This document shows, piece after piece, positions 1 through 64,000 of a stretch of DNA of 64,000 bases; within the stretch, counting starts at the first letter, position 1, and the number at the start of each line of letters is the position of its first letter. The stretch lies in the NCBI GenBank assembly GCA_050506795.1, contig JBJHCF010000009.1:32001-96000 (forward strand). Direction: 5' to 3'. A program made the position numbers and the translations under genes. Origin of the DNA: Opitutia bacterium. GTDB taxonomy: Bacteria > Verrucomicrobiota > Verrucomicrobiia > Opitutales > T3Sed10-336. The notes beneath the pieces were generated by a model, which had not been told where the DNA came from, ran no database searches, and saw only the letters and a program-made list of their open reading frames with translations.

Positions 1-1565
1 ACTTGAGTGAAGTCCCGGGTGTTCGGGTACACTAGCGTCGAGGTATCGGCGCGCGGGGTACGGGGCTGCTCGATTCCGGTTCCGGCATAAGCGGAAGCCG
101 GAATGGAGACGATCCACGAGGGATTGTTGTTCGCCGTCGAGCCCATCACGTCACCCTCTTCGGTCAGTCCTATGCCCCAGGTGTTGTTGGTCGTGTTTTG
201 CAGCAATTCGAGTTTCGAAAGGTCCGGGCGAAAACGGAAGACGGACTGCCCGAACTCATGGTGCTCGCCGTGCAACTCCATATCGATGCCGCTGTAACCG
301 ACTACCGCGTAGATCCAGTTGTCGAGCCCGTAGTGAAAATGAGAGGTCGAGGCGTGGGTGTCCCAGATCCGCAACCCGGTGGCAAGGACCTCGCGGGTAT
401 CGGCCTTGCCGTCACCGGTCTCGTCGCGCAGGAAAACGATATCGCGCCCGTCGGTGGCAAGAACACCGCCGTTGACGAAGACCGTGGTCGTCGCATGCCG
501 GAGCCCCTCCGCGAACACGGTCATCTTGTCGGCGCGCCCGTCGCCGGTAGTGTCTTCGAGAATCTTGATCCGGTCCATTCCGGTGCCCGGCTCTTCGGGA
601 ACGTCGTTCGGATAGCCGAGAGCTTCCACCACCCAGGCGCGCCCGTGCTCGTCCCAGTCGATCGCGATCGGATTGACGACCATCGGCTCGCTGGCAAACA
701 GCTCCAACCGCGTGCCGGCCGGGACCTGGGTATGGGCGGCGCTCTCCTCGGGAGAGAAAGGGGTTTGCAGCGGGAGCATGGGAATGTCCGGAAAGGCGCG
801 ATCCTCCAACTCCGGCTCGACATGAACAATCTCCGGTAATTCAAATGACCGGAACGCCTCCGCCCGTTCATCGCCCACCGCCCAAAGGATCGCCCGGTAC
901 AAGAGGGTCTGGAACGTCCCTTCCTCCCACACCTCGGTGCCATGGCCGCCGGCCGTGTAGAATACCCGCCCATTCTCTTCTTCGCGTACCCAGGACCAGG
1001 GCACCGGCTCGGTTTCGCCGGCATTGAGAGGCGGTCGCACCTGGAGAACATGGACGTCGTCGGCGAAATCGACGTGCCGGTAGGTCTGGTCTTCAATCTC
1101 GGATTCCCGAAGCTCAAGGGTGACAACATGCTCCGTATCCACCGTCTCAGGAGTAAAGGAATGCACTTCGAAATTCTCCAGGGCGGCTCCGATCAACGCG
1201 GTCCACTCCGGTGAATCCGGAAAACTCTTGCTCGCACTGTGAACGGCGACCAGGCCCCCGCCGTCGCGGATCCAGGGGATAACATCGGCCGGGAGCGCCT
1301 CCTGCCGGTTGGCGTAGACCATGAGCGCGTCGTGCCGGTCGAGCGTTGCCCGGTTGAGCCGGTCCAGGTCCTCCAGATAGCTGAGGTTGATCCCTTGAGT
1401 CCCCAGGACGAGCTTGAGGGCGCGATAGCGCTCCAGGGGCTGGTGCTCACCGTCGTCGCCCACGAAGAGCACTTCGAGGCGGCGAGGGTCCGATGCGGGT
1501 TGAGCATGGATGAAAGTGGCGGAGGTGACGGCGGTGAGAACAAGGAGAAGGATTTTGTTTATCAT
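1..1565 (-). CDS. PVC-type heme-binding (CxxCH) family protein with N-terminal ThuA-like domain and beta-propeller; 3' part runs off the left edge
   Basis: Not in the ORF track because its stop lies outside the window. Translated by hand from ATG 1565: MINKILLLVLTAVTSATFIHAQ (signal peptide), then RRLEVLFVGDDGEHQP, later LELFASEPMVVNPIAIDWDEHGRAWVVE, DRIKILEDTTGDGRADKMTVFAEGL and NNTWGIGLTEEGDVMGSTAN. These match the family's propeller motifs. The CxxCH site itself is not in the window. Confidence 0.8.
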   Translation of the reverse strand, partial: MINKILLLVLTAVTSATFIHAQPASDPRRLEVLFVGDDGEHQPLERYRALKLVLGTQGINLSYLEDLDRLNRATLDRHDALMVYANRQEALPADVIPWIRDGGGLVAVHSASKSFPDSPEWTALIGAALENFEVHSFTPETVDTEHVVTLELRESEIEDQTYRHVDFADDVHVLQVRPPLNAGETEPVPWSWVREEENGRVFYTAGGHGTEVWEEGTFQTLLYRAILWAVGDERAEAFRSFELPEIVHVEPELEDRAFPDIPMLPLQTPFSPEESAAHTQVPAGTRLELFASEPMVVNPIAIDWDEHGRAWVVEALGYPNDVPEEPGTGMDRIKILEDTTGDGRADKMTVFAEGLRHATTTVFVNGGVLATDGRDIVFLRDETGDGKADTREVLATGLRIWDTHASTSHFHYGLDNWIYAVVGYSGIDMELHGEHHEFGQSVFRFRPDLSKLELLQNTTNNTWGIGLTEEGDVMGSTANNNPSWIVSIPASAYAGTGIEQPRTPRADTSTLVYPNTRDFTQ

Positions 1566-1922
1566 CGATTTGGTCCAAGGAAGGCTGACTTTTCCGCGAA
1601 ACACACCTCGCCAGAATCAAGGAAACTTACCGAGATGTGTGGTCACAATTATATAGAGATCTATCCTGGCGGGTATAGCCAGCTTCGTTCAAGCTTTTCT
1701 TTAACCCATGCGTGCGTTTTTCCGACGCTTGCGAAATCGAAGTCGCCGATATCTGTAAATTCATTCCCTTCTAATGAACGCTATTAAACTTTCTCCAGAT
1801 CAGACCGCACTCTGATGTCGCTGAACGGCGCCTGGCGGCACCGCTTGCCCAAGCGCAAATTAGATTCCATGGCATTCGAGGTTTCCATTTGGGTGAGTTT
1901 GTGAATACTTCAAGTTCTCATT

Positions 1923-2873
1923 ATGGGTGTTAGCGGAAAAAATCTCGCGCGGTGGTATCGGGAAGTGGCGCAACACCTGGCCGCCGGTTTGCCGTTGCCC
2001 CGGGCGGTGGTGAACGCGGGCGGTCCGGCGCGAAAGGACCGCAAACGCATGGAGGAGGAACTGACGGCCGGACGCTCCTGGCAGGAGGTCCTCAAATCCG
2101 CTCACTGGCTGCCGGCTGAAGATCGGCCTCTGCTGGGCGCGGCGGGGGAAAACGGACGCCTGGTCGAGGTGCTGGGACCCTTGTCCAAAAAGCGGGCCTT
2201 GCTGGCCGATCAAAACCGTCGCGCGGTCGGGGCATGCATTTACCCGCTGCTGGTGCTGCATTTCGGCGTGCTTGCGGTGCCACTACGGTTGCTGGTCACC
2301 GGGGATACCGACCTCTACCTGCAGCAAGTCGGCATCGTTCTCATTCCTTTGTGGGTGGTCGTGGCAATCCTGACCTGGGGGGCTCGCGGCCGTCACCGCT
2401 GGCTGCAATTCGTCACGCGCTCCATCCCCTTCTTTCGCGCCTACAGCAAACGACGGGCGCTGGCGGATCTCGCCTTCACGCTGGAGGGTGGCGTGATTGC
2501 CGGGCAGTCGATCCTGCGCGCCTGGGACAACGCGGGATTCGCTTCCGGCGATCGACGTCTGCAACAGGCCGCCGCCCAAATCACCGCCGCCGCCCGCGAT
2601 GGCGAAGAGCCGGGCGCCGCCCTGAGCCGGGAGAAGGCCTTTCCCGAGGATTTCGTCTCGCTTTATCTCACGGGCGAAAAGACGGGACAACTCGACGATA
2701 ACCTGGGCCACCTCGCACGGATCTACTCCGAGCGCGCCTCGGACAGTCTGCGAGCGGCCACGGCCTTTTATCCCAAAGTCCTCTATTTTCTGGTCGTCCT
2801 CTGGGTGGTCTACACGGTGCTGTCATTCTATGCCGGATACTACGGGCAAATCGGGGAATTCGAGCGGTTCTAA
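1923..2873 (+). CDS. Type II secretion system F / PilC family inner-membrane protein
   Basis: Two T2SSF-like domains (AAGLPL...AAGENGRL...IYP and GEKTGQLDDNLGHLARIY...FYP), each followed by TM segments. Confidence 0.8.
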   Translation: MGVSGKNLARWYREVAQHLAAGLPLPRAVVNAGGPARKDRKRMEEELTAGRSWQEVLKSAHWLPAEDRPLLGAAGENGRLVEVLGPLSKKRALLADQNRRAVGACIYPLLVLHFGVLAVPLRLLVTGDTDLYLQQVGIVLIPLWVVVAILTWGARGRHRWLQFVTRSIPFFRAYSKRRALADLAFTLEGGVIAGQSILRAWDNAGFASGDRRLQQAAAQITAAARDGEEPGAALSREKAFPEDFVSLYLTGEKTGQLDDNLGHLARIYSERASDSLRAATAFYPKVLYFLVVLWVVYTVLSFYAGYYGQIGEFERF

Positions 2874-2976
2874 GCCAGGGAACAGCCGAGCCGGAAGCGA
2901 AACCACCGATGCGTCGGGTGAATAATTGACTTGGCGGCCTTCAGGGATTTCACTCGTTGCCGAAGAAGGTAATCCC

Positions 2977-5900
2977 ATGTTTGAAAAACGATTCCGCATA
3001 ACCCCGTGCCTGCTGCTGCTCGCAGGGGCCGTGTCTCCGTTATTCGCCGGTTCCCTCGCCTGGACGTGGCATCAGCCGCTGCCGCAGGGGAATTCACTCA
3101 CCACGCTGGCAGCGGGGGATGATTTTCTCATCGCCGCGGGATTACAGGGAACCGTTCTACGTTCCGAGAACGGCGAGAACTGGGAGCACATCGACACGGG
3201 CCCGGACGAAACGTTCTTTTCGTCCGCCTACGGCGACGGTCGCATTCTGCTGGGCGGCAACGGGGTGATCCTTTCCACTCAGGACGGCATTACCTGGACC
3301 GAAGTACTCGACACGGACGGCGTCATCGTGCAGGGCATCGCCTACGGCGAGGGAACCTGGGTGGCCGTCGGACGGTACTTTAACCAGGAGGAATCAAGAA
3401 CCGACAGCACGGTTTTCCGTTCCTTCGACGGTGTTGAATGGGAGCGACATGACTTCGAAGCGGGAGAGAACTTTTTCGTCCGTGACGTCGCCTTCGGCGC
3501 CGGCGACCGATTCGTGCTGACCGGCAGTCCGCCGGGTGCGTTGAGCAGCAGCGTGCTCGTATCCACGAACTCCGGCCAATCCTGGACACCGGCAAACGAT
3601 CCCCTTGAGTTCGCGGGTCAGTCGTTGACCTGGAACGGAGCAAACTTCGCCGTCGCGGGCGCCAACGGCGGCGTGGCCTTTTCGAGCGATGGGTTGCAGT
3701 GGGAAACGCGAAACGCGGACAGCCCGATGGCGTTGCGCCATATTCTTTACGCGGACGGACTCTGGGTGGCGGCCGGGCTCTCGTTTCAAGGAAACCGGGA
3801 ACCGGGGCTTCTCTATTCGACCGACGGAGTCGAGTGGGAAGAAACAGTTCTGCCCTATGCCAACAGCACCCCAACCGCGATCCTCCATTTCGCCGGCCAG
3901 TTCCTGACGGTCGGCCTCGATGGCGCCACCCTCAAAGGGAATCACCCGGAGAACCTGCAACCGGTCGCCAATGGCCTTCGCCGCCCCCTGAGCGGCATTG
4001 CCCACAACGGCGCCAGGTATGTCGCGGTCGGCGGACCGCCCCCACCGGAAACGCGCTTTTCCACCAATCCGATTCCCGGCAACACCATTGGAGGCGAGCA
4101 GACCATCCTCACATCCACGGACCTCCAGACCTGGACCGCGCTTGAAACCGCCAGTGACGAGCCCCTTTTCAGCATCACCTACGGCAATGGACGTTTCGTG
4201 GCGGTGGGAAACAACGGCACGGTCCTGACCTCGGACGACGGACTGGAATGGACCGCGCGCGATTCCGGCACCGAAAGCAACCTCACGGGCGTGGCTTACG
4301 GCAACGGATATTTTGTGGCGGTGGGACGCAACCTCTCCTATATCGGTATTTCCCCTGACGGCATTAACTGGACGGAACCCGACCATGTCCCGGCCATCAC
4401 CGAAGGTTTGTCCGATGTTGTTTTCGCCGACGGACGTTTTGTTGCGGTCGGATCAACGAGGGACGGCGTATTGCATACGACGAACCCTTTGTCCTGGGAG
4501 CGCGTCTCGGGCTCGTTCGACGAGGCAATCCTGCTATCGGTAACGCACGGGGCCAACGGTTTTGTCGCCGCCGGGTTCACTTCCATTTCCTCAAACGCTC
4601 CGTTCGTCCTGTCCTCCCAAAACGGGATCGACTGGACACAGGAAACGATTGAGGGCGCTCTCCCGATTACCGCCGTCACCGCTACGCCGGACGGTTACCT
4701 CGCCGCGGCCAGCTTTTTCGATTTCAGTTTCGGAAACACCGCGTTCCATACTTCGACGGACGGCCAGGTGTGGACTGAAGTCCCCGCATTCCCGCGTCCC
4801 CGGTTGATCTGGGACTTCGTGGTCACCGGCGACGGCGCCGTGGGAGTCGGCGACGGAGGCTCCATCGTGTCCACCTCCTTCACCGATCCCATCATTGAAC
4901 AACACCCCCAATCCCTTTCAGCCTTTTCGGGTGAAACCGTCGAGTTTACCGTGGCCGCAAGTGATCCCCTTGGCGGCGAGCTTGCCTACCAGTGGCTCTT
5001 TGAAGGAGACGCGATCGTATCCGATACCCGCATCAGCGGAACCGAATCAAACACGTTGCGTATCGAAAATGTCCATCCGGACGACGCGGGAGAGTACCGG
5101 GTGGTGGTCGGCAACGCGCAGGGAACGGTCACCAGCCAGGCAGCTTTGCTCACGGTGCAGGCCCTGCTCCGGGTCAGCCTCGATTTCGACGAAAACACGC
5201 CGGGATGGGGGGTCACGCGTTTTGACTCCGTACAGGAAGCGATCGACGCCGCACCGGCGGACGAGGCCTCCACCCTTGTGGTCGAACCGGGCGTCTATTT
5301 CGAAAATCTTCGCCTCCACGGCAAGCCCATCACCTTAACCGGCACCGACCCGCGGAATGCGGAGATCGTGGCTTCGACCGTTCTCGACGGCTCGGCGCAG
5401 GCGGACAGCGTGATTGCCATCATTGACGGTGAGGACAACCGCACCCGGATCCGCGGATTCACCATCCGAAACGGAACTCCTTCCGGGTTCAACCTTCGCG
5501 GCGGAGGGATTCGCATCGAGCATAGCACCCCCGTTATCGAGGACAACCGCATCCTGACGAACGCCGGCGGCGACGGGAGCGCAGGGGGCGGTATCTTCGC
5601 CATGGGCACCAATCTCCCCGACTCCGAATTCCTAATCATTCGCCGAAACGAAATCCGGGACAATACCGCCGAAATCGGCGGTGGCATTTTCCTGGTTCAC
5701 CGGTACGTAAAAGTATCTGAGAACCTGATACTCGACAACAGCGCCTACCATGAAGGAGGGGGGATATTCGCCGCCGAAATCCAAGCCGGACGCGGTTACC
5801 TCACCCAAACCGCGATTTTTGTCGAGCACTGCGTCCTGCACGGCAACCGGGCGGCCAACAACCCCGCGGCCGTCCTGCAACGGTTTGGCGAGAGTGATTT

Positions 5901-7053
5901 CGTTAATAACATCGTCGCCGAAAACCGGGCGATCGCCGCTCTTGACCCCTTGGCGCGTCCCTACGGAGCCTATCAGACCGTGATGACCGAAGGCAACTTC
6001 AGCGTGCGCTACAACAATTTCTGGCAAAACGCAGTGGAAGATCGCGGCGCGGAAAACCTTCCCTTTGGCCAGGACGGAAACATCGCCTTTTCCCCCTTGT
6101 TCGCCGACCCGGAGAATTTTAATTTCCGGCTGCGTTCGCAAGCCGGGCGCTGGGATCCAGCGATTGAGGATTGGATCATCGACGTCGAACACAGCCCGCT
6201 CATCGCCGCCGGAGCGCCGAACACCGACGGTTCCCGGCCCAACCTGGGAGCCTACGGGCTTTCCGAAACCGCCAGTCTGGCGCCGGAACAGAGCGTCGTC
6301 TCGATCGCCGCGGTCTCCCCCGGCGACCTGGCCCGGTCGCAGGAGTTGCCTTTGCAGGTGGTGCTGGGACGAACGGGCTCCCTGGACGAGGCGCTTGCAT
6401 TCGAGTTGAGCGCCGGCGGCGACGCCGAAGCGGGAATTGATTTCACCGAGGAAACTCTCCCTGCCGGATTCTCACCCGGCCAGGCCGCACTGACGTTTGA
6501 AATCGCGCCTCTGCCGATCGAATCCGTACGCGGGCATCGCCAACGCATTTATTCACTTGAACCTTCCGAAGCCTTCCTGCCGGGAAATGAGAACACCGCC
6601 ATCATCAACCTCTGGGATCACCCCTACCATGACTGGGTGGCGACGCACTTCTCGCCCGGCGAATGGGAAGACCCGCAACGGGTCGGACCCGAGGCCACGC
6701 CCGGCCAGACCGGATTGACCAACCTCCACCGGGCAGCCTTTGCCATCGGGTTAGAGCCATCACAGAGGGATCGGCTGCCACAGGTGTCCGAGGTCGGGGA
6801 ATCCGTTGGAGAAGACGCCATCAGAAAGATTCGTATCCAGTTCACCCGTCCGGCCCCCCACAACGGTTTCGAATACTCGCTCGAAGCCGCCGAGTCCCTC
6901 CCCCATTGGAGCCCGGCCGAACCGCTGACGGTTACCGTGGAACCGCTGGAAGCGGAGAACGCGGAACGCGTCACCTGGGAGTACGAAAGCTCCAGCCAGT
7001 CTTTTTTCCGAATCCGCACTCGATCGACGGGAAACCTGTACCTGTTTCCATAG
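2977..7053 (+). CDS. Large secreted mosaic protein: BNR/beta-propeller repeats, Ig-like domain, parallel beta-helix, Calx-beta-like domain, C-terminal FFRIR domain
   Basis: ATG 2977 follows a GAAGG RBS and starts a signal peptide (MFEKRFRITPCLLLLAGAVSPLFA). Many S-x-D-G-x-x-W and YGNGRFVAVG repeats; Ig motifs YQW and DAGEYRVVV; PGVYFENL and GGGI beta-helix repeats; degenerate W..HF..GLTNL motif before the terminal domain. Confidence 0.8.
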   Translation: MFEKRFRITPCLLLLAGAVSPLFAGSLAWTWHQPLPQGNSLTTLAAGDDFLIAAGLQGTVLRSENGENWEHIDTGPDETFFSSAYGDGRILLGGNGVILSTQDGITWTEVLDTDGVIVQGIAYGEGTWVAVGRYFNQEESRTDSTVFRSFDGVEWERHDFEAGENFFVRDVAFGAGDRFVLTGSPPGALSSSVLVSTNSGQSWTPANDPLEFAGQSLTWNGANFAVAGANGGVAFSSDGLQWETRNADSPMALRHILYADGLWVAAGLSFQGNREPGLLYSTDGVEWEETVLPYANSTPTAILHFAGQFLTVGLDGATLKGNHPENLQPVANGLRRPLSGIAHNGARYVAVGGPPPPETRFSTNPIPGNTIGGEQTILTSTDLQTWTALETASDEPLFSITYGNGRFVAVGNNGTVLTSDDGLEWTARDSGTESNLTGVAYGNGYFVAVGRNLSYIGISPDGINWTEPDHVPAITEGLSDVVFADGRFVAVGSTRDGVLHTTNPLSWERVSGSFDEAILLSVTHGANGFVAAGFTSISSNAPFVLSSQNGIDWTQETIEGALPITAVTATPDGYLAAASFFDFSFGNTAFHTSTDGQVWTEVPAFPRPRLIWDFVVTGDGAVGVGDGGSIVSTSFTDPIIEQHPQSLSAFSGETVEFTVAASDPLGGELAYQWLFEGDAIVSDTRISGTESNTLRIENVHPDDAGEYRVVVGNAQGTVTSQAALLTVQALLRVSLDFDENTPGWGVTRFDSVQEAIDAAPADEASTLVVEPGVYFENLRLHGKPITLTGTDPRNAEIVASTVLDGSAQADSVIAIIDGEDNRTRIRGFTIRNGTPSGFNLRGGGIRIEHSTPVIEDNRILTNAGGDGSAGGGIFAMGTNLPDSEFLIIRRNEIRDNTAEIGGGIFLVHRYVKVSENLILDNSAYHEGGGIFAAEIQAGRGYLTQTAIFVEHCVLHGNRAANNPAAVLQRFGESDFVNNIVAENRAIAALDPLARPYGAYQTVMTEGNFSVRYNNFWQNAVEDRGAENLPFGQDGNIAFSPLFADPENFNFRLRSQAGRWDPAIEDWIIDVEHSPLIAAGAPNTDGSRPNLGAYGLSETASLAPEQSVVSIAAVSPGDLARSQELPLQVVLGRTGSLDEALAFELSAGGDAEAGIDFTEETLPAGFSPGQAALTFEIAPLPIESVRGHRQRIYSLEPSEAFLPGNENTAIINLWDHPYHDWVATHFSPGEWEDPQRVGPEATPGQTGLTNLHRAAFAIGLEPSQRDRLPQVSEVGESVGEDAIRKIRIQFTRPAPHNGFEYSLEAAESLPHWSPAEPLTVTVEPLEAENAERVTWEYESSSQSFFRIRTRSTGNLYLFP

Positions 7054-7102
7054 TAACCCGTTTCGGATCAAACGTTGAAACGCCTTAACCGTGTCAATCC
7101 TC

Positions 7103-7873
7103 CTAACGGCCCATCCAACCGCCGTCCACCAGGAGGGTGGCGCCGTGGACGTAGGCGGCGGCAGGGGAGGCCAGGAAAACGACCGCGCCTTTGAAATCCG
7201 CGGGCTCGCCCCAGCGGCCGGCGGGGATGCGTTCGAGGATTTGACGGCTGCGGCTGGGGTCATTGCGGAGGGCTTCGGTGTTGTCGGTGGCGATATAACC
7301 GGGGGCGATGGCGTTCACATTGACGCCGTGCGCGGCCCATTCGTTGGCGAAGGCTTTGGTCAATTGCCCCACCCCGCCCTTGCTGGCGGCGTATCCGGGA
7401 ACGGTAATGCCGCCCTGGAAGGTGAGCAGCGAAGCGGTAAAAATCACCTTCCCCTCGCCTCGCGCCACCATCTCTTTACCGATTTCGCGGGTAAGGATGA
7501 ACTGGGCGTTGAGGTTGATTTCGATGATTTTGTCCCAGGACTCGTCCGGGTGCTCGGCGGCGGGCGCGCGCAGGATCGAACCCGCGTTGTTGACCAGGAT
7601 GTCGATCCGGGGATGCGCCTTCTTCACGGTCTCGATGAAGGCATGCAGCGCTGAGCGATCGGAAAAATCACAGGCATAACCGCTGAAACGGCGTCCCAGA
7701 GCGACAACCTCCCGTTCCACCTCGCTGCCGGAGGCCTCAAGCGTGGCGCTGACCCCGATAATATCGGCCCCGGCCTCCGCCAATCCCAACGCCATCGCCC
7801 TCCCGATTCCACGTCGGCACCCGGTGACCAGAGCCGTTTTTCCAACAATTTTAAAGTTGTCGATCACGCTCAT
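7103..7873 (-). CDS. SDR oxidoreductase, KduD-like (2-dehydro-3-deoxy-D-gluconate 5-dehydrogenase family)
   Basis: TGCRRGIG, NNAG, ASLLTFQGGITVPGYAASKGG, NEWAAHGVNVNAIAPGYIATDNT and the VDGGWMGR terminus typical of KduD. Start placed at ATG 7873. Confidence 0.85.
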   Translation of the reverse strand: MSVIDNFKIVGKTALVTGCRRGIGRAMALGLAEAGADIIGVSATLEASGSEVEREVVALGRRFSGYACDFSDRSALHAFIETVKKAHPRIDILVNNAGSILRAPAAEHPDESWDKIIEINLNAQFILTREIGKEMVARGEGKVIFTASLLTFQGGITVPGYAASKGGVGQLTKAFANEWAAHGVNVNAIAPGYIATDNTEALRNDPSRSRQILERIPAGRWGEPADFKGAVVFLASPAAAYVHGATLLVDGGWMGR

Positions 7874-7910
7874 AAGATTTTTCCTTCGCACGGCAGCGAC
7901 TCAGCCCGGT

Positions 7911-8939
7911 TCATTTCTCCGGATTGCCGCATTGTATCAGAATTTTCATGACATCTCCGCCGGTCGACATCAAATCAAGCCCTTTCTTGATATCCTCCAG
8001 GGAATAGATGTCGCTGATCAGACGATCGAGGGGCAAATCACCCGAGGCCGCGAGCTCGATGGCGCGATCGAAATCCCGGTTTTCGTAAACGCGCGCGCCG
8101 CACAAGCGCAACTCACGCCAGAAAAATTGAAAGAGGTCGATCTCCGGCGGTCGGGCGAAAATCCCCACCGCCACAATCAATCCGCGAGCCTTGGGCAAAC
8201 GGGTCATCATTTCGGCCCCGGAAGGATGACCGGTCACTTCGAAAACCACATCGGCGCCGGCGCCCTCGGACAACTCCTCCACCAGCGCCGGCAAATCGAC
8301 CGCCCGGGGGTCAACAGCCTCCAGTCCGAGCGCTTCCAGGTGTTGTACCCGGTAGGGGTTGATTTCCGACACGATCACCCGCGCCCCGTCCCGCCGCGCC
8401 ACCAGGGCAATCAGCGTTCCGATGGGACCGCCCCCCAGGACCACGGCGAGGTCGTTTGACGCCAACTCACCCAAACGAACATCGTGACAGGCCACCGCGA
8501 GGGGCTCGATGAGCGCGGCGCGGGAAAGCGACAAGGCCGCGGGCACCTTCCGCGCGGTGTGCGCCGGGACGACCCAGCGCTCCTGAAACGCGCCCGGAGT
8601 GTCGATACCGAGAAAACGCAGGTTTTCGCAAATATGATCGTGTCCCGCGCGGCAGGTCGGGCATTCGCCGCAGGGGTCAAGCGGCATTACGGTGACCCGA
8701 TCCCCGGCCGCGAAATCGCCGACCCCGTCGCCAACCGTACGCACCACCCCCGACATTTCATGCCCCATCACCTGCGCCGCCGCCACCCGCCAGTCCATTT
8801 TACCGTGGTAGATTCCGACGTCGGTACCGCAGATGCCGCAATAAGCCACTTCGATCTCGATTTCTCCGGGTCCGGGCGCAGCCGGAGCGGTATCCCCGAT
8901 TCTAATGACGTGGTTTCGTTCGTAATAAGCGGCTTTCAT
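7911..8939 (-). CDS. Zinc-dependent MDR-family sugar-acid/alcohol dehydrogenase
   Basis: CGICGTD, GHE, CGECPTCRAGHDHIC structural Zn site and GGGPIG. Confidence 0.9.
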   Translation of the reverse strand: MKAAYYERNHVIRIGDTAPAAPGPGEIEIEVAYCGICGTDVGIYHGKMDWRVAAAQVMGHEMSGVVRTVGDGVGDFAAGDRVTVMPLDPCGECPTCRAGHDHICENLRFLGIDTPGAFQERWVVPAHTARKVPAALSLSRAALIEPLAVACHDVRLGELASNDLAVVLGGGPIGTLIALVARRDGARVIVSEINPYRVQHLEALGLEAVDPRAVDLPALVEELSEGAGADVVFEVTGHPSGAEMMTRLPKARGLIVAVGIFARPPEIDLFQFFWRELRLCGARVYENRDFDRAIELAASGDLPLDRLISDIYSLEDIKKGLDLMSTGGDVMKILIQCGNPEK

Positions 8940-9196
8940 GGCAGGTCGATGGTAATCAAAGAAAAAGGACCCGGCAAACTCAAAACCGTCGAAGAAGCCA
9001 CCCGGGGATTTTTATTCGGCCTCTGAAGGCCGCACGAAAAACGTTTGAGATTCCTCGCTGAGAAATGCGGGGCGCAGCTCGGTCACACTCATAAGTGCGG
9101 CAAATTGTCGGTATTTCCTTACCTTATAAGAACAGCCTTGCAAACGGCTCGCATAGCGTCTAAGAACAATCCGCAATGTAACCGAAGGTTTACGCT

Positions 9197-9757
9197 ATGC
9201 GATACAATACACCCACTATAATCACGGTACTCTTCGCCTTTGTTTTTGGCTCGATCGCGCCAGCGATCGCGGCTTACGACGCGTTTCTCAAAATCGAAGG
9301 TGTGGAGGGCGAATCAGCCGACAAAGATCACGGAGGATGGATCGATATCGAATCGTTTTCCTGGGGAATGAACCACCCCGCCTCCACCAGTGGTGGCGGC
9401 GGAGCCGGCAAAGCCAATTTCATGGAACTCGACCTGGGCAAACATCTCGACAAGGCCACGCCGCTGCTGATGCTCAGGAGCGCGGAGGGTCGACACATTC
9501 CGGAAGCGCACCTGGTTCTCCGCAAGCAGGGGGAATCCGGTCACGTTTTCTTCGAGATTGAATTGAAGAATGTGTTTGTCACCAGTGTCGGCATTCAAGG
9601 CGAGGCCGGCGACACGGTGCCCAGCGAAACCCTTTCGCTCAACTACGAGGAGATTAAAATCACCTACACGCCACAACGCGCGGATGGTGGCCCCGAGGAA
9701 CCGGTTTCCGCCGGATGGAACGTGGCGGAGAACCGGCGGGTTGATACCGATTCATGA
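9197..9757 (+). CDS. hcp: Hcp (T6SS tube protein fold) with N-terminal signal peptide
   Basis: AYDAFLKIEGVEGES..DHGGWIDIESFSWG, KHLDKATPLL, FEIELKNVFVTSV, ETLSLNYEEIKITY and GWN are canonical Hcp1 motifs. They are preceded by a 25-aa hydrophobic leader ending A-I-A. Confidence 0.9.
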   Translation: MRYNTPTIITVLFAFVFGSIAPAIAAYDAFLKIEGVEGESADKDHGGWIDIESFSWGMNHPASTSGGGGAGKANFMELDLGKHLDKATPLLMLRSAEGRHIPEAHLVLRKQGESGHVFFEIELKNVFVTSVGIQGEAGDTVPSETLSLNYEEIKITYTPQRADGGPEEPVSAGWNVAENRRVDTDS

Positions 9758-10581
9758 ACGAAAAGGCCATGCGCTGGCAATTACTGCTGCCGACCGTATT
9801 CGCGCTGTGGCTGACGTGCTTGAGCGCGCCGGCGGCGTACGACGCCTTTCTCAAAATCGACGGCATTGACGGCGGATCGGAAGTCGACGGCCGCGAGGGA
9901 TGGATTGACCTGTTTTCGGTTGCCCAGGGAATGAGCCGATCCATGAGCCTCGTTGCCAGGGACGGCGCTTCCAAACCGGAATTTGACGAGTTATGGCTCG
10001 CAAAACCGGTGGACAAAGCCACTCCACTGCTGATCGAGGCCTGCGCCGCAGGTAAACATTATCCCGAAGCCATACTCGATCTTGTCCGCGCGGATTCCGC
10101 CGCCACCCGTTTCTTCCGGGTACGGCTGGAAGACGTTTTTATCTCCCGGACGGAGATTCAGGGAAACGCATCCGATGGCCACACCCTGGAAAGCATCGGG
10201 CTGACCTATGGCTACCTGGAATGGTCCTATGTGGAATTCGATCTCACGGGCCAGGAAGTCGCGGAGCACCTGGCCTACTGGAATCTCCTGGAGAACCTGG
10301 GCGGCAGCTCGGTCATTCCCGCAAACGGCGGCAGTCCCACCGATCCGCATGATGGGTTCCGCCGCGGGGTCGCCTTTAACCTGTCGGGCCAGACCGGCGC
10401 CGGCACTTTGAGCTGGACCAGCGAAAGCGGCAAAACCTACGGAATCTACTACAGCCCCGACCTGAACGAACCGTTCGACACATTGGTGAAGACCGTACCC
10501 TCCGAAGGCGATGACACCACCTCCACAACGGTCGATCTGGTCGGCAGCCGGGGATTCTTCATCATTCGGGAAATCGATTAA
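9754..10581 (+). CDS. Second Hcp-domain protein with signal peptide and extra C-terminal domain
   Basis: AYDAFLKIDGIDG, GWID, KPVDKATPLL, RLEDVFIS, ESIGLTYGYLEWSY and YWN. Leader ends A-P-A; an extension of about 80 aa ends GFFIIREID. ATGA overlap with the upstream hcp. Confidence 0.85.
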   Translation: MNEKAMRWQLLLPTVFALWLTCLSAPAAYDAFLKIDGIDGGSEVDGREGWIDLFSVAQGMSRSMSLVARDGASKPEFDELWLAKPVDKATPLLIEACAAGKHYPEAILDLVRADSAATRFFRVRLEDVFISRTEIQGNASDGHTLESIGLTYGYLEWSYVEFDLTGQEVAEHLAYWNLLENLGGSSVIPANGGSPTDPHDGFRRGVAFNLSGQTGAGTLSWTSESGKTYGIYYSPDLNEPFDTLVKTVPSEGDDTTSTTVDLVGSRGFFIIREID

Positions 10582-10630
10582 CCGAACACGATCAGCTTAG
10601 CCATATCGAATTCCCAACGGCTCTTCACCC

Positions 10631-10742
10631 GGAGGGCCATGCTCCCGTACGACCGGATTCGCCGGGAACGCGGGCATCCTGCCCGCACCGGCGGCGCGGG
10701 AGCGCCGCCCTCCACGCTGGAGGCCATGCTCCTGCCTGGCCG
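10631..10742. repeat. REP/REPIN-like palindromic element, same family as the group II intron target
   Basis: 10664-10712 is 48/49 identical to the reverse complement of 25638-25686. It contains the hairpins GCGGGCA-TCC-TGCCCGC and GGCGGCGC-GGGA-GCGCCGCC, and GGAGGGCCATGCTCC-type arms. Confidence 0.8.
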
Positions 10743-10849
10743 TAATCGTCCAGGACGGACGTCGTGACCCGTTCCCTTCGCCCCCCAACGGGCCCCCTCC
10801 GGAACGACCGCTTTCACAGATCAACCCGATATCCAGTCGGGAATTGAAG

Positions 10850-11932
10850 TCATTCCTGGATGTTCTCCAAGGCGAAGCACGCCGCCATATCCGAGGCCAG
10901 GCCGGCGACATCGTCGGGAGAGGTATCCCATGAGCACATGAAGCGGCAAAGCCCCGGTCCGTCCTCGCCGCCGCGGCCGATGAAATCGTAAAACCCCCAG
11001 CCTTTCGCACGCAGCGCGGCAGCGGTTTCGGCGGGAAGGTGCAGGAATACGGCGTTGGCCTGAACCGGGAAGGCCGGTGCAAGACCCGGAATTTCGGAAA
11101 TCCCTCGGGCCAGTTCCGCTGCCATTGCGTTGGCGTGCGCGGCGTGTCGCAGCCAGGCGCCGTTTTCCAAAATTCCCGCCCAGGGGGCGGCGAGGTAACG
11201 CATTTTGGATGCGAGTTGTCCGGCCTGCTTGCAGCGGTAATCGAACTCCCGGGCCAAATCCTTGCGGAAAAACACCACCGCCTCCCCCACCGCGAGACCG
11301 TTCTTGGCGCCGCCGAGACAGAGAACATCCACCCCGGCCTCCCAGGTGATCTCTCTGGGCGCCGCGCCCAGCGCCGCGATCGCATTGGCGAATCGGGCGC
11401 CGTCCATGTGCAGGCGCAGATCGAATTTCCGGCAGAGCTCGGCAATGGCCTGCAGTTCTTCCGGAGAATAGATCGTTCCCAGTTCGGTGGGCTGGGTGAC
11501 GCTGACCACGCGCGGTTTTGGATAATGGATGTCGGTACGGCGCCGCACCATGCGTTCGATGGCCGGAGGGAAGATGCGCCCGTTTTTTCCGGGAAGCAGA
11601 AGGAGCTTGGTGCCGTTGGTGAAAAATTCCGGCGCTCCGCATTCATCCGTTTCAATGTGCGCGGCGTCGTGACAGAGCACGCTGTGATAGGAGCGGCACA
11701 TGGAGGCGAGCGAAAGTGAATTGGCCGCCGTACCGTTGAAGGTGAAGAAGACATCGCAGTCGGTTTCAAAAACCTCGCGGATCAGGTCGGTGGCCTTTTG
11801 CGTCCACCGGTCATCTCCGTACCCGGGGACAAAACCCCGGTTGGCTCGCTCCATGGCCTCCCATGCCTCCGGGCAAATCCCCGCGCAATTGTCGCTGGCA
11901 AAGGTGTAACGGGTTGAATCGGATGCAGGCAT
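10850..11932 (-). CDS. ltaE: Low-specificity L-threonine aldolase (PLP-dependent)
   Basis: FASDN, GYGDD, FNGTAAN, DECGAPEF, HMDGARFANA, GGAKNG and KQAGQLASKMRY. Start placed at ATG 11932. Confidence 0.9.
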   Translation of the reverse strand: MPASDSTRYTFASDNCAGICPEAWEAMERANRGFVPGYGDDRWTQKATDLIREVFETDCDVFFTFNGTAANSLSLASMCRSYHSVLCHDAAHIETDECGAPEFFTNGTKLLLLPGKNGRIFPPAIERMVRRRTDIHYPKPRVVSVTQPTELGTIYSPEELQAIAELCRKFDLRLHMDGARFANAIAALGAAPREITWEAGVDVLCLGGAKNGLAVGEAVVFFRKDLAREFDYRCKQAGQLASKMRYLAAPWAGILENGAWLRHAAHANAMAAELARGISEIPGLAPAFPVQANAVFLHLPAETAAALRAKGWGFYDFIGRGGEDGPGLCRFMCSWDTSPDDVAGLASDMAACFALENIQE

Positions 11933-12276
11933 AGCAGCAATAAAAGCACTATCTCTGATGGGATTGCGGCTGACGTGCAAGCGTTTATGCCAACGACGGC
12001 GTTTCACCGCGTCCGACCGCCAACGGGTGCACACGATTGAACAGAAGCCGCGTAGCGTTCCACCGGAAATCGGCGGATAATGAGCGCTAATAAGAAAAGT
12101 TCCATCCGCGCGCATCACACCATCCGCACAACCACGTTTTTCCGGCATTATCCAACCTTCTCTCAGGCAGTTTCCACCTTCAGAGATCCCCCGATAACCT
12201 CGGTGGAATCCCGCCGCGATTTCTTATGGCTTACTATTGCTCTCGGGTGCAAACGCGTCTAGCGTTCATCGACGCG

Positions 12277-13170
12277 ATGGAGCGACGGCAGAAACTCTTT
12301 TTGGAGAAGCTCACGGCTTCCCGTATTTTTCAGGATTATAAACAGGCGTTTGAGTCGGGCACGGGGTTGCCGCTGGCGGTCACGTCCTCGCAATCCTGGG
12401 GTCTGCCCCACCGATTCGGGGAGAAGGAAAACCCGTTCTGCTCCCTCATGGCAAAGTCCAGCAAATCCTGCGCCGCCTGTCTGGAGGTGCAAAAACGTCT
12501 TTCGGACGAGTCGGAGCACGGCCCGGTGACCCTGACCTGCTTTGCCGGACTCTGTGATTCGGCGGTGCCCATCCGCATGGGTGAGGACCTGATCGGACTG
12601 CTGCAGACGGGGCAGGTATTGGTCGAAGCTCCCGACGACGCCGGATTCAACCGCATCACCCGCACCCTCATCCAATGGGGCATCGATGCCGACTTGAAAG
12701 ATCTGCGCGAAGCCTATTTCGCCACTCGCGTGCTCGAACCGGAACAGTATCGGTCGTTCGTGAACATGTTGCACATTTTCGCCGAACACCTGGCCCTGGT
12801 GGGGCACCAACTCGAGATTGCCGCAGAAAGCCGCGAAAGTCCGGTCATGCGCCGCGCAAGGGTCATTATCGAGGAAAAGCAGGCCGATGACATCACCTCG
12901 CGTGACGTGGCCAGGATGTTGAATACCAGCACCTTTTACTTCTGCAAACTGTTCAAAAAGGCCACCGGTCTGACCTTTACCGAATACCTGACCCGGGTAA
13001 GGGTGGAAAAGGCGAAGAATTTTCTGCTCAATCCCCATCTGCGCGTGAGCGAAATCGCCTACCAAGTGGGCTTCCGCTCATTATCCCAATTCAATCGCTC
13101 GTTTCGCAACCTCGTGGGCCAGACGCCTTCCGAGTACCGGGATGCGCGCGGGGTGTCGCCTTCGACCTGA
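12277..13170 (+). CDS. AraC family transcriptional regulator with PocR-type ligand-binding domain
   Basis: NPFC...C...TCFAGL...VPI...GQV PocR pattern, plus a C-terminal double HTH (YFCKLFKKATG and EIAYQVGFRSLSQFNRSF). Confidence 0.9.
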   Translation: MERRQKLFLEKLTASRIFQDYKQAFESGTGLPLAVTSSQSWGLPHRFGEKENPFCSLMAKSSKSCAACLEVQKRLSDESEHGPVTLTCFAGLCDSAVPIRMGEDLIGLLQTGQVLVEAPDDAGFNRITRTLIQWGIDADLKDLREAYFATRVLEPEQYRSFVNMLHIFAEHLALVGHQLEIAAESRESPVMRRARVIIEEKQADDITSRDVARMLNTSTFYFCKLFKKATGLTFTEYLTRVRVEKAKNFLLNPHLRVSEIAYQVGFRSLSQFNRSFRNLVGQTPSEYRDARGVSPST

Positions 13171-14932
13171 CCGGCAACCTTCCATGTCGCCGGATCGCCC
13201 ATTCCACCGGTGAAACGGCGTGGTCGCCGTTGGCTCGCATCGCCTCCACGTCCTCGATCGCCTCAAAAAGCCGGCGGCAGGCCACCGGGTAGGAAACGCC
13301 GGTCAGATCCGCGATCAAGCGAGTCCCGCGGTCGATCAACTTCTTGTTTCCCGGCGCCACACAGGTCATCCAATTGCCGGTCACACGTCCCATTAAGGCC
13401 ATGGTGGCGGTTGAAACGGCATTCAGGCAGAGTTTGAGCACCACCCGCTCCCAGAGGTCCAAAAACGAAGCGGCCCCCGGGCAATCGATCACCAGGTGAG
13501 GCTCCCCGGGGAAAACGGACGCTGGCCCGGCAAAATTCACCACCGCCGTCCGGGCGAAGGGTTTCTTCAAACGCCGAAAAGCCTCGTTCGTGGTCGAGGA
13601 AGCCGGAGAACCCGTCTGCAGCGCAATCAAGGCGTCTTTTCCCCTGTCGTACCGCGAAGGATCGTCCTCCGCGCCGATGCGAAACCGGAACAATTCGTCC
13701 CGACCCAGCTTCGAAGGGTGACGGACCAAGGCTTCCGGAGCGCCCAATTCGGCATAAACGGTGGAACCCCACTCCAGGCAACGCGGTTCGCGCCCCAGGA
13801 GGTCCCGCCAGGCTTCCTCCGTCGAAAGGGCCGGATGCTTGAGAAAGGCCCAGGAATCCGGCGCGGTGGGGTCGTCGTACTTGCGAAAAGGCGGCAAACT
13901 GAAGGTGGGCGACCTTTCGGTGGTGTCCGTAAGAATATCCAGCAGATAGTCGAACGCGGCATAAGTCACCCGGGCGCCACCGGAGTAAACGTCATGCTCT
14001 AGCTCCGTCCAGCCGGCCAGGGCGGCCAGGTTTTCCGGCGTCCGCAGGCGATCGAGCACCCCTTGGAATCGACCGGGGAGATTTTCAGGTTCCGGGACCG
14101 CAGGGTCCAGGCTGGCGCGGACCTTCGCCGGCAGCGAGGCCTCCAGAAAACGATGCAGGCCTATCTCCAGAGCGGTTCCAACCACCAGGAGCTCCGCCGT
14201 CGTCGCCTGCATCCGGGTGGATCCGGCGATGGCCATCGGTCCCGTGGCAAGGTCGAGCCGGGTGATGCGGTTGTCCTCCAGAACCTCCCGGGAACGTTCC
14301 ACCGTGGCCGCCAGTACCGACGCCGGGTTGTTGAAAACAAAAAACACCTCGGCGCCGAGAGTCACCCCTTCCCAGGCCGTTCCGATCACAAACGAAGTCT
14401 CGCCGCCCTCAGTGATCGCAACCACCACGTCGCCCTCCCCCACGCCGCTCTCACGGAGCTGGTGCCGACCGAAACCGGCGAAGTCTTCGAACCCTTCCAC
14501 CGAACGGATCAGCGCGTAGTCCCCGCCGGCCATAATGCTGCGGGTCAGGTCCTCCCGGTCGGGTACCGAATCGGCCAGACCGTGCCGCAAACGCCGCCAG
14601 GCTTTCCGCCAGGCAGCATCGAGCAGGATACTCAGTCTTCCGGTAGCGCCGCACCCGGTAAAAACAATTCGCTTGTTCTCGGATATCGCCCGGGTAAACG
14701 CCTTGACCAAGGCTTGGAACGGCGCGCCGCACATCACCCGGCGCAGCATCGGCACGAGGTCCAGGTCCACGGAAAGCAGGAGATCGATTCCCTCGGCGGT
14801 ATCGGCCGCCAACACCCGGTCCAGGTTCGCGGTAAGCGGATGTGACTGCTCCGTGGGCAATGCGCCCAGATGAAACTCGGTCTCCCTCGCGATAAAATGG
14901 TCCGCCTTCTCCCGGGCTCCCGGATTGCTCAT
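13091..14932 (-). CDS. MurQ/glucokinase-regulatory-protein-like SIS-domain protein (long form)
   Basis: TEQSHP, GCGATGRL, SVEGFED, GPMAIAGSTRMQA and KLCLNAVST...GNWM...NKKLIDRG are MurQ-like blocks, separated by a large insertion. Confidence 0.75.
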   Translation of the reverse strand: MSNPGAREKADHFIARETEFHLGALPTEQSHPLTANLDRVLAADTAEGIDLLLSVDLDLVPMLRRVMCGAPFQALVKAFTRAISENKRIVFTGCGATGRLSILLDAAWRKAWRRLRHGLADSVPDREDLTRSIMAGGDYALIRSVEGFEDFAGFGRHQLRESGVGEGDVVVAITEGGETSFVIGTAWEGVTLGAEVFFVFNNPASVLAATVERSREVLEDNRITRLDLATGPMAIAGSTRMQATTAELLVVGTALEIGLHRFLEASLPAKVRASLDPAVPEPENLPGRFQGVLDRLRTPENLAALAGWTELEHDVYSGGARVTYAAFDYLLDILTDTTERSPTFSLPPFRKYDDPTAPDSWAFLKHPALSTEEAWRDLLGREPRCLEWGSTVYAELGAPEALVRHPSKLGRDELFRFRIGAEDDPSRYDRGKDALIALQTGSPASSTTNEAFRRLKKPFARTAVVNFAGPASVFPGEPHLVIDCPGAASFLDLWERVVLKLCLNAVSTATMALMGRVTGNWMTCVAPGNKKLIDRGTRLIADLTGVSYPVACRRLFEAIEDVEAMRANGDHAVSPVEWAIRRHGRLPVRSKATPRAHPGTRKASGPRGCETSD

Positions 14933-15138
14933 GGGATGACATTGTCTTTTCAGCGGCCGTTCTCGTCGATGGCAAAACGCGCCAGTTCAGCGGAACGGCC
15001 TCCAAGCCACCGCCGTTCCGCTTTTCTGCTTTACCGGAAAAACCCCTTTCACCTACACTCCAGCCGTCACGGAGGGCCGGTCGGGAGCTCACGGATCGAC
15101 TCCTCCACGCAACATTAAACCACTCATCCAAATTTGCC

Positions 15139-15711
15139 ATGAGAACCAAGCCTTCTTTCTTCCTTCGCACCCTGATCGCGGTTTCCCTGTTCTCGGGAAG
15201 CAGCCTGCTTTCGGCCGACATACCCGACCAGCAGATAAACGGTCCGGACGACAACGGTCCCGTATTCACCGCCAAGGGACGATCCGAGCTCGGCTTTCAT
15301 GCGAGTTATTCCATTCTCGATCCGGACGGTCAGAGCAGCGTGGATATTCTCAGCGGACACCTGGATTTTTCCTATTTCATCCTGGATAATTGGGCGCTCC
15401 GGCCACAGTACCAGGTCATCCGCTACGACAACGGCACTTCGCTCACCGCGCACGTGCTGGGATTGGGGGTCGATTTCCACATTCCCCATGAGAACATCGC
15501 CTTCTATTTCGGCGGCGCTCCCAGTGTCGGTTTTGTCAGCGCGGATGATTCGGACAGCGACACGGAGTTCCTGATGGAGCTCCGCGGCGGAATTAAACAC
15601 TACCTGTCCCAACGCCTGGCGCTGAACACACAAATCTCCTACTCGTTCGGCAGCGATTACTCGCTGACCCGGGCCACCATGGGATTATCCGTACTGTTCG
15701 GAGGAAACTAA
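15139..15711 (+). CDS. Outer-membrane beta-barrel protein
   Basis: Signal peptide, alternating amphipathic strands and a C-terminal GLSVLF. Confidence 0.7.
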   Translation: MRTKPSFFLRTLIAVSLFSGSSLLSADIPDQQINGPDDNGPVFTAKGRSELGFHASYSILDPDGQSSVDILSGHLDFSYFILDNWALRPQYQVIRYDNGTSLTAHVLGLGVDFHIPHENIAFYFGGAPSVGFVSADDSDSDTEFLMELRGGIKHYLSQRLALNTQISYSFGSDYSLTRATMGLSVLFGGN

Positions 15712-16703
15712 TCGCCCTCCAGGCCGAAGGTCGGTTCGAAATAACGCCAGGACACCGGTTCGCCGGTTTCGTCCAACTCAACCGCCACCGAAAACGGCGG
15801 CGGCTGATCGCTTGGCCGCAGCCTCTCCGCCCAGGGATGCAGGGTGCGAAAGCGCAGGTCCGAATACAAGACGGTTCGCTCTTCGTTCTCGCGCCCGATT
15901 TCCTCCATCGCCGCATAAACCGCGAACCACTCCCAGGTGGCGAAAAACGATTCCTCCGCGCCCCAGCGCCGCAATTCTTCCCGGTCGGCCCGCCGGTAGG
16001 TTTCAAACCGGCCCTCCGGGGCGGTTCGGAAGAGGTGAAAGGGTTCGACGAGGTATTCCTGTTCGGTCTCAACGATGAGTTTCCAGCGAAAGGGAGTCAG
16101 AAAATCGGGATCGAGATGGATCCGCTCAAAAACCAGCCCGTCGTCATCCAGCGCCGAGGAGATACGTGCCTCGAGAATGGTTTTCACTCCAAAATTCGTA
16201 AACGGGTAAATAAAGATAAACCCCAAGGCCACCAGCCCGTACCGCGGCTTGCGGTGGGACCCGACCAAAAGCGACCCCAGAAAAAGCGCCAGGACCGTAA
16301 CGGTGAGCAATGGATCAATGATGAAGACGCTGCCCAGGGCGTAACGATTGGTGGAGAACGGGGCCAACACCAGCGTTCCGTAGTTATTGATCCAATCGAG
16401 AAAAACGTGCAGGAGCACACAGGCATAGCCAAAAAGAAAGAGCTGGGGAAACCGCCAGGACCGGCGTCGAAAAATCCAGAATGCCCCGGCCACCACGGCC
16501 GCCACCACCAGCCCGCCGAAAAACGAATGGGTGAATGCCCGGTGGTGGAGCAGGTAAAATTCGGGATCAGAGCTGAGAAAGTTATCGATATCGGGCAGCC
16601 ACGCCGCGAGCATGCCGAAGGGCACGATCGCTTTGCCCGGAAAGCGGCGACGCACTGCCTGCCCCGCCAGCCCGCCGGCGACAATATGAGTGACTGGATC
16701 CAT
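15708..16703 (-). CDS. Membrane-bound metal-dependent hydrolase (YdjM-like)
   Basis: MDPVTH, LPDID, HHRAFTHS, HVFLDWINNYGT and FIIDP motifs. Confidence 0.85.
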   Translation of the reverse strand: MDPVTHIVAGGLAGQAVRRRFPGKAIVPFGMLAAWLPDIDNFLSSDPEFYLLHHRAFTHSFFGGLVVAAVVAGAFWIFRRRSWRFPQLFLFGYACVLLHVFLDWINNYGTLVLAPFSTNRYALGSVFIIDPLLTVTVLALFLGSLLVGSHRKPRYGLVALGFIFIYPFTNFGVKTILEARISSALDDDGLVFERIHLDPDFLTPFRWKLIVETEQEYLVEPFHLFRTAPEGRFETYRRADREELRRWGAEESFFATWEWFAVYAAMEEIGRENEERTVLYSDLRFRTLHPWAERLRPSDQPPPFSVAVELDETGEPVSWRYFEPTFGLEGD

Positions 16704-16879
16704 ATGCCCGGCATCCTAGTGTCCGAGGTCCCGATGCCCATTGCAAAATCCACCCCTGAACCGTGATGGCGCGGAAAAATTCGGGAAAAAAGTATTGAAA
16801 CTATGATCACATGTCCCTAGCCCTGATCTTCGGGGGCCGTCGACGCGGTCATTCCCGGATGTCACTCAAGGAAGCAACC

Positions 16880-17974
16880 ATGGCCAAAGAAACCACCAAC
16901 AGCAGAAAAAGCGCGAACGCTGCCGCGTCGGAACGGGAACAGAATCTCAATCTGGCGCTTTCCGCCATCACCAAACAATACGGTGAAGGCTCTATCATGC
17001 GCCTGGGAAGCAACCGAAGAATGGATGTTTCCGCGATTTCCACCGGATCGCTCGCCATTGACCTGTCTTTGGGCATCGGGGGCCTGCCCCGCGGTCGCGT
17101 CTCGGAAATCTACGGCCCGGAATCTTCGGGTAAAACCACCCTCGCCCTCAGCCTCATCGCCGAGGCCCAACGGCAGGGCGGGCTGGCGGCTTTTGTCGAT
17201 GTGGAACACGCCCTCGACCCCAAGTATGCCCGGGTGGTTGGCGTGAACCTCGACGACCTCCTTGTTTCCCAGCCCGACAGCGGCGAAGACGCTCTCAACA
17301 TCACCGAAAGCCTCATTCGCTCCAACGCCATCGACGTGGTCGTCATCGACTCCGTGGCCGCCCTCGTTTCAAAGGCGGAACTTGACGGGCAGATGGGCGA
17401 CGCCACAGTCGGCTCCCAGGCCCGTCTGATGAGCCAGGCCATGCGCCGTCTGACCGCGGTCATCAGCAAAACCCAGTGCGTCTGCCTCTTCACCAACCAG
17501 ATCCGGGAAAAAATCGGCGTCATGTTCGGCAGCCCCGAAACAACCCCCGGCGGCCGCGCCCTCAAGTTCTTTTCTTCCGTCCGCATGGACATCCGCCGCA
17601 TCGGTCAGATCAAGGATCCCGGCGGCAAGGTCATTGGCAACCGTACCCGCCTCAAGGTGGTGAAAAACAAGGTCGCCCCACCCTTCACCGAGTGTGAGTT
17701 CGATATCATGTACAACGAGGGCATCTCCACCACGGGATCACTCATCGACCTCGGCATCGAGCACAAGATCCTGGAAAAGAAGGGCGCCTGGATTTCCTAC
17801 AACGGCAATCTGATCGGCCAGGGTCGCGAGGCAGCCAAGCAGCACCTGATGGACAACCCGGAGGCGGGAAAAGAAATCCACGTCGCCGTAACCGAGAAAA
17901 TGAAGGAATCAGCCACCCCCGCCCGCAACGCCGCCAAGTCGTCGGCCGAAAAAGCCGAAACCAACGGCGAATAG
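16880..17974 (+). CDS. recA: Recombinase RecA
   Basis: [51 protein letters not shown] and [16 protein letters not shown] before ATG 16880. Confidence 0.98.
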
Positions 17975-17986
17975 CGGGGAGACTGG

Positions 17987-18646
17987 ATGAATTAGGAATT
18001 GAGAAGAGAGAATTATGAATGCTGTACTGGCAGCCAGGTGAACCGTTGATTTGTGTTAGTTATTACTAATAAGCAATTTGCAGAACACGCGATATAGGTC
18101 GTGGAAGTTCGATGAACGGAACCGAGGCTAACCACGAAGGACATGAAGGGGGACTGAAGGGCGAGGAGCTTTCCGTAGCGCCCAGCTTTAGCGGGCGATT
18201 TGTGAGGCGTGCGAACGGCCGGTACCGGTGAAGAAAACTCCGTCTAAAGCACGGAGCTACGGGTACCGGAATTCGTAGCGCCCAGCTTTAGCGGGCGTTT
18301 TGTGCGGTGTGTGGACGATGGTTCCCGGGAAGGGGTCTCCGGCTGAAGCACTGAGCTACGGGTACCGGAATTCGTAGCGCCCAGCTTTAGGCGGGCGTTT
18401 TGTGCGGTGTGCGAACGGCCGGTACCGGTGAAGAAAACTCCGGCTAAAGCACGGAGCTACGGGTGCCGGATTTCGTAGCGCCCAGCTTTAGCGGGCGAAC
18501 CGCCGCGTCGGTTTTGCAACTGTCGGCCGGAAGCGTCCGCACGCGTCCGACATAATGGGTAGCGCGACGGAGGAAGCGGACACACTACGGGGCTCTGGTC
18601 TCTCGGAATCATTGACTCTTCATTCATAATTCTTCATTCATACTTT
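17987..18646. repeat. Inverted pair of AT-rich heptamer-period arms bracketing the recA-mnmE spacer
   Basis: AGAATTATGAATG (18009-18021) and its exact reverse complement CATTCATAATTCT (18622-18634), each inside degenerate GAATTAG/GAATTGA-type tandem units. Confidence 0.55.
18175..18497. repeat. GTAG-family REP tandem array (BIME/REPIN-like), period about 100 bp
   Basis: GTAGCGCCCAGCTTTAGCGGGCG starts at 18175, 18275, 18374 and 18475, alternating with inverted CTCCGGCTAAAGCACGGAGCTAC-type units ending at 18260, 18359 and 18460. Confidence 0.85.
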
Positions 18647-18688
18647 GATTGATGGCCCGGCCATTCTCGTGTTGAAGAAGACCTGAGA

Positions 18689-20044
18689 ATGAGTAGCGAA
18701 ACAGAAACCATCGTCGCGCCTTCCACCCCCTACGGGGAGTCGGCGATTGCAGTGATACGCGCCAGCGGTCCGCTGACGCCCGCTTTGCTCCACGGGATTT
18801 TCAGCCGTCTTCCGGAGCCGCGACGGGTCACCCGCGGGGTCTACCGAGACCTGCAGGGTCGCGCTGTAGACGACCTTGTCTACTGCTATTTCCAAAAACC
18901 GGCGTCGTACACCGGGGAAGACGTCATGGAACTCTATTCCCATGGAAACCCGCTGATCGTTCAGAGGATCACCGACGACCTCCTGGCGCGCGGCTGCCAA
19001 TCCGCCGGCCCCGGTGAGTTCACCCGCCGCGCCTTTCTCAACGGCCGCATGGACCTCAGCCAGGCGGAAGCGGTGATCGATCTCATCCAGGCCGGATCGG
19101 AACGCGCGCTCGAAGCTGCCAACCGTCAGTTGCGCGGCGAACTGGGCCGAAGGATCCAGTCCCTGACCGACACGCTCCTGCAAATCCTTGCGGAAATCGA
19201 AGCCTACATCGATTTTCCCGAAGAGGATTTGCCGGACGAAAACGCCGGCGGCCCCGTCACACGTATCCGTACCCTTCTTACGAGCGTTAAAGAGCTTGCG
19301 GCCACCGCGCGCTACGGAACCCTCCTGCGCGAAGGCGTCGGAACCATCATCCTTGGCGCTCCAAACGCCGGCAAAAGCAGCCTGCTCAACCGCCTGGTCA
19401 AACGCGACCGGGCCATCGTGAGCGATCAGCCCGGCACCACCCGGGACTTCCTGGAGGAACGTCTCCACCTGGCAGGTTACTGTATCCGCCTTTTGGATAC
19501 GGCAGGTCTGCGCGACGAAGGCGATCCCATTGAACGCCTGGGCATGCAGAAAACCCTGGAACAGGCCGACGAAGCCGACCTGTTCCTCCTGGTGCTCGAC
19601 GCCACCCTCCCCCACCCTCCCCTGCCCGAATCCCTTCGGGCGCGCCTGACTCCAGGTAACACCCTGGTGATCCACAATAAAGTTGACCTCCTGGGTAAAG
19701 GCCAACCTGCCCCTTTTCTCCCGGAGTGCCGCCAGGTGGCCCTCTCGGCGCTAACCGGTGACGGACTGGACTCCCTGGAAACGGCTCTCGAATCTCTGCT
19801 AAGAAAAGAAGCCGAATCCCCCGGCGCCGACCGGATCGCGGTCAGCGCCCGTCACGCCCAAGCATTGGAGCGCGTCCGCCTGGCATTGGAAACCGGACTG
19901 GCACACCTCCTCGACCACCAACCCCCCGAACTGGCCGCCAGCGAACTGCGCGCCGCCCTGGACGCCCTGGGTGAAATTGTCGGCCGCATCGATAACGAAG
20001 CCATGCTCGACAAACTCTTCGCCACGTTCTGCATCGGAAAATGA
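18689..20044 (+). CDS. mnmE: tRNA modification GTPase MnmE
   Basis: SYTGED, GEFTRRAFLNGRMDLSQAEA, GAPNAGKSS, GTTRD, DTAG, NKVD and the FCIGK terminus. Confidence 0.97.
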   Translation: MSSETETIVAPSTPYGESAIAVIRASGPLTPALLHGIFSRLPEPRRVTRGVYRDLQGRAVDDLVYCYFQKPASYTGEDVMELYSHGNPLIVQRITDDLLARGCQSAGPGEFTRRAFLNGRMDLSQAEAVIDLIQAGSERALEAANRQLRGELGRRIQSLTDTLLQILAEIEAYIDFPEEDLPDENAGGPVTRIRTLLTSVKELAATARYGTLLREGVGTIILGAPNAGKSSLLNRLVKRDRAIVSDQPGTTRDFLEERLHLAGYCIRLLDTAGLRDEGDPIERLGMQKTLEQADEADLFLLVLDATLPHPPLPESLRARLTPGNTLVIHNKVDLLGKGQPAPFLPECRQVALSALTGDGLDSLETALESLLRKEAESPGADRIAVSARHAQALERVRLALETGLAHLLDHQPPELAASELRAALDALGEIVGRIDNEAMLDKLFATFCIGK

Positions 20045-20112
20045 AAGCGCGAACGAACCGTAAGCCATTGTCCTCCAGGAGCCTGGCTTGCCGATCTCTT
20101 TAAAGGCAGGTA

Positions 20113-20254
20113 TCTCACACGGAGGCACGGAGCCACGGAGATTCCTTACAAACGGTGACACCCCTTCCTTGTTTATCGGCCCAGTTTCGTACACCTCTAT
20201 CATTCATCCCCTTTCATAAACGCCTCCCCCTTTGTGTCTTCGTGCCTTGTGAGA
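20113..20254. repeat. Degenerate inverted 9-nt-period (CACGGAG) element
   Basis: TCTCACACGGAGGCACGGAGCCACGGAG at 20113-20140, with a degenerate inverted arm CTTTGTGTCTTCGTGCCTTGTGAGA at about 20230-20254. The left arm is nearly identical to 22839-22864. Confidence 0.55.
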
Positions 20255-20428
20255 AAATCTCCTGTCACTTCCCTGAAACGGTTGTTTTCATATCCGGACC
20301 GTTTTGGAGTCTATGGGCGAAGCCCGACCGACTCCCGCTGCCTTACCTCTGCAAGTTTTCTCGCAAACGGGCTGAGAGCGGCTTAGGTTTGCGTCTTTTC
20401 AGCCTTTGAGTACCTGTTTCCTTTCAGA

Positions 20429-22297
20429 ATGCACGACTTTACCAGTAAACGTTACGATGTGATCGTCTGCGGCGCCGGCCATGCCGGCACCGAAGCCGCG
20501 CTGGCTGCGGCGCGTATGGGCGCGCAAACCCTGCTGTTGAGCGGAAATATCGACACTATCGGCCAAATGAGCTGCAATCCGGCTATCGGCGGACAGGCCA
20601 AAGGACACATGGTGCGGGAAATCGACGCACTGGGCGGAGAAATGGGCGTGAATGCCGACGTCACCGGCATCCAATACCGTAAGCTCAACGCCTCCAAAGG
20701 GCCGGCTGTGCAGGCGCCGCGCACCCAATGCGACAAAAAAGCCTACCAGTTCCGCCTGAAACATACGATAGAGCTCCAGGAGAACCTCACGCTGTTCCAA
20801 GCAACCGTGAACAGCCTGATCTTCGAAGGAGACCGTGTGGTCGGGTGCCGCACCAATCTTGACGTTGATTTTTACGGCCAAACCGTAGTGGTCACCACCG
20901 GAACATTCCTTCGGGGTCTCATGCACGTTGGAAAAAACAAGAATGAAGGCGGCAGAATGGGGGACTATAGCGCAAAAACGCTCTCCGCCAGCTTTCTGGA
21001 AGCCGGAATCGAGCTGGAACGGCTAAAAACGGGCACGCCGCCTAGACTGCTGGGACGCAGTATCGACTTTTCGGTCATGGCGGAACAGAAGGGGGATGAG
21101 GAGCCGAGTCTCTTCGGATTCTACGACACCCGCAACGGGGAAGATTTGTTCCACGTGGAACAATCCGAAGAACGCCGGCTGGGGTGGACTCCGGGCGAGA
21201 AGCAGGTTTCCTGCTTTATCACCTACACCACGGAGGAAACCGAGAGAATCGTTCGCGAAAACCTCCACCTGTCCCCAATGTACAGCGGACAGATCGAAGG
21301 CACCGGCCCTAGATATTGTCCGAGCATTGAAGACAAGTTCGTTCGGTTCCCTGACAAACCCAATCACCGTTTTTTCCTGGAGCCGGAAGGGCGCAATACG
21401 AATGAGTATTACATCAATGGCTGTTCCACCAGCCTGCCGTTGGATGTGCAGATCGCGATGATCCACAGTGTGCCCGGTCTGGAGAAAGCCGTTATTCTCC
21501 GCCCGGCCTATGCCGTGGAGTACGATTTCGCCCCGCCTACGCAGTTAAAGCCGTCCCTGGAGTCTAAAAAGGTGGAAAACCTCTTTTTTGCGGGACAAAT
21601 CAACGGAACCTCCGGATACGAGGAGGCCGCGGCGCAGGGTCTGGTGGCCGGGTTAAACGCGGTGCGCAAGGGCAGGGGAGAGGAGCCCATGGTTCTCGGA
21701 CGGCACGAGGGCTATATCGGCGTGTTGATCGACGATCTGGTCACCAAGGGAACCTCCGAACCCTACCGGATGTTCACTAGCCGGGCGGAGTACCGCCTAC
21801 TTTTCAATCACGGCAGCGCGGAGCTGCGGCTTCGTCACCACGCCCGGCAGCACGGCCTTTTATCCCCAGCTCGCCTGGATCGAATCGAAGCCAAGGCCAA
21901 AGCGATTGAGACCTGGATCCAGCGATTGGAGTCGGAAAGGGCAGGGGAAGGGACCTTTGCCGAACGCGCGCGCCGCCGGGAATCAAACATTCCCTTCCCG
22001 GCGGATTTTCAATCGCTTCCCGCCGCGGTTCAGGAAGAGGTGCTCTACCGGGTCGTATATCGTGGGTACCTCGAACGCGAATTGAAGCAGATTGAAAAGC
22101 TTTCCCAGGTAGAAAACGTGCGCCTCCCGGAAACCATTAACTTTCTCACTATTAATGGCTTACGAAATGAAAGCGCCCACAAACTCGACGCCATTCGTCC
22201 CCGAACCCTCGGCCAGGCCAGCCGCATCAGCGGCGTCAATCCCGCCGACATCAACATCCTGATGGTTTATCTCGCGGGCAAACGGAAGAAGAGCTGA
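20429..22297 (+). CDS. mnmG: tRNA uridine-5-carboxymethylaminomethyl modification enzyme MnmG (GidA)
   Basis: [52 protein letters not shown] and [14 protein letters not shown]. Confidence 0.98.
21147..21162. promoter_or_regulatory. parS: parS centromere-like site (ParB binding) inside mnmG
   Basis: Perfect 16-bp palindrome TGTTCCACGTGGAACA, matching the bacterial parS consensus TGTTNCACGTGAAACA. Confidence 0.75.
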
Positions 22298-22390
22298 ATT
22301 CGTGTTCTCGGACCGTTGAATTCACGCCAGCGCGGCGCAGCTGCAACCAGGCTTCCCTGACCACAGCTCATGATCGACTGCGGAAATCGG

Positions 22391-22568
22391 TCTGCACCGC
22401 AGAGACGGGAAGGGCGCAGAGGATCGGAATCGAGACCGATGAATTGCCAGTATCGGCTGTTTCAACCTCAATGGCAGCTCAAGCGGTCGATCTCACTCAT
22501 GCTCTGAATGGAGATTTGATCGAGTCCACAGTCTTACCTCTGCGCTCTTCCATTCTCTGCGGTGCAGA
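22391..22568. repeat. 178-bp element with 32-bp inverted arms (CGCAGAG 9-nt-period family; MITE/REP-like)
   Basis: TCTGCACCGCAGAGACGGGAAGGGCGCAGAGG (22391-22422) matches the reverse complement of 22537-22568 at 29/32 positions. Confidence 0.7.
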
Positions 22569-22838
22569 TACTATTCCTTTCAGCAGTAACTTGATCGTAA
22601 CAGTTGCCTCGTTCCCGTATCGGCAAAAATAAGCGTCATACTAGGCCGAAAATTTTGCTCAAAAAACAGAAATTTGCGGTTTGTAGTACAGATGCCAAAG
22701 TGGATCGACCGGGAGCGATTCTTCGAATGCGCGGAATGTACCGCAGAACCCGGAGTCTGTCCGGCTTGGCAGACGGACAGTTGATCGTTCTATTTTGGTG
22801 TGAGGTTAACGAATCATCCAAGTTAGCGGAATTTGGTC

Positions 22839-22932
22839 TCACACGGAGGCACAGAGACACGGAGAGTTTGACCGGACCCGCCTCCGTGAGCTCTCTCCGG
22901 CCTGAGCTCGTCGAGGGCGTGCCTCCGTGTGA
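22839..22932. repeat. CACGGAG-family palindrome with a second REP-like motif nested in its right arm
   Basis: Left arm TCACACGGAGGCACAGAGACACGGAG. The right arm CTCCGTGAGCTC...GTGCCTCCGTGTGA is interrupted by TCTCCGGCCTGAGCTCGTCGAGGGC. Confidence 0.6.
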
Positions 22933-22964
22933 TCATTTCCTCTCCCGGTCTTGTTATGGGTTCG

Positions 22965-23375
22965 TTACCTCCAGTCTTCCAGTCTCAGTCCTGGGAAGTC
23001 CTGGAAGTGCCGGACATTCAAAGTGGCGAGAACTAGCCCGTGGTGAAGGGCCGTGGCGGCGATCAGCAGGTCGAAATCCGCCCGGGGGAGTCCCGCGGCT
23101 TCCTGTTCGGCTTTAAGCCGGGCAAAGACGGCGGCAACCCCTTTGTCCACGGCCAGTACCGTGAGACGATCCTCCAGATAGTCGCGGTACTCCCGCCAGA
23201 GACGGTCTGATTGTTTTTTCTCCAGACCGTAAAGCAGTTCGGCTTCCGCTATGGCGGGGATTGCCAGAGCCGAATCGCCCAGTTCCCGCCAACGCCGAAT
23301 CACCACTGGCAGCGGGTGAGGGCGCAGCCGCTGGGAGTAGACGCTGGTATCAAGCAGGTGAGTGATGGTTGCCAT
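22965..23375 (-). CDS. vapC: VapC-family PIN-domain toxin
   Basis: LLDTSV, AELLYG, DFDLLIAATA and LATLNVRHF PIN motifs. Confidence 0.9.
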   Translation of the reverse strand: MATITHLLDTSVYSQRLRPHPLPVVIRRWRELGDSALAIPAIAEAELLYGLEKKQSDRLWREYRDYLEDRLTVLAVDKGVAAVFARLKAEQEAAGLPRADFDLLIAATALHHGLVLATLNVRHFQDFPGLRLEDWR

Positions 23376-23624
23376 TTAGAACGGGGTGGGGCGGTTGCGG
23401 GCGGGATTCCTGGCCGGCAGCTCCAGCTCTTCCGTAATCGGCCCGTAACGGGCCTGGGCCTCCTCCACCGTATCCCAGACCGACCCGGAGGACTCGTCCA
23501 CCGGCACTATTCTCACCAGGGGCTTTCCCCTCCGCGTAACCGTGCACGGCTCACCGCTCCGGGCCACCTGGTCGCAAATCTCGGACAGACGATTCTTGGC
23601 ATCAAACAGACCAAAGGACTTCAC
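23376..23624 (-). CDS. Phd/YefM-family antitoxin
   Basis: GTG start at 23624 gives KSFGLFDAKNRLSEICDQVARSGEPCTVTRRGKPLVRIVP. The gene abuts vapC. Confidence 0.88.
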   Translation of the reverse strand: MKSFGLFDAKNRLSEICDQVARSGEPCTVTRRGKPLVRIVPVDESSGSVWDTVEEAQARYGPITEELELPARNPARNRPTPF

Positions 23625-23659
23625 AAAAGACAATCTAGCTGTCTGGCTGTTTTTGTCAA
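23624..23659 (-). promoter_or_regulatory. Sigma70-type promoter with overlapping operator; leaderless start for TA operon 1
   Basis: Minus strand reads TTGACA-N16-TAGATT-N7-GTG. The inverted repeat AGACA-GCTAGAT-TGTCT covers the -10. Confidence 0.65.
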
Positions 23660-23761
23660 TCCTGAGTGTGGACGATTCGTTATCGGAAGCAGGGTAGCGA
23701 ATGGCACGGTTAGGGCGGTGGATCGAAGGCGCATAGCTAAATCGCATCGGCCGTTCCCCTG

Positions 23762-25637
23762 ATAGGGGTAGGGACGACGCATTGGTTTGCGTCGCCCCTC
23801 CCTCCGAACCGGACTGGCGGATCTCTCGCATCCGGCTCTCCAGTCAGCGCATTTTGCTCCGTTATGGAGACTGGAACTCCTTCACACGGGCTTCTTCCAG
23901 GCAGAAGAGCCCGAGCTCTGCAAAGTAGCGGTTGGGCCAACGTTGATGATCCACGCCTCGGGCTCTCCCACGAAGCTTCTTTCGCTTGCGCAGGATCGCT
24001 CGCAGACGTCCTCGCACCCAGCCATCCATCTCTCCAAGGGCTGCCGGTTCGGCTTGTTTGAAGTAGCCATACCAGCCTTTCAGGCTCGGATTGATTTTCT
24101 GAATGATTGCGTTCATGCACTCTCCGTTGGTCCGTTTGGTCAGGGGCTTGAGACGGGCTTTGAGCCTCTGGCGGCTTTTCGGCCGGATGTAGCGCGCGAT
24201 GCGGCCGCGTTTGTTTCGCCAAAACCGGTAGCCGAGGAAGTCGAAGTGACTCCCCGATTCGGTCAGCGCCACAACCCGCGTCTTTTGCGGGTGCAACTGC
24301 AATCCCGCCTCTCTCATCCAGCTTTCAACTTCAGCCAGCGCTCGTTGCGCCGTCTCCGCGTCGCGGCACAGGACGACCATGTCGTCGGCATACCGCACCA
24401 TTTCGTAGCCCTTTTCCTTCAGCAGATGATCCAGAGGATTGAGGTAAATGTTCGCCAAGAGCGGGCTGATGATTCCGCCTTGCGGCGTGCCTTCCTCCCT
24501 TTCGGCCTCCACTTCCATTCCCTCCATCACGCCTGCTTTCAGGAATCCTTCGATCATTCCCAGCACACGCCTGTCGGCGATGCGTCCCCCGACCAGCTTC
24601 ATCAGCCGGTCGTGGGGAATGGCGTCGAAGTAACCTTTGATGCCGATGTCCACGACGTGCGAATAGCCGCTTTTGAGCAGCGTGTCCACCTGCCGCAGAG
24701 CATCTTTGCATCCGCGTCCGGGACGGAATCCGTAACTAGCGGGAGAAAACTCGCTCTCGAAGATCGGTTCGATGACCATCCTCAAGGCGGTTTGCACCAC
24801 CCGGTCGCGCACCGTCGGGATTCCCAACGGACGTTTCTCCGGGCTGCCCGGTTTTGGAATCCAAACCCGTTTGATCGACTGGGGTTGGTAGGCGTTTCGT
24901 TCGATTTGCTCTTTCACGGCGAGCAACCGAGTTTGGCTGTCTTTTGCGAAACGTTTTACCGTAATGCCGTCCACGCCACAAGCCCCTGCGTTGGAATGCA
25001 CCTTTGCCCAAGCCAATTCAAGGGTCGTCGCCTTTGAGACTTTGTCGATAAGGCTGAACCACTTGTTTCCTTTGACCCCCTTGTCGAGGGCTTCCAGCAT
25101 CTTCTCGCTCCATATCCGGCGTTCGGCCTTATGGCGTTCCCACAAGTCCTCTTCTCCTTGTTTATCCGTTTCCGAAACTGACGGAGATTTTCCTTCGCTT
25201 TCCATGGTCATGGAAGATTCGCCTTCCTGCCGTCCTTGGCTCCACCGGCGTTACCCGGCTTCATCACTACTATGACGGCTCTGACTTCTGACGGCGTTCG
25301 CTTCCCGAACTCCTGATTCCGCCAGATCTCCATACGTCCACATGATACCTTCCCCGCGTTCTCACACCAACCACCCGCCGACGCCCATGACTGCATCCTT
25401 GGCGTCGGTCCTGACGCGTCATGGTCGCTCCTTCCGGAGCAGGCTTCGCCAATCCCTCGCAGGCTCGCCGCTTCAGTAGGCCAAATCGTGTTCACTCTCG
25501 TTTGGGACCGCAGGTCCGCTTCCGGCTGCTCCCCACCCCGCCTCACGGCGACGCAGTTGCCTTCAGCTGATCTTCCCCTTGACGCTTCGGAAGATTTTGG
25601 ACTTTCACCATTCGATTTCATGTATGTGTATTCGCAC
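23762..25637 (-). mobile_element. Group II intron (complete, 1876 nt)
   Basis: 5' end GTGCG at 25637 on the minus strand. Domain V GAGCCGGATGCGAGAGATCCGCCAGTCCGGTTC (23806-23838, AGC triad). Domain VI hairpin with a bulged A, ending CCCCTAT at 23762. Encodes an RT/maturase. Removing it restores the flanking palindrome. Confidence 0.92.
23862..25211 (-). CDS. ltrA: Group II intron reverse transcriptase/maturase (no endonuclease domain)
   Basis: GACGVDG (RT0), RPLGIPTVRDRVVQ, SYGFRPGR, GTPQGGIISPLLANIYL, RYADD, FDFLGY and the X domain GWYGYF. The protein ends without an HNH domain. Motif A reads VVDIGIKGYFD. Confidence 0.95.
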   Translation of the reverse strand: MTMESEGKSPSVSETDKQGEEDLWERHKAERRIWSEKMLEALDKGVKGNKWFSLIDKVSKATTLELAWAKVHSNAGACGVDGITVKRFAKDSQTRLLAVKEQIERNAYQPQSIKRVWIPKPGSPEKRPLGIPTVRDRVVQTALRMVIEPIFESEFSPASYGFRPGRGCKDALRQVDTLLKSGYSHVVDIGIKGYFDAIPHDRLMKLVGGRIADRRVLGMIEGFLKAGVMEGMEVEAEREEGTPQGGIISPLLANIYLNPLDHLLKEKGYEMVRYADDMVVLCRDAETAQRALAEVESWMREAGLQLHPQKTRVVALTESGSHFDFLGYRFWRNKRGRIARYIRPKSRQRLKARLKPLTKRTNGECMNAIIQKINPSLKGWYGYFKQAEPAALGEMDGWVRGRLRAILRKRKKLRGRARGVDHQRWPNRYFAELGLFCLEEARVKEFQSP

Positions 25638-25864
25638 GAGGGCGGCGCTCCCGCGCCGCCGGTGCGGGCAGGATGCCCGCGCTCCCAACCCGGCGGCGCG
25701 GGAGCATGGCCCTCCAGGCGAATTGCCGATGCGATATTTGCGAGCATTGATCGGCATGTCTTACCGAAGATTCTCAAATCCAAAATCTGCGATCTGAAAA
25801 GCGTTTTCAATCCGAAGGCAGGTTTCCTCTGGATTCCGGCGGTGTTGTGTGATACTGCAGGACA

Positions 25865-27445
25865 ATGCGTTATATCCTGGGCCTCGACCTCTCCACTCAA
25901 AGTTTCTCTTCGGTGCTTATCGATCCCGACGACAACCGGGTTGTCGATACGGAATCGGTGAATTTCGGCAAGGACCTCGCCCACTACCGCTCGCCGAACG
26001 GTTTTCTGCCGGAGACGGAGGACGGTCAGGTCCACTCCGATCCGCGCATGTGGCTGGAAGCGCTCGATCTGTTGCTGAACCGGATCCAGGCGAAAGGGAT
26101 CGATTTGAGCCGGGTGGCCGCGGTTTCCGGCGCCGGGCAACAGCATGGCAGCGTCTATCTCGACGCCGGCTGGTTCGACCGTCTGGCCGCCTTGAAGGCC
26201 GACGAACCATTGGTGGATCAAATCGCTCCCGCGTTTTCCCGCGCGACGTCTCCGATCTGGATGGACAGCTCGACCGGCGCGGAGTGCGCGGAAATCGCCG
26301 CAAGTCTCGGCGGCGCGGCGGAAGTCTGCGCCCGAAGCGGGTCGGTGGCGATCGAGCGGTTCACCGGGCCCCAGATCCGGGCGTTCTGGAAGCGCGATCC
26401 CGACGGCTACCGGCGCACCGCCCGTATTCATTTGGTCAGTTCGTTTATCGCGAGCCTTCTCGCCGGCCGCGATGCGCCCATCGACCACGGCGATGGAGCG
26501 GGCATGAACCTGGCGAATATTCATACTTGGAGCTGGGACGACGACCTGGCGAAGGCGACCGCGCCGGACCTCATTGAAAAACTGCCACCGCTGAAACCTT
26601 CGGCGACCGTGGTCGGAACGGTCGCGCCGTATTTCCAGAAAAAATACGGCTTCTCTCCGGAGGCGCAGGTCGTGGCGTTCACCGGGGACAATCCCAGCAG
26701 CCTGATCGGCATGGGCGCCGGCACACCCGGCCGGGTGGTCATCAGTCTCGGCACCAGCGACACCCTGTTCGCCGCGATGGAGGAATGCCACACCGATCCG
26801 CAGGGGTTCGGTCATGTCTTCGGCAATCCAACCGGCGGCTACATGAGTCTGCTCTGCTTCCGCAACGGTTCGCTGGCGCGAGAGAAGGTGCGCGACCGCC
26901 TGGGCGCGAGCTGGGACGATTTCGATGTCGACGGTTTGAGCACCACGCCGCCCGGAAACAACAACAACCTGATGATTCCCTTTTACGGCGCGGAGGTCAC
27001 CCCGCGCGGCTCCCTGCCTGAGCCGGCGCTTTCGGGCACCGATGCCTTCGTCCGCTACGAAGACAAACCGGCCGTCGTGCGCGCTTGCCTGGAGGGACAG
27101 TTCCTCAACATGTGGCTGCACACTCGCTGGCTGGCGCAGGAGACCTCGTCGATTTCACTGACCGGCGGCGCGTCGCAAAACAACGGCATCGCCCGAATGG
27201 TGGCCGACATCTTCGGCGCCGAGGTCAACCGCCTGGCGGTGTCGGGCTCGGTGGCGCTCGGTGGCGCGCTGCGCGCGGGGCAAACGGCGCTCGGACTCGA
27301 CGGAGCCGCGCTGGAGCAGGCCTTCTGCCGGCCGGATCCGGGCTCGACCGTACGACCCGATGCGAAGGCCACGGAGGTCTATCGCCAACAGGCGGAGCGT
27401 TTTCGCGAACTACTCGAAAAATCACTGCGCCCGCCGGAGGCTTGA
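25865..27445 (+). CDS. FGGY-family sugar kinase, eukaryote-type xylulokinase-like
   Basis: GLDLSTQ, SGAGQQHGSVY, SPIWMDSST, ERFTGPQI, LVSSF, FTGDNP, SLGTSDT, LCFRNGSLARE and TGGASQN. Confidence 0.85.
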   Translation: MRYILGLDLSTQSFSSVLIDPDDNRVVDTESVNFGKDLAHYRSPNGFLPETEDGQVHSDPRMWLEALDLLLNRIQAKGIDLSRVAAVSGAGQQHGSVYLDAGWFDRLAALKADEPLVDQIAPAFSRATSPIWMDSSTGAECAEIAASLGGAAEVCARSGSVAIERFTGPQIRAFWKRDPDGYRRTARIHLVSSFIASLLAGRDAPIDHGDGAGMNLANIHTWSWDDDLAKATAPDLIEKLPPLKPSATVVGTVAPYFQKKYGFSPEAQVVAFTGDNPSSLIGMGAGTPGRVVISLGTSDTLFAAMEECHTDPQGFGHVFGNPTGGYMSLLCFRNGSLAREKVRDRLGASWDDFDVDGLSTTPPGNNNNLMIPFYGAEVTPRGSLPEPALSGTDAFVRYEDKPAVVRACLEGQFLNMWLHTRWLAQETSSISLTGGASQNNGIARMVADIFGAEVNRLAVSGSVALGGALRAGQTALGLDGAALEQAFCRPDPGSTVRPDAKATEVYRQQAERFRELLEKSLRPPEA

Positions 27446-27478
27446 CAAAACATTAAACCAGACCAGACTTGGTCTGGT
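27442..27478 (+). promoter_or_regulatory. Sigma70-type promoter with operator palindrome; leaderless start for TA operon 2
   Basis: TTGACA (27442)-N16-CAGACT-N7-GTG (27477). Perfect inverted repeat ACCAGACCA-GACT-TGGTCTGGT at 27457-27478. Confidence 0.65.
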
Positions 27479-27752
27479 GAAGGTCGTTAATATCCAGAAC
27501 GCCAAAACCCACCTCTCCCGGTTGCTGGAGGACGTGGTTGCGGGAGAGGAGGTCGTGATTGCCAAAGCGGGCAAACCCATGGCTCGGCTTACGGCGTACG
27601 AAGAGACCCGCAAACCGCGGACCCTTGGGCTCTTGCGGGGAACGGTCACCGAAGCCCCCGACTGCTGGGAAGCGGATCCGGAAATCGAAGCGTGGTTTTA
27701 CGGCGCCGACGACCAATCGTCGCAGGATCGCGTCGCGGAAGACCGGAAATGA
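27477..27752 (+). CDS. Phd/YefM-family antitoxin
   Basis: GTG start gives KVVNIQNAKTHLSRLLEDVVAGEEVVIAKAGKPMARL. ATGA overlap with the toxin. Confidence 0.9.
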   Translation: MKVVNIQNAKTHLSRLLEDVVAGEEVVIAKAGKPMARLTAYEETRKPRTLGLLRGTVTEAPDCWEADPEIEAWFYGADDQSSQDRVAEDRK

Positions 27753-28126
27753 ACCTCCTTCTCGATTCCCATGCCTTGCTTTGGGCTCTGCACAATCCCG
27801 GAGAAATGCGGTCCGCCGCCCGCCAGGCCTTGGAGAATCCGGAAAACCTGGTGTTTTTCAGCGCCGGGGCGGTGTGGGAGCTTGAGTTGAAAGCGGCCAA
27901 AGGAAAACTGGTGTTGCCGAAAGGATGGCTGGAGGCGGCGGGGGAGACCGGTTTTCGGGAGTTGCCGGTGACTGCGGAGGACGCCGCCGCCAGCGCCCGG
28001 CTGCCCTGGCATCACAACGATCCCTTCGATCGCCTTTTCATCGCCAAGGCCGCACGGCGAGGTTGGAGCCTGGCCACCCGCGACGCCTTCTCTCCCCGGT
28101 ACGCGGTCCGTATACTGCCGGTATAA
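27749..28126 (+). CDS. vapC: VapC-family PIN-domain toxin
   Basis: MNLLLDSHALLW, WELELKAAKGKL, LPWHHNDPFDRLFIA and LATRD. Confidence 0.92.
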   Translation: MNLLLDSHALLWALHNPGEMRSAARQALENPENLVFFSAGAVWELELKAAKGKLVLPKGWLEAAGETGFRELPVTAEDAAASARLPWHHNDPFDRLFIAKAARRGWSLATRDAFSPRYAVRILPV

Positions 28127-28364
28127 AATCCCACGCCTGTATGGCGGTTAAGAATATTGTCCGATGCCGCAGGCTCTGGTCTATCAGGGAATTTTTGACC
28201 ACAGATTTCTCAGATGACCACCGAATTAAAGGCGAAAATTCCGGGTCTTTGAAAGAATTCATTGGCTAACAATGACTGAAACGATTGGCTGAGAAAGGAC
28301 CCGGAAAAGCTTTCGCGTTTCAGCAGGGAGCCCTGCCTTTATCCAAAAAAAGTCCGTTTTGAAA

Positions 28365-28512
28365 ACCACTAATTGACGCTAATTCACACTAATCAAAACA
28401 AGAACCTGGCATAAAAGTGAGGCTTACCGTGGCTTCAACCTGGGCGAATGGAATCGATAGACGTGGTTTCAGGTAAAGCATTTATTAGTGCTGATTAGTG
28501 AATATTAGTGGT
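28365..28512. repeat. Inverted pair of triple 10-nt-period CACTAAT arms
   Basis: ACCACTAATTGACGCTAATTCACACTAAT (28365-28393) and ATTAGTGCTGATTAGTGAATATTAGTGGT (28484-28512). Confidence 0.7.
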
Positions 28513-29274
28513 AACCCCAACTCCGGAATCAGGGTTCACTGTTTCTTCTCTGCCAGGATCTGTGGTTCAAGGTCGATTCTTGATTCGGGGTCATCCCGCA
28601 AGGCGGGATGCTGCGATCGAGGGCCATAAACGTCGCATTCATCTTGGCCTGTTCGAATCGGACGGGGCCTCTCTGTATAGATTTGGTCAATTGTTCCTTT
28701 CCGTGAACCGTACCGGTTTCACCGTCGTAATTGGCATCGCGGCTGCTGAAGGTACGGTGGCGTTGATCCGGTAGTTGAAACCCGGCGCCAAAGTTCCCTC
28801 GCATCACAGGGGAAGGCATCAAACCGAGAAAATAGACATCAAATGGATATTAGAAAAAACAACACCCATTACATTCCGCTGGTCGTTATCGCCGCTTTCG
28901 GCGCGGAGGTGGAACGGATCGTTTCCGCCCCAGGCACCCTGTTGCACGCCGGGCATCCAATCGTCCTGATCGGGGAGCAGGTGATCGCGTGAAGGACGAC
29001 CTGTGCGAACCTTTCGCGGTGGCGGGCTCGGAAGAAATCACGCGCTTTGGCGGGTGCCGATCCTTCCTCGATGCGATACCTGTCAGTGACACCCAGTCGA
29101 TCGATGCGGATTCCCCTGGCGACCGCCATTCCTCATGAAGCGTCTGCCTCCTCGTCACCGGGACTGCTCCTGGAGATCAATGCGGGAACGGGCGTCAGGC
29201 AGGAAGCCCTTGGAAGGTTGATTCTCCGGGGATTCTTGTGCTCATTGTGGAACTCACGACACTGGTATCACCGA

Positions 29275-29895
29275 ATGAAGATCCCGAACGCCTGCGACCC
29301 ATCACCGCCCGTTTTATCCGAGCACTACCGCCGCGTCCTGCACAACAGGCGCCAGAGTCTGCTCGCCGACCTCGACCGGGTGCCGCACGGTCGCGCTCCC
29401 TACGACCTGGAAATCGGTTGCGGGCACGGGCATTTCCTTTCCGGCTACGCCGCGGCGCACCCGGAAAGGTACTGCATCGGCATCGACATAGCCGGCGGAC
29501 GCCTGGAACGGGCGCGGCGCAAGACGGACCGTGCCGGACTCGACAACGTAGCCTGGATTCAGACCGAGGCACAACTTTTCCTGGAATGTCTCCCGGAAGC
29601 CATTCGGTTTTCACGCGTCTTTATTCTTTTTCCCGATCCCTGGCCCAAAAAGCGGCATCACAAAAACCGTCTGGTTAACCTGGATTTTCTCGACCGCCTG
29701 GCGAACGCCTGCACTCCCGCCGCCGAGCTTTATTTCCGCAGTGATCATTTTCCTTACGTGGATGCAGCGGAGAAGGCACTCATCGCCGGCGATGGCTGGA
29801 AGCTGCGCTACGACGCCGATTGGCCCTGGGAACAGCCGTCGGTGTTTCAGGATCTGGCGCACGATTACCGGTCGTTAATCGCTACCAGGGCGTGA
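29275..29895 (+). CDS. trmB: tRNA (guanine-N7)-methyltransferase
   Basis: LEIGCGHG, FPDPWPKKRHHKNRL and FRSD. Confidence 0.9.
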   Translation: MKIPNACDPSPPVLSEHYRRVLHNRRQSLLADLDRVPHGRAPYDLEIGCGHGHFLSGYAAAHPERYCIGIDIAGGRLERARRKTDRAGLDNVAWIQTEAQLFLECLPEAIRFSRVFILFPDPWPKKRHHKNRLVNLDFLDRLANACTPAAELYFRSDHFPYVDAAEKALIAGDGWKLRYDADWPWEQPSVFQDLAHDYRSLIATRA

Positions 29896-29977
29896 GGCGC
29901 AGAGGCAGTGACTCTTCCCGAACGATTCGATCAAACGGGGATCAGACGCAAAGTAACGCACCGGCCGGACGAGACGC

Positions 29978-30178
29978 TCAAAAGAACTCCAACCAGCCAA
30001 TCAGAAAGAACTGCAACAACGCCATGCAGAACACCAGAACCAGTGTTGCCACAAAAAACGCGTCGAGCGCCATGGTTCGTCCATTGCGTCTGCGTCTGGG
30101 AACGGAGTTCCGCCGTACCGGTTTCTTGAGTGGTCGCCGGCGGTAGAGAGATTCGGTGAGGTTGTCTTTCGGCGGCAT
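29978..30178 (-). CDS. Small hypothetical membrane protein (basic N-terminus, one C-terminal TM helix)
   Basis: MPPKDNLTESLYRRRPLKKPVRR...AFFVATLVLVFCMALLQFFLIGWLEFF. Supported by composition only. Confidence 0.4.
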   Translation of the reverse strand: MPPKDNLTESLYRRRPLKKPVRRNSVPRRRRNGRTMALDAFFVATLVLVFCMALLQFFLIGWLEFF

Positions 30179-30285
30179 GACGACTAATCGGCTTTCGGGG
30201 AACCGGTAACACACCCGAATTCCTGAAATTCAGTCTTTGAGTTCCCTGTAATCACTGCGGTTAATTCCGTTCCCATAATCCGACC

Positions 30286-31389
30286 TCACTTCTCATCCAG
30301 GGCCTCCCGCAACAGTTCGGCCTGCCAGGGCAAAAGCAGCTCGTCCATTTTCGTCTGGGTGCGGCTGAGCACAGCCAGTTGTGAGCGATTGGCGATAAGC
30401 GACGGATCGATGCCCAGCTTCGTCGCCTTACGGTCGCGCACCTCCCGCAACGCCTCTTGCCGCTCCAGTTCCTCGGTGCTGAACGGGTGGCGGCGGCGCC
30501 CCTCGTTCGGGCGGCTGGGAAGGGAATCCGGATCGCGTTCCCGTCCGCGCTGGACCGCCTTTTCCAACGCTTTGCGATGCCGGGCGAAAAGACGGGCCGG
30601 CAACGCCTTGTGCCATTCGGTTCCCGGAGAACGTCCCGCCGCGGCGGCCACGTCCACCATAAAGTTGTTGTTCAGAATTTTGAAGGGCGGAAGATCGGCC
30701 TTTTCGGCTGAGCGTTCCCGCCAATGCCACAGTTCATAGAGCACCGCCTGACTGCGCGGGGGAAGCCGGGTGGAGCCGGCCAGCCGCCAGGCGTTTTCGT
30801 CTTTTTCGCCAAAACCGTCGACCGCGGCTTCAATTTGGAATTCGCAGCGCTGCCGCAGCCAATCAACCCGCTTTTTCCGTTTCAACTCCGCCAGCATCTT
30901 CTTCCGGATCTCCTCCAGGTAGAGAACGTCTTCGGCGGCGTATTCGAGCATCTTTTCGGGCAGGGGTCGCTTCGACCAGTCGCTTTTCTGATGCCCTTTG
31001 GGCATCTCAATGCCCACGTAATGCTCCACCAACCCCCCCAAACCGGTCTTGGGCAAACCGAGCAGCTGGGCACCGAGCATCGTGTCGAAAAGGCGCTCCG
31101 GACGAAAGTTGTAGTGATCGGCCATCAGGCGCAGATCGAAATCACTCCCGTGCATGATCAACAGCCGGGTCCTGAAAACCTCCATCAGGGCCCGCATGTC
31201 AAGACCTTCCAACACGTCGACCAGAAAGATGCGATCACCCGCCTTGATCTGGAACAGGCAAATCCGGTTCCGATAGTGGTACATGTTGTCGGCTTCGGTA
31301 TCGAGCGGAACTTCATCGAAATCCGAGACAATTTCGACCAGCGCATCAAGATCCTCCTGCCGGTCGATCCATTCGTAGGCTTTGGTCAC
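30286..31389 (-). CDS. rnd: Ribonuclease D (3'-5' exonuclease plus HRDC domain)
   Basis: LDTEAD, HGSDFDL, FDTMLGAQLLG, SDWSKRPL, YAAEDV and the HRDC motif WRERSAEKADLPPFKIL. Start placed at GTG 31389. Confidence 0.88.
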   Translation of the reverse strand: MTKAYEWIDRQEDLDALVEIVSDFDEVPLDTEADNMYHYRNRICLFQIKAGDRIFLVDVLEGLDMRALMEVFRTRLLIMHGSDFDLRLMADHYNFRPERLFDTMLGAQLLGLPKTGLGGLVEHYVGIEMPKGHQKSDWSKRPLPEKMLEYAAEDVLYLEEIRKKMLAELKRKKRVDWLRQRCEFQIEAAVDGFGEKDENAWRLAGSTRLPPRSQAVLYELWHWRERSAEKADLPPFKILNNNFMVDVAAAAGRSPGTEWHKALPARLFARHRKALEKAVQRGRERDPDSLPSRPNEGRRRHPFSTEELERQEALREVRDRKATKLGIDPSLIANRSQLAVLSRTQTKMDELLLPWQAELLREALDEK

Positions 31390-31603
31390 TCGGGTTTTTC
31401 GGTCGGTTCGATTCGGCAAACGAAAGAGTCGGCGCCAGGGCGCCCCGGAGATAAATCTCATGGCCCCCGGCCGTCCTCCCTTTCGGCATTTGAAAAACTG
31501 ATCACACCCTTTTTGTATTTACGATCCTGAGCGTTTTCAAGTCCGGTGTCGGAAACGTCGTGGCCCGAGAATTAAAAGCGTGATAGGGTTGGGACATCAA
31601 ACC

Positions 31604-32329
31604 ATGAAAGCCATCGTACTCTGCAGCGGCGGGATGGATTCCGTCACCGCCCTCTACCAGGCGCACCGCGAACACGAGGTGGCGGGAGCGCTGGGATTCC
31701 ATTACGGTTCCAAGCACAACGACCGCGAACTGCCCTGCGCCCGGTACCACGCGGACAAACTCGGCGTGCCCTTCCGGGTGGTGAGCCTGGATTTTATGGA
31801 CGCGCTCCTGGATTCGCACCTGCTGCGCTCCGGCGGCGACATTCCCGACGGACACTACGCGGAGGAAACCATGAAACAAACGGTGGTCCCATTCCGCAAC
31901 GGCATCCTGTTGTCGATCGCCGCCGGCTACGCCGAAAGCGCCGGGGCCGGAGGCGTCCTCATCGCGGCCCACTCGGGAGATCACGCCATCTACCCGGACT
32001 GCCGGGAACCGTTTATGGAGGCCATGGGCCGCGCCATGGAAACCGGGACTTACCCCGGCATCCGCCTGTTGCGCCCCTTCATCGCCCTGGATAAAACCGG
32101 AATCGTCCGGATCGGCGTGGAGCTTGGGATTGACTACGCCCGCACGTGGTCCTGTTACAAAGGCGGGGAACGCCATTGCGGGGTCTGCGGCACCTGTGTG
32201 GAACGCCGGGAGGCTTTCCTCCAGGCCGGAGTAACCGATCCCACCGAATACGAAAAAACTCCGCCGCTGCCGGCGGGGCCCGATGCCACGGGGCGGACCG
32301 TTGACCGCACCGGGCTCGCCGGTCAGTAA
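31604..32329 (+). CDS. queC: 7-cyano-7-deazaguanine synthase
   Basis: SGGMDS, VPFRNG, YPDCR and TWSCYKGGERHCGVCGTCVER. Confidence 0.95.
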   Translation: MKAIVLCSGGMDSVTALYQAHREHEVAGALGFHYGSKHNDRELPCARYHADKLGVPFRVVSLDFMDALLDSHLLRSGGDIPDGHYAEETMKQTVVPFRNGILLSIAAGYAESAGAGGVLIAAHSGDHAIYPDCREPFMEAMGRAMETGTYPGIRLLRPFIALDKTGIVRIGVELGIDYARTWSCYKGGERHCGVCGTCVERREAFLQAGVTDPTEYEKTPPLPAGPDATGRTVDRTGLAGQ

Positions 32330-32336
32330 TCGAATC

Positions 32337-33029
32337 GTGCGGATTTCCGAAATATTTCATTCCATCCAGGGGGAAGGTCAACTGGCCGGCATTCCTTCAG
32401 TCTTTGTGCGCACCTCGGGATGCAACCTGCGTTGCGGCTGGTGCGACACCCCCTACGCGTCGTGGAATCCGGAAGGGGACCAACTCACGATTCCGGAAAT
32501 TCTCGACCGGGTCCGGGCCTACACTTGCCGTCACATCGTCCTCACCGGCGGCGAACCCATGGTCGCGACCGAGCTCCCGGAACTCGCCGCCGCCCTGCGC
32601 GAAACCGGACATCATATCACCATTGAAACCGCCGCCACCGTGCCTCCGAACGGAATCGCCTGCGACCTGGCGTCCCTCAGTCCGAAACTCGCCAATTCCG
32701 ATCCCGGCCCGGAAGCGCCGGGAGACTGGCGGGAGCGACATGAGGCACGGCGCCTGAGACCGGACGTCATTCGCGCCTGGATCGACGCCTACCCATACCA
32801 GCTGAAATTCGTGGTGGCGGGGGAGGGTGACCTTCGTGAGATCCTTGACCTCCTCGACACCCTGGACCGGACAATTCCCGCCGAAAACATCCTGTTGATG
32901 CCCGAGGGCACCGACCCCGCCACCCTGCGACGGCGGGCGAAATGGATTGCGGAAATCTGCCGCGAAACCGGCTACCGCTACGCTCCGCGGCTCCACATCG
33001 AATTGTTCGGCAATACACGAGGAACGTGA
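32337..33029 (+). CDS. queE: 7-carboxy-7-deazaguanine synthase (radical SAM)
   Basis: EIFHSIQGEG, GCNLRCGWCDT, TGGEP, SLSPK and RLH. Confidence 0.95.
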   Translation: MRISEIFHSIQGEGQLAGIPSVFVRTSGCNLRCGWCDTPYASWNPEGDQLTIPEILDRVRAYTCRHIVLTGGEPMVATELPELAAALRETGHHITIETAATVPPNGIACDLASLSPKLANSDPGPEAPGDWRERHEARRLRPDVIRAWIDAYPYQLKFVVAGEGDLREILDLLDTLDRTIPAENILLMPEGTDPATLRRRAKWIAEICRETGYRYAPRLHIELFGNTRGT

Positions 33030-33040
33030 GTTCCGTTAAC

Positions 33041-33330
33041 GTAGCGCCCTGCTTCAGCGGGCGTCTTTGCGGCGTACGGACGGCTGTTCCCGCGAAGAAG
33101 CCTCCGGCTAAAGCACGGAGCTACGGGGAGTGTAGCGCCCTGCTTCAGCGGGCGTCTTTGCGGCGCACGGACGGCTGTTCCCGCGAAGAAGCCTCCGGCT
33201 AAAGCACGGAGCTACGGGGAGTGTAGCGCCCTGCTTCAGCGGGCGTCTTTGCGGCGTACGGACGGCTGTTCCCGCGAAGAAGCCTCCGGCTAAAGCACGG
33301 AGCTACGGGGAGTGTAGCGCCCTGCTTCAG
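33041..33330. repeat. GTAG-family REP tandem array, 91-bp period, three near-identical units plus a partial one
   Basis: GTAGCGCCCTGCTTCAG starts at 33041, 33132, 33223 and 33314. Each full unit contains the inverted CTCCGGCTAAAGCACGGAGCTAC shared with the 18.2-kb array. Confidence 0.9.
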
Positions 33331-33402
33331 ACAGGCAGGGCGCCAGGCACGGCAAGTCACTCCTTGATTGCTCCCGGCTGAACCGTCGGTTAAGCAGTTC
33401 CC

Positions 33403-34209
33403 ATGAAAATCGTTCGTTATATTGATCGGAAGGGAAATCAGGGACACGCGGCCCGCCAGGATGACGGAACCTGTCTCCGTCTGGACGGGGCTCTCTTCGG
33501 GCGGCTCACCGTCACCGACGAGCCTATTGAACCGGCCAGGATTCTGGCGCCCGTAACGCCTCCTCTCATCCTCTGCATCGGACTCAACTACCGCAAACAC
33601 GCCGAGGAAACGGGGGCGAAGATACCCGACTACCCGGTGGTGTTTCACAAAAGCCCGGCCGCGCTGCAACATCCCGGTGAACCGATCCGAATCCCGACTT
33701 TTTTGCCGAGCGACAAAGTCGACTACGAGTGCGAATTGGCGGTGGTGATCGGACGTGACTGCAAAAACGTCAGCCGGGAGAACGCGTTGGATTATGTTCT
33801 CGGATACACCTGCGGCAACGACGTCAGCGCCCGCGACTGGCAGAAGGAAAAGGGTGGGGGACAGTGGTGCCGGGCCAAAAGCTTCGATACCTTTGCGCCG
33901 CTGGGACCCTGTCTGGTGACCCCCGATGAGATCCCCAATCCCAACGACCTGCAGATCCGCACCCGTCTCAACAAAGAGACCGTGCAGATGAGCCACACCG
34001 GGGACATGATTTTCGACGTGCCCACCCTGATCGCCTTTCTCAGCGGCAGCACCACGCTACCCGCGGGCACCGTCATTTTGACCGGCACCCCCGAAGGCGT
34101 CGGCATGGCCCGCACCCCGCCCCTGTGGTTGAAAAACGGGGACACGGTGCATGTCGAAATCGAAGGTATCGGCTCCCTGGAAAACCCGGTGACCCGCGAG
34201 GGCGATTGA
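33403..34209 (+). CDS. Fumarylacetoacetate hydrolase family protein
   Basis: CIGLNYRKHAEE, DYECELAVVIG, NDVSARDWQ, KSFDTFAPLGP and LTGTPEGVG. Confidence 0.92.
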   Translation: MKIVRYIDRKGNQGHAARQDDGTCLRLDGALFGRLTVTDEPIEPARILAPVTPPLILCIGLNYRKHAEETGAKIPDYPVVFHKSPAALQHPGEPIRIPTFLPSDKVDYECELAVVIGRDCKNVSRENALDYVLGYTCGNDVSARDWQKEKGGGQWCRAKSFDTFAPLGPCLVTPDEIPNPNDLQIRTRLNKETVQMSHTGDMIFDVPTLIAFLSGSTTLPAGTVILTGTPEGVGMARTPPLWLKNGDTVHVEIEGIGSLENPVTREGD

Positions 34210-34258
34210 ACCCGCCCGGATGCCCCGCTGTCGGGGGTCGCCGGGCGGCTCCGCCGTC

Positions 34259-35248
34259 CTATCCTTTTAACTCCTTCTCGACCGCGGCCCACCGCTCTTC
34301 CGGCAGGGTGGCGCCCATGACCTGGACAACCTCCGCGCCAAGACGGGAACCGAATCGCCCGCAATCCGACAGGTCGCGGCCCTGGAGCCAGCCGTAGAGA
34401 AAACCTGCCGCCCACAAATCGCCTGCGCCGGTGGTGTCGACAACGTTGTCCACCCGGACCGGATCAACGCGCACCACCGTCTCACCCCGAGCAATATAGG
34501 AGCCCTCTTTGCCTACTTTGACGACGGCGGTGTCGCAGAGTTCGGCCAATTCCCGCACCATGGCCTCGTAATCGGTGCCCTTGCCGGAAAACGCGTTGGC
34601 TTCCTCCTCGTTGGCGAAAACCACGTCCACGTAGTCACGGAGGATGCCGGGAAGAACATCCTTGGTGGCGTTTACCACCTCGAACGAAGCCAGGTCCACA
34701 CTGATGGTACAGCCCGCTTCTTTGGCCGAATCGAGGACCTTTTGCATCAGGTCGCGGTTGAAAAGCAGGTACCCCTCGATATGGGCATGCTGACAATCCC
34801 GGAAATCCTCGACGCTCACCTCGTCGGGGGTGAGGGTCATGGCCGCGCCAAGATCGGTGCGCATGGTACGTTCGGAGTCGGGTGTCACCAGTGAAAGACA
34901 ACGACCATTGGGAACCCCGCCGTCCTTAAACCGCGACGTGTCGCCGCCCAGGTCGGCGAATCGCCGTTTATAAAATTCCGCTCCGGCGTCGTTGCCAATC
35001 TTTCCCAGAAAGGTGGCGGGAACCCCAAGGCGGGCCAGCGTGAAGATACTGTTTCCCGCGGAACCCCCGGCGGCTTCCACCAACTCGCCCTCGACCTTCG
35101 CCAATAGCGCTCCCATGCTTTCCGTATCCACGAGTTCCATGCCGCCTTTGGCCCCCTCGATGCCTTCCAGGAAGGCGTCTTCCACCCGCGCCAACGTATC
35201 CACGATGGGCGAGCCTACTCCGATGATTTTGTATTTTTTCTCTGCCAT
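34259..35248 (-). CDS. PfkB-family carbohydrate/adenosine kinase
   Basis: GGSAGN, DSERTM, FANEEE and DTTGAGD. Confidence 0.9.
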
Positions 35249-35496
35249 AAATCCGTAGTTTTCGCACCGCCGCCAAACGATCAATCGCAGCGGCACGAAT
35301 TACCATTACCTCCCAAGCCCGCCCGCAGGGCAACGAGAAAAGCCGCCCTCAATGTTGGCTCAGGCCGGTAAAGAGTCCATATCGCTGAATTCGATACGTT
35401 TCCATTACCGTTTTCGACAAGGAAACGCGGATACGCACGCTCTGCGAAAACCATCGAAAAAGGCACTTTTTCGTTTCGATTACTCTTGAAAAAACC

Positions 35497-35554
35497 GTTA
35501 CAATTTCGTAACCAAATGAATTCCATTCATCATCGCATAGCAACCGATGATGAA
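35497..35554 (+). promoter_or_regulatory. Possible regulator box and leader hairpin upstream of the porin
   Basis: GTTACAATTTCGTAAC is a palindrome and also a Pho-box-like repeat with 11-nt spacing. Perfect 10-bp stem TTCATCATCG...CGATGATGAA at 35526-35554. Confidence 0.35.
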
Positions 35555-35592
35555 AACCGCAGCATAAAACCCTTAGTGTAGAAAACGAAAAA

Positions 35593-36789
35593 ATGAAAGA
35601 CCATTCATCTCGATCGATACGTTTCGCGTCTCTCGTAGGAGCCGCCGCCTTGATGATACCGGCCGGTTTGAACGCGCAGAATGACGCTATGGATGCCTTG
35701 GAACCCGTGCTTAGCTCGGTGAGCGATCTCCGGCTGAAGGGCTCTTTTGGCGCCGAGTTCGGAGCCTCAAGCGCCAATCGTAACCGCGGGGGCGCGGGCA
35801 ACACGGAAAGTTTCCACACTTTCAACATCTCGCACGTTCGCTTCGGCGCCGAGGCCACCGTGTACGATGACTTCCACCTCGATGCCACTGTGTCGCTGCT
35901 TCCCACTTTCGGGAATGTTATTCACGACCTGGGAGGTGAAGGTGCGGGCGTTAACCTCTATCACGCGACGCTGTCCTACACCGGCTTCGAAGTCACGGAT
36001 TTGACTTTCGGATACATGTTCCCTCGCTTCGGATTGGAGAGGAATACCGCGGACGAAGATATAATTACCATCACTCGTACCGCCCTTACCGGTTTGGTGA
36101 CTCCCTTCCAGCACACCGGTGTGGCCGCTCACGGTGATTGGGACATCTTCAACTATCACGTGGGACTTTACAACGGCGACGCGGGCGGGGGAACCAACCC
36201 ATCCCAGCAATATCCGGTCGGTTACCTCTTCAATCTGAGTGGCGGGGTGGACCTTGATGAGTACGCCGCCGCGCTTCATGAGGACCTTTCCGCCGACCTG
36301 CGCGTAGACTTCCTCTACAACGACGAGGTCGGCACCGGAGCCGGAGGGGAAGCTTTCAAAAACGCAGTGGCAATTGGAACCAACGTCAGTTTCCTGGGCA
36401 TCGACGTCACCTACGAATACATGTGGGCCCGCGCGACCAACAACCTCGGATTGCCGGTTCGTCCCAAGGTACACGGGTATTACATTATGCCGTCATACTA
36501 CCTGACCGATCGTTTCCAGGCTGTGGCCCGTTATGAACGGATGCGGAACACGGAAGGAAACGTCATTGGAGGCGCCTTCTCACACAACGTCTACGCCGCC
36601 GACGTCGCGGGTATTTCCACCGGAGGAAACAAATACCAGGCCATTTACCTGGGCGGTAATTACTACCTCCATGGCGAAAACGTCAAACTGATGGCCGGTC
36701 TCGAGCTTGCGGAGTTGCGCAACACCACAACGACCAACTTCCAAAGCCGTACCCACACGGCCATGACGGCGCTGCGCATGCAGTTCTGA
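35593..36789 (+). CDS. Outer-membrane porin, OprO/OprP-like
   Basis: Signal peptide, amphipathic strands, GNYYLHGENVKLMAG and a C-terminal LRMQF. Confidence 0.75.
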   Translation: MKDHSSRSIRFASLVGAAALMIPAGLNAQNDAMDALEPVLSSVSDLRLKGSFGAEFGASSANRNRGGAGNTESFHTFNISHVRFGAEATVYDDFHLDATVSLLPTFGNVIHDLGGEGAGVNLYHATLSYTGFEVTDLTFGYMFPRFGLERNTADEDIITITRTALTGLVTPFQHTGVAAHGDWDIFNYHVGLYNGDAGGGTNPSQQYPVGYLFNLSGGVDLDEYAAALHEDLSADLRVDFLYNDEVGTGAGGEAFKNAVAIGTNVSFLGIDVTYEYMWARATNNLGLPVRPKVHGYYIMPSYYLTDRFQAVARYERMRNTEGNVIGGAFSHNVYAADVAGISTGGNKYQAIYLGGNYYLHGENVKLMAGLELAELRNTTTTNFQSRTHTAMTALRMQF

Positions 36790-36817
36790 TTCACCTCACG
36801 ATCTGTTATTATCCATC

Positions 36818-36849
36818 AAGCGGGCTCCTGAAAGGGGGCCCGCTTCTTT
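36818..36849 (+). terminator. Rho-independent terminator between the porin and cysS
   Basis: AAGCGGGCTCCT-GAA-AGGGGGCCCGCTT followed by CTTT. Confidence 0.65.
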
Positions 36850-36866
36850 GTGACCGATCGTACAAA

Positions 36867-38327
36867 TCAATCCGTTTTTTCCAGGTCGTAGCCGTCCTTG
36901 CGGTCGAGCACCTTCCATCCGGCCTCGGTCAGTTCCTTCCGCAGGGAGTCCGCCCGGGCAAAGTCCCGCGCTTTTTTCGCCGCCCACCGTTCGTCCGCCA
37001 GTCGCCGGATATCGGCGGGCGTTTCGGTCGCCTCCTTCGCATCGGGTTCGGCATGCAGATCGAGTCCGAGAGCGTAAAGGAGAAAGCCCAAAGCTACTGC
37101 GCGTCGCCTTGACCCCTCGGGGCCTTCGCCATCGCCGCCCTCCGGCATGCCCACCTCCCCAAGCGCCCGGAAGAGTTCGCCCAGAGCCGCCGGAGTGTTG
37201 AGATCGTCGAGCAACCGCTCCCAGGCGGGCTGGAAGGTCCCCAGCGAGTCCGGCCGGTTTTCCAGGAGAAAGGTGCGGTTATAGAACTCATCCCGAGAAA
37301 CCCCGGCGGCCTGCATCACCGCATCCGCCTTGCGCCGGAGTTTTTTCAGGGCGCTCTCCGCCGCCTGGAGCGAATCCAGTGTGAAATTGAGCTGCTGCCG
37401 GTAATGGGCGGAGATTAACTCATAACGCAGCGCCATGGGAGAAAATCCTTTGGCTTGAAGATCCTCCAGCGTGTAGAGGTTGCCCAGGCTTTTGCTCATC
37501 TTTTTGCCGTCCACCATGAGGTGGGCGCAATGAAACCAATGGCGTACGAACGGCTTCCCGGTGCAGGCTTCACTCTGGGCGATTTCGTTTTCGTGGTGGG
37601 GAAAAACCAGGTCGACTCCGCCGCCGTGCACGTCGAAGGTTTCTCCCAGGTAATCCATGCTCATGGCGCTGCACTCCAGGTGCCATCCCGGACGACCCGC
37701 CCCCCAGGGGCTGTCCCAGTACACCTCGCCGTCCTCTTCCTTGCGGGCTTTCCACAAGGCGAAATCGGCGCCCGAGTCGCGTTCGTATTCGTCGGCGTCG
37801 ATCGGCCCGCCGGCGGCCGGCTCACGGTCGGTGGTGATCTCGCGCTCCTTAAGACGCGACAGCTTGCCGTATTCGTCGAACGAGGACACCCGGAAATACA
37901 CCGACCCGCTGTCCGTGGCGTAAGCGTGACCCGATTCGATCAATCGGGAAATCAGGTCGATCTGACTCTTGATATGATCGGTCGCCGCCGGCTCGAACGC
38001 CGGTGGCAGCAGGTTTAGCTTCCTGGCGTCATCGTGAAATCGCTCGGTCCATTTGCGGGTGAATTCCTTTAGGGGCACGCCTTGCTCGCGGGACTCCCGA
38101 ATGGTCTTATCGTCGACATCGGTGAGGTTGCGCACGTGTTTGACCGGAATTCCGGTCATCTCCACCGTGCGACGGAAGACATCCTGCTGCAAAAACGTTC
38201 TTAGATTGCCGATGTGCGCAGGACCGTACACCGTAGGACCACAGCAGTAAAAGCGCAGGGCTTCGCCGTCCTCCGGACGGATTTCGCGCAGGGAGCGAGT
38301 CAGGGTGTCGTACAGATGAACAGGCAT
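36867..38327 (-). CDS. cysS: Cysteine--tRNA ligase
   Basis: CGPTVYGPAHIGN, DFALWK, GRPGWHLECS, FPHHENE and KMSKSLGN. Confidence 0.97.
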   Translation of the reverse strand: MPVHLYDTLTRSLREIRPEDGEALRFYCCGPTVYGPAHIGNLRTFLQQDVFRRTVEMTGIPVKHVRNLTDVDDKTIRESREQGVPLKEFTRKWTERFHDDARKLNLLPPAFEPAATDHIKSQIDLISRLIESGHAYATDSGSVYFRVSSFDEYGKLSRLKEREITTDREPAAGGPIDADEYERDSGADFALWKARKEEDGEVYWDSPWGAGRPGWHLECSAMSMDYLGETFDVHGGGVDLVFPHHENEIAQSEACTGKPFVRHWFHCAHLMVDGKKMSKSLGNLYTLEDLQAKGFSPMALRYELISAHYRQQLNFTLDSLQAAESALKKLRRKADAVMQAAGVSRDEFYNRTFLLENRPDSLGTFQPAWERLLDDLNTPAALGELFRALGEVGMPEGGDGEGPEGSRRRAVALGFLLYALGLDLHAEPDAKEATETPADIRRLADERWAAKKARDFARADSLRKELTEAGWKVLDRKDGYDLEKTD

Positions 38328-38535
38328 GATTCGGCAAAAACGGATGTCCCCACAACAAACAACCCAATTCCGTAAAAGATCAAACCAATACCAGGACCTT
38401 TTCATCTGAAGCCGGCCATCCGCCTCAAAACCCAGTTAAAATCACCGGCATTTGAGATCCAAAATAGACGGATGATCCCAGTCGCCACGGATTTCAGTGG
38501 GCAACTGAGTCGATTTATCGCTAGTATCCCACTCC

Positions 38536-39546
38536 ATGAGCAACGCTTTTTCTCTCGATCTGACCTCGCGCCCCCGGCGACTGCGCGCCTCGGCGTCGCG
38601 CCGGGCACTGGTGGCGGAGACCACACTTTCTCCGTCGGATTTCATTGCACCCTTGTTTGTCATAGAAGGGGCGGGCGAGCCCCAACCGGTGGATGCTATG
38701 CCGGGAGTATCCCGTTTGCCTATTGGTAAACTCGTGGAGGAGTGCCGCACCCTGAGCGCCCTGGGCATTCCGGCGGTGGCGCTTTTTCCATGTCTGGATC
38801 CGAGCCTGAAGGACGATAACGGAACGGCCGCGCTTGACGAAAACGCCCTGATTCTTCGCGCAGTGCAGGCGGTGAAACGGGAAGTTCCCGGTCTTGCCGT
38901 AATCACGGACATCGCGCTCGACCCGTACACGACGCACGGTCACGACGGTCTGCTGAACGAAACCGGAACCGACGTTTTGAACGACGCCACGGTGGAGGTA
39001 CTGGCGAAAATGGCCGTCCTTCACGCCCGGGCCGGAGTCGATTGGGTGGCGCCGTCCGACATGATGGACGGCCGCGTCGGCGCCCTCCGCCGCGCCCTCG
39101 ACTCCGCCGGCGCCGTGAACACCGGAATCCTGGCCTATTCCGCCAAATTCGCCTCCGCCTACTACGGTCCGTTCCGCGAAGCCGTGGGCAGTGCCGTGCC
39201 CGCCGGACGTCCGCATCTGGACAAGCGCACCTATCAGCTCTCGCCGGGAAACCGCCGCGAGGCCCTGCGTGAGATCCGTCTGGACGAGCAGGAAGGCGCT
39301 GACGTGCTGATGGTCAAACCGGCGGGCCCTTACCTCGACATCATTCGTGAGGTGCGTGAAAATACGGCCTTACCGGTGGCCGCCTACCAGGTTTCAGGTG
39401 AATACGCGCAGATTCACGCCGCCGCCCAACGCGGCTGGCTCGATCTCAAAGCCTGCCGCGACGAATCCCTGCTCGCAATCAAACGCGCCGGGGCGGACAT
39501 GATTCTTACCTATTTTGCCCGCGCCGCCGCGGAGGAACTCACCTAG
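38536..39546 (+). CDS. hemB: Porphobilinogen synthase (Asp-rich metal site)
   Basis: DIALDPYTTHGHDG, APSDMMDGR, SAKFASAYYGPFR, MVKP and AYQVSGEY. Confidence 0.97.
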   Translation: MSNAFSLDLTSRPRRLRASASRRALVAETTLSPSDFIAPLFVIEGAGEPQPVDAMPGVSRLPIGKLVEECRTLSALGIPAVALFPCLDPSLKDDNGTAALDENALILRAVQAVKREVPGLAVITDIALDPYTTHGHDGLLNETGTDVLNDATVEVLAKMAVLHARAGVDWVAPSDMMDGRVGALRRALDSAGAVNTGILAYSAKFASAYYGPFREAVGSAVPAGRPHLDKRTYQLSPGNRREALREIRLDEQEGADVLMVKPAGPYLDIIREVRENTALPVAAYQVSGEYAQIHAAAQRGWLDLKACRDESLLAIKRAGADMILTYFARAAAEELT

Positions 39547-39582
39547 CCGCCGGTCGGACTTCGCCGAACGGCCGCCAGCGGT

Positions 39583-40401
39583 TCACCCCTTTTTACCTCC
39601 GCGCGGACGAGACTCCTCGTCCTCGTCGTCCTCGAGATCGTCCAGTTCCTCGTCCTCCTCGTCGTCCCCCAACTCATCCAGGTCCTCTTCTTCATCCTCC
39701 CCGACGATCGTATCATCATCGTCGTCATCTACGTCTTCATCGTCCTCCCACCGAAGGGATTCATCTTTCTTGAGTTCCTCCTCCTCGTTTTCATCGATAT
39801 CCGGAAAATCGTCGCTGACTTCCTCCTCGATGGCACGCGCCTTACCTTCCTCCTCGTCGTCAGATTCGTATCCGGCGGGAACGTACTCCAGAATATTGAC
39901 GATTTCGGTGAACAAATGAACGGCGCTCCCCTCGATGAAGTTGGAATTCTGTTCCTCACGGATCTCCTCCTCGATTTCGTCCATGGTCAACTTCTGCTCG
40001 AAGTCGATGGTGTCATTGAGAAGCTTGACCCGCAATTTGGTAATATGATCGATAAAATCGGCGTAAGGACCGGTTTCTTCATCAATAAGGTTGGGCAGGG
40101 CGAACAGGTGGTCCTCGGTGTCGAGAAAAGACTCGTTGGCCCGGCGCAGATGCACGCGGCCTTCCCCCAGATCCTTTTCAATGCGGAACGGAAAAAACGC
40201 CGCCTCCAACAGGTTAGCTTCGAAGCCGTAGTCGTTGAGTGGTTCGATCAAGTCGATGATGTAGCTCATCTGCCGGGGATCGATAATACTCAATCCGTCG
40301 ACATCCCAATGAACATCGTCGCTAAGCTCATCAACCCACCAGTTGAGATCCTCTCCCAACCGCACCACACACCACTCAAGCTGCCTTTTTGTTTTCGCCA
40401 T
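39583..40401 (-). CDS. Hypothetical protein with long Asp/Glu-rich C-terminal tail
   Basis: Coding-like ORF with a globular N-terminal region (LNWWVDE, GLSIIDPRQ) and a long D/E tail ending RPRGGKKG. Confidence 0.75.
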   Translation of the reverse strand: MAKTKRQLEWCVVRLGEDLNWWVDELSDDVHWDVDGLSIIDPRQMSYIIDLIEPLNDYGFEANLLEAAFFPFRIEKDLGEGRVHLRRANESFLDTEDHLFALPNLIDEETGPYADFIDHITKLRVKLLNDTIDFEQKLTMDEIEEEIREEQNSNFIEGSAVHLFTEIVNILEYVPAGYESDDEEEGKARAIEEEVSDDFPDIDENEEEELKKDESLRWEDDEDVDDDDDDTIVGEDEEEDLDELGDDEEDEELDDLEDDEDEESRPRGGKKG

Positions 40402-40651
40402 AAAAAAATTCGCCACCTTCCTGAGATTTTTGGTTCGTAACCAAGCTTTGCCCTACAGCAGGAAAAAACCCGCACCGGCGGTCAAGTCAACCTGCGAAAT
40501 GATGAATTTTTCGCTATTTTCCCATGATTTGGCTGGCGCGACAAATTCCGGCGCTGCAGGCTGGTCGAATCACGCAGTCACCGGCGCCGCCGCGGAGTCA
40601 ATTCCTACCTCGCGGATACACTACGTTTACCGCCGGAAAAAATCGGCACTT

Positions 40652-41719
40652 ATGGGATTCTGGTACGACAAGACGATCAAACCGTATCTTTTTCGGAAGG
40701 ATCCGGAAGCCGCGCACCATCTGGCGGTGCGAGGGATGCACCTGGCGAGTTCCGTGCGACCGCTCTGCCGTTTGATGGCACGTCTTACCCGCCCGGGAGG
40801 GCGGTGTCGCCCGATCGAACTTTTTGGACTGCAGTTTCCCAACCCGGTCGGCCTGGCCGCGGGATTCGATAAGGACGGAGTCTGCTGGCCCGCGGCCGCC
40901 GCGCTTGGATTCGGCCATGTGGAAATCGGCACGGTGACGGCGCAACGCCAACCGGGCAATCCGCGCCCGCGTGTGTTCCGTTATCCGCAAGAGGAGGCCG
41001 TCATCAACCGTATGGGTTTTAATAACGACGGCGCCGAAATCATCGCTCAACGTCTGGCCCGGCAATCCCGTCGGGACCGCACCGTTCCGCTGGGGATCAA
41101 CATCGGCAAGTCGCGCGCGGTGGGGATCGACGACGCGGCCGATGATTACCTCGCCTCCTTTCGTGCGCTCGCCGATCACGCCGACTACATTGCGATCAAC
41201 GTCAGCAGCCCCAACACTCCGGATTTACGCCTGTTGCAGGAGAGTTCACATCTCGCAGGGTTGCTCGGGACGCTTTGTGATGCCAACCTGCGCCGTACTC
41301 AAAACGAAGGGAAGACGCGGGTGCCTTTGCTGATCAAAATAGCACCCGACCTGAGTTACCGACAGATCGACGCGCTGCTGGAGACCGCGGCCAACCTGCG
41401 CCTGGACGGTGTCATCGCCACCAATACCACACTGGACCGGCCCGGCCCCTGCGCGACGATGCGTGAATCCGGAGGACTGAGCGGCCGGCCTTTGCGCACC
41501 CGGGCGACCGACATCGTGCGCTACATACACCGGCACACCGACGGAAAACTTCCCATCATTGGAGTCGGGGGAATTCATGACCTGGAAGCCGCCGGGGAAA
41601 AAATGGATGCCGGCGCCTCCCTGGTGCAAATCTACACGGGCATGATCTATCAGGGTCCTTTTTTCGCGCGGGACGTCGCGCGCGCCCTGGCCCACCACCA
41701 GCGAGCGGACTGGGTCTGA
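40652..41719 (+). CDS. pyrD: Quinone-dependent dihydroorotate dehydrogenase
   Basis: GLAAGFDK, NRMGFNN, NVSSPNT, KIAPDL, ATNTT, GGLSG and IIGVGGI. Confidence 0.96.
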   Translation: MGFWYDKTIKPYLFRKDPEAAHHLAVRGMHLASSVRPLCRLMARLTRPGGRCRPIELFGLQFPNPVGLAAGFDKDGVCWPAAAALGFGHVEIGTVTAQRQPGNPRPRVFRYPQEEAVINRMGFNNDGAEIIAQRLARQSRRDRTVPLGINIGKSRAVGIDDAADDYLASFRALADHADYIAINVSSPNTPDLRLLQESSHLAGLLGTLCDANLRRTQNEGKTRVPLLIKIAPDLSYRQIDALLETAANLRLDGVIATNTTLDRPGPCATMRESGGLSGRPLRTRATDIVRYIHRHTDGKLPIIGVGGIHDLEAAGEKMDAGASLVQIYTGMIYQGPFFARDVARALAHHQRADWV

Positions 41720-41843
41720 GACCCTGGTTTGGCCGCCGCAGCAGACCCCCGTAACATCCTGTGGAAATGTCGCGACGTGCCGAGCCGGGCATTTTCTCCT
41801 CGCGGAAGTCCGAAGCGCCCGTTAGGTTCCCCATTTTTGTATC

Positions 41844-42743
41844 ATGGTGAACGAGCGGCATATCGACGTGGACGAACTCATCGCCAAGGCCCGGGTCTTG
41901 CTCGAAGCACTGCCTTACATTCAGCGCTTCAAGGGATCCACTTTTGTGGTGAAGTACGGAGGCAGCTTCATGGACGATCCCGATCCGGAGGTTCGTTCGC
42001 GCCTGGCGGTGGACATCGTTTTTCTGGCCGCGGTCGGAATCAATGTGGTGGTCGTGCACGGAGGCGGCAAAGCCATCTCGCAGGCCATGGAGGTCGCGGG
42101 GCTGACGCCGGTTTTCAACAACGGCCTTAGGGTAACCGACCGCGATGCGATCGCAGTGGTCCGTAAGACCCTGAACGACGTGGTTAACACCGACATCTGC
42201 TCCATGATCCAGGCAAAGAAAGGGTCGGCCGCCGGCATGCCGGGCCAGTCCATCATGCTGTGCCGGAAACTGCAGGAAGACGATGAGGGGCGCTCCATCG
42301 ACCTGGGATTCGTGGGCGAAGTGACCGAAGTGAAGATCAAGCTGATCAAAAAAGGCCTGGCGGAAAACCGCATCCCCGTCATTTCGCCCCTTGCCAGTGA
42401 CGACTCCGGGCAGATTTACAACGTGAATGCCGATCTCGCCGCCGCCCGGGTGGCCGGAGCTCTCCGGGCCCGCCGGCTGGTGTTTATGAGCGATGTGCCC
42501 GGACTTCTGGCCGACGCTTCCGACCCGGACAGCCTGATATCGACTTTGCATGTGGACCGGGTGGAATTCCTGAAGCGTTCCGGCGTCATCGACAAAGGCA
42601 TGCGGCCCAAGGTCAATGCCGCGGTTCGGGCGTTGAGCGAGGGCGTCCAACGGGTCCACTTCATCGATGGTCGCATGCCCCACAGCCTATTGCTGGAGAT
42701 TTTCACCGACCGGGGGGTGGGCACCGAAATCGTACACAAGTAA
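41844..42743 (+). CDS. argB: Acetylglutamate kinase
   Basis: VKYGGS, VHGGG, GLRVTD, NVNAD, GMRPK and [10 protein letters not shown]. Confidence 0.96.
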
Positions 42744-42749
42744 ACGCCA

Positions 42750-43961
42750 ATGGAATCGTTTCAACACGAGGATACCCAGGAGCTCTACGAAAGATACATC
42801 CTGAAAAACTACGCCCCGGCACCCTTGACGCTGGTGCGCGGCGAAGGGGTTTACGTATGGGACAGCGACGGGCGCCGTTACCTTGATTTCGGCGCCGGCA
42901 TCGCGGTCAGCGCTCTGGGACACGGCCATCCGGCCTGGGTAGCCGCAATCAAAGAGCAGCTATTTCGTCTGACTCACGTAAGCAATCTCTATCGGAATCG
43001 CAACCAGGGACGTCTGGCGAAAAACCTGGTCTCCCGGTGTGGTCCCGGCCGGGTGTTCTTCTGTAACAGCGGCGCCGAAGCGAACGAGGCCCTGCTCAAG
43101 CTCGCGCGCCTCCACGGCGTTCGCAAAACCGGCCGGGAAGGAGTCTGCTACAAGGTCGTTACCGCCCTGAACGGATTTCACGGACGCACCTTCGGCGGCA
43201 TGAGCGCCACCGGACAAGAGAAAATCCGCCAGGGTTTCGCTCCGCTGCTGCCGGGGTTCTCTTTCGGCAAGCTGAACGATCTCGCCGATTTCGAACGATT
43301 GATCGATGATGAAACCGCGGCCGTGTTTCTGGAGACGATCCAGGGGGAGGGCGGCATTCACCCCTGCACTGTCGAATTTCTCCAGGGGATCAGGGACCTC
43401 TGCGAAAGGCGCGGGGTACTGCTGATTCTCGACGAAGTGCAATGCGGCATCGGGCGTACGGGACGGTTTTTCGCCTATGAAAAGGCCGGGATTCGCCCCG
43501 ACGCCATCGGCATGGCAAAGGGACTCGGAAGCGGTTTTCCCCTCGGCGCGATTTGGGTCGATGAAAAATTTGCCGACCTGTTCACTCCCGGCTCACACGG
43601 TACGACCTTCGGCGGAACACCCCTGGGATGTGCCGCCGGACTGGCCACCCTGCACGTAATCGAGAAGGAGGGCCTGATGGAAAACGTGCAACGGAACGCC
43701 CCGGAGTGGATCACGGCCCTGCAAGCCCTGCAGAACGAATTTACGGACCAGGTGCTTTCCGTGCGCGGCGAGGGGTATATGGTGGGCGCCCAGCTCGCGG
43801 TCAACCCCCTCCCCACGGTAGCTGCAATGCGGGATCGCGGTATGCTCGCAGTGCCGGCCTCCGGAAACGTAATTCGTTTTCTGCCGCCGCTTATTGCAAC
43901 AGCAGAGCACCTGCGCCAGGCGACGGAGATCTTTCGCGACGCCCTCTCTGCCACCGGTTGA
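42750..43961 (+). CDS. argD: Acetylornithine aminotransferase
   Basis: NSGAEANE, FHGRT, DEVQCGIGRTG, AKGLG and HGTTFGG. Follows argB. Confidence 0.93.
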   Translation: MESFQHEDTQELYERYILKNYAPAPLTLVRGEGVYVWDSDGRRYLDFGAGIAVSALGHGHPAWVAAIKEQLFRLTHVSNLYRNRNQGRLAKNLVSRCGPGRVFFCNSGAEANEALLKLARLHGVRKTGREGVCYKVVTALNGFHGRTFGGMSATGQEKIRQGFAPLLPGFSFGKLNDLADFERLIDDETAAVFLETIQGEGGIHPCTVEFLQGIRDLCERRGVLLILDEVQCGIGRTGRFFAYEKAGIRPDAIGMAKGLGSGFPLGAIWVDEKFADLFTPGSHGTTFGGTPLGCAAGLATLHVIEKEGLMENVQRNAPEWITALQALQNEFTDQVLSVRGEGYMVGAQLAVNPLPTVAAMRDRGMLAVPASGNVIRFLPPLIATAEHLRQATEIFRDALSATG

Positions 43962-43973
43962 GCCTTTTCCGGC

Positions 43974-44693
43974 ATGAGCGAATCGCCCCGGCCATCTCGA
44001 AAACCGTTCTTCACCAAAACGATTCTGCCCGTCCGGTACTGGATCGTTTGTCTCCTGGCACTCGGAATTGGGGTTCTGTACTTTGCGGGTATCGAATGGG
44101 ACCTCCACGCCTTCCTGGATTGGATACGGGATCAGGGACCGCTGCCGTTTTTTCTGGCCCTCGCTGTTTTGCCCGCTTTCGGGTTTCCCATCACTCCATT
44201 TTTTCTGGTGGCCGGAGCCGCGTTCGGTGTCTGGACCGGTATCATCGGTTCGGTCATTAGCCAGGCGCTGAACCTTATTCTTTGCTTTTGGCTGGCCACC
44301 CGCTACCTGCACGGTTTCCTCGAACGTCTTATCGCGCGGACGCCTTACCGTATTCCACAGATTCGCCAGGAAAACCGGTTAAAGGTGACCCTGCTGATAA
44401 AGATCACCCCCGGACCGCCGAACTTTCTCAAGAGTTATATTCTCGGACTGGCCGGCATTCCCTTCGGCATGTTTTTCCTGGTTTCCCTGCCCACCTCGGT
44501 CGGTTACGGCATCGGGATCATCGTGCTGGGCGATTCGCTGCTCGAAGGAAACATCGGCCAGTCAATCGTTGGGATCTGCATTCTGGTATCGTTACTGATC
44601 GGCATCCGACTCCTGCGCGAGCACCTGTTGCGCCGAAAACGCCTCCGCGAGAGGAATGAGATCGAGACACCGTCACCGGAGCCTGAAGCTTAA
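43974..44693 (+). CDS. TVP38/VTT (DedA superfamily) membrane protein
   Basis: Multi-TM profile with FP..PF...AG..FG...G and KITPGPP...Y..G patterns. Confidence 0.75.
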   Translation: MSESPRPSRKPFFTKTILPVRYWIVCLLALGIGVLYFAGIEWDLHAFLDWIRDQGPLPFFLALAVLPAFGFPITPFFLVAGAAFGVWTGIIGSVISQALNLILCFWLATRYLHGFLERLIARTPYRIPQIRQENRLKVTLLIKITPGPPNFLKSYILGLAGIPFGMFFLVSLPTSVGYGIGIIVLGDSLLEGNIGQSIVGICILVSLLIGIRLLREHLLRRKRLRERNEIETPSPEPEA

Positions 44694-44706
44694 AGATGAC
44701 CCGCGG

Positions 44707-45339
44707 TTAAAACCGCCCCCGTCCGTACTTCGATTCCCAGTAGAGCAGGAGGCCGAAGCCGAACACCATACCGCCCAGGTGGGCAAAGTGGGCGATGCCG
44801 CCCAGGGCGCCGGTCATTCCCGCCAGGATGGAAACAGCTCCGATGATGATAACGAGGTACTTCGCCTTCACGGGAACCGGCGGAATCAGGAGCATGATCA
44901 TCTGATTCGGATAAATCCGCCCGAAGGCGACCAGAACTCCAAGCACACCTCCCGATGCCCCAAGCACAGGAGAACCTCCGCCCGGAGCCAAAACGCCCAC
45001 CACCAAGTGCAATAAGCCGGCGCCCACCACACAGAAGAAGTAATAAAAGGCGAACCGCCCGCTGCCCCAGAGGTTCTCGATTTGCACCCCGAACATCCAA
45101 AGCACGAACATATTCACCAGGATGTGCATGAAACTGCCGTGCAGAAAGCCGTACGACAACAGTTGCCAGGGATAAAAACCGGGACCTCGCGGATGGTCCC
45201 CCAACGGCCAAAGAATCAGCCGGTTGATGACCTCGGCCGGAGCCATATCCTGCAGCAGGAACATCACGGCGCACGCCCCGATAAGGGAAGTAGTGACCGG
45301 CGGAAATGCTTGTTGATTCATTGACATCCCTTGACTCAT
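44707..45339 (-). CDS. Rhomboid family intramembrane serine protease
   Basis: FLHGSFMHILVNM, GASG and AHLGG. Confidence 0.93.
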   Translation of the reverse strand: MSQGMSMNQQAFPPVTTSLIGACAVMFLLQDMAPAEVINRLILWPLGDHPRGPGFYPWQLLSYGFLHGSFMHILVNMFVLWMFGVQIENLWGSGRFAFYYFFCVVGAGLLHLVVGVLAPGGGSPVLGASGGVLGVLVAFGRIYPNQMIMLLIPPVPVKAKYLVIIIGAVSILAGMTGALGGIAHFAHLGGMVFGFGLLLYWESKYGRGRF

Positions 45340-45349
45340 CGCCGCAACC

Positions 45350-45523
45350 CTACCGCAATTCGCGACAAAACCAAGCCGGAACCACCGTTCCGATCGAGTC
45401 GATGTGCGCCATGGGGTTAAGGGTCACCCCTCCCGGCGAGCGCGGCAGGGTGTCGCCCAACTTGTCCGCGGCATGGGCGTGCGCCCACTCATGAATCGAA
45501 ACGTTCATACCAGAGGACTCCAT
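45350..45523 (-). pseudogene. Truncated site-2 protease (peptidase M50) N-terminal fragment, 57 codons
   Basis: Hand translation: MESSGMNVSIHEWAHAHAADKLGDTLPRSPGGVTLNPMAHIDSIGTVVPAWFCRELR*. HExxH and LGD...TLNP..HID..GT are the M50 signature; the rest of the protease is absent. Confidence 0.75.
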
Positions 45524-45563
45524 TTCGCGGTCGCCGCGTCCCGGCGGCGAGCCTTTTCAACCC

Positions 45564-45595
45564 AAAAAAAGCGGCGGGCCGTAACCCGCCGCTTT
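45564..45595 (-). terminator. Rho-independent terminator after the PEP-CTERM gene
   Basis: AAAAAAA-GCGGCGGG-CCGTAA-CCCGCCGC-TTT, giving a U7 tract on the minus strand. Confidence 0.8.
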
Positions 45596-45617
45596 GTGAA
45601 AGGTGAATTCCGAAACT

Positions 45618-47441
45618 TCAACTCCGCCGCCGGCGGCGTAACATGAGGGTTCCAGCCAGGGCCAGGAATCCGAAGATCGCCGCGTAGGTGGAAGGTTCGG
45701 GAACAACGGCGAGATCATTGCCCCCAAGGTAATTATAATCAATATGATACCCGTCGGGCAATCCGATGACATCGACAAACTCGGTTCCGGTCAGAAGAGC
45801 ATAGGACGCGAAGACATGTACCCCGGAAAGGTTATCTCCAATCTGCGACAGTTCCAGGATCGCATTTGTGATATCGAGTTCACCCAAAACATCAAGGAAG
45901 TCCACCTCCGAACCGTCGAATTCCACAACGAACGTCCCCTCGATTTCGGCCGAAGCTACCGTTAGGCTTCCGATGGAGGTCCCGGGATTAATGAACGCGC
46001 CCGCCGCGATAGACACCGGTGCTCCGATCATACCCGTGCCCATGAGCGTGGCGTTCGGCTCCACACTGACACCGGAAACATTCGCCAGGGTTCCATTAAA
46101 CGCCACCGAGCCGGCGCCGGATATGACCACGGATCCGGTGCCCGCCATATCCTGTGATATTCCCAAGTCAAATCCGTTCGTATCGATGTGGAGGCCACCG
46201 GCGGCAATAAACGCGCTAGACAAGCCGTGAATGAATTCAGGATGGCTCGCGTTGGCAACGATCTGACCTCCGTCAAAGGTCACGATAGAACTGCCGTCGC
46301 CCCCCAGGATCCGGGTCGTTTGGAGGGTGCCGCCTTCAATCGTGAGTTCACCCTGCGCACCCTCCTGAACTCCAATGTGCACGATGCCCTGATTGGTGTT
46401 GATGACACCGGTGTCCGAGAGGGTCACACTGCCTGTGCTGTCACCAATCTCGCTGATCCAGAGGTTGCCGTTCTGAAGATCGATCAACCCGCCGCTCTGG
46501 TTGATAACGCCATTCCCGGCAAACGAGCCCAGAACCATATGCTGCCCCTCGCCGCTTCGGGTAAGGGTTCCCCCGGACATATTCAGAATACCCGTGCCCC
46601 CTCCGTCCTGACCGAGAGCGAACCAGTAGTTCGAGTTGAACTCCCCGCCGGACAGGTTAAGGATTCCGGTGGATCCCCAGTTTCCAATGCGCGTCGGTAC
46701 TCCGGCAGCGACGTTGACTTCCCCGTCCGACAGATTGTACGTCCCTTCACTTCCACCGCCGGAAGCGATCCAGAATTGTCCCCCGTTCGCATTGAAGGCG
46801 CCCGAGTTGTGGTTGACCGTGGCGGTACCCCCAAAATCCGCCGCGATAAAATGCCCAGTAGAATTGAAAGTGCCGCCATTCAGGTTGATGGTGCCCTGGT
46901 TCCCACTCTGGAACCCGACAAAGATTAATCCATCCGCCACGTGGCTGAAGGTGGCGCCGGATTCAATCGTAAGCGTACCCGAGGAAACCGGTTCGCCCGA
47001 ATCCGCACGACCGATATTGGTGTTACCACCGCCCACGTTTTCAAGCACCGTACCCTCTCCTGATACAGTCACGGTCCCCTCGTTTCCCTCACCGGTCAGA
47101 CCGCCAATCCAAAGCCAACCGAGGTTGGTAAACGTCCCGCCTCCCTGAATCTCGGTGTGGCCGCCGCCCTGCCAACCGGAACGCAGTTCGAACACGGTAT
47201 GGGCGCCATCAGAGTTCCACACCGCGGTCCCGCCGTTGCTGATGTCGGCGAAGTTGTCCTCGCCCGGAACCTGCTGCGGATCCCAATTGGCCGCGTCCAT
47301 AAAGTCACCCATGTCCGCGTTGTCCCACACTACGGGCGATTGCGCGGAAACGGTCGTGCCCGGCAGGAATCCCACCAAACAAACCGCCCCCAAACCGAGC
47401 GTAAACAAATTCACCAGGAAGTATTTTGCGATGGTTTTCAT
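45618..47441 (-). CDS. PEP-CTERM surface protein with autotransporter-like beta-helix repeats
   Basis: Signal peptide, G.LNLSGG-type Gly-rich repeats, and the C-terminus VVPEPSTYAAIFGFLALAGTLMLRRRRRS. Start placed at ATG 47441 (GTG 47462 is possible). Confidence 0.92.
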   Translation of the reverse strand: MKTIAKYFLVNLFTLGLGAVCLVGFLPGTTVSAQSPVVWDNADMGDFMDAANWDPQQVPGEDNFADISNGGTAVWNSDGAHTVFELRSGWQGGGHTEIQGGGTFTNLGWLWIGGLTGEGNEGTVTVSGEGTVLENVGGGNTNIGRADSGEPVSSGTLTIESGATFSHVADGLIFVGFQSGNQGTINLNGGTFNSTGHFIAADFGGTATVNHNSGAFNANGGQFWIASGGGSEGTYNLSDGEVNVAAGVPTRIGNWGSTGILNLSGGEFNSNYWFALGQDGGGTGILNMSGGTLTRSGEGQHMVLGSFAGNGVINQSGGLIDLQNGNLWISEIGDSTGSVTLSDTGVINTNQGIVHIGVQEGAQGELTIEGGTLQTTRILGGDGSSIVTFDGGQIVANASHPEFIHGLSSAFIAAGGLHIDTNGFDLGISQDMAGTGSVVISGAGSVAFNGTLANVSGVSVEPNATLMGTGMIGAPVSIAAGAFINPGTSIGSLTVASAEIEGTFVVEFDGSEVDFLDVLGELDITNAILELSQIGDNLSGVHVFASYALLTGTEFVDVIGLPDGYHIDYNYLGGNDLAVVPEPSTYAAIFGFLALAGTLMLRRRRRS

Positions 47442-47712
47442 GATTTTTACTGGAGTTCTCACACCGGGCTTCGTCCGGAAACAGAAGTTTTCTCCAAGTG
47501 AGATCGGAACGAATCCGATATAGAATTTTTAGAGACAATGAAGCAGAACTGAATACAGCAATCAGGCCGAGCTGAGTCAATCGAAAAGACCGCTGTCTCA
47601 AGCCATATCTTTATTTGACGCAAAACTCCCCTGGCCAAACATACCGCTTCCAACGCGGTCTATATGGTGCACCCCCCGACAGCCTCGTTTACTTCGAACG
47701 CTGGAACACTTA

Positions 47713-49095
47713 TCAACTGCTGCTTCGTGCCGGCCGATTGCCACAGCGCAATTCCCCCAGCACGTCGAAAAAGTGGGGGAAGGTTTTGGCGCAGCAGCCG
47801 GGGTCTTTGATGTTTAACCAGGGTTTGCCGTCGCCTCGCAGGTCATGGCTGCCCAGAATGGCGAAGCTCATGGCGACCCGATGATCGTTGTAGGTGGTGA
47901 TTTCCACGTCCGGGATCAACGGGGCTGGGTGGATTTCCAGGGAATCTTCCGTTTCCCGGACTCCCTGACCCAGTTTGCGCAGCTCGAAGGACATGGCGTG
48001 CACCCGGTCGGTTTCCTGTTTCCGGGTGTGGGCGATGCCGCTGATCCGCGTGGGACCGTCCAGCAGCGGCGCGATAGCCGCCAGCGTCAGAAAGGTATCC
48101 GAGATCGCGGTGAAATCGCGATCCACGCCCTTTGGTCGCGCGGTTCCCGCGGGCCGGCGGGCCCAGAGACCCTCCGGTTTGGCGTTGATCTTCGTGCCGG
48201 TGGCGGCGAGCACCTCGGCAAAATCGACATCCCCCTGAAGCCCGGAAAAGCGCATGTCGCGCACCAGCACCTCACCTCCAACCGCGGTGGGCAGGGCCAG
48301 AAAGTAACTCGCAGCGGTGGCGTCGCCTTCCACCGGGTACAATCCGGACAGGGGAGGGCGGTAAGGATTGCCTGCGGTCACGGAAAAGGTGTCGCCCGTC
48401 TTGGTCTGGTAAAAGGGCTGACCGAACTGGTGCATCATGGCTTCGGTCATATTGACAAAAGGCCGGGAGACCGTGCCCGATTCGAGCTGGATTCGCAAAT
48501 CCGCCCGTGCCAGGGGGGCCACCAGGAGCAGGGCGGACAACATCTGGCTGCTGGCCTGGGCGTCGATGGTGATCTCGCCGCCGCGAAGACCGCGGGTTTC
48601 GATCTCCAGGGGAAATGACTCCCGTTCGGATGCGCTGATCCGCACCCCGAGGCGACGCAGAGCCGTCACTAACCCGGCCATGGGCCGATGTCGCATTTGC
48701 GGCACTCCATCCAGACGATACCGTCCACGGGAAGCCACCGCGCAGAATGCGGTGAGGAATCGGGCTGCCGTGCCCGCATTTCCCACGTGGAGGTCCGCCT
48801 TCTTCACCGGAATCACCCCTCCCTGCCCGTCGACCTCGATGGTGGCCGCGGTTTGGTCGTCGCGCACCGAAAACCCGAGATCCTTGAGCGCCTGGATCAT
48901 GATCAGGGTGTCCTCGCTGAACAGCGCGTTCTCCAGGCGGGTCGTACCCTCCGCCATGGCGGCCAGCAGCAGGGCGCGATTGGTGATGCTCTTGGACCCG
49001 GGAAGCGTCACCGCGCCGGAGACCGGCTGCGAGATGGGAACGATGGGCAAACTCCTGAGCATGGCGGGTTGAAATGGAATGAGGTTGGTCGGCAT
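47713..49095 (-). CDS. aroA: 3-phosphoshikimate 1-carboxyvinyltransferase
   Basis: PGSKSITNR, GNAGTAARF, SSQMLS, QETDR, DHRVAMSF and KTFP. Confidence 0.96.
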   Translation of the reverse strand: MPTNLIPFQPAMLRSLPIVPISQPVSGAVTLPGSKSITNRALLLAAMAEGTTRLENALFSEDTLIMIQALKDLGFSVRDDQTAATIEVDGQGGVIPVKKADLHVGNAGTAARFLTAFCAVASRGRYRLDGVPQMRHRPMAGLVTALRRLGVRISASERESFPLEIETRGLRGGEITIDAQASSQMLSALLLVAPLARADLRIQLESGTVSRPFVNMTEAMMHQFGQPFYQTKTGDTFSVTAGNPYRPPLSGLYPVEGDATAASYFLALPTAVGGEVLVRDMRFSGLQGDVDFAEVLAATGTKINAKPEGLWARRPAGTARPKGVDRDFTAISDTFLTLAAIAPLLDGPTRISGIAHTRKQETDRVHAMSFELRKLGQGVRETEDSLEIHPAPLIPDVEITTYNDHRVAMSFAILGSHDLRGDGKPWLNIKDPGCCAKTFPHFFDVLGELRCGNRPARSSS

Positions 49096-49128
49096 GTGAT
49101 AAAGCAGTCGATGAACCGGATCTCCGGG

Positions 49129-49971
49129 TTACAGTTTGTCGCGATAGGCCTTGCCCCGGTCGAGAAAGTGGCGGGCCAGGTAGTAGTCCTCGTTGGCGAG
49201 GGCGGTTTGGAAGCCGTGAAGTTCGTCCTGATAAGCCCTTAGGGCTCGCAGGATCTCGGACCGGTTCTGCTGCAGAATTTCCCGCCACATCTCGGTGTTG
49301 CCCGCGGCGACCCGGGTGGTGTCTCGCAAACCGGTGCCGCCGAATTTGATCCACGACGGATCCTTGAGACCGAGAAAACTGCACAGGGTGGACGCGATGA
49401 CATGCGGCAGGTGACTGATGTGGGCGACGATTTCGTCATGGGCCTTGGGGTTGACGGTCATAACGTCCGCCTCCAGTGCCCGCCAGAAAGCGACCACCCG
49501 CTCGGCCGCATCGGGATCGCTTTCCTCCAGGGGCGTAACGAAACACGGCCGGCGAACGAACAGATCGTCCCGGGCATGCTCCATCCCTGACTTTTCCGAC
49601 CCGGCCATGGGATGGGAGCCGATAAATCGTCCCTTGTCCCCGAGCAGGTGATGGCTTTTGCGGCAGATGAGACTTTTTACGCTTCCGACATCCGTCACGA
49701 TCGCCCCCCGCGGCAAACTGCCACAAATCGCACCCACCAACTCTGGAATCCGTCCCACCGGAGTGCAGATAATCGTGAGCTCCGCTTCCCGGCAGGCCTC
49801 TTGCGGAGCCGAAAAGACACTGTCACACCAAGAGGTTTCTTTCAGCTGCAGGCGGGCCTCCGGCCGCCGGGCCCAGACGGAGATCTTATCGGCCACCCCA
49901 TGCTTGCGCACTGCCTGAGCCAATGAGGCGCCGAGCAACCCGGGAGCGAGTATGGAAATCTGTTTAAACAC
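49129..49971 (-). CDS. tyrA: Prephenate/arogenate dehydrogenase
   Basis: PGLLGAS, TDVGSVK, HPMAGSE, HD...SHLPH and GLRDTTRVA. Confidence 0.92.
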   Translation of the reverse strand: MFKQISILAPGLLGASLAQAVRKHGVADKISVWARRPEARLQLKETSWCDSVFSAPQEACREAELTIICTPVGRIPELVGAICGSLPRGAIVTDVGSVKSLICRKSHHLLGDKGRFIGSHPMAGSEKSGMEHARDDLFVRRPCFVTPLEESDPDAAERVVAFWRALEADVMTVNPKAHDEIVAHISHLPHVIASTLCSFLGLKDPSWIKFGGTGLRDTTRVAAGNTEMWREILQQNRSEILRALRAYQDELHGFQTALANEDYYLARHFLDRGKAYRDKL

Positions 49972-50139
49972 TTTTTCGCGGCTTTTGCGCGGCGCATGAA
50001 AGGACTGCACGGTCCCGATACTGCGGCCGCCGATTGTGCGGTGATGTTATTCCGTGAGCGTTCTTGAAATCAATGCAAACGAAATGCTATTATCTTGTCT
50101 TTTAGCCTTTGAATCTTTTTTTACGGCGACAGGAGCGAA

Positions 50140-51870
50140 ATGCCCTATAAAAAAACCATAAGCAAGCGAGAGAAGCTCAGGCGAGGAGCCTATGTTTTTT
50201 TCTTCTCAGTCATTCTCGGAGTCATCGGATTTATTTTTTATCTGATCTTCGAGCCTGGAGGCGGCCCCCGAGGACCGGTCGGAGCCCAAATCGAAGCGGT
50301 CGCCCCGGCGGAACGTCAAGCTCTGATGGAGGAAAGCCGTGAACTCGAGGCCCGGTTTCGTCAAATGACCTCCGGCGAGGAGCCGCCGAACGAGGAAGCC
50401 GTTGCGCTCCTGCGCCGGGCCTACGACAACCAGCGTCGCGCTCTGGTCAACAACCCGACCGCCCCCCAGGAAGAACGCAATCGTCTGGATCGCCTGCAAC
50501 GGGATCTGATGGAATTCGAAGGCGCCTACCTGGGACGCCGGGTGGCGAACCTGCGGGAGGAAGCCGCGAACCTGCGGGCCGAAGGCGACTTCGATGGCGC
50601 CATTCTTCTCCTGCGGGAAGCTCAGGAGGCACAGGAACGCATCAACCGGGAAATGCGAAATTCGCCGCACGCCAGCACCGCCGCCGCCACCTCGCTCGCG
50701 CGGGACATCGTCAATTGGCGGGCCGAACCGCTGGTTCGCCTCAGCCGGGAATCGGAGGACCTGGCACGGACCGCGGTGCGCGAGGAACGTTGGGCGGATG
50801 CGCTGGAGTATTTCACCGACGCCCGCGACGCCCAGGTCAGGATCAACGAGGAGTTTTCCCGCACCCCGTTTGTCAATCGCACTCGCGTTACCAGTCTCGA
50901 ATCGGAAATCGCCGACCTCCGCACCCATGAAATCCGCGCGGCCATCAATTCCAGCCGGGAATCGGGTTCTCAACTGCTGGCCGAAGGTTCCTTCGCCATG
51001 GCTGCCGAGCATTTTGCGCAAGCCGCGGCACGTCAACGAGAACTCAATCGCGAGTTCCCGGGAAGCCGCTTCGCATCCAGCGCAGCGCTCCGCGAATTGG
51101 AGGCGGCCCGGGAAACGGCGCTTAGCGGTGATCTGGCGAACCAACTGAACGCGGCGGTGGAAGCCCTTGAAACCAGCCTCCGCGACTGGCGCGGTCTCGA
51201 AGCCGTGCAACACCTGAACACCGCACTCACCGCCAGCGAAAGGTTGCGGGCCGATTACCCGCTGAGCGAGTTCCGCGACGAAGATCTGGCCTTCCGCATC
51301 ACCTACCTGGACAGCGTGCGCGGCCGCCTGCCGGACCTCCTGGAGGACATCAGCCCAAACCTGCGTCCGGTTCCGGAGCACCCCGGCAGCTCCATTTTTT
51401 CCCGAGAGGTCTCCCAGGAACTGTACCGCGCCGTGATGAACCGCAATCCCAGCCGCCAGATCGGTGAGCAACTCCCGGTCGACTCGGTCAACTGGGACGA
51501 AGCGGTCGAATTCTGTCGCCGCCTGTCGTGGGTGCTGGCCCGGGACGTTCGTTTGCCCACACGGGAGGAATTCCTCGCGGCGGCAACAGAAGGAGAAGCT
51601 GCCGCCGGACTGGCCTGGCACCTGACCAACAGCAACGGAGAATCTCATCCGGTAGCCGCCCGCGACCCCAACCGGCATGGAATCAACGACCTTTGGGGCA
51701 ACGTCGCCGAATGGCTCCAGCCGGCGGTTAACCGGCGCGCTCCGGTGGCGGGCGGCAGTTACGACGATAACCTGGCGGATCTAACCGAACCCCCAATCGA
51801 ACAGGTGGACACCAACCAGCGCTCGCGTTCCATCGGCTTCCGCTTCGTGGTGGAGATCGAAGAGCAATAG
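50140..51870 (+). CDS. Membrane-anchored protein with helical repeats and C-terminal FGE-sulfatase (SUMF1)-like domain
   Basis: N-terminal TM helix. EVSQ, PVDSVNWDEAVEFC, RLPTREE, PN..G..D..GNVAEW, GGS and IGFR motifs. Confidence 0.85.
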   Translation: MPYKKTISKREKLRRGAYVFFFSVILGVIGFIFYLIFEPGGGPRGPVGAQIEAVAPAERQALMEESRELEARFRQMTSGEEPPNEEAVALLRRAYDNQRRALVNNPTAPQEERNRLDRLQRDLMEFEGAYLGRRVANLREEAANLRAEGDFDGAILLLREAQEAQERINREMRNSPHASTAAATSLARDIVNWRAEPLVRLSRESEDLARTAVREERWADALEYFTDARDAQVRINEEFSRTPFVNRTRVTSLESEIADLRTHEIRAAINSSRESGSQLLAEGSFAMAAEHFAQAAARQRELNREFPGSRFASSAALRELEAARETALSGDLANQLNAAVEALETSLRDWRGLEAVQHLNTALTASERLRADYPLSEFRDEDLAFRITYLDSVRGRLPDLLEDISPNLRPVPEHPGSSIFSREVSQELYRAVMNRNPSRQIGEQLPVDSVNWDEAVEFCRRLSWVLARDVRLPTREEFLAAATEGEAAAGLAWHLTNSNGESHPVAARDPNRHGINDLWGNVAEWLQPAVNRRAPVAGGSYDDNLADLTEPPIEQVDTNQRSRSIGFRFVVEIEEQ

Positions 51871-51982
51871 CCGCTGGAACCCGCCTTGCGGCCATGAGTT
51901 GTCGGCCGGTTTGGATCAGTGACGATTTTTCTGAAATGGGCGTTGACAGGCCGGGGGGGCCGGGTTCTATTGTCGACCCTTT

Positions 51983-52108
51983 ATGAAAGTCGTAACTTCA
52001 CTGAAATCCGTAAAAAGCCGTCATCCCGGTTGCCAGGTTGTGCGCCGTCGCGGCAAAGTTTACGTCATCAACAAACTGAATCCTCGATTCAAAGCCCGCC
52101 AAAGGTAA
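51983..52108 (+). CDS. rpmJ: 50S ribosomal protein L36, type B (no zinc ribbon)
   Basis: Below the ORF-track length cutoff. Translates to [41 protein letters not shown]. Confidence 0.95.
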
Positions 52109-52130
52109 GGCAATCACCGACTTTTCTGCT

Positions 52131-52385
52131 GTGAAAAAGGATATCCATCCCACCCTGAACCACGTCGCTTTCGTCGACGTTGCTTCCGGAAAACGATTTC
52201 TCACTCGCTCCGTAGCCCGTTCTCCGCGCAAAGAGAGCATTGACGGCGTGGAACACTTCGTGATTCTTCGGGACATCACCTCCGATTCCCATCCGGCCTA
52301 CACTGGAGAAAAACGCATGGTCGACTCCGCCGGCCGCGTGGAGAAATTCGAAAAGAAATTCCGCCGCGTGCGCCGCAAGGACTGA
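52131..52385 (+). CDS. rpmE2: 50S ribosomal protein L31, type B
   Basis: MKKDIHP...FLTRS...DITSDSHPAYTG...DSAGRVEKF, with no cysteines. Confidence 0.95.
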   Translation: MKKDIHPTLNHVAFVDVASGKRFLTRSVARSPRKESIDGVEHFVILRDITSDSHPAYTGEKRMVDSAGRVEKFEKKFRRVRRKD

Positions 52386-52410
52386 CGCCCGAGCCAACTG
52401 TTTCTTTAAC

Positions 52411-52450
52411 GAAAAAGCCTTCCCGGGATCGGGAAGGCTTTTTCATTTTT
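52411..52450. terminator. Bidirectional Rho-independent terminator
   Basis: GAAAAAGCCTTCCCG-GGAT-CGGGAAGGCTTTTTC between the convergent L31 and DUF1015 genes. Confidence 0.85.
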
Positions 52451-52501
52451 CGCTGAGTGGCACAGCCGGCCACCGCACCGGGCGGGAGGATGTGACCCCC
52501 C

Positions 52502-53743
52502 TCAGTCCAAGGTGTGGACCACCAGACCGCTGCGCAGCTTGGGTTCGAACCAGGTGGTTTTGGGCGGCATGATGTTGCCGGTATCGGCGATGGTCATCAA
52601 CTGTTGCATGGTGACCGGGTACAAGGCGAAGGCGACCTTCATTTCTCCGCTGTCCACTCTTCGCTCGAGTTCCTCCATACCGCGGATGCCGCCGACGAAA
52701 TCGATTCGTTTATCCGTCCGCAAATCGCGAATCCCCAGAATTTCGTCCAGGACATGTTTCGACAGGGCGGTGACATCCAACGCCCCGATCGGGTCGTTGC
52801 CGTAGGCTTCCGGACGGGCCTTCAGAGCATACCACCGGCCCTCCAGGTACATGCCGAAGGTGCGCGGTTTCTCCGGTTTGGCGGGCCCCGGCCGAACCTC
52901 TTCCACATCGAAAAAGGCCCGCAGCTTTTCCAACAGGGCCGCCGCCTCGAGACCGTTGAGGTCCTTGACCACCCGGTTGTAGTCGATGATGTTCAACTGG
53001 TTGTCCGGAAACAGGACCGCCATGAAGAAGTTGTACTCCTCACTGCCGGTGTGTCCCGGATTGTTCTTCCGTTTTTCCGCGCCCACCAGCGCGGCCGCGG
53101 CGGTGCGGTGGTGTCCGTCCGCCACATAAAACGCCGGCACTTTGGCAAACAACTCCTCCAGTCGCTGGATGGTCGGATCGTGATCGATCAGCCAGAACCG
53201 GTGCCCGAACCCGTCATCGGCGACAAAATCGTATTCCGGCTCTCCGTCAACCACCACGCTGACGATACGATCGATTTCGTCGACCGCCGGATAGGTAAAA
53301 AAGACCGGCTCGGCATTGGCGTTGGTCACACGAACGTGCTTCATCCGGTCCTCTTCCTTGTCCTTGCGGGTGAGTTCATGCTTTTTGATGACCTCGTTGA
53401 GGTAATCCTCCACCGCGGCGCAGCCGACGATGCCGTACTGGGTCCGTTCGCCCCAGGTTTGGGCATACACGTAGTACATACGCTTGGGGTCTCGGACCAG
53501 AAACCCCTGGTCGACAAACCGGCGGAAATTCTCCCTCGCCTTGTTGTAAACCGCCTCGGAGTAATGATCCGTATCCTCCGGCAGTTCGATCTCCGGCTTT
53601 ACCACGCGCAGAAAACTGTGCGGATTGTCGCCGGCTTCACGGCGCGCTTCCTCCGAATCGAGGACATCGTACGGGCGCGAAGCGACCTCGCGGACCAATT
53701 GTTGCGGCGGCCGGTAGCCCTGGAATGGTTTCAGTATAGCCAT
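52502..53743 (-). CDS. DUF1015 family protein
   Basis: PYDV, IKKHELTR, YVADGHHR, YNRVV and MPPKTTWFEPKLRSGL. Confidence 0.92.
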   Translation of the reverse strand: MAILKPFQGYRPPQQLVREVASRPYDVLDSEEARREAGDNPHSFLRVVKPEIELPEDTDHYSEAVYNKARENFRRFVDQGFLVRDPKRMYYVYAQTWGERTQYGIVGCAAVEDYLNEVIKKHELTRKDKEEDRMKHVRVTNANAEPVFFTYPAVDEIDRIVSVVVDGEPEYDFVADDGFGHRFWLIDHDPTIQRLEELFAKVPAFYVADGHHRTAAAALVGAEKRKNNPGHTGSEEYNFFMAVLFPDNQLNIIDYNRVVKDLNGLEAAALLEKLRAFFDVEEVRPGPAKPEKPRTFGMYLEGRWYALKARPEAYGNDPIGALDVTALSKHVLDEILGIRDLRTDKRIDFVGGIRGMEELERRVDSGEMKVAFALYPVTMQQLMTIADTGNIMPPKTTWFEPKLRSGLVVHTLD

Positions 53744-53823
53744 AATTGTCTCTGGTGAAAAAAGGCCCACTTTTCCGGCAGGCGACCGGTCAAGGCAAGA
53801 ATAAAGGTCCGCGCCCTGTGACT

Positions 53824-53936
53824 GGTTCGTGGTTCCTGGTTCGTGGTTCTTGGCTTTTGTTTAACGGGAGGATGCGCCCCCATGACCAGTCCTCATTGGT
53901 GAAGCAACCAAGAACGAAGAACGAGGAACCACGAAC
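53824..53936. repeat. Inverted pair of heptamer-period arms (GGTTCGT/GGTTCCT)
   Basis: GTTCGTGGTTCCTGGTTCGTGGTTCTTGG matches the reverse complement of 53908-53936 at 26/29 positions. Confidence 0.75.
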
Positions 53937-54011
53937 AGGGCGCCGCCCGCCATTTTTTGCTTGGGATTGCCGCCCAACGGAATCATTGATGGAGCTTTCG
54001 CCTTTGCCGCT

Positions 54012-55358
54012 ATGAACGTCACCGGTCTCGCCATCGTCCCACCGCCAGACGCCTCCGCCATGCCGCGCGTCACGCCCGAATTGCTCGCCTCGGTTCTGGC
54101 CCGTTACTCCCGCAGCAACGACGGGTTGCAGGCCATTCTGGCCAAAGTCGATCTCGATGACCCGGATGCCTCCATCGACCGGATCCTTCGGTTCGTCGAC
54201 TACGGACACGCCTCCATCGGCGGCCTCACCGGCGGCATTGCAATGGCGGTGGATGATGTTTCCATGTGGCTGGCCTACAAGATGTTCGAAATCTCTCAAA
54301 TGGCCGATGGCCAGGAGTCGAGCACGCGCTACATCACCATGAGTTCGACCAACCTGCCGCAACCGGACGTGATTGGCTTGCCGCCGGAATTGGCCGATGA
54401 CTGGACCGGGTTAATGGCGGCTTCGTTCGAGGCCTACACGGAGGAGTACCAGCGGCTGGACCGGCTGGCGGAGAAGAACCCCGATGTGGTCCGGTACCCC
54501 AAAAATTCCAAACCGGCATTGATCCGCCGCCTGCGCAAGAACTTCGCCCTGGATCGCGCCCGCTATTTTGTGCCGTTCGCCACCCACACCAACCTTGCCC
54601 TGGTCATGTCCTCCCGAATGTGGGCGGAAACGGTCAAACACCTGGATTCCCTGCCCCAGCCGGAAGCCCGCCGCGCGGCGGAACTGCTGCGGAACGAACT
54701 GGAGAAAATTTCCCCCCGCCTGATGCGCCACAGTCGGCGGGATGCTTCATTCGCCGCCCAGGCAGAGGCGGACCTGGAATACAGTTTCGAAACCGGCCTC
54801 GCCGGTCTGTCTCCGGACCACCTGCCCGATCAGGTCTGGGTGAAAACCGATGCCGCCGCGCCCCCCTTTCTGCCGGAAACCCAGCGCGCGGCCGACGCCC
54901 TCCGCGACCGCGGCAACCGCTACAGCCGGGTGGGACGGGCTCTGCGACGGATGCGCGTGACCTTTGCGTGGAATAACCTGGCCGTGGCCGAACTGCGCGA
55001 TCTTAACCGTCACCGCACGGGTCACCGCTTTACCCCGCTCGTCCAGCATGGGTTTTATTTGCCCCCCGAGATCGACGCCGCGCGGCATCGGGAGCTCCTG
55101 GAACGGCAAACCAACCTGTTGAAACGTCTTTTGGAAATGCGTTCTCCGGCGTACCCCTACGCCCTGTTGCTCGGCAGCCAAACACCCTTCGAGCACAGCA
55201 CCCAGGCGGACAAGTTCGTGTATGAAGCGGAATTGCGCACGGGTATGGGCGCTCATTTCCGCTACGCCGAACACCTCGCCGCGGCGCTGCGGGAGTTCTA
55301 CAAGTCGGTTCCGGAAGTCCAGCCCTGGGTGCAGGAAGGAAAGGCCGAACCGGAGTGA
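54012..55358 (+). CDS. FAD-dependent thymidylate synthase (ThyX)-like protein, long two-domain form
   Basis: ARYSRS, YGHASIG, QESSTRY, DRARYFVP, RDLNRHRT and ELRT motifs. Confidence 0.75.
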   Translation: MNVTGLAIVPPPDASAMPRVTPELLASVLARYSRSNDGLQAILAKVDLDDPDASIDRILRFVDYGHASIGGLTGGIAMAVDDVSMWLAYKMFEISQMADGQESSTRYITMSSTNLPQPDVIGLPPELADDWTGLMAASFEAYTEEYQRLDRLAEKNPDVVRYPKNSKPALIRRLRKNFALDRARYFVPFATHTNLALVMSSRMWAETVKHLDSLPQPEARRAAELLRNELEKISPRLMRHSRRDASFAAQAEADLEYSFETGLAGLSPDHLPDQVWVKTDAAAPPFLPETQRAADALRDRGNRYSRVGRALRRMRVTFAWNNLAVAELRDLNRHRTGHRFTPLVQHGFYLPPEIDAARHRELLERQTNLLKRLLEMRSPAYPYALLLGSQTPFEHSTQADKFVYEAELRTGMGAHFRYAEHLAAALREFYKSVPEVQPWVQEGKAEPE

Positions 55359-55410
55359 CCCGGCGGCAAAGGCTTGATCTCGGGGTGATTTTCTCTCTAA
55401 TGAGCTGATC

Positions 55411-55971
55411 ATGCGGTTCCACGCGGTATATCATTTCGGACTATGCGCCTTGGTGCTGCTCGCGCCATCGCTCCTGCCGGCTCGCGATATCACCCAACCG
55501 GATTACTCTCGCCGGGTACCCTTCGAAGGGGAACGTCTTTCCTCGCCGTCGAGGACCTTTGAGCAAAACTCCGCCATTGCCGAAAAACGATTTCCGGTGA
55601 ACGAGTGGCATGCCCGCTACAGCACGATCGGCCGCCAGCGCGCCAACATTGAAATGACGGCCCGCGAACGTGAAGTTCTGGCCCACCGCACACTTTCCTT
55701 TGACCGAATCACCCCCTCGGTATCCCAATTCGATGGACGGCAGGCCTACCTGCGGAATTTGAACCAGGTCGAGCGCTCGGTGGACAGTCGCATCATGGAG
55801 GACGCCAGCGTCCGACGCTTCGATGGCCCCATGCGCGAGATTCAGGCCGAGGTGGGTGGAAGCGAAGACCTTTCCCTGAGCGACCTGAACCGGTTCTTTT
55901 ATATGCGCAACCGCCCCGGCGCCGACGGCTCCGGACCTCCGCCCGTCCAGCAACCGGGAGTAAGTCAGTAA
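55411..55971 (+). CDS. Hypothetical exported protein
   Basis: Signal-peptide-like N-terminus and fills the thyX-uvrC gap. No family recognised. Confidence 0.6.
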   Translation: MRFHAVYHFGLCALVLLAPSLLPARDITQPDYSRRVPFEGERLSSPSRTFEQNSAIAEKRFPVNEWHARYSTIGRQRANIEMTAREREVLAHRTLSFDRITPSVSQFDGRQAYLRNLNQVERSVDSRIMEDASVRRFDGPMREIQAEVGGSEDLSLSDLNRFFYMRNRPGADGSGPPPVQQPGVSQ

Positions 55972-55998
55972 TATGAACCGCTCCACCGGCTGAAATGC

Positions 55999-57528
55999 TT
56001 AGCCTGCTTCTGCCGGCGGCTCGGATTCTTTAGGTAAGCGCCCCTTAGATGATTCCTGGGCGGGAGTGTGAAGGAAGGCGTGGAGGCGGGCGGCGGATTG
56101 CGGTCCGATACCATCCACCTCGGCGATTTCGGCCGGCGTGGCGCGTTTCAGGCGTTGCATGGAACGAAAGCGGGCCATGACCGCTGCCTTGCGTTTGGGA
56201 CCGAGCCCGGGAAAATCGTCGAGGATCGATTCCCGGATCCTTTTGCTGCGAAGCTCCGCGTTGAACGTATTCGCAAAGCGGTGTGCCTCGTCGCGAATCC
56301 TTTGGAGCAGGCGCAAAGGTGCACTGTTGGAGGGCAGGTTGAGGGGGGCCCGTTCGTCGGGAAACACAATGGTTTCCTCCCGCTTGGCTAGACCGATCAG
56401 CGCTGGCGGCTGGAGGTTAAGGGAAAAAAACGCTTTCAGCGAGGCGTTCACCTGACCCTGTCCCCCGTCGATCACCACCAGGTCGGGAAACGGTTTTCCC
56501 TCCTCCGCCAACCGCCGGTAACGTCGCCCGACGACCTCCTCCATGGCCCGGAAATCGTCGTTTCCCTCGAAGGACCGGATCCGGTACCGCCGGTATTGGG
56601 TTTTGTCCGGACGGCCGTCGGTGAAACGCACCATGGAAGCCACGGAATAGGTGCCCGAGATATGCGAAATATCGAAACATTCAATTACCCTGGGTGATCG
56701 AGCCATTCCCAAAACCTCCATCAGTCCGGCCAGTTCTCCGCCGGGACGAACCCCGGCAAGCGGGTCGCGGGTAAACTTGCGGGTCTTGAGCAGGGTCTTT
56801 TCCAGGGCCAACACCACATCGCGCAACTCCGCCGCCATTTCGTACTGCCGTTTCTCCGCCGCCGTGGTCATGTCCGATCGCAGGCGCTCCAACCATTCCC
56901 GCGCCTTTCCCTCCATAAAGGCACAGGCGTTTTCCACCCGATCGCGGTACTCATCCGGCGAAACTTCGTTGGGAAACTCCGTCAGTTCGCGCCGAACGTC
57001 ATCGTACAGCCGAAAACGCCCGTCAGGAAGGCGGGCGGGTGAGGCATCCGCCAGGATCACGCCGAAACGTCGTCGCAATTCCTCGAGCGTTTTACGAAGC
57101 GGGCCGGCGTGAGCGAACGGGCCGAAGTAGCGTGAACGCTCGTCCGTGCGATGGCGCACCAGCCGAAAACGCGGAATGACCGCCTCCAGGTCCACCCGCA
57201 CCAGGAGAAAGCGTTTGTCGTCGGTGAAATCGGTGTTGTAGCGCGGTTTCCACTCCTTGATCAGGCGGCCCTCGAGAAGGAGCGCCTCCGACTCCGATTT
57301 AACCTCGATCACGTCAAAGTCCCGGATCATGGAAATCAGAGCCCGTATCTTCGGTTGGTGAATGCGGCTGCGCGATGGCTGGAAATAAGTGGATACGCGT
57401 TTTTTGAGATTCTTTGCCTTGCCCACATAGAGAATCGTCCCCAGCCGATCCTTCATGAGATACACTCCGGGACCGGAAGGCAGTTTCCTGACCTTTTCCT
57501 TGATTTTGCTGGCGCCGCTCTCTGGCAT
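55999..57528 (-). CDS. uvrC: Excinuclease ABC subunit C
   Basis: PGVYLM..YVGKAKNL (GIY-YIG), ECFDISH, IDGGQGQ, RDEAHRFA and the HhH motif GLGPKR. Confidence 0.96.
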   Translation of the reverse strand: MPESGASKIKEKVRKLPSGPGVYLMKDRLGTILYVGKAKNLKKRVSTYFQPSRSRIHQPKIRALISMIRDFDVIEVKSESEALLLEGRLIKEWKPRYNTDFTDDKRFLLVRVDLEAVIPRFRLVRHRTDERSRYFGPFAHAGPLRKTLEELRRRFGVILADASPARLPDGRFRLYDDVRRELTEFPNEVSPDEYRDRVENACAFMEGKAREWLERLRSDMTTAAEKRQYEMAAELRDVVLALEKTLLKTRKFTRDPLAGVRPGGELAGLMEVLGMARSPRVIECFDISHISGTYSVASMVRFTDGRPDKTQYRRYRIRSFEGNDDFRAMEEVVGRRYRRLAEEGKPFPDLVVIDGGQGQVNASLKAFFSLNLQPPALIGLAKREETIVFPDERAPLNLPSNSAPLRLLQRIRDEAHRFANTFNAELRSKRIRESILDDFPGLGPKRKAAVMARFRSMQRLKRATPAEIAEVDGIGPQSAARLHAFLHTPAQESSKGRLPKESEPPAEAG

Positions 57529-57598
57529 TTTCCGGAAACCGATGTATCCTGATTATTGCATTCTTTCAACCCGCTCTACCCTGTGACTATATTCAATA

Positions 57599-58867
57599 AT
57601 GGGCTCCGGCAAGAATCTCGAGATAATCACCATCGGCAATGAATTGCTGCTTGGCCGCGCCTGCGAAAAACACCTGGGCTACCTGGCCGCGTGGCTCTAT
57701 CCCCGCGGAGTGCATATCCGGCGCAGCGTGGTGGTCCGCGATGCACCCGAGGAAATCGAGGACGAAGTGCGTCGGAGCTGGGAACGGGCGGACATGGTGA
57801 TCACCACCGGGGGTCTCGGCCCCACCTCCGACGACCTCACGCGGGAAGCGGTGGCCAGGGTGCTGGAAGTGGCGTTGTTACGGGACGAGGAAACCGTCCG
57901 TCGGCTGGAGGCCTATTTTCGAGAGCGCGGGCGGTCCATGACGCCGAACAACCTGCGCCAGGCCGATCGGCCGCAAGGATCGGAGCTGATCCCCAACCGG
58001 AACGGCACCGCTCCCGGGATCTGGTACCGCCAGGGTAAAAAGGTCCTGATCATGCTCCCGGGACCGGCGGAAGAACTGCACCCCATGTTCGAAAACGAGA
58101 TTTTGCCCCGGCTGGATGCCGCGGGGCTGGTCGAGCCGGAAGCGCCCTTCGTCGAGATTCGTACCGCGGGTTTGGGCGAGTCGGTATTGGAGACGACGCT
58201 GGAACCGCTTTTGAACCGTTTCCCCGGAATCAAAATCTCCTACCGGGCGCACAGCGCCCTGGTTGACGTCCGTCTCAGTTCCGAGGACGGCGCCTACAAC
58301 CGCGAGGCTCTGGAGGCCATTGGTGCGGAATGCGCCGAGGCCCTGGGTGAAGATTTTGTGGGCTTTGGCTGTCAGATGCTCAGCCGGATCCTCTCCGACC
58401 ACTTGCGCGAACGCGATCAGCTCCTGGCGGTGGCCGAATCCTGCACCGGGGGGCTGCTGGCGAGCTGTTTTACGGATATTCCCGGAGCTTCCAAAACCTT
58501 CGCCGGCGGAGTCGTGGCCTACACCAACGCCGCCAAAGTGCAGCTCCTGGGGGTTCCGGAATGCCTGCTCGCCCAACACGGCGCGGTGAGCCCGGAAGCC
58601 GCCGCGGCCATGGCCACCGGTGTGGCGGAACGCCTTTCCGCCGAATACGCGCTCAGCATCACCGGTTTCGCCGGTCCCGGAGGCGGGAACCGGGACAATC
58701 CGGTCGGCACCATTTATCTGGGCCTGCACACCCCCGAAGGCGTCTGGTCCCGCCGGGTCAACTTCCCCGGCAGCCGCACCACCGTCAAGACCCGCGCCGT
58801 CAACGCCGCCCTCGACTGGCTGCGCCGCGAACTGGCCAACCCCGCCCCGGCCGCAAGCCGGAGCTGA
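57599..58867 (+). CDS. cinA: CinA family protein (molybdopterin-binding domain plus NMN deamidase PncC domain)
   Basis: IGNELL, TTGGLGPTSDDLT, GTAPG, AESCTGG, HGAVS and ITGFAGP. Confidence 0.93.
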   Translation: MGSGKNLEIITIGNELLLGRACEKHLGYLAAWLYPRGVHIRRSVVVRDAPEEIEDEVRRSWERADMVITTGGLGPTSDDLTREAVARVLEVALLRDEETVRRLEAYFRERGRSMTPNNLRQADRPQGSELIPNRNGTAPGIWYRQGKKVLIMLPGPAEELHPMFENEILPRLDAAGLVEPEAPFVEIRTAGLGESVLETTLEPLLNRFPGIKISYRAHSALVDVRLSSEDGAYNREALEAIGAECAEALGEDFVGFGCQMLSRILSDHLRERDQLLAVAESCTGGLLASCFTDIPGASKTFAGGVVAYTNAAKVQLLGVPECLLAQHGAVSPEAAAAMATGVAERLSAEYALSITGFAGPGGGNRDNPVGTIYLGLHTPEGVWSRRVNFPGSRTTVKTRAVNAALDWLRRELANPAPAASRS

Positions 58868-58980
58868 GCACAGAAACCAAGAGCCATACGCGCGGATGCA
58901 TCAGGTTCGGTCCGGGAATTGATCGAGCCTTTTTCGTGGCCAAGCAGAAAGAATTTCGGCAAATTCCGGCTTCATCGAAG

Positions 58981-60093
58981 ATGGCGGACAAACCATTCAC
59001 ATTTATCGGAGGATCCGACGATTTCCTGGTTGAGCGGGCCGGGAAGGAACGTTTCGAGCGGATGACCGCGGACATCGAGGACGATCTGGCGATGGAGGTC
59101 GTGGACGGCTACGCCAACAACGTGGGCGAGGTGGAGAAGGCGGTGAACCAGTTTGTCCAGGCGGTGGACACGATGCCGATGTTCGGCGGGACAAAGGTGG
59201 TCTGGTTCAAGAGCGTGTGTTTTCTCGCCGACTCGGTCACCGGCCGGGCCGAGGGCACTCTGAAACAAGTGGAGCGGCTCCAGGACGTGCTCGGGCGGCT
59301 CGACCCGGCGGCGGTTTCGGTTCTGGTGACCGCCTCACCGGTGGATCGTCGTCGCACCTTCCCAAAATGGCTGGAAAAGACCGCCGACTTCCAGTGGCTG
59401 GCGGCCGCGGGAAGCGGCCGCAATGAAGACCCGCGCGCCCTGGAGGACCTGGTTCGCCGCGAGTGCGCCGCCTTCGGCGTCGAAATCGCGCCCAACGCCC
59501 TGGCACTGCTCACCGCCAAGGTCAACGCCAACACCCGTCTGATGGTGGAAGAAATCCGCAAGCTGGCAACCTACCTCGGGAAGGAGGGCGGTGTGATCGA
59601 GGAACCCCTGGTGGCCGAGCTGGTGCCGGATTTCGGCGAAGGTGACTTTTTCGAGGCGGCGGAGGCCTTTTTTTCCCGCGACCTGGCGTGGACACTGGAC
59701 GCCCTCCGGCGCCATTTTTTCGCCGGCCACGACGCTCGCGGCCTCATCACCACGCTGCAGAACCGCAACCGGATCCTCATCCAGCTCAAAACGCTGCTCG
59801 ACGCCGGCGAAATCCGGATGGGTTACCGGGGACTGGACAAAACCAGTTTCGAACAGGCGGCCCGCGCCCACCGCGAGGCTTTCGGCGATTCCGAGACCAA
59901 ATCCCATTTCAATGTCTTCACCCAGAACCTCTGGTACCTGGGCAAACTCTCCGACGGGGTGAAAGGTCTGACGCTGCGGCGCCTGATCGACCACCAAACC
60001 GAATTCATACGCGCCTTCGAACGGATTCTGACCCACCCGAATGAGCAGGAGGAAGTCATGCGCGATACGGCTATCCGTTGCCTGGGAGAGTAG
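58981..60093 (+). CDS. holA: DNA polymerase III subunit delta
   Basis: GSDDFL, TMPMFGG.KVV, EIRKLATY and the overall HolA layout. Start at ATG 58981. Confidence 0.82.
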   Translation: MADKPFTFIGGSDDFLVERAGKERFERMTADIEDDLAMEVVDGYANNVGEVEKAVNQFVQAVDTMPMFGGTKVVWFKSVCFLADSVTGRAEGTLKQVERLQDVLGRLDPAAVSVLVTASPVDRRRTFPKWLEKTADFQWLAAAGSGRNEDPRALEDLVRRECAAFGVEIAPNALALLTAKVNANTRLMVEEIRKLATYLGKEGGVIEEPLVAELVPDFGEGDFFEAAEAFFSRDLAWTLDALRRHFFAGHDARGLITTLQNRNRILIQLKTLLDAGEIRMGYRGLDKTSFEQAARAHREAFGDSETKSHFNVFTQNLWYLGKLSDGVKGLTLRRLIDHQTEFIRAFERILTHPNEQEEVMRDTAIRCLGE

Positions 60094-60176
60094 GGGAAAC
60101 CAGATCCAAGCTGCTTCGTGGCCGCTAACCTTTTTAACGTGCGTTCCAGGATCACAGGGCGTACAGTTTTTCGCTT

Positions 60177-61595
60177 ATGATTCCCAACGTGCTCGCAGAA
60201 CGGTACGCGTCCGCGCAAATGCAATCCATCTGGTCGGCCCAGGGGCGGGTTTTGATCGAACGCGATTTCTGGATCGCGGTCATGAAAGCCCAGCGCGACC
60301 TCGGTCTGGATATTCCGGAGGAAGCCATCCGGGCCTACGAGGCGGTGCGGGAAACGGTCGACCTGGAATCGATCGACCGGCGGGAACGCAAGACCCTGCA
60401 CGACGTAAAAGCGAGAATCGAGGAATTCTGCGACCTGGCCGGCTGGCAGCACATCCACAAAGGGCTCACCAGCCGGGACCTGACGGAGAACGTGGAGCAA
60501 CTCCAGGTGCACCGTTCTCTGGTCAACCTGCGCCTGAAAACCGGCGCCGCGCTCGGGATACTGGCGGAGCGGGCCCGGGAGTATCGCGATCTCATCGTCA
60601 CCGCCCGCACTCACAACGTGCCCGCGCAACCGACCACCGTCGGCAAACGCCTAGCCATGTCCGGCGAGGAACTCCTGCACGCCTTCCGCCGGCTGGAATC
60701 CCTGATTGAAAGCTATCCCGTGCGCGGCTTGAAAGGGGCGGTCGGCACCCAACTCGATCTGATGACCCTGTTTGGCGGAGATCGGGCCAAAGTGGCCGAA
60801 CTGGAAAATCGGATCCTGGAGTACCTGGGATTCCGTCACGCCCTGGCCAATACCGGTCAGGTGTATCCGCGCAGCCTCGATTTTGAAACCGTCAGCTGCC
60901 TGGCTCAGCTCGGCGCCGGCGCCGGCTCGTTCGCCCGCACCCTGCGCCTCATGGCCGGTCACGAACTGGCCAGCGAAGGTTTCCTGGAAGGTCAGGTCGG
61001 CTCCTCGGCCATGCCGCACAAGATGAACAGTCGCAGTTGCGAACGGATCAACGGATTCAACGCCATCCTGCAGGGTTACGTCGCCATGACCGCGGCCCTG
61101 GCCGGCGATCAGTGGAATGAAGGCGACGTGTCCTGTTCGGTGGTGCGCCGGGTGGCGCTGCCCGACGCGTTTTTTGCCATCGACGGTCTGCTGGAAACCT
61201 TTCTGACCGTCCTGAACAACATGGAGGCCTACCCCGCGGTGATTGAGGCCGAGAACCGGCGCTACCTGCCCTTCCTGGCCACCACCACATTCCTGATGGA
61301 AGCGGTCAAGGCCGGTGCCGGACGCGAGGAGGCCCACCAGGCGATCAAGGAACACGCTTTGGCGGCGGTGCGCGCGTTGCGCTCCGGAGAGACCACGGAA
61401 AACGATCTGCTGGAACGTCTGGCCGGCGATGCCCGCCTTCCCTTGAAACGTTCAGCTCTGGAGGCCATCCTGGCAAACCCGGAGCGCTTCCTTGGTACCG
61501 CCCCGCAACAGGTCGATCGTTTCACCGAGGAGGTCGATACCGTGCTGATACGTTTTCCCGACGCCGCCGGCTACAGACCGGGCCGTATTTTGTAG
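60177..61595 (+). CDS. purB: Adenylosuccinate lyase
   Basis: HDVKAR, HKGLTSRD, RTHNVPAQPTT and GSSAMPHKMN. Confidence 0.96.
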   Translation: MIPNVLAERYASAQMQSIWSAQGRVLIERDFWIAVMKAQRDLGLDIPEEAIRAYEAVRETVDLESIDRRERKTLHDVKARIEEFCDLAGWQHIHKGLTSRDLTENVEQLQVHRSLVNLRLKTGAALGILAERAREYRDLIVTARTHNVPAQPTTVGKRLAMSGEELLHAFRRLESLIESYPVRGLKGAVGTQLDLMTLFGGDRAKVAELENRILEYLGFRHALANTGQVYPRSLDFETVSCLAQLGAGAGSFARTLRLMAGHELASEGFLEGQVGSSAMPHKMNSRSCERINGFNAILQGYVAMTAALAGDQWNEGDVSCSVVRRVALPDAFFAIDGLLETFLTVLNNMEAYPAVIEAENRRYLPFLATTTFLMEAVKAGAGREEAHQAIKEHALAAVRALRSGETTENDLLERLAGDARLPLKRSALEAILANPERFLGTAPQQVDRFTEEVDTVLIRFPDAAGYRPGRIL

Positions 61596-61651
61596 TTTTC
61601 CCGGGACCACGGAAGCGGGAAACACCGCGGAAAACTTAGCGCCGCTCCCGA

Positions 61652-62482
61652 TCAGTCGAGAGTCGGTTCGGTTTCCTCCGGAATCCAGGGTTGCCGGGTC
61701 TCGATGCGCAGTTGACCCGCGCGGCGCAAACCCTCACGGACCTGATGGGAACTCAGATGCGGCACAATATGCCGGAGGGCCTCCGGATTCCCGCCATTCG
61801 ACATGGAAAGGTAACACCAGGCGTAAGCATCCACGAAACTTTGCGGCACACCGCGTCCGTAATAATACATCATTCCGAGATTGTACTGCGCGCGCGCGTA
61901 ATTCTGCCGGGCGGCCTGGCGGTACCACGAGACCGCTTCCGCCGAATTCAACGCCACGCCTTCTCCATTGGCGAAAAGCACCCCCAGGTTGTTCTGGGCC
62001 GGAGCGTAACCCTGGTCAGCAGCCCTGCGGTACCAATTTGCCGCTTCGGCCTGATTGCGCTCCACCCCTTCCCCATGGTCATACAGCATGGCGAGATTGT
62101 ACTGGGCGCGCACATGTCCCTCTTCGGCCGCTCGGCGATACCATTCGGCGGCTTTCTCCAGATCCTGCCCCACGCCTTCGCCCCGATCGTAAATCACTCC
62201 CAGACGGTACATAGCGTTCACATACCCCTGATCGGCGGCCATGCGATACCAGCGAACCGCTTCAAAATTGCTCTGCGGCTCGTGCCGCTGCTTTTCGTAC
62301 ATCCACCCGAGGTAATACTGAACCCCCACCTCTCCGGCTTCTCCTTCGTCGATAAGATTCTGCAGGGTGCGTCCGGCGGAATTTTCCGATCCTGGATTGG
62401 AATTGGCCGTCAGACAGCCATTGAAGAGTGACAGGGCTAATAGGGCGCCCAGGAACGAAAAAATAGTGCGCGGTGAAATCAT
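61652..62482 (-). CDS. Sel1-like repeat protein, probable lipoprotein
   Basis: About five AQxxLG..Y..G.GV......A..WY..AA.QG repeats and a lipobox-like LFNGC. Confidence 0.9.
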   Translation of the reverse strand: MISPRTIFSFLGALLALSLFNGCLTANSNPGSENSAGRTLQNLIDEGEAGEVGVQYYLGWMYEKQRHEPQSNFEAVRWYRMAADQGYVNAMYRLGVIYDRGEGVGQDLEKAAEWYRRAAEEGHVRAQYNLAMLYDHGEGVERNQAEAANWYRRAADQGYAPAQNNLGVLFANGEGVALNSAEAVSWYRQAARQNYARAQYNLGMMYYYGRGVPQSFVDAYAWCYLSMSNGGNPEALRHIVPHLSSHQVREGLRRAGQLRIETRQPWIPEETEPTLD

Positions 62483-62558
62483 GCGGAATAGAAATTAACT
62501 CCAATAGATGACCCCAGAGAGGTCGTTGTTTCAAACTAAATCCGGAAGTAGAACACCG

Positions 62559-63437
62559 CTAATAGCGGTTGGTCGCACCGAAATAACTCAGAAGCCAGAC
62601 TTCCTTCCAAACCCGGTACCGTCCTTCCCAGGTGATTTTCCCGTGTTCGTCCCGCAGATGGGCCGGAATCAGGAACCCGAGATCGGTATTCACCCGCTCC
62701 AGAACCGCCTGCTGATGATTCATGTCATCCACCGGATCGGTCTCGATCGGCGAAACCTCCTCACTGACCGATTTCAGCCGCTTTTGATGCAAACGAAGCA
62801 AACTTGTCGGGCTGCGCCTCCAGGGGCAGCGAACCACCTGCCAGTTTTCCGGGTAGAAGCCGCCGAACGGAAGAAACAGATTGTCGGTGATCAATCGGGC
62901 GCCGGACGCGGTCTGGGAGAGGAAACTGCAGCACGCCGAAACCATTCCCGAGCGACTGGGAATGAAGATGACCTGAAGGCGAATGGTCCGGTCCGGATTA
63001 TCGTACACACAACTGCGAATTCGCAGATCCATCCCCAAATCCGCTTCCAGAGCCTGCGATTTGCGAAAGTGATTCTCATGAAGCCAGTCACGAATCCAGG
63101 TCACCCGTTTCTGCATCGGCCATTCGAGGCCGCTGACATTGCGGGAAAAGCGCGGGAAAAGCGGGATGTCGCTGCGACTCAAGGCGGTTACCGCGAGCCA
63201 GTTGTAAAGCGTCTCCAACAGGAACCAAGCCAGGAAAAACGTGGTGGCCAGTACCCAGAAAGGCCTGCCGCTCCAGCCAAATGATTGCGCCAGGTAGGCA
63301 AAGGCCATGGACAGGACGATCCACCGGAGCCAGCGGCTGAAGATGGCGATGATCGGCGACGCGAATTGCCGGTTCAACAGAATCAGCGCCACCGCCAGTA
63401 CGGTTCCCAGAAAAATCAGATATGGTACGGTGTCCAT
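62559..63437 (-). CDS. Hypothetical membrane protein (three N-terminal TM helices)
   Basis: Long ORF downstream of dnaN on the same strand, with a hydrophobic N-terminus. No family recognised. Confidence 0.7.
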   Translation of the reverse strand: MDTVPYLIFLGTVLAVALILLNRQFASPIIAIFSRWLRWIVLSMAFAYLAQSFGWSGRPFWVLATTFFLAWFLLETLYNWLAVTALSRSDIPLFPRFSRNVSGLEWPMQKRVTWIRDWLHENHFRKSQALEADLGMDLRIRSCVYDNPDRTIRLQVIFIPSRSGMVSACCSFLSQTASGARLITDNLFLPFGGFYPENWQVVRCPWRRSPTSLLRLHQKRLKSVSEEVSPIETDPVDDMNHQQAVLERVNTDLGFLIPAHLRDEHGKITWEGRYRVWKEVWLLSYFGATNRY

Positions 63438-63508
63438 GCTTACTTTCCGAGACCCTGAACCAAGGGGAAAAGATCCGTTTGCCGTTCAGTAAAGAACCGC
63501 GGTCGAGG

Positions 63509-64000
63509 TCAGTTCAACCGTAACGGCATGATGACACAAATGAAGCTGTCCAGAGTCTTGAAGACTCCCGGACTCAACTCATCCTTGATTTCAAGGAAAA
63601 CCTCATCCTGTGGCAACGCCTTGAGGGGATCCATTACGAACTGGGGGTTGAACGCCACCTGGATCTCGGGCCCGCTGTATTCAACCGCCATGGACTCGTG
63701 CGCCTCACCGAAATCCGGACTGGAGGCGGTAATCTCCAGGTGGTTGTCGGCCACTTTGATCCTGACCGTGTTGGACTTGTCGCTGGTCACCAACGCGACG
63801 CGGTGCACACACTGCAGCAGCAATTCCCGGTCGATCTTGATTCGCTGGTGAGTTTCTTTGGGCACCACCTGCTGGTAGTTCGGGTAACTGCCCTCCACGA
63901 TCTTCGAGACCAGATAAATGTTGTCGGCCAGGCCCTCGGCTTCGGTCTCCGTGCCGATTTCGAACGCCACCTGCCGCTCGTTGAAGGCGATTTTCACATC
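63509..64000 (-). CDS. dnaN: DNA polymerase III beta clamp, C-terminal part (5' end outside the window)
   Basis: [28 protein letters not shown] and the VIMPLRL terminus. Confidence 0.95.

Follow-up and report, generated by a model that had tools for sequence, protein, structure and literature searches.

The closest described relatives of the tandem genes reported here are the Hcp (TssD) proteins of the T6SS (PF05638, TIGR03344, 1Y12), which the two products resemble in sequence, in fold, in a predicted helix-against-sheet interface and, for the first of them (Hcp-1), in the GES..H and GGGGAGK motifs. Unlike T6SS Hcp, however, both products have signal peptides, the second (Hcp-2) is an obligatory-looking partner with an exoprotein tail, and the genome is without sheath, baseplate, spike and PAAR. 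The layout of Hcp-ET proteins, an Hcp core with a C-terminal extension beside a bare Hcp, is also alike; in the portion of their description that was available (PMC10433429), these are leaderless, T6SS-delivered and toxin-ended, whereas the extension of Hcp-2 is an Fn3-like tail, the pair has no conserved third (immunity-like) gene beside it, and there is no T6SS for delivery. Fusions of Hcp to PEP-CTERM, such as P0131, are likewise exported Hcps with a C-terminal sorting tag, but the tag of Hcp-2 is a folded β-sandwich without a membrane helix; in the accessible part of one phylogenetic study, PEP-CTERM-bearing Hcp genes were removed from the tree and not studied (PMC8262886). The T9SS cargo of Bacteroidota offers an analogy only, namely a signal peptide plus a small terminal β-sandwich common to many unrelated exoproteins: Por_Secre_tail/PF18962, TIGR04183 and TIGR04131 matched none of 37 tails at E 0.1, no T9SS CTD stood among the 50 best VIA fold rows (an outcome that does not speak for another fold), and a SprA profile search of the genome gave no match, with a control that likewise matched nowhere. 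Finally, Sec-exported pili and filaments rely on chaperones, ushers or proteases and on subunits that are Ig-like or strand-donating. They resemble our locus in that coupled genes encode two exported subunits, a bare major one and a tagged minor one; they differ in that our subunit has the fold of a phage tail tube, with no assembly gene linked to it.

In the open full-text literature (subscription papers and supplements lie outside it), we found no description of signal-peptide Hcps, of six-domain Hcp chains or of the tail; one study places Hcp-domain proteins in a granule secretome, with leaders not stated in the section covered (10.1101/2024.11.06.622250). The pair described below is real and conserved, and it is not a T6SS; its fold is familiar while its location and architecture are new, and should its rings turn out to form a surface tube, it would amount to a novel kind of system.

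Both genes lie on the forward strand of a 64,000-nucleotide stretch of an Opitutia bacterium contig (hereafter the window). The taxa of the nearest Atlas clusters likewise point to Verrucomicrobiota. The Hcp-1 gene (9197..9757, +; 186 aa) encodes a signal peptide and a bare Hcp domain, putatively the bulk ring subunit, and the Hcp-2 gene (9754..10581, +; 275 aa) encodes a leader, a diverged Hcp domain, a linker and a C-terminal domain, putatively the tagged subunit. They share an ATGA stop/start overlap (9754..9757, +) that points to translational coupling, and ATGA, GTGA or TGATG junctions were counted by eye in 6/22 pairs (the window plus L140, L146, L150, L151 and L153). PF05638 matched both over their full length and above its cut-off of 23.5 (Hcp-1, 117.1 bits, E 8e-34; Hcp-2, 96.7 bits, E 2e-27), TIGR03344 of NCBIfam scored slightly below its cut-off of 58.9 in both (56.6 and 51.3), and sequence comparison aligned P. 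aeruginosa Hcp1 (1y12) with Hcp-1 from residue 26 on (E 5e-37). The predicted model of Hcp-2 (pLDDT 89.7) has the Hcp β-barrel fold, matching 1y12, 8yun and 4tv4 at E ~1e-12 (Foldseek to 1y12, E 1.4e-12, rmsd 2.1 Å). Coordinates, profile scores and predicted fold thus agree with the initial annotation, which had seen two Hcp-fold ORFs joined by an ATGA overlap among metabolic genes; the flanks are indeed a Zn-dehydrogenase and an SDR upstream and a β-eliminating lyase downstream. A promoter scan returned 0 promoters, together with 4 terminator-like sites vs. 2.1 expected, none of them 3' of the pair. Alignment with 1y12 places the GGGGAGK motif of Hcp-1 (9392..9412, +) in what by homology would be the β2-β3 (L2,3) loop, a loop tied to ring stacking in the part of PMC4650826 consulted. 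In Hcp-2, a Gly/Pro-rich, flexible linker (10309..10359, +; low pLDDT at mature residues 167-174) precedes the C-terminal domain, and relatives carry TSP3-like, Ig or cadherin repeats inserted at this position.

We then considered export. The Hcp-1 leader (9197..9271, +; 25 aa) is Sec/SPI-like, with a basic n-region, a hydrophobic core and A-I-A, where cleavage would be expected; the Hcp-2 leader (9754..9834, +) spans 27 aa, or 22 aa from a second Met, and ends in A-P-A. The leaders end in APAIA and LSAPA, respectively, each immediately before AYDAFLKI, and reach 9-mer hydropathies of 3.1 and 2.41. By our own heuristic (a 9-residue hydropathy mean ≥2.0), 43/44 leaders of the 22 pairs are hydrophobic, so that the leaders are not a matter of chance, and A, G or S directly precedes the aligned core in 34/44. 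A hydrophobic leader was also counted by eye in 36 of 119 further listed Hcp-1 homologues. The canonical initiator Met position is a GCG (Ala) codon in both genes; from its start to its core Hcp-1 has no in-frame ATG, GTG or TTG, and Hcp-2 has a single in-frame TTG, located five codons ahead of its core, which is absent from the 86%-identical homologue P0122. Downstream leaderless starts were rejected as an explanation: an ATG within 4 codons of the core occurs in just 2/44 proteins, both within longer leaders. A lipoprotein signal in Hcp-2 was also rejected, as its Cys is preceded by W-L-T, which is no lipobox by the consensus as we take it to be, and P0115 is without Cys at that position. 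Compared with a same-genus genome, dN/dS was ~0.17 for the Hcp-1 core, ~0.21 for the Hcp-2 core, ~0.20 for the tail and ~0.44 for the Hcp-1 leader; purifying selection acts on both cores and on the tail. Judging from the sequences, the leaders probably mediate Sec export and are cleaved. The proposal that the A-x-A leaders before AYDAFLKI serve a Sec-type route independent of the T6SS is therefore strengthened by leaders that are conserved, by a canonical start that is without Met and by the absence of the machine, and we hold with high confidence that both are exported, and without the help of a T6SS.

That absence, reported at first for the 64 kb, extends by whole-genome profile search to the entire assembly (97.8% complete), in which the only Hcp matches, with the Pfam profile and with our own HMM, are these two. 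TssC, TssB, TssE/gp25, TssF, VgrG, PAAR and phage sheath gave none in the whole assembly, with positive controls that matched (for the TssB/TssC sheath, 0 matches against a matching E. coli control); nor did the assembly match VgrG TIGR03361 or the eCIS, tailocin and prophage tail profiles PF04984, PF17482 and PF04965. The gp19-like tube profile PF06841 matched over 23 residues only, below its cut-off, and a VgrG-like PF04717 match was rejected as weak (24/75 positions), lying inside an exported, tail-bearing protein of 1213 aa. This protein (G000:C20:47724-51362; L031, L185) also holds the 23-residue gp19/eCIS-tube-like stretch (PF06841 positions 46-68); the two stretches may come from a fragment of the tube fold or be fortuitous. 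Five secretins encoded in the genome provide ways through the outer membrane, but none is linked to the pair.

The same division between leader and machine was seen in other genomes, in line with the suggestion that a survey of signal-peptide Hcp homologues and their neighborhoods would be informative: the pair recurs, and the leader state follows TssC. In a sample of relatives, Hcp was found in 14/61 genomes, with the tandem pair in 9/11 other members of the family (the two without it are 92% and 82% complete) and TssC in 0/14 of the Hcp-positive genomes. In a phylum sample, Hcp was found in 30/401 genomes, of which 28 were newly tested for TssC and 17 were positive; the best-scoring Hcp of each genome was leaderless in 17/17 TssC-positive and leader-bearing in 11/11 TssC-negative genomes, counts that are tallies and not tests, because kin are not independent, and that rest on that one Hcp per genome. 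Among named genomes (completeness not given), TssC was present in 0/8 with a leader-bearing Hcp vs. 4/5 leaderless controls; it was also present in a planctomycete with a six-domain Hcp (completeness not given). An exported-type Hcp and TssC occur together in two genomes, G136 and G450. In G136, a T6SS is accompanied by a leader-bearing Hcp elsewhere, of a different type, beside a tail-bearing non-Hcp partner; this second type of leader-bearing Hcp, of which G136 is one host, follows a signal- and tail-bearing partner without a Pfam Hcp match at L158:8130-9830 and L159:8126-9625 (-). Among 24 genomes with leader-bearing Hcps, sheath-type matches occurred in 2 and gp25 in 1, on other contigs; sheath and gp25 genes share one contig at G059:C122:17117-23106, as an eCIS or prophage apart from the Hcp pair. 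Exported Hcps also occur as single genes (L049, L059, L014), and leaderless Hcps were seen in actinobacteria (L121, Thermoleophilaceae; L085, L110, L116, L122), one of which was checked and had no TssC match.

To compare the two copies we analyzed 22 Hcp+Hcp pairs, leaving out the singles L014, L041, L049 and L059, the fragments L015 and L022, an extra solo copy (L025), L158 and L159, and the divergent archaeal pair L067. Gene order was constant over the 22 pairs, with the bare copy first and the extended copy second, and the first copy was nearer to 16 leaderless Hcps in 21/22. The β2-β3 loop of the second copy was shorter than that of the first in 19 pairs, equal in 3 and longer in 0 (median length 18 in first copies, 12 in second copies and 19 in leaderless Hcps). 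The window's own loops measure 17 vs. 17, Hcp-2 losing just the GGGGAG motif, so it is the trend of the family, and not the window's Hcp-2, that hints at a cap role for the second copy. Of the proposed split into a major Hcp-1 and a minor Hcp-2, two parts therefore stand, in that Hcp-1 is the plainer copy (21/22 pairs) and Hcp-2 the tagged one; a cap is hinted at by the family trend only. In the tree, Hcp-1 and Hcp-2 of the family separate into two clades, both of them supported (SH-aLRT 95 and 98) and both drawn from one set of six genomes; several other pairs cluster within their own genome in this same quick tree, which has long branches. A conserved third gene was sought and rejected: there is none over 22 neighborhoods of 9-17 kb, and the next commonest cluster, found in 5 loci, is absent from the window.

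A mixed hetero-hexamer, one of the assemblies that the initial annotation had listed for modeling, was compatible with complex prediction. We modeled four mature Hcp-1 and two Hcp-2 cores, and each Hcp-2 was placed between neighboring subunits, with a predicted interface of a helix (residues 59-73) against strands 130-149. The 4+2 ring scored 0.75 vs. 0.00 for the best control (contact agreement between runs at least 88%, partner pLDDT at least 84); the pass mark was reached by 116/157 solved complexes and by 2/215 mismatched pairs. As Hcp hexamers have already been solved, this prediction speaks for compatibility and is not proof of mixing; the pass may only reflect likeness to those hexamers, and the model is one that cannot separate mixed rings from two homo-rings.

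The C-terminal domain of Hcp-2 (10360..10578, +) is predicted to be six-stranded and Fn3-like (iterated HMM; model pLDDT 89.7). An earlier HMM from 12 mixed seeds matched just 3 ORFs and was superseded by one with decoys, which was seeded with nine Hcp-2 tails and iterated against the 110 C-terminal residues of 10,377 ORFs. This profile converged at ~110 matches, with decoy matches in 0/10,377 reversed and 3/2,094 internal sequences, and at E <1e-3 found 108 proteins that terminate in the domain (median 1122 aa); 95/108 have a hydrophobic leader vs. 560/1532 other long ORFs, by a crude test on raw ORFs. It recovered 11/17 Hcp-2 proteins, six of them non-seeds, and of the six that it missed, five show this pattern in alignment. 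The fold has a middling likeness to fibronectin III domains (best VIA Z 7.3); Foldseek with the tail alone returned nothing at E ≤0.001, no Pfam or NCBIfam family was common to more than 3 of 37 tail members, and the NCBIfam MiiA motif was rejected as its identity (1/37 tails, 0 in the genome). The tail occurs in 13/14 genomes with a leader-bearing Hcp (9-68 matches) vs. 3/11 with leaderless Hcps only, by a profile that includes tails from seven of them, and also in 10/18 Hcp-negative genomes; one genome with a leader-bearing Hcp (G015) has zero tail domains. We reasoned that the tail could be a sorting or docking tag and, since it occurs without Hcp, that Hcp-2 seems to use the tail system as a client without being indispensable to it. 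Within the window, an exported protein of 1375 aa (2926-7053, +) ends in the same domain and carries an Ig domain, a NosD-like β-helix and, by eye, β-propeller-like repeats; it is not kept beside the pair in the 22 neighborhoods. Also in the window (15139-15711, +) is a signal-bearing protein of 190 aa with an aromatic terminal strand, like a small outer-membrane β-barrel, and with no Pfam or NCBIfam match.

We therefore favor, at roughly 55%, an exported surface Hcp ring or short tube scaffold in which Hcp-2 is the tagged subunit. Sec would carry both proteins across the inner membrane, their leaders would be removed, and they would then fold and assemble into six-membered rings, which are predicted to be mixed. 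Hcp-1, which retains the ring-stacking loop, would be the bulk subunit; the tail of Hcp-2 would route or dock the assembly at the cell surface, as it may for ~100 other tagged exoproteins, and untagged Hcp-1 would be carried along with Hcp-2. It counts against this reading that a ring of ~8 nm would also have to get through the outer membrane. Judged by the partner domains, the product could be a non-contractile surface ring or short stack, acting as a structural or adhesive scaffold.

Longer homologues bear on how far this scaffold reading can be taken. A search for them gave 64 proteins, of which 19 contain precisely six Hcp domains; 16 of these 19 begin with a motif of the planctomycete-extracellular type (PF07595, weak in one). 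With a profile of 19 Hcp-2 proteins searched against 1.84 billion representatives, the best 150 matches comprised 64 single-domain proteins, of which 63 have the tail and 57 also a leader (features for which the profile selects), and 86 multi-Hcp chains (50 with six domains, 35 with two to five and 1 with seven). In 19 six-domain chains that we picked by hand, RTX repeats exceeded the cut-off in 8, and Ig-like, cadherin-like or SdrD-type stalks were present in 18; the RTX route terminates outside the outer membrane, according to the part of PMC3034196 consulted. We take it that each six-domain chain may make up a whole ring with a single export tag, which lends indirect support to a hexameric ring. 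Several chains are leaderless (P0209, P0214, P0220, P0221, P0230, P0231, P0246, P0267, P0273, P0274 and P0326), with six Hcp domains, then Ig or cadherin repeats and mostly RTX/serralysin-type ends, and are candidate type I-secreted single-chain rings. P0158 (1438 aa), which has eight Hcp-like stretches and a hydrophobic segment at its N-terminus, departs from the six-domain limit, and in P0168-P0183, P0185 and P0187, one of them labeled Chloroflexota, a leaderless Hcp is joined to a C-terminal domain of ~220 aa without a precomputed Pfam match. Passengers of exported Hcps are Ig, cadherin, PKD, TSP3 and collagen stalks, and no toxin families were found among the 38 proteins scanned. Other exported Hcps bear PEP-CTERM (P0131) or a twin-arginine-like leader (L077, a haloarchaeon), and two Nitrosopumilaceae loci share a common C-terminal segment, with L095 a tandem pair of a bare and an extended copy. 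A single origin of the exported Hcps was rejected (AU p 0.0016 for one clade; 26 vs. 16 rows, 42 of 98, a subset picked after the first tree), making repeated origin or repeated domain replacement likely. A bolder version of the scaffold reading, to which we give tentative credence at most, is that the phage-tail-tube fold has repeatedly left injection machines and builds a novel class of non-contractile surface tube, put together outside the cytoplasm without baseplate, spike or sheath, a tagged Hcp-2 ring nucleating or anchoring the Hcp-1 tube and licensing its export, and that other lineages reach one tag per ring via six domains and an RTX or planctomycete signal.

The same chains can be read another way, as single exported rings that capture and do not stack, with a 40 Å lumen that would bind peptides, nutrients or, as a decoy, incoming Hcp-type effectors, and with stalks and tags that merely position the ring. 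The limit of six domains per chain marks the ring as the conserved unit, the layouts of ring, stalk and RTX resemble adhesins with a ligand-binding head, the rejection of one clade (AU p 0.0016) fits a simple, easily re-acquired activity, and the inner face of Hcp binds and stabilizes small effectors, as stated in the available part of PMC10433429. We nonetheless find capture without a tube doubtful, as the Gly-rich stacking loop is retained in Hcp-1 (median 18 vs. 19 in leaderless Hcps) and, by eye, in most domains of the six-domain chains.

Sec alone leads to the periplasm, and the pair is found in tail-rich genomes (the 13/14 vs. 3/11 above), as would be expected of a periplasmic ring or conduit that serves as a spacer, as a scaffold or as part of the route by which tail-tagged proteins are exported. 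The tail does not depend on the pair, however, given the 10/18 Hcp-negative genomes that have it; no secretin, ATPase or channel gene accompanies the pair, the architecture recurs in archaea and with RTX tags, and we regard a periplasmic site of action as unlikely. That the genes are orphan tube genes of a T6SS or eCIS, or remnants in decay whose starts were mis-called, is highly improbable and largely refuted: orphan hcp islands are known (from the part of PMC10433429 consulted), the assembly is a draft, sheath, gp25 or spike-type matches lie on other contigs of the pair-bearing G059, G008 and G003, and G136 and G450 hold both an exported-type Hcp and TssC, but the canonical start is without a Met codon, leaders are conserved across classes, selection is purifying, and TssC is absent in 14/14 relatives, 11/11 further phylum genomes and 8/8 named genomes with a leader-bearing Hcp.

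Returning to the exported scaffold, the finding matters in practice, since Hcp serves as a T6SS marker in genome annotation and in secretomes, and exported Hcp genes are annotated as T6SS effectors though their genomes are without the machine. Hcp-2 is a 27-kDa tail carrier, among the smallest of its genome, and hence a convenient reporter. The pair opens the testable questions of how Hcp rings assemble and stack without a baseplate and of what role the uncatalogued C-terminal domain of Verrucomicrobiota plays. If the reading is true, the tube fold would have a second widespread role, as an exported ring, in bacteria and archaea, reached repeatedly and by at least five export routes.

What the first reader, a model, noticed from the sequence alone, without database searches (positions are those of the whole stretch)
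23741..25735. Group II intron with an AGC triad inserted into a REP/REPIN palindrome, 3 nt after a hairpin
Seen: deleting 23762-25637 rebuilds a palindrome with 46-bp arms (40/46 paired), and the junction CCTG|GAGGG pairs with CCCTCCAGG in the other arm, which independently fixes both splice sites. The 5' exon ends in hairpin GGCGGCGC-GGGA-GCGCCGCC plus CTC. A candidate EBS1 GAGGG (minus strand of 25454-25458, in a GCC/GGC-closed loop) complements the exon end CCCTC. Established: insertion after stem-loops is the hallmark of class IIC introns, which have a CGC triad and a short domain V. This intron has an AGC triad and no endonuclease. Inference: a non-IIC lineage that homes to a multicopy intergenic repeat as a safe harbour.
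Basis: partly seen in the sequence, partly recalled or inferred. Interest (0 to 1): 0.75.

Follow-up and report, generated by a model that had tools for sequence, protein, structure and literature searches.

The report
Hairpin-seeking group II intron in REP
A self-splicing mobile intron sits in one copy of a palindromic repeat that is common in this bacterium, and most of its relatives sit at the same fixed distance behind unrelated DNA hairpins with six matching bases, a landing rule that resembles but differs from the one worked out for class C introns; this copy's reverse transcriptase looks disabled.

Summary
Confirmed: a full-length, endonuclease-free group II intron (23762-25637, minus strand, AGC triad) interrupts a GGAG-tagged REP-like palindrome that has 39 exact empty copies in the genome. 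Its protein lies outside class C, in a well-supported clade with an intron that Miura 2022 labels 'Unclassified' (U1 or U2, inferred). Across 75 distinct insertion sites of the clade, EBS1 pairs with exon positions -1 to -5 (63-69 of 75 per position), EBS3 with +1 (65 of 71), and no EBS2 was found. Flank sequences are unrelated, yet 61 of 75 carry a hairpin in a fixed register (loop near -13) against 5% of controls, also at non-REP sites (11 of 14). In 40 of 54 junctions the cut lies inside a GTAG/GGAG/GCAG/GTGG REP tag. Best reading: a class-C-related lineage that reads a spacer-less DNA hairpin plus six bases; REPs are its usual landing pad, not one fixed repeat. Hairpin recognition is inferred, not assayed. 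Miura 2022 already reported U1/U2/g6 introns just behind terminators, and the g6 reference also has AGC, so this is a new variant, not a new kind. This copy has Gly at a conserved RT aspartate and is probably immobile.

The parts
23762..25637 (-). Group II intron, 1876 nt
   Evidence: GTGCG...AT ends, RF00029, 39 exact empty target copies, 5' profile of relatives starts at 25637
23862..25211 (-). Intron-encoded protein, 449 aa, RT plus maturase, no endonuclease; C-terminus lacks the 25-30 aa segment seen in class C and g6 references
   Evidence: model pLDDT 86.8, best fold match GsI-IIC RT Z 34.8, rmsd 2.4, 387 aligned
24642..24644 (-). Codon 190: Gly where relatives have the conserved RT3 aspartate; probable loss of RT activity
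   Evidence: Asp in 29 of 30 rows of alignment A1, the query being the exception; aligns with the second Asp of VVDMD in GsI-IIC RT; its catalytic role is recalled
24381..24392 (-). YADD motif, intact
   Evidence: residues 274-277
25331..25632 (-). Domain I (intron 6-307)
   Evidence: consensus fold and covarying pairs from 46 relatives
25578..25588 (-). Loop carrying candidate alpha
   Evidence: longest complementary run to the alpha-prime hairpin averages 4.8 nt in 75 rows against 3.4 after shuffling partners, maximum 3.7
25482..25482 (-). delta-prime G (pairs with delta C at 25459)
   Evidence: pair 156-179 kept in 98% of 46 rows with two pair types; delta is C in 72 of 75
25454..25458 (-). 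EBS1, GAGGG, 5 nt
   Evidence: Watson-Crick with exon -1..-5 in 67, 68, 69, 67, 63 of 75 against 27, 37, 44, 21, 26 when permuted
25387..25424 (-). Hairpin 3' of the EBS1 stem with candidate alpha-prime at its tip (E/F-like placement)
   Evidence: E/F feature as described in PMC3753933
25371..25371 (-). EBS3, G
   Evidence: Watson-Crick with exon +1 in 65 of 71 against 38.7 permuted, maximum 46
25284..25329 (-). Domain II (approximate)
   Evidence: consensus fold
25228..25280 (-). Domain III (approximate)
   Evidence: consensus fold
23806..23838 (-). Domain V, AGC triad, 33 nt, 5-nt loop; the loop-closing pair is A-C here
   Evidence: closing pair G-C in 72 of 74 matched rows, A-T in 1, A-C only here
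23764..23805 (-). Domain VI with bulged A at 23769 (8 nt from the 3' end)
   Evidence: fold
25641..25660 (-). Target hairpin in the 5' exon: 8-bp stem (-4..-11 with -16..-23), loop -12..-15
   Evidence: DNA fold -12.7 kcal/mol for the last 38 nt
25638..25642 (-). IBS1, CCCTC; overlaps the two bottom pairs of the hairpin
23761..23761 (-). IBS3, C; with the last three exon bases it is the complement of the repeat's GGAG tag, so the intron splits the tag
25638..25735 (.). 5' part of the composite repeat: far arm 25690-25735, central GGAG-tagged hairpin 25664-25686, near arm 25638-25662
23741..23761 (.). Rest of the near arm in the 3' exon; the repeat's conserved flank runs on to about 23707
   Evidence: loose ends of 8 contigs at 23707
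22965..23660 (-). Context: Phd/YefM antitoxin and VapC (PIN) gene pair just downstream
25865..27445 (+). Context: FGGY (xylulokinase-like) kinase, divergent; the intron lies between two divergent genes and breaks no ORF with a family hit

Best explanation
A mobile group II intron of an unnamed lineage that neighbours classes C and g6 (Miura's 'Unclassified', U1 or U2). The excised intron RNA with its protein reverse-splices into single-stranded DNA (inferred from the missing endonuclease, by analogy with class C and RmInt1), at sites chosen by two things: six base pairs (EBS1 with -1..-5, EBS3 with +1; shown by covariation) and a short GC-rich DNA hairpin whose stem covers about -6..-11 and whose loop sits near -13 (shown as a statistical pattern; recognition is inferred). 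There is no EBS2; the hairpin takes its place, with no spacer between stem and IBS1. REP-type repeats fit this shape, and most members of the main branch have EBS3 plus EBS1 spelling the REP tag and the first stem bases, so they cut inside the tag on the opposite strand. Here the intron reads the host's GGAG repeat family (233 loose matches). This copy probably cannot retrohome by itself because of Gly at a conserved RT aspartate.
For: Covariation: per-position pairing 63-69 of 75 at -1..-5, falling to 19 and 18 of 75 at -6 and -7; 49 of 75 perfect 5/5 pairs of 25 different types; in 37 disjoint nearest-neighbour pairs 76 of 98 EBS1 differences are matched on both sides. No EBS2 window found; delta-prime to EBS1 is 24-26 nt in 75 of 75. 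Hairpin axis at -12.5..-14.5 in 57 of 75 against 10.8% of 620 control cuts; fixed-register test 61 of 75 against 5.1% of 1240, 3-10 of 75 when the cut is moved 2-10 nt, 11 of 14 at non-REP junctions, 6 of 8 in the GTACG-starting branch. Only 355 of 4034 genomic CCCTC|C sites pass the test, so six bases alone do not give the pattern. Tree: lineage 100/99, class C 100/99, separate, both inside a 99/97 group that excludes F, D, E, G, A, CL, ML references. The protein lacks the class C C-terminal segment that falls in the DNA-binding domain, which in E.r. contacts the spacer (PMC10190682), matching a target without a spacer.
Against: No mobility or splicing assay; the reads laid were contigs and showed no joint that skips the intron. 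14 of 75 sites fail the hairpin test and 6 of 75 have 3 or fewer EBS1 pairs. The fixed-register test was defined after seeing the pattern. Rows are related and six come from one genome. In 38 and 56 of 67 main-branch sites, positions -4 and -5 can pair both with EBS1 and within the hairpin, so the base of the stem must open; not tested. Strand bias to the lagging template was not tested. A pattern seen in surviving insertions can come from selection as well as from targeting.
Confidence: 0.7

Rival explanations
1. The hairpin acts at the RNA level: it helps define the 5' splice site or damps read-through transcription, so insertions behind hairpins survive while DNA targeting uses only base pairs and protein contacts.
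For: A stem-loop is implicated in 5' exon recognition during self-splicing of the IIC intron B.h.I1 (title and abstract start of PMC1702495, search listing). Miura 2022 argues that insertion behind terminators limits transcription.
Against: The sites have no T tract (T is 25% of -1..-5), so they are not intrinsic terminators; silencing would not need a loop fixed to within about 2 nt. Intergenic introns are under little pressure to splice exactly (inference).
Confidence: 0.14
2. Plain sequence homing into a repeat: EBS1, EBS3 and protein contacts read the conserved REP end, and the hairpin comes along because REPs are hairpins and are harmless places.
For: 40 of 54 junctions split a GTAG/GGAG/GCAG/GTGG tag. 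Empty copies of relatives' targets exist in their genomes: 6; 3 and 2; 0 and 4; 12 exact pattern matches in the six searches of five genomes.
Against: 11 of 14 junctions without such a tag and 6 of 8 GTACG-branch sites keep the same register. Stem sequences differ freely between sites. Six bases occur about 4000 times in this genome.
Confidence: 0.1
3. The intron rides on REP-processing HUH transposases (RAYT or IS200/IS605 TnpA), which expose or nick these hairpins and supply a primer.
For: Targets include REP tags and, in the GTACG branch, hairpins that look like IS200/IS605 ends (likeness recalled, not tested). The genome has 16 Y1_Tnp matches.
Against: The intron enters the strand opposite the tagged hairpin that RAYT binds (tag 5' of the hairpin foot, PMC6006769). 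No transposase clearly cognate to this repeat was found among the 16. Many sites have no tag.
Confidence: 0.04
4. An ordinary class C intron with a variant triad.
For: Best PDB sequence and fold matches are class C proteins; the EBS1 stem-loop motif and lack of EBS2 resemble class C.
Against: Separate clades in three trees; AGC and 33-nt domain V against CGC and 30 nt in both class C references; 5-bp EBS1; no spacer; C-terminal segment absent. The PDB list held no protein from the closer unclassified groups or from classes D, E, F.
Confidence: 0.02

Closest known systems
Miura et al. 2022 'Unclassified' U1/U2 bacterial group II introns (example: Paraburkholderia aromaticivorans pBN3, NZ_CP022993 23112-24969)
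   Same: The pBN3 protein falls in the query's clade (100/99; 49.5% identity) and is labelled Unclassified. The paper places U1 and U2 near C and g6 and reports them immediately after predicted terminators.
   Different: In the passages and section read, the paper gives no RNA structure, EBS rule, hairpin register or link to REPs. U1 versus U2 could not be told: the table does not split them and the figures were not visible.
Class C (IIC) introns: E.r. IIC, GsI-IIC, B.h.I1, IIC-attC
   Same: No endonuclease, no EBS2, short EBS1 plus EBS3, DNA hairpin upstream, similar EBS1 stem-loop with a GA/GAA internal loop (one reference compared).
   Different: E.r. target: 4-nt IBS1 plus 4-nt spacer, then a 9-12 bp stem (PMC10190682), so the stem base is at -9 and the loop near -22 (my arithmetic). 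Here 5-nt IBS1, no spacer, loop near -13, no T tract; AGC and 33-nt domain V; alpha-prime on a hairpin; protein in another clade and without the class C C-terminal segment.
Variety g6 (D.p.I1 of Desulfotalea psychrophila)
   Same: AGC triad, inserted behind a hairpin, RNA described as class-C-like (PMC4244168).
   Different: Groups with class C, not with the query (90/95), keeps the C-terminal segment, target is a long stem with a T tract. One reference only.
Classes E and F (IIE, IIF)
   Same: AGC, 5-nt domain V loop, alpha-prime at the tip of a stem-loop, no endonuclease (PMC3753933); short C-terminus like the F references.
   Different: They have a covarying EBS2-IBS2; the F, E and D references show no hairpin at this register by inspection and branch apart.
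GTAG-type REPs and REPINs (the target)
   Same: Tag of four bases 5' of a GC-rich 8-bp hairpin, multicopy, mostly intergenic, often in inverted pairs; GTAG repeats with degenerate tags are known from the PVC superphylum (PMC3733652).
   Different: The tag is GGAG, a variant not named in the passages read; no cognate RAYT shown; the unit here is a composite of about 150 bp with a third hairpin in the middle.

Membership tests
Group II intron (retroelement form) | GUGYG...AY ends, six domains, domain V triad, bulged A in domain VI | tested here: met
Group II intron (retroelement form) | RT/maturase ORF in domain IV | tested here: met
   TIGR04416 397 bits, cut-off 300; RVT_1 and GIIM
Group II intron (retroelement form) | Intact RT active site | tested here: not met
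   YADD intact, but Gly at the RT3 Asp that 29 of 29 aligned relatives keep
Group II intron (retroelement form) | Splices and retrohomes | not testable with these tools
   contig-only runs; no joint skipping the intron listed
Class C (IIC) | Protein in the class C clade | tested here: not met
   separate clades, 100/99 each; two labelled class C references only
Class C (IIC) | CGC triad and short domain V | tested here: not met
   AGC, 33 nt against CGC, 30 nt in both references
Class C (IIC) | No EBS2; short EBS1 plus EBS3 | tested here: met
   EBS1 is 5 bp rather than 3-4
Class C (IIC) | Insertion behind a DNA stem-loop | tested here: met
   61 of 75, but in another register than E.r. IIC
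Variety g6 | Protein in the g6 clade | tested here: not met
   D.p.I1 branches next to class C, not with the query; one reference
Classes E and F | Protein in the E or F clade | tested here: not met
   three F references and one E reference
Classes E and F | EBS2-IBS2 pairing | tested here: not met
   no covarying window upstream of -6; 24-26 nt between delta-prime and EBS1 in 75 of 75
Classes E and F | 5-nt domain V loop; alpha-prime on a stem-loop tip | tested here: met
Miura 2022 Unclassified U1/U2 | Protein groups with an intron labelled Unclassified that lies near C and g6 | tested here: met
Miura 2022 Unclassified U1/U2 | Which of U1, U2 (or U3) | tested here: inconclusive
   Table 3 does not split them; figures and the pptx supplement could not be read; U3 is described as next to class A, which this clade is not
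REP (target) | Four-base tag 5' of a short GC-rich hairpin | tested here: met
   GGAG precedes 91 of 1384 perfect 8-bp hairpins, the commonest tag
REP (target) | Multicopy and extragenic | tested here: met
   76 copies within 2 mismatches, 12 of them under a crude ORF mask that covers 82% of the genome
REPIN (target) | Two REPs in inverted orientation | tested here: met
   144 of 233 loose matches lie in inverted pairs under 150 nt apart
REPIN (target) | Cognate RAYT flanked by the same REPs | tested here: inconclusive
   1 of 16 Y1_Tnp loci has the repeat nearby, and that gene carries its own different palindromes inside the repeat; draft genome of 82 contigs

The most novel reading that the evidence does not exclude
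The clade is a separate class of group II introns in which a spacer-less DNA hairpin lies directly against a 5-bp IBS1, in the position where IIA and IIB introns form the EBS2-IBS2 duplex (register recalled), held without the class C C-terminal segment. It would be a living intermediate, or an independent second solution, between IIC shape reading and IIB base-pair reading, and a retroelement whose main branch parasitises REP tags by retuning five guide bases per host.
Probability: 0.4. Interest if true: 0.8.

Novelty: new variant of a known kind. Interest (0 to 1): 0.6.

Why it matters
The cryo-EM paper on the E.r. intron calls the DNA stem-loop motif exclusive to IIC introns and proposes that EBS2 evolved to imitate that stem (PMC10190682). 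This lineage has IIB/E/F-like RNA parts, a non-C protein, no EBS2 and a hairpin about 9 nt closer to the cut, so it makes that proposal directly testable by structure and mutagenesis. It also gives a sequence rule for the coarse 'behind terminators' signal that Miura 2022 saw for unclassified introns, and adds group II introns to the elements that land in REPs. A five-base guide that varies freely (36 EBS1 types in 75) plus a generic hairpin could be retargeted to repeat families.

Tried and rejected
Same repeat in relatives: rejected, flanks are unrelated. Terminator as target: the scan of 23500-25900 found no terminator-like site at the junction, and its one promoter-like hit is within the range of shuffles; T content of the exon ends is 25%. 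EBS2: scan of 4-nt exon windows at 22 offsets against 320 intron columns; only windows with at least 15 of 75 matches were permuted, and only those overlapping EBS1 clearly exceeded the permutations; a mobile EBS2 register could be missed. Other copies in the genome: none by blastn or by a 5' profile. Splicing or an empty allele of this locus: 4 of 22 listed runs laid, all contigs; no joint skipping 23762-25637 was listed, which proves nothing; the RNA run holds a relative of about 95% identity and cannot show transcription. Cognate RAYT: not found. The count 'AGC in 76 of 76 3' ends' is not used as evidence because the search pattern required AG[CT]. Search for g6 rows in the Miura table by label failed; one g6 reference was reached by organism name. 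Literature: ten searches showed no paper describing this target rule or group II introns in REP tags; the library lacks most subscription papers and theses, and Simon 2008, Robart 2007, Mohr 2018 and Wu 2018 were not read.
Full report
1. Observation. The minus strand from 25637 to 23762 is a 1876-nt element that starts GTGCG and ends AT. Rfam RF00029 matches 23840-23762. The ORF 25211-23862 encodes 449 aa with RVT_1 and GIIM, passes TIGR04416 (397 against 300) and shows no endonuclease family. Removing the element gives arms that match at 40 of 46 positions. The empty 24-nt target occurs 39 times exactly, 61 times with one mismatch and 76 times with two. In the run that may be the source of this DNA, contigs covering the stretch show no differences, and other contigs leave the stretch at 23761 and 25638 with the letters expected of empty repeat copies (6 and 5 contigs, low consensus agreement). 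The intron is single-copy in the 82-contig genome and lies between a Phd/VapC pair and a divergent FGGY kinase.

2. The target. It is a composite of about 150 bp: two GGAG-tagged 8-bp hairpins in inverted orientation around a third hairpin. GGAG is the commonest four-base word before a perfect 8-bp hairpin in the genome (91 of 1384). A loose pattern finds 233 copies, 144 in inverted pairs; 12 of 76 close copies fall under an ORF mask that covers 82% of the genome. That is REP anatomy as described in PMC3733652 and PMC6006769 (passages). Of 16 Y1_Tnp matches none is clearly the cognate RAYT, so I call it REP-like. The intron is on the strand opposite the tag and splits it: the last three exon bases and the first base of the 3' exon are the tag's complement.

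3. Relatives and rows used. I held 197 loci: 65 from genomes, 80 from metagenomes, 30 from a 401-genome class search and 22 plasmid stretches. A 5' profile gave 108 hits. I kept starts reading GTGCG or GTGTG at the profile start and added a GTACG-starting branch from 18 loci; I dropped six hits (L116, L122, L124, L130, L171 with partial profile matches, L080 minus-strand fragment) and five without a canonical start (L027, L031, L115, L120, L174). This left 96 rows, 75 with at least 28 nt of exon and distinct last 20 nt. 3' ends were found for 76 of 96, 71 distinct with a 3' exon. Boundaries were set from intron sequence only, so the exon tests are not circular. Named hosts are mostly Verrucomicrobiota, with Planctomycetota and betaproteobacteria.

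4. Base-pair code. Intron position 180 is the one place of 395 that follows the exon end (84 of 93 rows, next best 40). Watson-Crick pairing at -1..-5 is 67, 68, 69, 67, 63 of 75 against permutation means of 27, 37, 44, 21, 26; at -6 and -7 it is 19 and 18 against 12 and 17. There are 36 EBS1 types; 49 of 75 pair 5/5, 6 of 75 pair at three or fewer; in 37 disjoint nearest-neighbour pairs 76 of 98 EBS1 differences are matched on both sides. Contigs of close relatives in three other runs carry a different fourth EBS1 base (25455). EBS3 is position 267: 65 of 71 against 38.7. No EBS2 signal was found, and delta-prime to EBS1 is 24-26 nt in all 75, against about 40 nt in one F reference by my reading of the same output.

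5. Hairpin rule. Mean pairing probability is 0.78-0.93 at -5..-10, 0.12-0.26 at -12..-14 and 0.78-0.91 at -16..-20, against a flat 0.42-0.47 in 310 control cuts. The best hairpin has its axis at -12.5..-14.5 in 57 of 75 against 10.8% of 620 controls. A fixed-register test, defined after seeing this, passes 61 of 75 against 5.1% of 1240 controls and 3-10 of 75 when the cut is moved by 2-10 nt. The distance from stem base to cut varies from 0 to 6, mode 3 (26 of 75), so the loop is the constant. In the main branch 40 of 54 junctions read GTAG (16), GGAG (16), GCAG (4) or GTGG (4) on the other strand; 0 of 6 in the GTACG branch do. The register holds with tag (35 of 40), without (11 of 14), in the GTACG branch (6 of 8) and where the 3' side is unknown (9 of 13). 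For relatives' targets, exact patterns found 6; 3 and 2; 0 and 4; and 12 empty copies in their genomes, so most are small repeat families. Only 355 of 4034 CCCTC|C sites of this genome pass the test.

6. Class. Labelled references were taken from Table 3 of Miura 2022 (PMC8919778; rows seen) and fetched from plasmids. In a 75-row quick tree, a 116-row quick tree with 94 of 150 cluster representatives and a 49-row bootstrap tree, the query groups with the pBN3 intron labelled Unclassified (100/99), apart from class C (100/99) and g6, all within a 99/97 group that excludes F, D, E, G, A, CL and ML references. References are few: two C, one g6, three F. The RNA mixes features: an EBS1 stem-loop like the one class C reference compared and no EBS2; AGC, a 5-nt domain V loop and alpha-prime on a hairpin as described for E and F (PMC3753933 parts 1-2 of 7 and passages). 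The g6 reference also has AGC, so the triad alone proves little. The protein lacks 25-30 residues present near the C-terminus of the C and g6 references; its fold is that of group II RTs.

7. Mechanism. Shown: the six-base code and the hairpin register as patterns. Inferred: reverse splicing into single-stranded DNA at replication forks, as for other endonuclease-free introns (PMC4424553 passages), with the hairpin read by shape. In the E.r. IIC complex a 4-nt IBS1 and a 4-nt spacer precede a 9-12 bp stem, and the DNA-binding domain grips the spacer (PMC10190682 passages). Here there is no spacer and that protein segment is short, which fits a different docking in which the stem abuts IBS1 and its two bottom pairs open for EBS1. 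PMC3898094 (passages) already says the IIC hairpin seems to replace IBS2; that the stem here falls on the usual IBS2 positions rests on my recall of those positions.

8. State of this copy. Residue 190 is Gly where 29 of 29 aligned relatives have Asp; among 122 pattern matches in 141 proteins, 119 have Asp, two are mis-hits and one is the query. The 94%-identical relative L068 and contigs of two other runs have Asp, while the possible source run agrees with the window. The position aligns with the second Asp of VVDMD in GsI-IIC RT, a catalytic residue by my recall; PMC12337344 (passages) states only that three aspartates form the site. Domain V also has a unique A-C at the loop-closing pair. 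A disabled RT fits one copy among more than 200 possible sites.

9. What is known. Miura 2022 (section 9 read whole; passages) reports g6, U1 and U2 introns immediately after predicted terminators and near class C in the tree. Toro 2013 (parts 1-3 of 4) and Toro 2014 (passages) define g1-g6 and call g6 RNA class-C-like. Sonbol 2021 (PMC7923331 passages) speculates on upstream hairpins for a few IIB introns. PMC7306698, PMC12584367 and PMC4028801 (passages) credit hairpin targeting to class C; a 2026 preprint (passages) had nothing on this. Ten searches showed no description of the five-base guide, the register or the cut inside REP tags; unread subscription papers, theses and Miura's figure supplement could hold it. 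Earlier notes of this scan describe what looks like the same lineage in other genomes; they are not independent support, and my hairpin and EBS counts were made before I saw them.

10. Verdict. Observation confirmed; interpretation partly supported; new variant of a known kind; interest 0.6.

Noticed in passing
L178:2729 (NZ_CP022993 about 106771): Two identical pBN3 introns in direct tandem; the second starts right after the first's 3' end, where EBS1 pairs at only 1 of 5 positions. Possibly a dimer or duplication rather than homing.
   Followed up: partly
L038, L040, L066, L118, L128, L136 and others, 5' ends: A betaproteobacterial branch starts GTACG instead of GTGCG and sits behind hairpins that look like IS200/IS605 ends or ends of an integrase plus IS91-type element (likeness recalled), with the axis about 1 nt closer.
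   Followed up: partly
L180 (NZ_CP024940 562000-567200): An 'Unclassified' intron ORF appears nested inside a class C intron: a class C-type 5' end behind a terminator, then two RT ORFs.
   Followed up: no
G000:C36:49942-50421: A short Y1 transposase with a Y---Q-HH motif (subclass 1.2-like) and its own palindromes lies inside one copy of the same GGAG repeat, so the repeat hosts a second kind of passenger.
   Followed up: partly
G000:C16:89222-90378: A RAYT-like gene with several GTAG-tagged hairpins of a different REP family around and within it.
   Followed up: no
G000:C3:1-960, C31:2579-3674, C14:87888-87940, C14:19387-19421: Other group II remnants in the genome: a CGC-triad class C-like 3' part with a 34-nt-type domain V, a split RT, a 3' fragment of another class and a degenerate domain V/VI.
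   Followed up: no
L170:1431, L174, G106:C24 and G382:C26: Matches to the 5' and 3' ends lie only a few hundred bases apart, suggesting ORF-less members of this lineage.
   Followed up: no
window 22965-23660 and 27453-28126: Two toxin-antitoxin-like pairs near the intron: Phd/YefM with VapC (family hits) and a second pair judged from the ORF list only.
   Followed up: no
L188 domain V: The g6 intron D.p.I1 has an AGC triad in a short domain V although its RNA is described as class-C-like.
   Followed up: partly
P0031, P0041, P0042, P0048, P0070, P0082 and neighbours: Several further unlabelled clades lie between this lineage, C/g6 and F in the tree; their target rules are unknown.
   Followed up: no
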